Made by a program: the position numbers and the translations under genes. 64,000 nucleotides of DNA. Source: Gekko japonicus. Its lineage: Eukaryota. The stretch lies in NCBI RefSeq assembly GCF_001447785.1, contig NW_015169173.1, forward strand, positions 1,025,979 through 1,089,978, given 5' to 3'. Of the stretch, positions 1 through 64,000 are shown one piece after another. The notes under the pieces were generated by a model. It was not told where the DNA came from, did not search any database, and saw only the letters and a program-made list of their open reading frames with translations. Each line of letters starts with the position of its first letter. The stretch's first letter is position 1.

Positions 1-1230
1 AGTACCCCAAGGTGCAGTGTTTTCCCTGATGTTATTTGACATCTACATGTGCCCCCTTGCCCAGATTGCATGGAGTCATGGGCTGGGTTGTCACTAATAT
101 GCAGATGACACTATCTGTTGTTGGGCAGCCAGTCTGGCACTAGTCCGGAAGGTCTGGACCTGGCATTGAAAGCTGTGGCCGGTTGGCTTAGATTGAGTCG
201 ACTGAAATTGAATCTGATCAAGATAGAGGTTCTGTGCCTGAGTTGGAGTGGCCCGAGGGTAGGGATCCCACTCCCGACTTCCGATGGGGTGCTGTTGGTG
301 CCAGTGCTGGAGGTTAGGAGCTTGGGAGTGCTCCTAGATGCCTCCTTAATGAAGGAGGCCCAGGTAGTAGCCACTGCAAAGTCAGCCTTCTATCATCTTT
401 GGCTGATTAGGCAGTTGGTCCCCTTCCTCGAACGCAATGACCTGGCAACAGTGATCCATGCAATGGTCACCTTGAGACTGGATTACTGTAATGTTCTCTA
501 CATGGGGCTGCCCTTGTCCCAAATCCAGAAGCTGCAGGTGGTGCAGAATGTGGTGGCTAGGCTGTTGTTGGACCTCCCTATGCGGGAGCACATCCAACCT
601 GCGCTTTAAGCACTGCACTGGCTGCCTATAGCATACTGAATTTGGTTCAAGGTGCTGGTTCTTACCTTTAAAGCCCTATATGATCAGGGACCTACATACC
701 TAAGGGACTGCCTTTCCCCACATGTTCCCCAGAGAGCACTACAATCAGGGTCCCAAAACCGCCTGGTCTTGCTGGGCCCCAGAGAAGCCAGGCTGGCTGT
801 GACTAGGGCCAGGACCTTCTCAGTGGCAGCTCCATAATGATGGAATGGGCTCCCAGAAGACATCAGGGCCCTGCGAGACCTTTTACAGTTCTGCAGGGCC
901 TGCAAGATGGAGCTCTTCCACCAGGCCTTCAACTAAGGAGCTGCACTATGCAACTGAGGCGCTGGCCCCAATATTAACATCAATACCAACATCAACATCA
1001 ATAGTATTATTAACAGCTGATATATCCCAGACTACGATGGGAACTGACTGCCTGGTTGTTGGATGCTGTTCATGCCGCCATTGCATATGAATCATCTTAG
1101 CACTAGCACTTTGTAATGCTTTATACTTATATTGTGATTTTATCTAAATTTTGTTTTAGCTGTGGAATATCCTATGTAAGCTGCCCTGAGCCTGCTACGG
1201 CGTGAAGGGAGGGGTAGAAATTAATTAAAC
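1..1230 (+). mobile_element. L2-clade LINE 3' portion (degenerate RT C-terminus and tail)
   Basis: YADDT motif (~98-112), LDYCN..Y.GLP...LQ.VQN..ARL, LHWLP and R.FSVAAP..WN.LP, with in-frame stops. Confidence 0.88.
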
Positions 1231-2693
1231 AAAGATACAGAAGAATAGAAATATATAGTAACAGCTTGGCCTAACATAATTATCTAGGCTCTGTATCTAG
1301 ATTTGTGGTTCTTAAGAAATATATGCATCTTTCTGTAGGAAAAGTGAGAAGCTGGGGGGGGGGTAGCCATGAATGCAGTTAGACAATTGATTTGTCACAG
1401 TATTTCCAAAATAGGAGATGTTCTCACTTGCTCTCTCCCCCCCCCCATCCCCCAGACTGAGGGAACTCATTTTATAGTGTTACTAATTCTATATTGTCAC
1501 TTCTATCTTATAAAACAATTTTGAGATTCTGTGTCCTTTATTTCTTCCCCCCCCCAATATGTATATGAATTTAAAACTTTTAAATAAAAATAAAAAGTCA
1601 TACAGCTGACATATACAAAATCAACATCAGCAAAAGCAGCTGTTTCACCACAGAACTGGGTTCCATTCAAATATAACACTTTTGGAACAGAAAGGGCAGT
1701 ATCTTTAATTCCAGGCTCAGTGGCTCAAGTTATCAGTGTGGTGTGGTGTCGAGAACAAAGCCAATTCGGAGCATTGCTACAATTCTCGCAAAAATATAAG
1801 GCACGTTTTTCTACTTACAACAGGAAAGGGGAAGAACCATGGCAGAAAGGTTAAAAGGGTACTCCTTCACAGCCACCCAAGAATTTGTCCATTAAAAAAA
1901 TGCATTCACACACAGAGCTCAAAAACTTTCCAAGTGAGTTCCAAACATTAATCATAAAACCATAAACTGGTTTCCGGGAGAAATACTTTCTAACTCCCGC
2001 TCTGCTACGGAAGATCACTAGGAGATCTCAAGACAATCACTCCCTTTCAGCCTAGCCTACTTCACAGGGATGTTGTTGTGAGGATAAAGAGGAGGAGAGA
2101 AGAACAATGCTGATAGTCAGTTTGGGTTCCCATCGGGGAGAAAAGCAGGGTATAAACAAATAAAAATAATGTAACAATTCTGCAGTCATTAGTGGGTGAG
2201 AGAAGGAAACGGCAAACAATAACTTCTACCTGTTTTAACCAACTATACACCTCTTCCTCCCTTTCAAGCACAGGAATAGGAAACCCCCTTCTACAACTTC
2301 TCCTAAACTTCAACCCTCTAGACAAGTATTTCTCAAACTGTGTGAAATGGCCATGAAATACAGGCTGTTGCTCAGCATGCTGTGTGGTTATAAATGTTAA
2401 ACAAAACAAAAAAATCTACACTGCTTTATTGTTAATCGCTGCAGTATTCTTGCATTTTATGCTGGGTGGACAAAGCAGCACAGAGTTACTTTGCAAGTGG
2501 GTCCTGAAAAGTAAAGTTTAGAAGCATGTGTTCTGCTTCCCAAGAAGTCAGAGAACCACTTCTCTAGGCATTTGACAGTGCTATTCTTCCCAAGGGACCA
2601 AATTTTACCAAACGCAAGAAGCTGCTTGGAAAAAGGGGACACATTAGCTTAATATCTCATTAATTCAACTGCAAAATGAGCACAACAACCCAC

Positions 2694-3126
2694 CTTCCAC
2701 AACTGGATAGCAGCTGCCAATCCTCTTCTGCAGGCGAATTCTCCAAGTAACTTTATCCTGCACAATGTCCCTTAGTGTCTGACAGACCAAAGGAAGGACA
2801 CTCAAGACAAACCTGGCCTGCAAGTAGGAACAGATCTCCAAGATCAGCTCTAGAGGAAGAGACAACAGTCCCGAAACTGTGTCATCACTAACTGGAGACT
2901 TTTTTAGGTCTAGGAGAGGTGACCTGCACTCAGACACTTGGGCCAGCCCACCTACTGAGAGAGACTCTGGGGGCAGACACTGCGATGCCTGAGCAGACTG
3001 GCTTGAAGGACCAAGAACACGTGCAAAGTACTCTTGAGCCTGGGCATCTGGATCAGTTTTGGTCTCTGTATCAGAGTCATTGTCAGAGACTTGATGTGCA
3101 ACAGAACAATCTGGATCAGCATCCAT
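2694..3126 (-). CDS. FBXW9: F-box/WD-repeat protein 9, first coding exon (gene continues left of the window)
   Basis: ORF MDADPDCS...LLSLPLELILEICSYLQARFVLSVLPLVCQTLRDIVQDKVTWRIR...YPVVE contains an F-box motif. Acceptor cacatag|CCATG lies 2 nt before the ATG (exon starts 3128); donor GAAG|gtgggt at 2694/2693 (phase 1). Position downstream of TNPO2 matches recalled human synteny. Confidence 0.9.
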
Positions 3127-3351
3127 GGCTATGTGGGGAACAGAAATAGAGAGTTAAGAGCAACAACCTCTAGAACTGAGATAACATGCAGTTTTACCAC
3201 CAGTACATTTTTCACATTTCTTCTTCAGGGCAACAGACAAGCTGTGTTTTATACCAAAGTGTTTTGTGTGGGGTCCTATGCTAATCTAGAGAAAGGGTTT
3301 CCCCCCCTCACAATAAGGTTATCTTAGTCTCATACATACAGCAATAGGTTG

Positions 3352-3596
3352 GAAGCCAGTGTGGTGTAGTGGTTAAGAGTGATGGACTCTAATCTGGAGA
3401 ATGGGTTTGATTCCCTATTCTTCCACATGAAGCCAGCTGGGTGACCTTGAGTCAGTCCCAGTTCTCTCAGAACTCTCTCAGCCCCACCTACCTCACAGGG
3501 TGTCTGTTGTGGGGAGAGGAAGGGCAGGCAATTGTAAGCCACTCTGAGAATCCTTTGGTTAGTGAAGAGTAGGGTATAAAAACCAACTCTTCTTCT
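3352..3596 (+). mobile_element. tRNA-derived squamate SINE
   Basis: A-box TGGTGTAGTGG, B-box-like GGTTTGATTCC, body acctacctcacagggtgtctgttgtgggg and a (TTC)n tail. Related copies at ~16850-17070, ~29215-29420, ~42230-42420 and 28135-28372 (-). Confidence 0.8.
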
Positions 3597-3619
3597 TTTT
3601 AACTTATCAAAGCTTCCTA

Positions 3620-3844
3620 AGACAAAATCTTAGCCCTGACCTGGATAGCCCAGGCAAGCCCGATCCTGTCAGATCTTGGAAGGTAAGCAGGGCCAGCCCT
3701 GGCTAGTATTTGAAAAGGAAACTTCCAAGGAATAGCAGGATCCTGACACAGAGGCAGGAGATGGCAAGCCACCTCTGAACATCCCATGCCTTCAAGCCCC
3801 ACTAGGAGTCATCAGAAGTCAGTATGACTTGATGGCAAAAAAAG
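3620..3844 (+). mobile_element. 5S rRNA-headed SINE with RTE-like tail
   Basis: gcccgatcctgtcagatcttggaaggtaagcagggccagccctggctagtatttg resembles the 5S internal control region. Tail tgacttgatggca is followed by an A-run. Flanked by direct repeat agcttccta (3611-3619 and 3845-3853). Confidence 0.8.
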
Positions 3845-4559
3845 AGCTTCCTACAGCAAAACCTTAAAGAATCCTGGAAGAAACAAGTGGACTGGAAGAC
3901 AGAATTCTCACATTAAACAACACTTAAAAATTCATGTTACTGAGCAACATCATAACCCTCAGTAGGTGCATTCATTTCACAGTAGCAGGCACCCCTTCTT
4001 CATTGTTGTAGCAAAGATCTTAAAAGCACTCCAGTTCCCAAAACTCTATGCAAAATCCAGTCTTCAAGATTAAAAAAAGCTGGCCAAGGACTGAGTGGAG
4101 AGAAGGGAAAACTCTTTTTGCAGTTCAGCAGCACCTCTGGAGCCTCCCCCTCACCCAACCCTTGTAATCCCATCATCTCCACCCCCCATCATCATACAAG
4201 AGGCTGACAGTTCGAACAGAAGAATGACTGGAAGCATTGTATGGGTGTAATGTCAAGCCCCCCTTTTCAAGTAGGGGCGGACTGGGAGTCAAAATGACCC
4301 ATCCTGCCACCAAGCCCCCTTCACCTGATAAGAGGACCAAAGAACGGTGGAGAAAAAACAGCTCTACCATTCTTCTCCTCGCTGGTCGCACTGCGGGCAC
4401 TTTAGAACAAACTAGACCAGCAGGGCAAACCCAGATGTCAGCACTCTCCTCCTCGCTAACACCACCACGGGACGAGCACTCTGGGATAGGCCAGACCAGC
4501 AGGGTACATCTAGACCGGGCACCACCCTGCTCTTCCTTGACAACGGCAGGTGGTGGAGG

Positions 4560-5000
4560 CGGAAGAATGCACCAGGGCTGTGTAACCCCGCTATGGGGCA
4601 GGAAAGGAGCGCGGCGGCTATATCCTGCGAAGAGAAGGGGGAAATCTTCCAGGCAGCACGGACAGCCACCCCGAATGACCGACCTTTCTACCCTGCGATC
4701 GCGGTGGGCCACCGTCCCTCTCTCACTCCGGGCCAAGGTGCCACCGCCCCGCCCCCTCAGATTCGGAACCGGAGCACCAGACTCCAGCCAGCTAGGGCGC
4801 GTCCCATCACCAAGGAGAAACCACTTCCGGCGTGTAGCGATGACGTGTACAGCAAACGCGCCCACCATCGGAAGCATTGCATGCGTTCTCTGGAAGCTCT
4901 TCCGGGGAAGTTGCGGGCCTCGGACTGGCAACTGGAGCCGTGTTTAAGCGGGTCCAGAGTGCTGAAATCACGAAATTTACGCTCTAAATAAGCCGCGCAA
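4560..5000 (-). promoter_or_regulatory. CpG-island promoter and probable non-coding first exon of FBXW9
   Basis: Local CpG enrichment, a GC box (ccgccccgccc ~4744), ETS site cacttccgg (~4822) and CRE-like tgacgtgt (~4841). The ATG exon starts at a splice acceptor, so an upstream exon is required. Confidence 0.7.
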
Positions 5001-5076
5001 AGTTGTTGTAAGAGCGATTAGAATTGATGCAGTTTTCCATCTCCGTCCCGGAGGAAACTGTCTAGAAAGTGTTATT

Positions 5077-5290
5077 TTGTTGTTGTTCAGTTGCACAGTC
5101 GAGTCCGACTCTTCGCGACCCCATGGACCAGATCCCGCCAGGCCTTCCGCCGTCCTCTGAAGTTGGCTCAAAGTCATGTTCGTTGCATCGATGACACTGT
5201 CTAACCATCTCATCCTTTGCCGTCCCCGTCTTCTTTGACCTTCAATCTTTCCCAGCATCAGGGTCTTCTTCAGTGATTGCTCCCTTCTCT
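5077..5290 (-). mobile_element. RTE-BovB LINE 3' end
   Basis: LKKTLMLGKIEGQRRRGRQRMRWLDSV, then ccatggggtcgcgaagagtcggac and a (CAA)n tail. Confidence 0.88.
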
Positions 5291-6209
5291 CTTTGTACTC
5301 TGCCACTGACTAACAGGTTTAACTTAATAGGTGCACTTAGCACTTCCATGGTGCATATGTTAAGTGCCATTGATGATTCTAACAGCATGAATGTTTTCAG
5401 GTATTAACTTTGGTTCATTTGCGACTGTTGTTGGATGCATGCTGGGAAGGTAAAATGCTGAAGTTTGTGACCTTGCTTGTTATGGCCAGCTGTAACTGCG
5501 CATGTCCATGATGTCAGTTAGCTTGCTTTTAGATGGAAACCATACTACATGAGGTACCCATATCTGTTACATTAGATACTTTTTAATCACTTCATAGCCT
5601 GGGAAGAAGGCCCATTGTTCAACTGAAGGAGGTATATTTTTGCCTGAGAAAGTCCAACCTACAGGCCTGGGCCCAATCAGAATGGTGTGACGGATGTATG
5701 ACAAAGTTTGATGGAACCAATAGTTATGATTTATTTCTGTCACAGGGGGTATAAAACTTTATGTCTCCCATTGTAACCTTAGGGAGAGCTGTGGGATCCA
5801 AAACCTTATTGGATCTGCACCTTCCTCCTTTGTTGATCAATAAAGTACAAGATCTGATTCTGCTCTACAGAATTGTACTGAGTGTTTTCTCAAATTGGGC
5901 TGGGAAAACACACACACACTCAGACAGGATTATTTTCTGTACATCAAAAGTTCGAAGTCTGTTCCTTTGCGGAGATGTGGCACAGTTAAGTCTGCATAAA
6001 TCCAGGGATCATACAGAAGCTGAGGAAGCTTGGTGCAGATGCTACTTTTTGAAATTGTACGCTCTCTTTATTAGATATAGGGAGAATCAGACAACAGCGT
6101 TCTGCCACTGGCCACAGCAAATACTTTGATGTAACCATTAAACAGACTGGGAAGCAACAGTACATTGAATATGTGGCAATCTCATGAGCTGTGCAAGGTT
6201 TCAAGTTCC

Positions 6210-9200
6210 TCTAAAAAAAGAAGTTTATTAAATAATTGCAGTGATTCCTTAGCAGAAGGGCTACGATTTTAGCTAAACTGAAGGAGGTGCTTGTATACAT
6301 TAAAGAGAAGCATAAACATGGTGACTGGTTTGTAGAAGACCAGATATCTAACAATGGAACTTCTATGGTAGACTTTAGATAAAGCTATATTGGAGTGCTT
6401 GAAGCTACTATAGACCTATCCAGGTTGCTCATCTATTCTTACTAGCTATAACTCTCTAGTTTTTTACAAAGGCCTCCAACACATAGTTTGCTACACAATT
6501 TAACTGGAGATCAAGGAGATGTAGGTCAGCCTTTTGTATTAAAGCTGGTACTTTTCTACCTCCTATAGCTTAAATAGCTTCCCCTACAAAGTGAAGACTA
6601 ACCACCTCCACTGAAAGTTTAGTAAAAACTGAATGTTTAGGATTATGTGGAACTCAGAAAATATTCACTTAGGACACACTGCAAATAAAAATGGAAACTA
6701 GACTCACAAGAAATTGTTTTTAGTTGACAAAAAATTATACATAAAATGAGAAAAATCTCATCTGAGCAAGGTGCAAGCAGCTGCTTCAACACTAGGTACA
6801 CTGCAGTTCCACCATTGGAAACATTACGGCACATTTACAAATATACAAATCCAGGAGTAACGAACAGGAGGCAAAACTAGAAGCACTTGAAAAAAAAAGA
6901 CAAATTCCATTTCAAGAGGCAGTCATGTAGAGTAGCTTAAACTTCACTAGATGAATGAAGAGTTCACAGCCTTCTTTCTGTATTCCTGGGCATGTACTTT
7001 AGAAGCACAAAGTTGGGACACCATCTACTTACTATCTGTGCACATTTCTTGCCCATGCATTAAAAAAAACTAATTGCTGCTGTAAATAGAACCCTCTGGA
7101 GGTGTGCCCCCCCCCCCACTCAGGTAGGGGGAAACTGAGAATGAGGCCCAAGAGGGACCCACTTATAAAACCATTAAAATGCAAAGAGCCGATTGTTTTC
7201 AGAGACCTGCTCAAGTTCCACACTATTAAAAAGACAAATTGAGGAATGCATTTGCAAGTTTACTATCATTTCTTTGAACCAGCTACTCCAGAGGAGTACA
7301 GTGGTGGACCCCCCCCCAAAGTAAACTTTAGGATCAAGAGAAAGCTCTCAGCTGGGGCCATCCCCACTAAACCTTTCGCATCCCAAAGCCTGTACGACAC
7401 CACAGCATGTTGTTTAACAAAGCTGAGTGCTTCAAAAGCACTAGAGCATGTGAAACTGAGGCAAGGGATGGAAAGAAAAATGGGAAAGGATGTCAGTGAA
7501 GTTTAAGTTACTGAGCAATCATCTTACAAATACGTTCAAAACTTCACTTCACTGTTCTCCAAGCATCACCATCTCCTCAACCCAAGAGGGGTGTGCCCAC
7601 CTTCAGTGCATAATTCTTCAGTACTGCCCACACATCACTGCAATGCAGGACATTGGGCACAGTTCAACCCAGTTGCCTGGCTATCAATCCTGAAGCTTCT
7701 GAAGTTCCACTGGGCTCTGCTCTGAAGAATGCTGGGGGTTGTAGCTCAGCTCACTGCTCGCCCTCCTCATACCGCTTGCTGACACTTTCTTGCACAAGCA
7801 CCATCAATGTTGACTTCGTAGAACATTCCAGTTGACTGTTTCTCTTCCAACATACCTACCTTCCCCAGAAGTTGCCTTTATTAGTGAAGCAGTTCCTCTT
7901 CTCTCCCCACCCCTTCTGCCCCTCCATCTAGCTGCCTTTGGGGAAGAAACAGGCTTGCTTCCACATCACATGCTCCCCACTTACCATTAAAAAGCTATGG
8001 CTTCACTAAGACGAATGTATTCAGCAGAATTCTGGATTCTATTTCCAGGGGCTAAACTGATTTGGATCTAATGAGAATTCCTTAAGACAACAACCCTGTT
8101 AAGCATGCAGCAAAAGCTATGAGCTTCCACTGGCCATGCATGGAGGGCTCTGCTTTATTAGTTCCTCTATGCTGTCTTTACGTTTACTGCCCCTTTTGTA
8201 AACCAAAGAGGCAAATGTAGCACAGAACTTTCGAGACACAAAGTGTATCTAACCCTTATGCCACTCTGGCCACAAGAGTGCGGGACACAACAGTTCATGT
8301 GCCATACAAAACTGATCAAATGCACTGCAGGCCTTTGGGCCACAGTCAGTCAGTCAGTCAGTCATTCACACTGAAAGGTGAAATTCAATTTCCCTCCTTG
8401 CTCTCTCTTGCCTCCTACAGCTGAAGTAATGCAATAGCAGTGTCACAAAGTAACAGCTGAACAACAGGGTAACAGATTCATTGCACTGTGGCATCTTCTT
8501 AAAAAATAAAGACATGCTTCTCCAACAGTATTTCTTATGACAAGTACTGCTCCCTAGATGACCGGCAGGTCCCCTACTATGCCAGAGGCTGCCTTTGCCC
8601 CGAGCAATCCATCCAGCACACAGTGCCATGGCAGCTATGGCAAAAAGGGCTTGTGGGTTTCCTTAAGATTCCTAGATGAAAATGCTTTACACTTAGTCAT
8701 TATGGGCTACTCACAGGTTTGCTAGTCTACTTCTTGGTCACCATGCAGTCTTAAAAAGGTGAATAGCTGATCTCTTGAACACTGGTGACTGGAAATATAC
8801 AGTAGTATAATCCCCTTGGATTGAGTTTTAACCCTTCCCACTTCATCAGCTAGGTTTTAAACCATTAGAGCTTTTAATTCCGTTTTAGCATCTTAAACCC
8901 TATCCTTTATCATTATTAGCTAGTCCTTTATTATGGCCCCTGGTTAGATCCCCTTCTCAAGTGTTGCAGTTTAAGATTGCTCCCTTTTCTCAGCCCTGGG
9001 CTGAGCCCCACCCCACCCCAGTCCACAAATAACAGTCTCCAAACAAAGAGACCTTTCCTTCTGCCAGTGAGATACTCTGTTTTTTGTTTAAATTGGTCAC
9101 GGAGGCCCACCCTCCCCCCCAACTTTGTAAATTTCAGGAGATGAGGAGCTAAGTCATTTTATGTCCCACAATGCTCTTCCCGTCCTCCCTAACCCCCCAT

Positions 9201-9264
9201 TAACAGGGATCTGCAACACTGGGTTGTGGACATTCCCAGTATCCCTCCCAGCGCACACAGGAAC
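6210..9264 (-). other. TNPO2: TNPO2 terminal non-coding (3'-UTR) exon; 3' end approximate
   Basis: Strong acceptor tttgtttcttccttcag|GTTCC at 9265/9264 pairs with donor CTCG|gtgagc at 11253/11252. A repeat-poor stretch follows, with minus-strand AATAAA candidates at 6224-6229 and 6067-6072. Confidence 0.65.
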
Positions 9265-9534
9265 CTGAAGGAAGAAACAAAAAGATCAATATTAATAGAC
9301 GAAAGGCTATAAAAACATTAAGAATCACTGACCAGACCCATGTGACACAGCAAGGCCCACCCACGTTGCTCTGACCGCCCATTCATACTTGTAACAGCCC
9401 AATGCAACCAAGACATTCTGCTTCTACTACATACAACAATACTAAGGCGCAGCCACAATTCATCAGCACAGCCCAAAATCAAACCACAGGATGGTGATGT
9501 ATTCCCGTATCACTGTACATCAAATATTAATATG

Positions 9535-9567
9535 GTGATCAAGGTGTCTCCCCTGCCAGGAAAGTAT
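9535..9567 (-). pseudogene. U1 snRNA 5' fragment (nt 1-33)
   Basis: Minus strand ATACTTTCCTGGCAGGGGAGACACCTTGATCAC versus recalled human U1 ATACTTACCTGGCAGGGGAGATACCATGATCAC: 30/33 identical, starting exactly at U1 nt 1. Confidence 0.85.
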
Positions 9568-9949
9568 TTGATATAGCGTTTTTATTAATTAAGTAATTGC
9601 ATATAAGCATATAATGTAACTGCCCTCTTGGTATATACGTTATGTGTAGTAGAGTGTCTGTTTGTAGTGTGTAGATTTGTTTGTTGTAGATTTAAAAAAA
9701 TTAATAAAAGTGTACCTATGGGTACTTAAAAAAATTAATATGGTAAAAGCAGAACCTTGCTTATCAGGATGAGAGAAATTAAGCTTGGGGAATTTGTATT
9801 AGGTGGTAGTAGTGCAATAACAGATCCTATAACAAACAGAATCCTCTCACAACATCTTCTGATCTAAGTGGAATGCATTAGAGTACACTTATGCTAGAGT
9901 GGACCTCATTCTTCTTGCAGTTTCTGCAGCTAGAGAACAAAAGCTGCAT

Positions 9950-10990
9950 AATGTCATGATAGTATCAATAGGATCCATTTTCAAATGTTAAATTAAAATT
10001 ATGGATCAATCCAGACCTTAAAATTGTGAAGAAATATTTTTATGGAAAGCTTGAACTGATAGGGGAATTTTTACATTGGACAAATTGATACCCGATGATG
10101 CGTTTTTGTCATTTTCTCAGCTGAGGTCTACATATGACGTCAACTTCTGCTGAATGGCAATATTTACAATAGTAACATCTGTTAATATCTAAATATGGCC
10201 CTGTAACATTAAGTGTCAGAGTGCCCTTTGCTCCTGGAAACTCTAATTGAATTGGTGCAGGAAAAAAACCCTACAATATTTGTACTGTATTAATTGTATC
10301 AATACTGTATTAATCCTGTTGTATTAATCCTATTAGATATGCAGAGTCTCAGGAATGGATGGAATAAGGAGCTAGATCACCCTGTGTTGCCAAAGCAATG
10401 AGATATGGCCTTAAAGTTTATACCTGCTCTCTCCATGGATCTTAAGTTGCAACTTATGCAGATGTTTAGAATACACTGGACATCTCAGTGATTGTTTAGT
10501 GAAGGACTGAGTAAAGGGTCTAATTGTTGGTGTTGTAACTCACAGGATGCATCCCTTAAACATATGCTTTGGTTGAGTTTAGTCATTCGATTTTCCTGGG
10601 AGGAAGTTATTACTTATATCAATTTTGTAATAGAATGTTCACTGATTTCAGGATGCCTATGTACTTTTAAACTACCTGCCCATCTCTTCGAGGCTAAGCG
10701 ATGATTAATAAAAATGGACCCTACTACAGCTGAAAGACTTGTATGAAAACACTGGGGAGATAAGTGCCCACCTCCTGTATATCAATGTATTGAGGATCTT
10801 GGAACATTATCAGTATTTGAACGCATGACATATAGACAACAATTATGTATGAACTTATTTTTAGATGATTTATATTTATAGATCCTATAAAAGGTTTTCT
10901 ATATTTTTACAAAACTTTTAATAAAAACTTCTGTGTTGTTCTACTCCCCACCCCCCATTTAGTTGCTGGATTTTGTGTTTTTCCCCTTGT
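9950..10990 (+). mobile_element. L1/Tx1-clade LINE 3' remnant
   Basis: Degenerate ORF2 C-terminus with CWCC.SQDASLKHMLW zinc-knuckle-like motif (~10525-10575), followed by AATAAA and a T-rich 3' UTR. A similar shorter piece lies at ~11790-12040. Confidence 0.7.
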
Positions 10991-11275
10991 TTTTGTTTTT
11001 TTAAAGAAAAAAAATCTTCTGATCTATTTTGTGGACAGTGGGATGATCCCTATACAAAAAGATGTACTACTTGATTTATGCACTCATTCTTACATCCTCT
11101 GCTCAAATGTTAGAGATGGAATATATACTTGTCAAACTTCTTCTGCAGTCACCACCCCATACTTCAATTCCTTCAACTCCAAGGACTCTACTTCATAATA
11201 CTTCCTTCCTTCCTCTCTTGGTTGCAATGCTAGTTACATCCTGCATGCTCACCGAGTACGGTTTTGCTGCTTCAT

Positions 11276-32973
<21,698 letters not shown>

Positions 32974-34889
32974 CTAATCATCAACTCATTGCCTTAGATT
33001 GAAACTCAAGACACTTCAAGATACACTCAAGCAGAACTATGTATGTTTTGTGCATGCCTGATCATCATTCTTGCAATCAAATATATGTAATCCAGACAAA
33101 CAGCACACTGCTTTGTACTGGTCTGGCTAGGTTAAACTCAGGCAAACGGAAAAATATTTGAGGGCCGCAAAAGTCAGGTACATCACCAATGGACTCTAGA
33201 GAAACATCATATTACTTCAAGGAACTCTAAGTGGAGTTCACCATCACAATTCTGCAAGGTAGGTTAGGCTGAGAAAGAAACTTGCCCAAAGGCAGCTAGT
33301 GAACTGGACTTCCTGTGTTCAAATAAAACACCCAACTGCACTTTCCTTTTGTAGCAGCTTCAACATGAGCTTCACATATAGAAGTTGCTATATTCTCTTA
33401 TGTATAAAGAACAATGGCTAAAGATAAATAAAGTATATATGGTCTAGCAGAATGTCTCACTTAAGAGAACATCTGCAAAAGCACGCTTCTTCATCAAAAG
33501 GCATTTAGAAACTGCTAGAATGCCAGAACAACCATTTGTGGCAGCACAGTCAAGATATATGCATGACTCATCACCGAGATATTCAGTGATTGGAGGAACT
33601 TGCATAAAGCTCCTATATAAATTGAGATACAATATGGGTAGAGGATTTAGCCTCCAATTTATAGAAATGGTTTGTTCAGACAGTAAAAAAGGATGAAGAG
33701 ATTTCATTTGGCAGAGAGAGAAAGTTAACCAGCTTCCTTAATTTTACTACTTTTGGCAACTGAATTGAAGATACAGATTTAAAGTTCACAGTGTTAAGAA
33801 ATACTGTACCATGAGGAAAAGGTTTTTCCAGGATTCTGTTTCAGACCTATGGGAAATATCCTTCTTCCCCAGTCCCCTTCCTAGCCTCTCTATTCACTCA
33901 TGTGATGGCAAAGTCTATAGTCCTGTGATTAGTTGCTCCAGGTAAAGCAATCAACTACTAAAAGGACTTCTCTGACATATCATGAACACCAAATCTTAAA
34001 TTGCTATTTGTTAGTAAACCACAGCGCAAATATGTTCCATCACAGGTTTGTTGTTTGGTACTCTATCTTTCCAGCTCCAGATGCATTATATTCGGCAAAT
34101 GGGGAAATAATCTTTCCTCTACTGCCTTGTGGCTACACAATTACAACAGATATCTACTTAGCACCATATGTAAACAAACCATTCAGAGCAACACAGACCA
34201 TGACTGTACCGTTTCCTGACTTTTGTTGTGTGCCCTTCTTTCTCTCTCTCTCTCTCTCTAAGTTTCTTTACTTTCCAAGCACAGGCATCTACTGTTTAGG
34301 AAATGACTAACACTTAAATGATGTCTGACCATTCTTTTTTAAAAATGTTTTTGCTCTTATTCACTTATTGCTCCCCGGGCCATGCTAAAGCTCATTCCTA
34401 CTCCATGTGTTTTTGGGGTACATGAACTGTATTGAACCTAACACCAACAGCAAGGTTAACCTCTTATTCACTGAACATGTCCAAGCTATCTTATTTTACA
34501 ATGGAGATTTGTAAGAATTAAGACACAGTTGGAGGCAGGCACACTACTTGCCTAGACACTCTACCCCAGGACACAGAATACTGCAACTAAAGGGGCATCT
34601 ACGGGGCAGATCTTACTGTCTATCTTACCAGTGTCCTCTTGGGGGGGGTTAGCACTAAACGAATCCACAGCATATAAGTCTACCTGGAGCTACTAACTAC
34701 GTTTGAACCTCCACATTGCAAGGCAGTATATCTGTGAATAACAAATATGGCGATCACAAAAAACGGGGCGGGGCTATCGCCTTGCATTGCAGGCTTCCGA
34801 GCATCCTAAAGGGCACCTGGCCACTCCCTTCTGAAAGTACGATGCTGGCCTAGAAGATCCAACAGAGCTGCTCCTAAGCTCCTCAAACA

Positions 34890-35760
34890 TGTGCCGGCCC
34901 AGCTGTGCTACACGCCCCTGTTCCCGACTTCTGCAGCACCACCTCCCACACAGAAAGACATGGAAGCGACAGCTGCTGCGGGGAGGCCCCGCTTACCAGA
35001 ACGGAAGCTCTCGTGCCCCTCCCCCAGGCCACGCACCGTCAGGCCCGCCGAAGAGCTCGTCCGCCGCCGGATACCGCCGCCCCCATCCACACCAGGCCAG
35101 GCCTCTCCCCCAGCATCACATCCCCCCCACCCCGGTCTTTCGTTTCCACGCAGTTTCGGCGGGCGAGTCAGCCTCTCCCTTGCTACCGGCCTTCTTCGCC
35201 TCTTCTCTGTTGTCCGATCCAATCACCGCCAACCAGGCAAACCCCGACCCGGCGCCTTACAGGATCCCCTTCGCCCAGTTCCCATTTAGGCCCAAGCTTA
35301 CAGAGCCTCCCACCATCACCGCGCTCGCTCCCAGCCCCTCACAAGCACACGGACAATCCCGGCGCGGTACCTGCCCGGTTCCCGCGTGCCCAGATTCAGG
35401 CCGCGGCGTCAGCGACGAAGGAGGGAGGGGGCGCCAGCAGGAGATGAACGCAACACGCGGGCGATGAACTACGCGGGCCCCCGTCTTCACCGCTCACGTG
35501 ACGGAGGAAAAAGAAAGGGAGAGCGCGCTCGCGCACGTTGGGGAAATGAGCACGACAGTGAACCACGTGATGCTGGGAAAGAGCCGTAGCCTTTCTTGTC
35601 AGCCCATAAGCGCTCGTGCAACTCAGCCCAGCGTGGCATCTGCCGGATTCCTACAAAGAGGGATAGGAGGAGCGGAATTCTCCCCACCCACTTTTCCGTG
35701 TGGTGGAGGTTATTTCCGGCGACGGAGCTGTACTGGGACGAAACCGGCTTTAAAGACACC
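34890..35760 (-). promoter_or_regulatory. CpG-island promoter and non-coding 5' exon(s) of TNPO2
   Basis: CpG-dense island about 2 kb upstream of the ATG exon, with E-boxes TCACGTGAC (35494-35502) and CCACGTGA (~35563). Exact exon-1 limits not resolved. Confidence 0.75.
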
Positions 35761-35999
35761 AAATTTGGGGAGAGCACTCCTACTGTGGCATAGGTGCTCG
35801 CTAAGAAGGGATTTTTAGAAATTCAAAAGGGGGGAAATGTGCTCCCCCCCATTGCCGCTGCCAGGCAGCTGCCTCTCTGCACCCCAACTCCCTGATTGGT
35901 GAGCTGCAGAGCTCAGTGTTCTGAGGTGTAAAAAAAAAAAAGCCAACAGTTACAGGGGACTGCAGACAGCTAATGACTGGAGGAAATCGGGAGTGGCCA

Positions 36000-36739
36000 A
36001 CAAGCACCTGTGAGGTTCAGTAATGCTGCTGGCCCAGCCTCTCCAATGACTTCCAACACACTTCCCCCTAGGGTATGAATGTTTATGGGGAGATAGTAAA
36101 GGACATTTTTAGGAGCCATTTCGATGGTGCCTTCCTCATGAACCTGAACAAATGTCCACCACATCACCACTCCCTCACACCAACTCCCCCCACACCTCTC
36201 ACCTCTTACTGCTCCCAAAAAATCTCCTGGCAAACATCAAGCCAGATACAGCAACGCTACGAGGAGGCAATTTAGGAATAAGGCAAAGACATTTGCACAT
36301 AGGACTCCTGTGGCGCACTGAGCTGCGCAGGCCAAGTACCAGCGAGATCACCCTGAGGTGCTCAGAACCACACAGTCTCCATATGAGCAACACAATCCAG
36401 GAACACAAGTCGAGAGGCCATCACTTTCGTGGAAGGTGGCAGGAGTAGACTTAACAGACGACTGCTTTTTAAATGGACATGCCTATGTGGCCTGCTCCAG
36501 AGTGAGCTCATCAAGCAGCCTGGTGATCCTAGCACCTGAGGGCAGAACCACCGATATGGTCTAGAGAGAGGTCCTTCAGTAGAGAAAAAAAGTACATATG
36601 TCTCACTTCATTTCTTACACTACAATCTTCTCCATTAGAATTCCTACAACAAATGTCACATTTCAAATTTCACATCATCAGTATTATAACTGGATTTATG
36701 GAACTTAAGTACCGTAGCGAAGCACGGGTAGCAGGCTAG
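36000..36739 (+). mobile_element. Helitron remnant (Pif1-helicase C-terminus and 3' terminus); 5' limit uncertain
   Basis: KSRG/(frameshift)/KVAGVDLTDDCFLNGHAYVACSRVSSSSSLVILAPEGRTTDMV*REVLQ* resembles Helitron helicase motifs V-VI. Subterminal hairpin CCGTAGCGAAGCACGG (36712-36727) is followed by CTAG|T (36736-36740). Confidence 0.85.
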
Positions 36740-38006
36740 TTAACCACAGTAGGACTTTTGAGTAGTCGTGCATAAGGTTAGGCTGTGAATCTCCTCCACA
36801 GAACAGAATGTTGGGATATGAAAACCAACNNNNNNNNNNTCTTTCCCTGTTTTCAGCTCTGGGCCAGCCCCCCAATTAGTCTGCAAGTGCATCCTCTGTG
36901 CTTTCAGCCTCAAGTCACTTCCAATAAACAGAAGTGTGGGGCTGACAGTGTGTCCCCAAGCCACTGGTAATCACTCAGAAAATCTCATACAGTCACAAAA
37001 GTACTGGCAGTTAAATTTTGTAACACTGAAAACACTGAGTTCTTCAATATTGTTTTATCATCATACACATAGCATATTCGCAGTATACAAAATTTGTCAC
37101 CTTTAAACAATAATAGACCTGTTTTGAAACTATGTTGAATATGTTTACAGAATATACAGGAATTATCATGCTGTAATGCTGCAGAATAGATCGTCTTACA
37201 TTAAAATCTTCATATGACACAACTTGAGTGAGTAGAACCTTATCTTAAAAAGCATTTCACTAATTCCAAAAGAGAAAATATTACATTGGAGCTTTGTTCA
37301 GTGCCCCCACATTTCCAATTTTTTTTGTTGGAAAAATGGGGGAAAAGCCCTTGGGGGGAGGAAGGACAGGGAGGGTAGTTTTGTCTCCCCCAGGCCTTTG
37401 AATCTCTTTCAAGAACAGTGATTACCTCTGTCCTGGTTGTATAATGTCTGGCATGATGCTTTTAACAGTTTAAATTATTATGTATTTGATTTTAACTTGT
37501 TGTACACCACCGTGATTCCGCCTCGCGGGGAGGGCAGTATAAAAATCAAAATAATAATAATAATATTAAATGGTACAAGAACAGGATGCATCTTATGATC
37601 ATTTCAACTGTAGAGTGCTAAAAGATTGAATGGACTTTAGTCATGATGACAATGGTAAGCCACTATTTGTTGTCAACTGAACAGTCACATTTTAGTGTGT
37701 CCTACTAAATCTGAAAAAAAGTTTGAGTCCAGTGACACTTTTAAGACCAACAAAGTTTTATTCAAGGTATAAACTTTTATGTGCATGCACACTTCTTCAG
37801 ATACTAAATCTGATTCTAACAGAATGGATTTTCCTGCAGTGTGAAGTTCAGTCTGTAGTATACACTGTGGAATACTAAACAGAGACCAATAGTCACTCTA
37901 ATAAGCATAATCTAATAATCACATGGGGTCGCGAAGACTCAACTGTGCGACTGAACAACAACAATACCTTAGAATCAGTTTCAAAGGGTAGCTGTGTTGG
38001 TCTGCA

Positions 38007-38293
38007 TAGGGCAGCATTAGGACTTTCGCGGGCCCTAGGTACTTTTGCCTTTGTGGTCCCACCCCCTCCCTCCATAAAAAAAATTAAATTTATTTAAATA
38101 CTTCAACATTTTATTTTTCCCTGTTTTAGGCAAAATTTAACAGATTTTCATGAGTCCTAAACATTTTGTTGTTGGGGTTTTTTTCGATCCTAAAAATTTA
38201 TTTTTTTCTTCTGATTTTATAAGAAATTAAAACACTTTCATTGGCCCCTAAAAGTATCTGAGCCCACTGTGCCTAATGGATAACTTGGCCCTG
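38007..38293. mobile_element. hAT-type MITE
   Basis: Ends TAGGGC... and ...GCCCTG, with 8-bp TSD ggtctgca/agtctgca (7/8). Confidence 0.7.
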
Positions 38294-38322
38294 AGTCTGC
38301 AGTAGAGGAGCTAGCACTTTAG

Positions 38323-38637
38323 CTCAGAGATTAAGACGCTGGGCGGCAGACCAGGTCTGTAGTTTGGCACTTCAAGACCCGAGTGCCATCTGAGGAGTGA
38401 GCTCCCTACTCTGACCCCAGCTCCTGCCAACCTAGCAGTTTGAAAGCAAGAAATTTCAAGTAGATAAATAGGTACCGCTTCCGTGGGAAGGTAACAGCGT
38501 TCTGTGCACCTCAGCATTTAGTCATGCCGGCCACATGACCAGTGAGAAATATTCGGACAGCACTGGCTCTTCAGCTTGGAAATGGAGATGAGCAACCCCC
38601 CCAGAGTGATTTGCCTTGCTTTCGAGCAAGGTAACTT
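38323..38637 (+). mobile_element. Sauria-type SINE
   Basis: Body tagataaataggtaccgctt...ggaaggtaac...gtcatgccggccacatgacc...gagatgagc, with perfect 11-bp TSD tagcactttag (38312-38322 and 38638-38648). Confidence 0.8.
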
Positions 38638-38899
38638 TAGCACTTTAGAGACCCACAAGATTTTCAAGACTCGAAGCTCCCTTCGTCAGAATCACTTTTG
38701 CTATTTACTTCGATGGGAGGAAGGCTGCATCCCGACATGAAGTCAGATCACTGTAACAGAGCAACTGTTAACTCGCCAGTGAGTATATGCAAACCTTAAT
38801 TAAAAATACCCAATAAAAGCAAAGAATTTGCCTTTTGAAACTGTACCTATCGTATAGCTTCCCATGCAAACTAGTAAAGTGAGCAGAGGAATTCTTAAC

Positions 38900-39560
38900 A
38901 GGCCGCCTTTCTCACCCTTTTACTACCCTGTCGCGTGCCGGTCCACTTTCTCCCAACCTCACCAGTACTTGGCGCTGCGGAAGTGCGGAGTGCCTGATAC
39001 GCGAACTACAATTCCCGACAAGCCATGCGAACTCTCTTCCATTGCCCCCCATTCCGGAGCTGGCGAAGGGAGGTTGCCCGGGTCGGACCCGGCGGCGGCG
39101 GCGGCCCGAACGGGCGGGCATGGGGGGCTGCCTTTCCTCACAGGCGGCCGATGACCTTTCGTTGCTCAACGACTCTACGGGCGACGGAGCGAGCCTTGGG
39201 CCTGGGGATCAACCCCCACCGCCCACCTCTGCTCCGCCTCCCCCCTACCAGGTACGGAGGGGAGCGGGGGAGAGGCGGAAAACGGCGCTGTGGAGCTGAC
39301 ATGGTCCAGCTACGCGCTCGGAAGGCGGGGGGGGGGTGTCTGTTGTGGGCAGCCTCCGAGGCTTCGCTGGGCAGAGGGTAACCGGCTGATACAGGGGGAA
39401 ACCGGGGCGGTGTTTACGAGGATATCGGGTTCTTCAAGCTTTTCGTCTGGGCGCACTGTCGGGATTGGGTCGGCTAACCGAGTTTGGTTTACTGGAGCAA
39501 ATGGCGAGGGATGGAGCCACAGAGGTGAGCCGTGAGCGATCGACTGAAAACAAGTTGGAG
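38900..39560 (+). promoter_or_regulatory. CpG-island promoter of the RNF11-like gene
   Basis: ETS site CGGAAGTG (38978-38985) and ZNF143-associated motif ACTACAATTCCC (39005-39016) in a CpG-dense island covering coding exon 1. Confidence 0.8.
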
Positions 39561-42500
39561 ACTCTGGTTTCTTCCACCTTTGTGAACTGGACACTCAAGA
39601 GTTCAAGCTGGGAGGTCCATCTAGCTCCGGGATGCTACTGAGGTGAATTTGCTTCAGTTGACTGAATGATGGGTTTATGAAGGTGAGCTGATACCGGGGA
39701 GAGAACTGGAGCGAGAATCCCCTTTGCCCCGTAAATTGTTGGCCTGCTGGGACTGAGAGATTAGGATTACTGGTCTACCTATTACTCTGTCGGCAGAGCG
39801 GGGGCTATATAAACATCTGGATTGAGGATCTGAGGCTGAGACCATGGAGTGCAATGTAATTGAAGGCATAAGGTTTGTCTGTCAGTTGTGGAAGGGGCCA
39901 CCTCATACCAAGACCTGGGAGACTAAATTATGCTAATAGAGTTTTCAAGGCAAAAGACCTTCAGAGGGGGATTGCCATTTCCTGGCTCTACATCATGACC
40001 CTGGTATTCCTTGGAGGTCTCCCATCCAAATACTAGCCAGGGAGACGTCTCCTGCTTAGCTTCTGAGATCTGACAAGATCAGGTTAGCTTGGCTATCCAG
40101 GTTAGGGCAAGATGGTCAATTAGAGTAAGGTAAATAAATTAATTTTAAAGGGGCACTTGGGTGGAAAAACTGAGGAGAGAATTCTATGTCAGATGGAAGG
40201 ACGCTTCAGTAATACGGAGCTGCAAGGGGGGAAAGATGCAGGCAGACAGCAGTCTTTGGTAATGTGAAAAAGCCGCCAGGGGCAGCTGAAGTTGGACAGC
40301 AGGAAGTTCACAGAATGTGTATCACCTTATGGAAAGTGACAGAAGAGGGGCCTTTTCACTATCCTGGCTCATTGCAGGGTTTTGATTGAAAACTCAGGTT
40401 CCAGACTGTGTGTTAGTTGTTGTGATCTTGCCTTTTTCTTAGTGAATCTCTGGAAAATAATGAGCTATGGCAGTGGTTGTTGTAATATTGGTCAAGATCC
40501 AGTATTGGGCTGGAACTCTCTCGCAGCTCAGAGTTCCAGTGGGTGAGCTCAGAGAGGAAGGTGAGCTCAGAGAGAAGGGTGGATAGCGAGATAACAGAAA
40601 TAGATTTGAAGCTAGAACCAGAGGTGTATTTGCTTAATATGTTACCGGAGGGGATTAAATATAATGAAAAAAGTGTGATATTATATGTCCTCACAGTATC
40701 CAGAATACTTGTAGCTAAATCGTGGAAATCAGATAAAATTCCAAGTAGAGAAGAATTAACAATGAAAATTTTGGAAATAAAAGAAATGGACAAATTGAAC
40801 ATGATACTAGCGGGGGAAGGAAGAAAATGTATTCCAAAAAAGATGGCAAAAGTTAGATAGATGGATGGGGGAAAACGTGTAATGTAAACTCCAAAATATG
40901 TAAATGTTTATTTTATGCATGCTTTATACAATGGAAAATGATAAATAAACGATTTAAAAAGAGAGAGAGAGGAGGGTGGATAGCAAATTTGGGTTTGCTT
41001 ATGTATAGTGTGCAAAATGGCCTTGAGATACAACTTGTTGCTCAGTAATGCCATATATTTATGAATATTAAATATGAAAAATAAAATAGAGATGTGTATA
41101 GTGTAAACTGACTTCTGAGAGGAAATAGCATGGAGTTGCTCTGTAAGTGGATTTCAAAAGCTACAGTAAGTAAAGTATAGTAAGTTTATAAATGGGTCCC
41201 ACTTCCAAAAGTTGGAAACCCACACTGCTGTGGTATTGAGGGAAGCTGAGGTCTCATATAAGAACATAACATAAGAGATGCCAATGTTGGATCAGGCCAA
41301 AGGCCCATCCAGTCCAACACTCTGTATCCCACAGTGGCCAGAAATACCAGTGCCATCAGGAGGTCCACCAGTGGGGCCAGGACATTAGAAGCCATCCCAC
41401 TGTTGACCCCCCCCAAGCACCAAGATGACAGAGCATCACTTGCCCCGGAGTCCCTATCTATACCTTGTGGCTAATAGCCACTGATGGACCTCTGCTAGTC
41501 ATTCTTTCCACAGATGAATTGCCTAGAAAATTTAATAATTTGGTTTCATCCTAGTAACAGTTGCTCTCTGTGCCTTTGATCTTTCCTTTCTGATGCCTGA
41601 TACTCATTTTGAACCGTTTGATTCTGGTGTTGTGCATATTTTTGTACAGTGCCACACCTTATCAATCTCCATAGGGAAGCGTTGTTCAAAGTAGGCTGGC
41701 TGCTCTTCTATGAAGAAAGAAGTAGGGATGGGTTTTTATTGTTTTGTCCTTGCATGTTACCACAGACCTGTTTCAAACTATATGGATGAGGCAGACAGCA
41801 CAGTGTTTCTGAGTTCTATGTAAAGCAGGGGAATGGAATAAACTAGGCTTCTATTCCCAGAGAATACTGTAGGGGGTCTTAGAAGAAACAAAGATGGACA
41901 GCCTACCTCGGTGTGTTGAGAGAAACCAAGGACAGGAGAAATTATTCATATTAATTAATTAAAAAAACTTCTTAATGACAGTTCTTGGTTGTGGGCAGTG
42001 CTCTATACTGCCACGTGCTGTAGAGGTAAGTATGTATGCATTGCCACAGAGTAACTTATGGTTAGCTAAAGCAGTGCCGTGGCTGGAGCAAGGGTACACC
42101 AATGTGTGAAAGAAACTGGGATGTGATCTTTGTAGTATACTACTATTGGACCACTGCTCCTGAATAAAGGTTTGTCTAGATGCATGCCTGGGTATAAGGA
42201 GTTCATTGGTCCTTCAAAGATTTTATCACTATAGTGGTGGTTAGAGTGTCGCATTAGGATTTGGGTGACCCAGGTTCAAATCCCCACTTTGCCATGGAGG
42301 TTTGATGAGTAACCTTGACCCAGCCTAACCTGCCTCACAGGGTTATTGTGAAGATAAAACGGAAGAGAGAATTATTTAAGCTCCCATTGGGGAGAAAGGC
42401 AGGATAAAATGAAGCAAATAAATATGCTTGTCTTCTGCACACTAGAGTGTGACATTGCTCCAGAGCCACAGTACTGTAACCAATGAAGGTACTTTATCTA

Positions 42501-45500
42501 ACTAAACCTTACTCTACGGTGATGTGGTGTTGGAGTAGAGTTTAATGCAGGGGTGGCCAAACTGCGCCTCGGGAGCCACATGTGGCTCTTTCACACATGT
42601 GCAGCTTCCGACAGGGTGGCTGGGGAAGTGAAGGGGAGGCAGTCTTCCCTTCCCCAGCCAGTGTTCCCCTCCCTGGGTAGGTTTGAGGTGAGGGGGAGCA
42701 GAGAAAGAAAGCAACTTTAAATGCATTCTCAAAGCCCCCACCCCCCTGGCCGGCTTGGAGAAAGCATTTGTCTCTTTAAATATCATTATCAATATCTGTT
42801 TTTACCTCTTTTGTTTTTATTTCTGGCAGTCTTATTTAATGTTAATACAAAGCAAATTTGCATATTTGCCAATAAAAACATGTGTAATATTTGTTGATGA
42901 GTTTTAGATCAAATCACGCATGAACTCTCCCTACCCTGTTTCCCCAAAAATAAGACCTACCCAAAAAATAAGCCCTAGCAGGATTTCTATGCATTTGTGG
43001 TATAAAGCCCTAGTGTGTCTTCTTGAGAAAAAATAAATATAAGACAGTGTCTTATTTTCGGGGAAATACGGTAGTAGCTAAAATGACTAAACAGGAGCTA
43101 TTGTACTTTGGTCACATTATGAGAAGACAAGCATCACTGAAAAAGACAGTAATGCTAGGAAAAGTTGAAGGCAGCAGAAAAAGAGGAAGACCCAACATGA
43201 CATGGATTGACTGAGTCAAGGAGGCTACAACCCTCAGTCTGTGAGACCTGAGCAAGGCTGTTAATGATGGGATGTTTCGGAGGTCATTAATTCATAGGGC
43301 TGCTGTAAGTCAGAAGTGACTTGATGGCACTTAACATATGCAGACGGTGAGGCACACATGTCATAGGGGCAAGTATGTATGCATGTGACAATACAGAACA
43401 TTGCCCAAAACCAAGAACTGTCACGAACAAGTTTTTTTGTTAGTATGAATCATTTCTCCAATCCCCAGTTTTTCACTGCTTACACAGGAAGGTCATCTTT
43501 CTTCTAAGACCCTCTGCACCTGCAAACTACACTCTTGCTGAGTGGTGTGTGTATATTCTGTCTGAGTGTTCTGGAAAAACGTGAACTGCCAGGATGAAGC
43601 AGGTAGCAGTACCCCTGTTTACCCTTATCTGTGTGCAGCAGAGTAGCTGTTATCAGACATTTTCAGCCGTGCATATGCCAAAATGTTAATTTGTACACAT
43701 GTGAATGCATGATTATGTAGTTCCACATTTGTAAAAAATTTACCAAAGTCACAAATCTTTTGAAAGTGCAGAGTGGTTCATAAGAGAAGGGATCTGTTGC
43801 TGACAGGATTGCTGTATGTTTGTGTACATCTTCATGTGATTACTGGCTGGTTACAAGAGCTGCTTGGTCTTTTGACTTTCTAGGAACATGCGCCAATTCC
43901 AGTGTATCATCCTACACCCAGCCAGGCACGTCTCGCCACACAACTGACAGAAGAGGAGCAGATCCGAATTGCTCAGAGGATTGGGCTAATCCAACACCTT
44001 CCCAAAGGAATCTTTGATCCAGGCTCAGAGCCATCAGAAAAAAAAATTAAAGAGTACGTCCTTCATGTCCAATGCTTTGTATTTACCATGCTAGCTTAAT
44101 AGCAATTATTTGCTAATGGTGCCTAAAGAGGCAGTATGCTTCATTAACTTGGTGTGCAGCATGTTGTTTTACACATCTGTATAGGCCCTGTCCACTTTTT
44201 TAGACACCTTAATACTGTTTTGCATCTACTTCCTAAATGGAGCAAGTGTTTTCTTGAGAATAATTTATTGGGAAGATAACAAGACTCTCCAATTATGGAA
44301 GAAATTTGAAGAAAGCAGGAAGCCCAATTGTGAAGATGGTTGCTGTTGATCAAAATACTCATTTGGAGAAATATCTAAAGCCGTTCTGACTAAGAGAAAG
44401 ACCTGTGCATGCACAAACACAAATGCCCTCTGCATTTGACTTCTGGTATTTCTTTACCTCAAGAACTATGGTTTAGAACCTGTAATCTGCAGGTGCAATG
44501 ATTGCAGATCTTTCCTGCATTCCCCTCTCCCCAGCAGCCCTTTCCAACACTGGGAAAGTTTATTCCTGGGGTCAATGTGCCCACATGGACTAACAGCCAC
44601 CAAGGGTCACGAGACTGTAGTGGAGAGGAAGAGTGGGGCAAATTTGCCCTCTTCTTGCTCTTCTGTACCTACTGAAGAAGCAGAAAGGCAGTTTTGTCCC
44701 CTTCTCCCTTCCCATTGCAGTCTTCCAACCATTGTGGCTATTTGCCCACTCAGGGGATGTAGTTCCTCCTTTCAAGTAACCACTCCTCCATAGCAAGGCC
44801 CATCTCTTGTTTTCAAGGACTGTTACGCTAGACTGGTGGTCCCAACCTGGGGGCCAGGGATTCCTGGGGAGCCCCAGAGTTATTGCAAGGGGTCTGCAAA
44901 CGCATATGGAGCATTGTCATTTTGATCTTTTTGTCATTATGTATTTTCTCAATCAACAGATGCTAATAGTACAACTATTATCATGTGAGATGTGGGGGAT
45001 GCAGATTTTCCCCTGTAAAGGTGGGGAACCAGTGCTCTTAACCAGTAGGCTCAGACAGAACAGATGGAGTATGGAAAAATAGTTTTGCAGAAAGTAGTTG
45101 ATTCCTAATGAAAGCACAGAGATGAGTTACATTATTACCCAGAAGAGGTTATTCTGTTAGGTTCCCCCCCCCCCCGAGATAGACTGTACTGTTTATATGA
45201 TTATGGAAGTCACATCTAGAAACAGAGGTCATTTCGGGGCGGATTGCAGTTCCCTCGGGTGAGGTACGGTGGGCGGGGCACATGATGAAGCCCCGCCCCC
45301 TGCTTCCGGCCCTCATTCAGCCAGGAGGAGGCAGGAGAAGAGGGAGGGTAAGTTGCTTCCTCCCTGCCTCTCCCCACCCCTGCCTGCCTGGGGCCAGGGA
45401 GGGCCTTCGCAGGGCTTCCTCATTGGGGGCGGGGTGTGTGGCCTTATGACACACTTCCGGTGATGTCAGGGGGTGTGGCATATGCTAATGAGTTATGCTA

Positions 45501-47005
45501 ATAAGTCCCTCCAGCTCTTTTTCTACGAAACGACCCGTCTAGAAACATTCGCCTTTTTGCTTTTTGAAATTGAGATTATCATAGAGATTTTGGATATGTC
45601 TAAACTTCTGCTGCCTACCTATGCATCCATACTCCCCTGGCTGGGAGCCATATTCCTCTCCCCCCAAGCTAGCATACTTAAAATAAAAATTTCTTTCACT
45701 GTCTTTTCCATCTACATACATTTAACCTCTGGAATTGTTTGCTATTTAGACAGACTAGTACTGGTTGTAAAAAAACAAAAAAGATACATTAATAGAGTTT
45801 TTTTGTATCAGCAGCATTTAGGTGGGATAGAGAAGGAACGTTTTTAAATTTCTACTTTGGAAGACAGGAGGGAACAACTTGTGATGAAGGGATTTTCTGA
45901 TTTACAGTAGAGAAACAGTTGCTGGCCCCCATAAGAAATGGAATTTTGGACAAAATGGATTTTGGCTAGCAGTGATTGGCTTGCTGTCTTTTGGCCATGG
46001 AAATATTTGAGAGGTGGGTGGAAACACTAGGTCATAGCTCTGTCACCTCCAAGTTCATAGTGTGTTGTCTTCTTATCTCAGTTTATGAATAACAAAGGAA
46101 GTCTGATGCCAGAATACCAAGAATGTAGGGTACAGAAAATCTTCCTTTGGAAACCTCACTTCCTAGGAATTATGTGGAGAATCCTGAATGTGCTAGATCA
46201 CAGATCCCTAGTCTTATTTAATCTGTAGGCACTTTTGGAATTTTGGCAACAGGTAATAGGCACTAGAACAAAGTGGCTGCCATGGGGGAGTAAGGATTGA
46301 TCATAAAATGGCCGCAATGAGGGATGGACCTCACTACGATGTTGGGAAGGTTCCAAAAATATTAGCAGTGCCAAAGCAAGCATGCTGCTATGATGGAGAC
46401 AGCTGTATCCAAATGAGTGCTTGCTAGTCACCAAGGTGATGCTTTTTTGGGCTCTTCTAACATGCCTTCTCTAGGGAAGTGGAAAGCAGGATTGGCTGTT
46501 GGTTTAGGGAAGCATCAAGTAGGTGCCAGAGACATTGGGCATTACTGCATGCTTAGTGTTGCCAGAAGGAAAACACTACAATACCTTCAGTTCACTACTC
46601 TGGAATATAATAAAAGAGTACTTATGTTACAAATGGAGTTCAGTGTTAATGGCTTTGGGGGCTAGTTTTGTGAGGTTTATAAGCACTGAGCAAAATGGCA
46701 AGTAGTGCTAATTTCTAGTGTATTTGAATTATGATGCAACTTGGGCAGGGGATGTAAAAGATTTGAAACCTCCTAATAGCTTCCTTTTGCTAATGCCATC
46801 TTTCCCCCACTTTTTCTCTTTGCCTGGCTCCAGGTGTGTGATCTGCATGCTGGATTTTGTATATGGAGACCCCATCCGGTTCCTGCCATGCTTGCACATC
46901 TACCATGTACACTGCATTGATGACTGGCTGATGCGATCATTCACATGTCCTTCGTGCATGGAGCCAGTTGATGCTGCTCTGCTGTCCTCCTATGAGACTA
47001 ATTGA
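39120..47005 (+). CDS. RING finger protein 11-like (RING-H2 E3 ligase with PPxY motif), complete, 3 exons, 157 aa
   Basis: join(39120..39251,43884..44053,46834..47005), all GT-AG and in frame. Protein: MGGCLSSQAADDLSLLNDSTGDGASLGPGDQPPPPTSAPPPPYQ|EHAPIPVYHPTPSQARLATQLTEEEQIRIAQRIGLIQHLPKGIFDPGSEPSEKKIKE|CVICMLDFVYGDPIRFLPCLHIYHVHCIDDWLMRSFTCPSCMEPVDAALLSSYETN. Clearly RNF11 family; symbol withheld because synteny suggests a paralogue. Confidence 0.93.
39940..40108 (-). mobile_element. 5S rRNA-headed SINE, second copy
   Basis: Reverse complement of the 3632-3780 family; 5S-like gatctcagaagctaagcagg...ctggctagtatttggatgggagacc. Confidence 0.8.
40588..40965 (+). mobile_element. 5'-truncated L1 insertion
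   Basis: ORF2 C-terminal peptide ..ILYVLTVSRILVAKSWKSDKIPS.., AATAAA and short A-tail, with 19-bp TSD (40569-40587 and 40966-40984, 18/19). Confidence 0.82.
41260..41500 (-). mobile_element. CR1-type LINE/SINE 3' end
   Basis: ataagaacataac tail plus ggatcaggccaaaggcccatccagtcc. A related copy lies at ~17090-17290. Confidence 0.65.
42932..43073. mobile_element. Tc1/mariner (pogo/Tigger-like) MITE
   Basis: TA-CCCTGTTTCCCCAAAAATAAGAC ... GTCTTATTTTCGGGGAAATACGG-TA: ~23-bp TIRs flanked by TA. Confidence 0.8.
43080..43335 (+). mobile_element. RTE-clade LINE 3' end
   Basis: LLYFGHIMRRQASLKKTVMLGKVEGSRKRGRPNMTWID, followed by tail aagtcagaagtgacttgatggcac. Confidence 0.85.
45223..45537. mobile_element. 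hAT-type MITE
   Basis: Imperfect TIRs CAGAGGTCATTTCG and CGAAACGACCCG, with perfect 8-bp TSD tctagaaa (45215-45222 and 45538-45545). Confidence 0.8.
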
Positions 47006-48451
47006 GGTGGCTCTGTGCCCTGCTCTTGTGAATGTTTCCAGGCCTGGGCTATGTGGGAGGCTAGGAGGTGGCACACACTTTTATTTGCACACTTCTGGGA
47101 TACACCAAAGAATTCTGTGGTGAAGAACCCTGGTCTCAGACCTCAAAGACAACACAGAGGCATTTTGGCTTGGCTGGCTGTGCTAAAGGTTGACTTGTGC
47201 CATAATTGAGCATTTGTACCCAAACTTGATGACAATTAAGGAAAAATGGTAATGCTGGAGTTGTCCTTTCACTCCTTCCACAAATCTTTGTACGTCAAGT
47301 TTGTTGTCTGAAATAATTCTTTGCTCTCATGTCCTTCTAATTCCTCACTGAGTTTGCAGGTAGGGTTTTGTTCACTGATCTTGGGATTTCAGGTTAGAGG
47401 AATTCTAGGGTTCTGGTTGGTTTGCAGTGGAATCTGGGCCTTTCTCAAAGCATTTTTAGCACTCACTCTTTCATTGCATGAAAGGAACGGTGCTTAGTAT
47501 TACTGGGTGGCAACAGCAGTGGTATTTATGTTGACCACTGTTGAAGTATATGTGCTGCACTGCAGAAGAGAAACATACAATTCTTTGAGAGACACTTTGT
47601 GGACAGAAACATTGGGGGTGGGGCTATAGCTTGTTAGGGTTAGCTGGAAGAAGAGTGCTTCTCTTTCAAAGTTCATGTTTCAGCTAAGGAGACTGCCCAG
47701 AGGAATGCTTCCTTCTCTTGTTTTCTGCTTTTAAAGTGTTTTTCTCAATCAGGATGGGTTTTTTTTAATCCTTTCTGAAGTGTTTGCAGGTTAGGCTCCT
47801 GTGCTAATATTCTAAAGTTCATAGGAAAGGGGGTACACAGGCTCCATAGAGAATGATTTTATCTTGTCACATGACTAGAACAGATTTAGAGAAGCAAACA
47901 GTATTTTCTCTCCCACACTGAAATACTCATTCAGGTGTAGTTAACTGGATTGCTGTTTGATAAGTGAAGATGGCTCACAGTTCAGAATTTCTCCATGAAA
48001 TTATCTAGCAAAAGCAGCATTGACAGTTTTTAGACAATCCTGATGGCAAGCTTGTACAGCGAGAGTTGGCAAAGTTATTTGTAAATAAGAATTTTATAGA
48101 AGGTTGGTGCTTCAGTACAGTGAAATCCTTTCAAGAGACTTGACTATGGGTTAAGGCATTTAAGTGCACTACTATAAAAAGTGAAGACATTTTTGCTTGG
48201 CTGTTTGCCCAATGTTTGCTGTTTGCCTTACACAAGTTCAAGTAAAAACTCTTGTCTCATAGGAAACTGCCAGCACAGCCCACTGGTTAGTGCCAAGCAG
48301 CAAGTCCCTCCATTTGGAAAGGTTGCCCTTAGTTATGCTATGTTGTTTATTGCCTTGCAAGTGGAGAGGCGTGAAAGTGCTTTTCTGATTATGTATTATC
48401 CTTAACAAGGATTTAGCATTTGAAAGTAAAACCAATGTATATTGCATTCAA

Positions 48452-48461
48452 ATTAAATAAA
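48452..48461 (+). terminator. Candidate polyadenylation signal of the RNF11-like gene
   Basis: Overlapping ATTAAA/AATAAA about 1.45 kb after the stop codon, followed by a T-rich downstream element. Confidence 0.6.
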
Positions 48462-49875
48462 AGAGATTGCCTATAATCTCTTGGATTTTTTCTCTTTTTA
48501 CAAAAAATTAAAACGACTGCCCCCATCCCTTCCATCATTTTTTTTCAATTACAGTGAAACTTGGTGAATTTTTCTAGTGGTGAATCCTTAGGGATTCGAT
48601 TCTGCTCCACTTTTCTCTTTCCCAGTAAATGGAGTGATAAGGGGTCAGCTGCAGCCCTGAATATAGTTTATTGCTATAACAGATAATGAAAACTACCTGA
48701 ACTACTACTCCGCCTGCAGCCCCTCCCTCCCCCACACACTTCATTTCTCAGGTGATTCAGACATCCAAATGTAAGTGATAACTACCATTCAGGAGCGCTC
48801 TGTCTGCAGTGGTACCAAAAATGCCAGAATATTTCTAGCCATTCTACTTTACTATGATGGGGAAGAGATGCTAGACTATAAAAGCCTCAAAACATGGTAA
48901 AGGAAGGGATGAAGTAGAAGCTGAATACAGCAAAATAGAAGAGACTATAATTCAAAAAAAGCTATTTCCCAGATTTCGAATTAGGGAAGTTTGACTTCTG
49001 TAGACCCCCAGAACTTCTGAGACTCCATGGACATAGTCCATTCAGGAGGAAACAACCCTATTAATTACAGATTAGTAGGATTAAAGGGGTTAGTGGGTAA
49101 AGAATCAAATGTTTAATGTTCACATGAAGATACACTTGGAAGGAAATCAATTTAAGAGAAGGGCAAAAATTCAGTGGCAGAGCATCTGCTTGGCATGTAG
49201 AAGTCCCAATCCTCCTGGTAAAACAATCAGGTAATAAGTGGCGTGAAAAACCTTTACCTAAGACTCTGGAGCCATTGCCAGTCTGACAGTACTGACCTTG
49301 ATGGACCAATGCATTAAGTCAGCATAAAGCAGCAATATCTAGAACATTCTGGTAACGTTTCAATGCAAAATACAATTGCGTCTTTAAACATTTCTACCCA
49401 TCATGAAAGAAATCTAGTTTGTTCACACAAGCAGCATTTATTTTTTCCATTCTATCGCATGCATTAATATTAATATAAACTGGCTGTTTACAGCGGACTA
49501 ACTGTATCTACCTATACGAGTTTTTTCCTAGCTACCTATCATACAAATGGCGTCCCTATAACCAGTAAGTTTACCTAATAGTTTTTCCATATGGTCATGT
49601 ACCCAGAAGAGAGAAAATAAGTGCTAGCTGCTTGTGTGAAACAAAACTATCATTTGGGTCACCTAGAACAAATTGGCAAATGAATACCTGCATGGCTCAT
49701 AGCCATTCCTTTCTTCATCAATAAGCTGAACTGTCCCTACATTGTAGGCAACTGACACCATCTCTGACATTAGCTGGTGATTATGTCAAAAATAGATCTT
49801 CTCAAGACAGTTCTGGAACTGTGAGTTACAAATAGGTTAACAGCTGTTCCTTGCTGCTTGAAGCATATGATATGT

Positions 49876-51073
49876 CAGAGGTGGAAAATGGTCAGAAAAA
49901 TCAGTAAAAGTCCGTTTTTTCATCTTGGTAATTTTTCAGTTTTTTTTTTTTTTAAAAAGATCAGTAAAGTTAGTATTTCTTTGTTTTCATGAATGCAATT
50001 TGTGGTGTTCTTGTTTTCGTTACTGCATTTTGGGGGAAACAATGACTTCCCAGTGAGAAAAGAGATTCCCCCCCCCTCCAAAGTTCAGAGATAGTGCAAC
50101 AAGAACAGAACTTATCTGGGTAATAAAAACAATTTCAGTTGACTTCACTTTTGAGCCACCTTGTGAACATATTGGGGAAACTTTCCAGTTTGTGTTTCCA
50201 AATGCAGTGCCCCAACATCTTCCCTTATTAAGGACAAAGGCATGGTATCTAACAGATGTGCTGGCCCCATACTTCAGAAAACAGTTACCGAAGGACTTCA
50301 ATGGTACATATTACACCTTGTGCTATGATGAAACCGCAAATGCACCATCTTACAAAGAATGGCAGGTAGCTGTTAGATACTGATCACCAACCAAAAACAT
50401 GATTGTGACCAGGCACCTCCAGACCTTTTTTTATGGGTTTGACAACAGCTAAAGATATTTACAGTAAACTGGAGGAAGCTTTGGATTTGGCACAACTTCC
50501 TTGGTCAAAACTGCTAATGCTAAGTAAACATGGGCCAAATGTCAACAACGCTGCCACTAAATGATTATCTTATTTTGAGAGACAGCCTGTTGGCACTTGT
50601 AACATTCATCTAGTTCATAATGTGTTCCATAGGGGCCTGGCACAACTGGGAGACGATGTACCAAATTTAATTTTCCTTCACAATGGGAGGATTTCACAAA
50701 AATTCAAAGAGATCTTACTATCCCAAATATCATTGCTTGAAACATGTTTCTTCTAGATGGTTCTCACTAGAGTGCTGCTGCAAGACTGACTGAACAGTGG
50801 CCAGCAGTACTTTAAGGACTTCGTTCCTAAGAGTAAAAGTGCTTTGGTGAAATCTTCCACAAAGTATAGAAACATAATTAACCTCTTAAAACATAAGACA
50901 ATGAAAGTAGAGGTGATGTTTTCTTGCACAAGTGCCCACTTATTTATAAAGTTCACTGGCGTGTTCCAGAAAGAAGAGCCTTTGGTGCATGGGATGCAGT
51001 TTTGTCAGTATTTGGCCAGTTTTTTGGAATTTGGAATCAATAATTTTACCCCTTTGACTAGTTTTCATCCCTG
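49876..51073 (+). mobile_element. Internally deleted hAT-superfamily DNA transposon with transposase remnant
   Basis: Degenerate TIRs CAGAGGTGGAAAATGGTCA and TGACTAGTTTTCATCCCTG. Broken ORF with YTLCYDET...VRY, LMLS..GPNVN, C.IH.VHN and KHVSSRW motifs (DDE/CxxH/RW pattern). Confidence 0.8.
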
Positions 51074-53152
51074 TGAACAGGTTAACAGCTGTTCCTTTCT
51101 GCTTGAAGCATATGATATGAAACAGTTCATCCTACATAATTGCATAATTTAAGATCAACTGCTCAAGTAGGACAGTTAGACTGGTCTTCTTNNNNNNNNN
51201 NNNNNNACGCGTCTTCTTGCCCTACACTTCTAGTGTATGTTTGTTATTCAATAGTGACCCTGATCAGTGGTTGCCCTGGAATGGCTAGCTCTATGGGACT
51301 CTGAGAAGTAACTACTACCAATTCTTGTAAAGTAGTTAATTAATCCCATAATAGGAGATGCCCCATGCTATGCTCCCAACTGTGGGGTAAAAAAACTGCA
51401 GTTAAAACTGACAAATATCCACAATAATTTTTTATTTTTAAAAGTTAGTATTTTGAGTGATTATTGGCATTGATTGCTGGGCTGTGTAGGTCAAAAGCAA
51501 TAAAGGTGAGCCTAACCACATATGTAATAGGGAAGCAAATTGCCACTGCTTATAATCAAATACTAGTGAAATATTTAAGCCTCTACTGCTGCTTCAGACT
51601 TTCAACAGCAGACAGTGCCTCCAACTGGTTGAAATTCCACGAAATGTTCTTAGTGTTAAAAAAAGAACATTGTTTTCTCCACCTCAGGGATCTTTAAGTT
51701 TCCTATGTAAGTTCCAAAGTTGTTGTGAGACAGAAAGCAGTGACATTTTGTAAATGAGAGTATATATAGATCATCTGGTTTGTATGCTCTTTCATAAACA
51801 CTTTCATTTATTAACCATCCAGATAGTCTTATCACAGATGATGGTAGATTAGCTCAAGTGGTCCTCCTTCAGCATGTGATTTGCATGTTTAACACTTACA
51901 GGTTAGGTATTTTTAATATCCTCCCCAACAAAACTGCCTGTTCCATTAAAAGGCCCTAGCACAAAGGTGCAATTCAGAAGTTATCCCAACTGCTCCTTAG
52001 CATAAAACTGGAAGTGATGTAATTAGATCTCTGAAAGATCTAGTTAATATTTTCTAGGAATATACCAGAAGCCTTTCTACAAAGTTGTCATGCCCAGCCA
52101 CTCACAGCAACAATAGAACTCATTGTTGTCTGTGCCAGGGATTACATCTCAGCACTCAGAATACTAACAAGAATAGTGTAGAGAATCCAATTGGGAACAC
52201 TAAGGACAGATAAAAAGCCAGGTCATGTCCACAGCAGGCTATTGCCAAACCAGCAGCCACAGACCCATAGTTCTAAGCCTGTGGTCACAGTCCAAGAACT
52301 CTAGGCACACAGCTCAAGGCAAGGACATAAGGGCAGGTTAAAGGCTAAAATCATGATATTTGGAGTTCCATTTGTCCTAGGCAAGCCTTTGGTAATTTTA
52401 ACCAGTTTTTTACCAATATGTTCATGGTACAGTGTTAAGTGCAGAACAAGTTTCTACCTTCTTAGCTAGGAAAGAGGCACAGAATAATCCCTGGTGCTGG
52501 ATTGCAGCATGCATAGAAGACTAGAACAGGCTTAAGCAGCAGCAACTGGAATTCAAAATGAAAACCACACAACCCACTGCAATACTACAGTGAAACGGGT
52601 AAAAAAAGGCAGAAACGCAGTCACAAACTTGCCGCATACCAAGAAACCCCACAGCAGTCTTTTTTCATCAGCTACAGATAAGGAAAACTGAAAGTGCTCT
52701 GGGGTTACCACAGCCAGCAGCACAGATCAGCTAGCTGTGACTGCATTTAAGTTCACCTTCAATAGGAAGATATCATTTGGCAGAGATGGAGTCAGTTGGC
52801 TGACCCCATGGTGGAAACTTCAGGAGTAATGTTAAGCAAAGGCTGTGTGCCTTGGGGTGTAATGGGAGAGGTATCTTGCCTGGTGATTCAAGGAAAAACA
52901 TGACAGACCAATTCCACTATTTGGGGATTACAAGTAAAAAAAAAATCTGCAGCTAAGTCAAAGTTCTTCGTTGTCGGGGGGGGGGGAGAAAACAATAAAT
53001 GAACCATTGAAGGAAGCTCTAAGTTCCCAGGTATAAAAGTATGGCAAGTCACCTGCTGCCATGGCAGCACTCAGTCTGTAGGGCAGAGCTAGTTTCCTTC
53101 GCTGTTTTAAATAATTATGTACATCAGAGACAGTCCAGGCTGGAGCTGAAAG

Positions 53153-56100
53153 TTATTTCACCAAAGGACGGGTTTTATCATCATCACTGCACTGGTGGGC
53201 TTTGTACTTTTTCACTTCAGCCATATATTTGGCCCATGCATCTCCCTTACTTGTCAAAACCTACAAGAGACAAGAATGGAAAGGAAAAACAGAAATTACA
53301 CAGAATCCTTGCATTTTCATAGTTAAGAACCCATAACCAGTGGCCCATAAGTGGCCTAGGGCATCCATCTACAAGACCAAGTTGCAATGTACCCCTTGTT
53401 GGGACTTGAACTGGGGAGGCCCCTTGCTCAGCAACTGGCTAGACTCTCAGCGTAACAGACCACACAGGGCTGCTGTGAAGATTAAATGCATTCACCACTG
53501 ATAATGGAGAAAGGAAGTGCTCTTGTCTTACTCCTGAAGATGCTTTTAAGCAATCCCCTGATAATAAAGGTTCTGCTTCTGATATAGAGCAGGAGACTAT
53601 CTCACAGAAAACAGAATTTCATGCAACATGGTTGTTCAACTATTCTCTTTCAAAAGAAACTCTATGGAGGCTGTCTCTTGAACTCCAACTGATTGGTCAT
53701 CAAAATTCAACTACCCAGCAGCTATTCAAATACAAAAAAGATGGCTTTCTTCATGAAGAACTAGATCCCAAGTGCAACACAACCAACACTCTTGGATGAG
53801 ATGAAGGCAGAAATGCCATAGCTTAACCTTCCACCCACATTAAAGCTGGCTGAAAAGAAACAGGAGGCTCTCACTTGTTTTTTACAAGGCTGATGCTGTG
53901 CTATGGCCTGTCAGTTGGCTATCTTTGAGACTTACCACAAGCCTTGTCTCAACTTACCTCATCCTCTGTCTTTTGTTTCTTGGCTACCACTCCTGTCTTC
54001 AGGGCTAGTTTGCTGCCCCCTCTCCGCTTGCCCACCTGGGTGAAGGGATAGAAGACTGCAACCGTTATAGGAGCCCTGGGAGCTGCAAGGGGAATGTTGC
54101 CCACTATATAACGGTATAGGGAGTCCTTCAATTAGATCATCTTAACTCGCCATCACACCTGTCAGTCTGTACAGAGCTGCCGAGCGTTATTTACACCGTT
54201 GCGCTAGGAGGGTAAAATGGCACCTTAGCAGTGTTCAGCAATACATCTGTACAGTTAAGCCCAAACATAAAAACAATGACAAATAACAAGAAAAGGGAAG
54301 TATCCAAACTTTTTCCATGCTTGCTTCTACTTATGAAATACCACTGAATTTTTACTGACTCCCTTTCAACATCACTGCCTTACTGCAGCATACATATGAA
54401 ATGGTTTAATTATCTGATAATTAAGTCAGCAGAACTAACTATGCCCCATAGACTAATCAAAGTCCAACTAACCAAATGCAGACAGGTAAAGAATGAGCTG
54501 TTCATTTATATGCCTAGTGCTATGCACACTAATGTCACCCTACATGCATCAAGCAATCTGGATTCCTAATAGCACCTGAAAACTTAAGATTCAATGTTTC
54601 AAACTTCATTTTTAAAAGATAATTTCTACTCCAGAGGAAAAAAAATAAGAAATGAAAGTAGAATTCAGTGATCACAAACAGATGCCACAGCATCCTGCTT
54701 GCCTCACACACTCCTGAAATGTTTCATGTACCATACTCTGCCTCTGTTCCTTGCTAATGTCACTGCAAAAATCTTTCCACCTCCATATCACAAACAAATA
54801 AAACACACATGCACATAAATTATATTAGAATGACAATCAGATCAGGAAAGGTTTGCTTATTTTCTGGTTATTACATTAGAACAGGATGTCTCCCTGAGTT
54901 ATTAAAACCTGATCACAAACTCTACAGTCACATCTGCATTGGCCAGCATGAGGACTGGCAGCATACCAGCCGAATCTAGAAACAGTACCCCAATTAGTAC
55001 AATGAAAGGGATTCATTTCTATTCCAGGAACTATACTGGAATGAAACTTTCCACAACAGCTCTTCTGAGATAGACATTAAAGTGTTTCATTATATTCACC
55101 AGCAGCAGCAGAGTTGAGAAAGGAAAAATATGTCTGTTTTTACATGACTACAAGCAGGTTGTTATTATTCTCCTCTAACAGTTTTTAAAAGCCTGTACCA
55201 GTCCAACAGATATTTCTCTATAAATCACGTAAAACAAGGCATTATGTTGTGAAATCTGCATGTAAACAGCAAAAAGTTCTTGCACGTCTGCTGTTTTCAC
55301 TTTAAAGCAATCTTCTATGAATGTCATAACTGACACATGAATGTCATAACTGACATTTTTTTCTCCACAGAAGCAAGAAAACCATTTGACACCAACGATT
55401 TGCTTTTACTTTGGGCTTTCTTTTTTTAAAAAGAGCAGCTTTAAATTGTCATAACCATTCATCTAAAATTAAGACACAGTATACAGGAGAATGAAATTAT
55501 GAATTATATTTAGTCCTGGATACTGAAAAATTTTGCCTCAATGAAATAGCAGGGGCTGTGGGGCAAGATTACCTGAAGCCAGAGAAGACTAACTAAAATT
55601 ACAATTAATTTGGAAACAAGTCACACTGGAATAAGTAGGCACTCATATAGAGTATAGAGCTAATTAAACAAATATGGCACATTTTTTGCTTATATAGTAA
55701 CTTCCCTATACCTTAATAACACTGACAGCAGCACCCCAGAGTTACTGATGTCCAGGTCTATACTCACTTCAAAGCCAATAGTAAGAAACTTGCACAGCAC
55801 TTACTCATACTGAACACAGTAGCATTATCAGGATGTTTGGGGTTTTTTGAAAAAAATTCAAAACATTTATGCTTTTAAAAAAACCAGAAGAGAGAGGAAA
55901 AGGAGAGGTACTAAATAACTTCTCCCACCTACTAGAATCCTGCTATAAAAATGGGGCCCTTCAAAAATGATTACTAAACAGAGGAGGGTGAAAGTTTAAA
56001 AAAACAGAATTAAGAGTCTGTATGTGCTTACAGGCTGGGCCCAATGGGGGGGGAAGAATAATTAAAGTTGTTACATCCGTTGAATTTCTACCTGTTATTA

Positions 56101-56527
56101 TTCTGCCTACAGTTACATACACAGAAAACTTCAGGGGACTACCTTTAAAGAGAAAGCAAACTGAGAAAAGCCACCGGTGCTGGGTCATTTATTAGAAAGT
56201 GGCGGCTCCCAAAATAAAGCAGCTAGAGGATCTGCGCGAAGGGTTACAAGGAAAAGGAAGGTCAGTGCCCGGATCCCTTACGAAGCTAAGGGCGCTCCCG
56301 CTCCGCTTCTTCCCCGGAGGCTCCTGCTCCCCGGGCGGCTCCGTTCGTGGCTCGGTCTCTTTCTCGGTCCCAGTTCCCTGTGCCCCCGCACCGCTTTTCC
56401 CGCCAGCTGCAGCGGCCTCTTCCATGTGCCTTTTGAAGAGCTCTAGAAAAGAGCCGTCGTTGGCGAAGACGTTCACCCCGCCCGGCGCGGCCGCCTCAGA
56501 GCCTGGCCCTCCGCCTTGCGCCGCCAT
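53153..56527 (-). CDS. TRIR: Telomerase RNA component interacting RNase (C19orf43), complete, 3 exons, 143 aa
   Basis: complement(join(53153..53260,53958..54035,56282..56527)). Hallmark peptides NVFANDGSFLELFKR, SF|VGKRRGGSKLALKTGVVAKKQKTEDE|VLTSKGDAWAKYMAEVKKYKAHQCSDDDKTRPLVK*. Confidence 0.95.
55317..55355. repeat. 20-bp tandem duplication
   Basis: atgaatgtcataactgacac followed by atgaatgtcataactgaca. Confidence 0.85.
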
Positions 56528-57122
56528 CTTGCACCGTCTTCCCTACTTGAGGCTACGCGCCGCAGAGCACGATGGGGGGAAAATGTCAACGCCAGCCTCC
56601 ACCACAGGGCACGACGGGATATCTACGAGATTTGGAGAAGCCGGTGTTGCTAGGCTGCCACAGACGTCAAAAGAAAAGTGTTGCTAGTTCATGGACGTCA
56701 CACTTCGTCAGTGATGATTGAGAGAGCTCCTAAACCAACCAGAAAAGACCGTGGAAAAAACGCAGTAAATGTTTCTTAGAATTTAGAGGAAGTGAGAGGC
56801 GGGCCTTTGATGATTCTTTTGGAAACGCTAACAACCAATCAAGGCAGGGAGCTGCCGCCAATCCTCTGAAGGAAAACCAGTGTAGGCAGTACCATAATAG
56901 CCGGTCAGTTAAGGGTGTATGTTGTTGGTGAACTTTCCCCTTTGTGTGACGTACCAACTGTATTCGTCATTTTAAAGGCAACGGAGGAAACGGTCCGGGG
57001 AAGAGACGGCCGGAGCCCCTGCGCACTGCTGTTGCTCGCGAGGGTGCCGACGGAAGTGCTTCTCTCCGGTCACCCTTTACAATGGTGTAGTTGGGAGCCG
57101 TGTCACGTGACTTCGTTCTAAG
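56528..57122. promoter_or_regulatory. Bidirectional CpG-island promoter shared by TRIR and GET3
   Basis: Divergent start codons 595 bp apart. Contains CRE-like GACGTCA twice, RFX-like GTTGCTAG twice, CCAAT twice, ETS CGGAAGTG (57051-57058) and palindromic E-box GTCACGTGAC (57102-57111). Confidence 0.85.
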
Positions 57123-60100
57123 ATGGCAGCGTCGGGGACTGGGCTGCATACGGAGGCGGACGAGTTCGAGGACGCGCCTGACGTGGAGCCGCTGGAGCCG
57201 ACCCTGAGCAATATCATTGAACAGCGAAGCCTGAAATGGATTTTCGTCGGAGGGAAGGGCGGTGTCGGCAAGACCACCTGCAGGTCAGCTGGCGGAGGAG
57301 GACGGGGGCGGCCCCGGCGGGGCTCTTGTGCTGTATGTTAGGCAGCTATTATTAGGTGCAAGCTCGCCGTCGCTGTATCTTCTGTGCGGTGAAAACTCCA
57401 CCTGTTGAGCTTCTGCACCGTATAGCTGTCAAAGGCAGAGGAGCCGTGGGGTGGGGAGGTAAGCTAGGAAGGCGTAGCTGGACTCTTCCGATGTGGGCGG
57501 TGCACAGTGGAGAAGGGAATTTGCTAGCCAAGCAGGGCCAGTACACACGTGTTCTGGTGTGTAGCTGTATCATGCGGTTTGAGAGTCCTTTCGTTTCAAG
57601 GAAGGAGCCTACTGAAAAGGCTAGAAGCTTGCTTTCCAACTATTTCTAGCTAATGTTTTAATGCTAGTTTTTTATGACTTTGTGAGTTCAGGGTTAACTA
57701 CTTTAACTCATTCGACCTTAGGCTGTTCCGGAAAGTTTTTATTAAGTTGAAATTCAGTGGAGTCTGCTGATTTGCACAAGTGCTCCACTGCCAGACTGTT
57801 TTCTAGATTTTGCTTAAAAGGCTAGTTTTGTTTGATTAAAAACCCTGAATTGGGTCAGTAGGCCTTAAAGCCAGCCTTCTCCTTTGTACCTCATCACAAT
57901 CTTTTATCTCTGCAGATACTGCCTTTTGATTATATAAACTGAGTGCAAGGAATAGGGTTCTTGGAAGCTTGTATTGTAGAAATATTAGACTTTGTTGTTG
58001 TTGTTAAACTGCCTTTTGGTGCCTGGGCTTTTGAAGACCTGAACTCTGAGTACATGTTTTAACAATTTTCTTATGGCATGTAATGATAAAGTGAGCTTCT
58101 GTTATGTTGGTTTTTGTTTTAAAGATTACAGGCTATTATGGGGCAGGACTGGCGGCTTAAGTGTTCTTTGGAGTAAGTCTAACTGAATTTTGGCCCCGGT
58201 CACACGTGCCGGATATCGCGGGAAGGAGGCGTGGCTAATTGCCCCGGCGCAGTATGATCCGCGATTACACGATCAGATGCGCCGGCGGCACACCATGGGT
58301 CCTTCCCTCGGCGCCGGCAGGTAAACGAGGGACCGGAGGGGAATGCCGCGTGCCGGCACAATCACACCACTGGAGTCTGGAGGCAGCCCATGGCAAACGT
58401 TTACTAGTACTTTGGAGGTACTAGTTCTTAAACGCGTATTTTCGGTGCGCTCCACTTCCCAGATGTTGGGGTGTGATCGCGCCCAGATAATCCGCCCACC
58501 ATCCGTGCCTCTCCCGCCGCAACTTTGCCGTGTGACCGGGGCCTCTATAGGACTTACTTCTGAGTAAATATGCATGTGTTCATACTACATATCAATGTAA
58601 CTACAGCACACTTGTGAGTAGCTACTCATGTGTTGCAAAGAATCACTTTTGGGTGACCAAGTAGGCTGGCATTTGTAAATTAGAAAACAGCCAGAAATTT
58701 GTTTTGCCACTATGGAAACATTTGTGTTTTGGTAACTTTTGTGAACTTACTTGCAGACAGAAATTGAGATGGCTGAACTCTCCAATGCATCCCCCCCTCC
58801 CACTTTGATGTTTCCTGGACACAAACCTTGTCATTAGCCTCTGGATCATAAACTTTAGAGTGGGCAGACTGTCTGGGATTGGGACCACTGGACATCTTAG
58901 GCTGTTTTCTATATATTGTCATTAATAACTGCCCCTTGCTTCACTTTCTGAACCCAGCTGCAGCCTAGCTGTGCAGCTTTCCAAAGTACGTGAGAGCGTT
59001 CTCATCATCTCCACTGATCCTGCTCACAACATTTCAGATGCCTTCGATCAGAAATTTTCCAAGGTTCCCACCAAAGTGAAGGGCTATGACAACCTTTTTG
59101 CTATGGTGAGTAACTAATTCCTTCTAATAGTGTAGTCAAAGAGCTTGTTCTATAAAAAATATTGTGTTTGCTTCTTTTTTGTTGTTGTGTACTAGGGTAT
59201 GGTTGGTGATTCTTCTTTTCCTGGCCCTGTTCCACTGGCAGTATAGAAGAGGGAGAAAAGGTTATGCCTGTTTCCTAACTGAATAAATTTCATAAACCTT
59301 TATCTTCTCCCTAACTCCATTCTAAACAAAGAAGTCCTATTTTTGGTCTCTCTTCCTAGGGAAGCAGCTAAAGACTGGGATAAAAAAGTTTTTCTGTGGT
59401 AGCTAAGAAAGTATCTAGTTTTGAAAAACACAACCTCTGTTTATTAGCTTAATGTTAAAACTGAGATAATTCAATTTGTTAATTCTTACGAGAAAATATT
59501 AATGAAATGAACATTATGGTCAAAATGGCACCAATATTAAGCACTTTTAAATCTCATGTCACTTAGAAAGTTATGTATGTGGTTAACTCTCCCGCTTAAC
59601 ATCGAAGGAATGTCTGTATGTAATCTTTGACTAGATTGTGCCTTTAGTTTTGTGTAAAGTTGCCTGTGGTGGGTTACATAACTATATTCTTGTCTGTAGA
59701 TCCGATCCAATTGTAACTTTCCAGGATGCTTAAGTATACACAATACCACTGCAACATATTTAATAAATAATTTTATTCTAATCACAAAGTCAACATTGTG
59801 CACGGTTCCTATAATTTTGAGTAAGTAAAGGTAATTTTGAGTACAAAGCGATTAATGTGAGGTTTGATAGGCTTGTATTTGTAATGTCTAAGATCTGTTA
59901 TTAGTTGTACAAACCAGGAATTCCAGCTTTATATCCTAAGCATCACTGCTTCTTGTTGAACAGTCAAATGGCCTTGCCACTGTTTTGTGAATGTTAAGCA
60001 TATTTCTTCTGTCCTTGCTTGTTCCAGGAGATTGATCCTAGCTTGGGTGTGGCTGAGCTTCCAGATGAATTCTTTGAAGAGGATAACATGCTAAGTATGG

Positions 60101-63100
60101 GCAAGAAGATGATGCAGGAGGCAATGAGTGCCTTTCCTGGTATTGATGAAGCCATGAGCTATGCTGAAGTGATGAGGTGAGGATTATGCTTCTGGACATT
60201 TAGCTTACTGCCATCCTTCTGCTTATCTAAGGCTTATTTCAGAAGCAGAGGAACAAAGGTCTTTACTGTATTATACTATTGTAGGATTGGACAAAGTAGA
60301 GGTGAGAATCTCATCCGTATTGATCTCCCAGTGACCTGGGAAAGTATATAATTTGTAGCTGCAGTAGATTGTGTGGCTTGGACTTATTTGTGCATGCACT
60401 TTTTTGTTGAGCACAGGTTGGATTTTGCACACATACTCTTTTTTCTCACAGTAGAAGAAGTAGTAGCATTTACTGAATACTGGGGGAATAGGGGCTCAAG
60501 GTGGGATTGTATTTTCACTAGATACCACCTTCTGTACTGTATTTGCAATTCAATATTTGTGCAAGTTCAAGCTGATAGAATTGTGCTTCAGTTACCAGAT
60601 TGCATGTGTGATAGCCAAGCCATGCTGTAATACAACAGTACCTGTGCTGGGTTTCTTAGACCTTGGCTGTGGTCACACTGGCGGCGTGGCATGGTATGGT
60701 GGCGCTTCAGATTGTACCAATTCAAAGCGTAGTGGAGCATTTCATCCAGACCGCACACCCTGTGGTGGGTTACCACACGGCCACCCCATGGGGGAGCATC
60801 CACATTAGTGTTGCACTTCAACCACAGGAGTAGCTGTAAGGGTGGGTTTTATTTAAATGCACACAGATGCATTTAAATAAACCCCCCAGTGGTGGAAACG
60901 GATCTGCACGTTCAGACGTCCCTTCCGGGTTCCTTTCACTGCAGGAGAGAGCAGACGTCAGAAAACCCGGAGGGTTCATACCGGACTTTCCCTGGTATCT
61001 GTTTATTCCACTTCCATTGTGGAACAGCATGGGCTGTTGATGACTGCGCCACAGGAGGCAGATGTCCTTGTCTGGAGGGGGCCATTTATTCCGCTCAGGT
61101 AACGCCACTATAGCGCCACAAACTGCACGTGTGACTGCAGCCCTGATCTCTGTAGCAAGGAACTAAATCTGTTTGTGCATGATGCTTTTTTTTGTCTCAG
61201 ACAAGGAGAGAGTAATCTCCCCTTGCAGTGGAGTTGCAAGTGTGCTTCAACAGAAATAAGAGTTATGGGAAGGTCCTTCTTAGTGTACAAAAAAGGGGCA
61301 GAGAAGAATAGAACATTAAGATGCAAAGTGATTTCTAATGTTCCTGTCTCCAAGGGCTGCTCAGGGTTCTCTCTCTGGTATGTGCAGGTTGGTGAAAGGG
61401 ATGAATTTCTCCGTGGTGGTGTTTGACACAGCACCCACGGGGCACACGTTACGGCTGCTCAACTTCCCCACCATCGTGGAGCGGGGACTAGGTCGCCTGA
61501 TGCAGATAAAGAACCAGATCAGCCCCTTCATATCGCAGGTAAAGACAGAGAGGAATCAGAATCGCCATGCTCTCTGGTTGAAAAGACCATGCCATAGATT
61601 TATCATAAATTCCTTCAAATGGTGCTCCTGCCTAGTCCCCAGAGTTTTTGCAGTGCTTGGGAGCAGTATTAAAACGCCCAGTTCTGGGAGTGGTTAACTT
61701 GCTTGTTAAGTGTGGTGTTGAGTATTTCCCACAGTATATGGGCCCAGGACTTTGGTCTGGATTAAGCTGCTTACCAGTTTGATGCCTTACCCCTTTCTCT
61801 TAGCTTTTTTGGCCATACAATGTTGATAGGCCCTCTGTTGGTAAAAGCCCTTCATTGCATCTTCCTGAAGCCTATCTGTCTGTTCTTCGCTAGATGTGCA
61901 ACATGCTTGGTTTGGGAGACATGAATGCTGACCAGCTAGCCTCCAAGCTAGAGGAGACTCTCCCTGTCATCCGCTCAGTGAGCGAGCAGTTCAAGGATCC
62001 GGCAAGTACTCTGCAAAGATGGGGGCGGGATGGGGTGCTACAGCTAGGAGGAGCGGTGGAGAAGGAGCCTAGTGTCGTATCTGACTCCAGGAAGGCAGGA
62101 ATCAAGTGAATCTTGGTGCAGTTTCGTGACATGCTCATAGCTTGTGGTAAAAGCTGGATGCTGCTTTGCATAGACTAAACTAAATATAGGATTGTATCTC
62201 CAGGCCCTGGATGGTTTTTACCCTAAGGAGCTTACAGTCTGCATTTTGGCACTGAGCTTTTGGTTAGTGTCTGTGAGACAGACGACCAGTGGGTGAATGA
62301 ACACACAAATGCAAGGTGGTCTTATAGGAGCACATGCTTGTATCTTTGTGCTCTGACTGGCCCTTCCAGCTATAGCATCAATTAATCAGGAAAACAGAGA
62401 GACTCCTCAGATTAGAATGCACATTTTACATGCTGGGAAGAAAGAGTTTTGAAACAAGGATCCTCTTAGTTTCACTCCCCTCCAGAGCAATGGTGGGATT
62501 TCACATTACTTGAGTCTAAATGAATTTTCCATTCATTCATGGTAGGGACATGTAATGACTGCTTGAGGTTACCTATGGAACTACCTAAGTAGAGTTGAGA
62601 GTTGAACTTGAGTCTTTGGCATCCTAGTTCAGTCTTCCTTTCATTTGTGAACTCCTTCACTGAGGCTGGCAAGGTCCTAGCAGCCACGCAATAAGTGCAT
62701 GTCAGTCTCATTTATTTTTCTAGCGATACATTCCAGCTTTGATTGCTAAGTATATGCTGTAATTTTGCAACTTGGCTAGTGGACAACATCTACTGCACCC
62801 TTGCTGTCCAGGTCCTTAGTTACTCCTTCCAATCCCTGTGCAAAGAACCAAGCTTTGTTGAAGAGGTGTAGAGGATACTGTGCTGATCTTTGCAATGTTA
62901 AATTTGCCTGGAGAAATCTCTGTCAACTTTTACTGTCTTGAGGAGTAACAGCATTTTCTTAGGTGTCGTTTTGTAATTGTGGGTGTGGCAGAACTGGCAC
63001 ACCTGCAACTGGCCCAGTGTCATTAAGTTCTGGACTCATCCCTTTTAAAAGAGGGAAATTACTGCAGAGTGAAGGAGCTATGAGAGTACATGGTCCTGGG

Positions 63101-63927
63101 AAATTTCAGTTAGATACATTCCAAGGCCTGGGGAGTTTTAAGTAGAGCAATTGGGTGGGTGTGTCTGTCTTGCTATCCTTTGTATCTTTCATGCTAGAGC
63201 AGGTAAGGGATGGGATTCCTGTCTTTTTGCTTTGCAACTAATTGCACAAGTGTGTTAGCTTCTTAGATGGGAAGTATGTTATCCAAAAGCAGTTGGAAGA
63301 GAGTAAGCATGTAAATGGTTAAACTAGTTAGTTCAGGCTTGCAAATAGCCAGTAGTCTGGCCTCTTGGGACAGGAAACAATTTCAAAGAGAGTTTAGAAA
63401 GAGAGACTGCTGAATTGCAACTGACCATGAAGCTCAAGACAAGAGTAAAAGTCCAGTACCACCTTAAAGACTAACAAAATTTGTGGTAAGGTATGAGCTT
63501 TCGTGAGTCACTGCTCACTTCTTCAGATAGTACTCCACAGCCGTCCTTTCTCCCTCTGCTGGTAAAGCAGAAGGATGACATGCAGCAGGGGGGCACCGTT
63601 GGGAGTTAGGGTGGGAAAATTAGAAGGGAATTGTATGGGCAAGGTGTGTGGAACGGAATGACTGACTAACCCCTGTATTCTTGTGTTGCTGAACTTGTGG
63701 TACATTTCACTCTCCTTTTTCCCCCTCAGGAGCAAACTACATTCATCTGTGTTTGCATTGCTGAGTTCCTCTCTCTGTACGAAACAGAGCGGCTCATCCA
63801 GGAGCTGGCCAAGTGCAAGATCGACACCCACAACATCATAGTCAATCAGTTGGTCTTCCCTGACCCAGAGAAGCCCTGCAAGATGTGTGAGGCCCGGCAC
63901 AAGATCCAGTCCAAATACCTTGACCAG
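57123..63927 (+). CDS. GET3: ATPase GET3/ASNA1/TRC40, coding exons 1-6 (last exon beyond window)
   Basis: join(57123..57283,58958..59105,60028..60176,61388..61538,61894..62001,63730..63927). Deviant Walker [25 protein letters not shown] and CKMC zinc-dimer motifs are present. Intron 5 is GC-AG. Confidence 0.97.
58192..58543. mobile_element. CpG-rich MITE, probably PIF/Harbinger
   Basis: Perfect 15-bp TIRs GGCCCCGGTCACACG and CGTGTGACCGGGGCC; 3-bp flanks ttt/tct. Confidence 0.78.
60665..61142. mobile_element. MITE, probably PIF/Harbinger
   Basis: TIRs GGCTGTGGTCACAC and GTGTGACTGCAGCC (12/14), with internal palindrome tttatttaaatgca...tgcatttaaataaa. Confidence 0.7.
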
Positions 63928-64000
63928 GTATGGTTATAAGGAGATGGTGCTCTAATTCCGTTACCTCTTTCACATCCATTAATGGAGGAAGCAAGAGCAG

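What the first reader, a model, noticed from the sequence alone, without database searches (positions are those of the whole stretch)
39120..47005. Intact RNF11 paralogue between TNPO2 and TRIR, probably an ohnologue missing from the human locus
Seen: a complete three-exon, 157-aa gene with its own CpG promoter and polyA signal. It keeps the N-terminal MGxC lipidation pattern, an acidic-dileucine sorting motif (DDLSLL), the PPPY motif and all eight RING-H2 ligands. The N-terminal third differs from RNF11 as I recall it and has an added proline tract (QPPPPTSAPPPPY). Knowledge, from memory: human RNF11 is at 1p32 near EPS15 and CDKN2C, whose paralogues EPS15L1 and CDKN2D are on 19p13, and human TNPO2 and TRIR are direct neighbours. 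Inference: this is the 19p13-side copy from early vertebrate genome duplication, kept in reptiles and lost on the human lineage. It would be a second adaptor for NEDD4-family HECT ligases (SMURF2/ITCH).
Basis: partly seen in the sequence, partly recalled or inferred. Interest (0 to 1): 0.75.

Follow-up and report, generated by a model that had tools for sequence, protein, structure and literature searches.

The report
Second RNF11 gene, fish rnf11a orthologue
This lizard gene is an intact, spliced second copy of the ubiquitin regulator RNF11, already listed in databases, that most jawed vertebrates share, that likely dates from an early vertebrate genome doubling, and that placental mammals have likely lost; an ordinary retained duplicate.

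Summary
The gene is real: three exons, 157 aa, all RING-H2 ligands and N-terminal motifs present, and intron 1 is spliced in 4 of 4 runs laid. It is not new: the protein is 157/157 identical to RefSeq XP_015271377.1, RNF11-like of Gekko japonicus. A separate canonical RNF11 lies on contig C6731 beside EPS15-type and RAB3B genes. In the tree the gene joins zebrafish rnf11a, Xenopus rnf11.2, shark rnf11a and turtle, alligator, ratite and marsupial copies (100/98), so the duplication predates the shark/bony-fish split. Neighbours place the two copies on segments that a published paralogon table splits at the second genome duplication. Marsupials keep it; 0 of 41 named placental entries are this type, but no placental genome could be searched. 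Function as a NEDD4-family adaptor is inferred from motifs only. One side result: the PPxY tyrosine is missing in 7 of 10 marsupial and 7 of 7 shark or ray models. Low interest.

The parts
38501..39500 (+). CpG-rich promoter region
   Evidence: CpG o/e 0.59 and 0.87 in two 500-base bins; longest RNA-type contig starts at 39027
39120..39251 (+). coding exon 1 (44 codons): Gly2/Cys4 acylation pattern, acidic dileucine motif, proline run, PPxY
   Evidence: covered by reads and joined to exon 2 in 4 of 4 runs
39252..43883 (+). intron 1, 4632 bases, GT-AG, phase 0; holds several repeats
   Evidence: joint skipping 4632 bases in X20 (6 reads), X21 (32 reads), X1 and X9 (one contig each)
39348..39682 (+). 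possible minor alternative first exon spliced to exon 2
   Evidence: one contig of run X1, depth 6.9 against 106 for the main joint; 0 reads in the other three runs; an in-frame ATG two codons before the donor
43884..44053 (+). coding exon 2 (170 bases)
   Evidence: same length as exon 2 of the canonical copy
44054..46833 (+). intron 2, 2780 bases, GT-AG, phase 2
   Evidence: the joint itself was not covered by the lay; contigs of X1 and X9 stop fitting at the exon 2 end
46834..47005 (+). coding exon 3 (172 bases): RING-H2, Thr138 (Thr135 of RNF11), C-terminal dileucine motif, stop
47006..48500 (+). 3' untranslated region (end not mapped); AATAAA at 48456
   Evidence: hexamers; 19 runs hold 0.75-0.97 of the words of 46834-48500 but none is on record as RNA, so that list is not counted as evidence
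20627..20944 (-). exon of the upstream neighbour TNPO2 (gene runs to a CpG island at 35001-36000, head to head with this gene)
   Evidence: SNORD41 at 20462-20532 and 22181-22249
51807..56527 (-). downstream neighbour, likely TRIR, tail to tail with this gene
   Evidence: exon translations and hexamer; Atlas lead 0.85; name partly recalled

Best explanation
This is an intact, spliced second RNF11 gene, the orthologue of fish rnf11a, that likely arose in the second vertebrate genome duplication, was likely lost in placental mammals, and is predicted to work like RNF11 as a membrane-anchored endosomal adaptor and brake for NEDD4-family ubiquitin ligases. Shown: gene structure, splicing of intron 1, a separate canonical copy, orthology by tree, age older than the shark/bony-fish split, position on a paralogous segment, strong constraint. 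Inferred from motif conservation with RNF11: Gly2 myristoylation and Cys4 palmitoylation anchor it to membranes; the acidic dileucine motifs route it through AP-2 and GGA to endosomes; PPxY binds WW domains of ITCH, SMURF, WWP or NEDD4; the RING-H2 binds E2 enzymes such as UBC13 and UbcH5, so that it recruits HECT ligases and limits their chain building in TGF-beta, EGFR and NF-kB signalling. The differences from RNF11 cluster in exon 1 (Lys6, Ser10 and Ser21 not kept, longer proline run), which would tune localisation and regulation rather than change the chemistry.
For: Structure and motifs. Intron 1 joint in 4 of 4 runs. Canonical copy with the same intron positions on C6731. Tree of 52 rows: 29 a-type rows form one side of a branch, 100/98, with sharks outermost. 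AU tests on 26 rows reject teleost a+b as one clade (p 0.0002), gecko a+b (p 9e-8), marsupial a with mammal RNF11 (p 8e-5) and shark a+b (p 0.023). C6731 also carries EH-domain, RAB3B, BTF3L4-type and CC2D1 genes; the window's contig carries HOOK and JUNB-type genes 65-150 kb away; TNPO1 and BTF3 share a third contig, C7831. Lamb 2021 (PMC8040251) lists RAB3B, JUN, HOOK1 as Quad C and RAB3D, JUNB, HOOK2 as Quad D of paralogon 8, and C and D as the pair split after the first duplication. Exons 2-3 between the two gecko copies: pN 0.062, pS 0.734 over 113 codons; 107 of 113 residues shared with turtle, 101 with zebrafish rnf11a. 0 of 41 named placental entries are a-type against 11 of 13 marsupial ones. 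Mechanism of RNF11: PMC7697665 sections 2.1, 2.2, 2.5.
Against: The root is weak: hagfish is the only outgroup, a long branch that fell inside the canonical group in the larger tree and outside it with 70/62 in the smaller; in the smaller tree the a/b branch drops to 92/83. No gene family was found with one member on C6731 and its sister on the window's contig; the link runs through a third contig and a published table. Placental absence rests on the top 120 rows of two searches and 22 rows of a third plus partial cluster listings, not on genomes; monotremes were not seen at all. The PPxY or LPxY motif is missing in 22 of 103 full-RING a-type models against 5 of 70 canonical-type (several in both lists are poor gene models), so the WW-adaptor role is not universal for this copy. 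pS is near saturation, so the ratio is rough and covers both branches. No functional data on this protein.
Confidence: 0.8

Rival explanations
1. The copy arose by a local or segmental duplication before jawed vertebrates split, or in the first genome duplication, and only happens to lie on a paralogous segment.
For: The tree dates the split only as older than sharks versus bony fish and the root is unsure; no direct sister pair links the two contigs (RAB3-pattern exons lie on other contigs; the second CC2D1 gene on C5633).
Against: Both copies keep the same two intron positions and each sits among genes that a curated table assigns to the sister segments C and D of one paralogon.
Confidence: 0.1
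2. The gene is not lost in placentals or neognath birds but unannotated or too diverged to rank in the searches.
For: Only top-ranked rows were seen. Emu and alligator copies have long branches. In Lamb's table two columns that I read as the birds are empty for JUNB and RAB3D and give chromosome 30 for HOOK2, a hard-to-assemble microchromosome (recalled), so the 0 of 25 neognath count is weak.
Against: A koala query returned marsupial, reptile, ratite, frog and fish a-type rows but no placental one; the five placental RNF11-like or divergent rows put in the tree fall on the canonical side; a horse gene table lists TRIR and TNPO2 6.0 kb apart with no gene between (PMC8515666; a candidate list, perhaps incomplete).
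Confidence: 0.1
3. The a-copy has specialised as a RING-centred E2 binder (for example holding UBC13) for which HECT binding through PPxY is dispensable.
For: PPxY is missing in 7 of 7 full-length shark and ray models, 4 of 4 Oryzias models and 7 of 10 marsupial species models, while the RING ligands stay; RNF11 binds UBC13 tightly without building chains (PMC7697665); a minor transcript would skip exon 1 altogether.
Against: This gene and nearly all squamate, turtle, archosaur, amphibian and most teleost copies keep PPxY (81 of 103); the review notes secondary, non-canonical HECT contacts; losses may be plain decay.
Confidence: 0.2
4. It is a recent lizard duplicate, a retrocopy, a pseudogene or the only RNF11 moved to a new place.
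For: None found.
Against: Two intron-bearing copies in the genome; spliced reads; AU p 9e-8 against gecko copies as sisters; orthologues across jawed vertebrates.
Confidence: 0.01

Closest known systems
RefSeq XP_015271377.1, RING finger protein 11-like, Gekko japonicus (P0130)
   Same: 157 of 157 residues identical
   Different: Nothing; it is a predicted entry with no paper found on it
Zebrafish rnf11a (NP_957315.1, P0152) and Xenopus tropicalis rnf11.2 (NP_001006833.1, P0073)
   Same: Same clade; 129 and 128 identical residues; same motifs. A 2012 paper on zebrafish 'Rnf11-like' in NF-kB signalling and posterior patterning exists (PMID 22609198; only its title seen, in a reference list; that it is rnf11a is my assumption)
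   Different: 146 aa, without the longer proline run, which turtles, ratites, squamates and marsupials have to varying length
Mammalian RNF11 (mouse P0280; review PMC7697665)
   Same: 121 identical residues; Gly2, Cys4, both dileucine motifs, PPxY, Lys82/94/95, Thr135 and all zinc ligands kept; same intron positions as the genome's canonical copy
   Different: Paralogue, not orthologue; exon 1 about half identical; Lys6, Ser10, Ser21 not kept; evolves faster (gecko a to shark a 121 identical, mouse to shark b 148)

Membership tests
RNF11 family | C-terminal RING-H2 (C3H2C3) with eight zinc ligands | tested here: met
RNF11 family | N-terminal Gly2 and Cys4 acylation pattern | tested here: met
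   residues kept; the modification itself is not tested
RNF11 family | Acidic dileucine motifs near both ends and a PPxY motif | tested here: met
RNF11 family | Endosomal location, WW-domain and E2 binding | not testable with these tools
   inferred from PMC7697665
Orthologue of mammalian RNF11 (b type) | Groups with mammalian RNF11 and lies beside EPS15 and RAB3B | tested here: not met
   the C6731 copy does, this one does not
rnf11a orthologue group (a type) | One clade with zebrafish rnf11a, Xenopus rnf11.2 and shark rnf11a | tested here: met
   100/98; 92/83
rnf11a orthologue group (a type) | Same neighbours (TNPO2, TRIR) in fish, frog and marsupial genomes | not testable with these tools
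   no other eukaryote genome could be searched
2R ohnologue | Duplication older than the shark/bony-fish split | tested here: met
   (shark-only duplication rejected at p 0.023)
2R ohnologue | Duplication younger than the split from invertebrate chordates; single outgroup gene | tested here: inconclusive
   only one hagfish row, placement unstable
2R ohnologue | Both copies on sister segments of one paralogon | tested here: met
   RAB3B contig versus HOOK/JUNB contig matched to Lamb 2021 Quad C and D; indirect, no same-family pair on the two contigs
Gene lost in placental mammals | No intact copy at the syntenic site in placental genomes | tested here: inconclusive
   0 of 41 named protein entries; genomes not searchable

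The most novel reading that the evidence does not exclude
Fish rnf11a and rnf11b, named like teleost duplicates, are a second-round ohnologue pair shared by all jawed vertebrates, and the a-copy has repeatedly shed its HECT-binding PPxY motif (sharks and rays, Oryzias, several marsupial lines independently) while keeping membrane anchor and RING, before being lost outright in placentals. Nature would then supply PPxY-less RNF11 proteins that separate the adaptor role from the RING/E2-holding role, a point the RNF11 literature leaves open.
Probability: 0.35. Interest if true: 0.45.

Novelty: already known. Interest (0 to 1): 0.25.

Why it matters
The gene itself is an ordinary retained duplicate that databases already list. 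The practical points are small: zebrafish rnf11a and Xenopus rnf11.2 are not orthologues of human RNF11, so knock-downs in fish, frogs, reptiles and marsupials may be buffered by a paralogue that mice and humans seem to lack; and the natural PPxY-less copies offer ready-made separation-of-function variants. I found no paper describing this history in five searches aimed at it, in a library that lacks most subscription journals; gene-tree databases may already show it.

Tried and rejected
TTC39A beside the canonical copy: the family search put TTC39 exons on five other contigs and tblastx of nine such exon loci found nothing convincing in C6731:1-400000 (best E 0.026). A direct sister pair on the two contigs: CC2D1, EH domain, Jun, HOOK and Ras-family (150 of 457 candidates scored) searches gave none. 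No RNA holder was on record in the run list; not counted either way. The intron 2 joint and the transcript ends remain unobserved. No lamprey or invertebrate outgroup was obtained, so the root stays open. The Atlas look-up with the emu copy gave only RNF11 clusters without species. No solved RNF11 structure among 22 PDB matches. PMC5764321 has no whole-word RNF11. RNF11, TNPO2, BTF3L4, EPS15, CC2D1B and CDKN2C have 0 hits in Lamb's supplement, which lists three- and four-member families only and was cut when stored. Two look-ups of earlier findings were empty. Pfam named none of six repeat-like ORFs tried.
Full report
Observation. A CpG-rich stretch covers the first exon. An AATAAA lies at 48456, but the 3' end is not mapped. 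Aligned with mouse RNF11, the protein keeps Gly2, Cys4, both acidic dileucine motifs, PPxY, Lys82/94/95, Thr135 and the eight RING-H2 ligands, and does not keep Lys6, Ser10 or Ser21. Reads laid on 38800-44900 show the intron 1 joint in 4 of 4 runs from three studies: 6 and 32 raw reads in two RNA-seq runs and one contig in each of two runs whose RNA status is a guess. Intron 2 was outside the stretch laid.

It is already in databases. The protein is 157 of 157 identical to XP_015271377.1, RING finger protein 11-like of Gekko japonicus, one of 27 members of a cluster whose 15 listed members are all squamates.

A canonical copy exists elsewhere. The last exon finds one close second match among 14 in the genome, at C6731:86272 (93%). 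That gene has exons of 123, 170 and 172 bases with the same intron positions, encodes 154 aa and shares 122 residues with the window's protein: 23 of 44 in exon 1, 47 of 57 in exon 2, 52 of 56 in exon 3. Over exons 2-3 (113 codons) pN is 0.062 and pS 0.734, close to saturation like the TNPO2/TNPO1 (0.812) and BTF3L4/BTF3 (0.881) exons used as yardsticks.

Range and tree. Three searches and two cluster listings gave 309 relatives; by best score against two reference sets, 139 are of the window's type (a) and 170 canonical (b). Named a-type entries come from sharks and rays (rnf11a), coelacanth, sturgeon, teleosts (rnf11a), frogs (Xenopus rnf11.2), a newt, turtles, tuatara, squamates, alligators, emu, kiwi, ostrich and ten marsupial species. 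Of named entries, 0 of 41 placental and 0 of 25 neognath rows are a-type, against 11 of 13 marsupial and 5 of 7 ratite rows; no monotreme row of either type appeared. A tree of 52 hand-picked full-length rows (the others left out as partial, odd models or redundant) puts all 29 a-type rows on one side of a branch (100/98), with sharks outermost and then teleosts, amphibians and amniotes. On 26 of these rows, AU tests reject a teleost-only duplication (p 0.0002), a recent gecko duplication (p 9e-8), marsupial copies derived from mammalian RNF11 (p 8e-5) and, less firmly, a shark-only duplication (p 0.023). The root is not settled: the single hagfish row is long and changes place between the two trees.

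Neighbourhood. The window holds an F-box gene, TNPO2 with two SNORD41 copies, this gene, the likely TRIR and an ArsA-family gene; HOOK and JUNB-type genes follow 65-150 kb further on the same contig (JUNB versus JUN read from the translations by recall). The canonical copy's contig carries an EH-domain exon of EPS15 type, RAB3B, a BTF3L4-type gene and a CC2D1 gene; TTC39A was not found there. TNPO1 and BTF3 share a third contig, a link I predicted before searching. Lamb 2021 (PMC8040251; abstract, the section on 1R pairs and supplement rows seen) files RAB3B, JUN and HOOK1 in Quad C and RAB3D, JUNB and HOOK2 in Quad D of paralogon 8, with an ((A,B),(C,D)) pattern. The two RNF11 copies thus sit where a pair from the second duplication should. 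The support is indirect, since no family was found with one member on each of the two contigs. A horse table lists TRIR and TNPO2 6.0 kb apart with nothing between (PMC8515666, two passages seen), a weak hint for placental loss. That human TNPO2 and TRIR are direct neighbours remains recalled.

How it likely works. From the RNF11 review (PMC7697665; abstract and sections 2.1, 2.2, 2.5 read): double acylation anchors RNF11 to membranes, dileucine motifs sort it to endosomes through AP-2 and GGA, PPxY binds WW domains of NEDD4-family ligases, and the RING binds UbcH5, UbcH6 and UBC13; it acts as substrate, adaptor and inhibitor of HECT ligases. Every one of these determinants is kept here, so the same mechanism is the best guess (inferred, about 0.8). 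The review does not mention a paralogue (0 hits for paralog, ortholog, zebrafish, Xenopus). The longer proline run is not special to this species: its length varies among amniotes and is absent in frogs and teleosts.

A side result. The a-copy is the faster one (gecko to shark 121 identical residues, against 148 for mouse to shark in b) and loses PPxY often: 22 of 103 full-RING a-type models lack a P/L-P-x-Y match against 5 of 70 b-type (both lists include poor models, and two misses come from my search window). Clean cases are 7 of 7 full-length shark and ray models, 4 of 4 Oryzias models and 7 of 10 marsupial species (five with the tyrosine replaced by differing residues, two with the segment missing from the model), while wombat and two opossums keep it. 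This fits relaxed constraint in mammals before loss in placentals, or a RING-centred role; neither is tested.

Verdict. Real, intact, expressed, already annotated; orthologue of rnf11a; second-round ohnologue likely; placental loss likely but not checked in genomes. I found no paper on this history (search listings only), which says little given the library's gaps. Retained ohnologues lost in placentals are a common pattern (recalled), so interest is low.

Noticed in passing
window 39348-39682 (+): One contig of run X1 splices this intronic stretch to exon 2 (depth 6.9 against 106); an in-frame ATG two codons before the donor would give a 115-aa form without membrane anchor, first dileucine motif and PPxY. 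A softshell-turtle model (P0021) starts with the same two residues before exon 2, which may be chance.
   Followed up: partly
window 20462-20532 and 22181-22249 (-): Two SNORD41 copies in TNPO2 introns (55.8 and 48.4 bits).
   Followed up: no
G000:C6731:87000-176000: No TTC39-family exon found between canonical RNF11 and the EPS15-type gene; TTC39A lies there in human (recalled), so it may have moved or been lost in this lineage.
   Followed up: partly
G000:C6731:175830-177617 and 180039-181826: The EH-domain exon occurs twice within 1788-base copies 99.8% alike that border N gaps: probably an assembly artefact.
   Followed up: yes
proteins P0183, P0298-P0301: Snake models of the a-type gene carry an extra stretch of about 33 residues between exon 1 and exon 2, conserved across several species: a possible snake-specific alternative exon.
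   Followed up: no
proteins P0189, P0194, P0242, P0243: Ratite and alligator a-type copies are intact but have long branches, emu and alligator most; no neognath copy was seen.
   Followed up: partly
window 36322-36564, 50057-51152, 109-609: Broken reading frames that look by recall like Helitron helicase, hAT-type transposase and LINE reverse-transcriptase remnants; Pfam named none.
   Followed up: partly
window 41268-41496, 39820-40227, 42880-43083: Intron 1 holds multi-copy repeats that attract very deep read cover from elsewhere.
   Followed up: no
G000:C9463:1006530-1006655 (L052): Weak G-protein gamma match about 19 kb before the window (35 bits), on the side where a horse table lists GNG14 next to FBXW9.
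   Followed up: no
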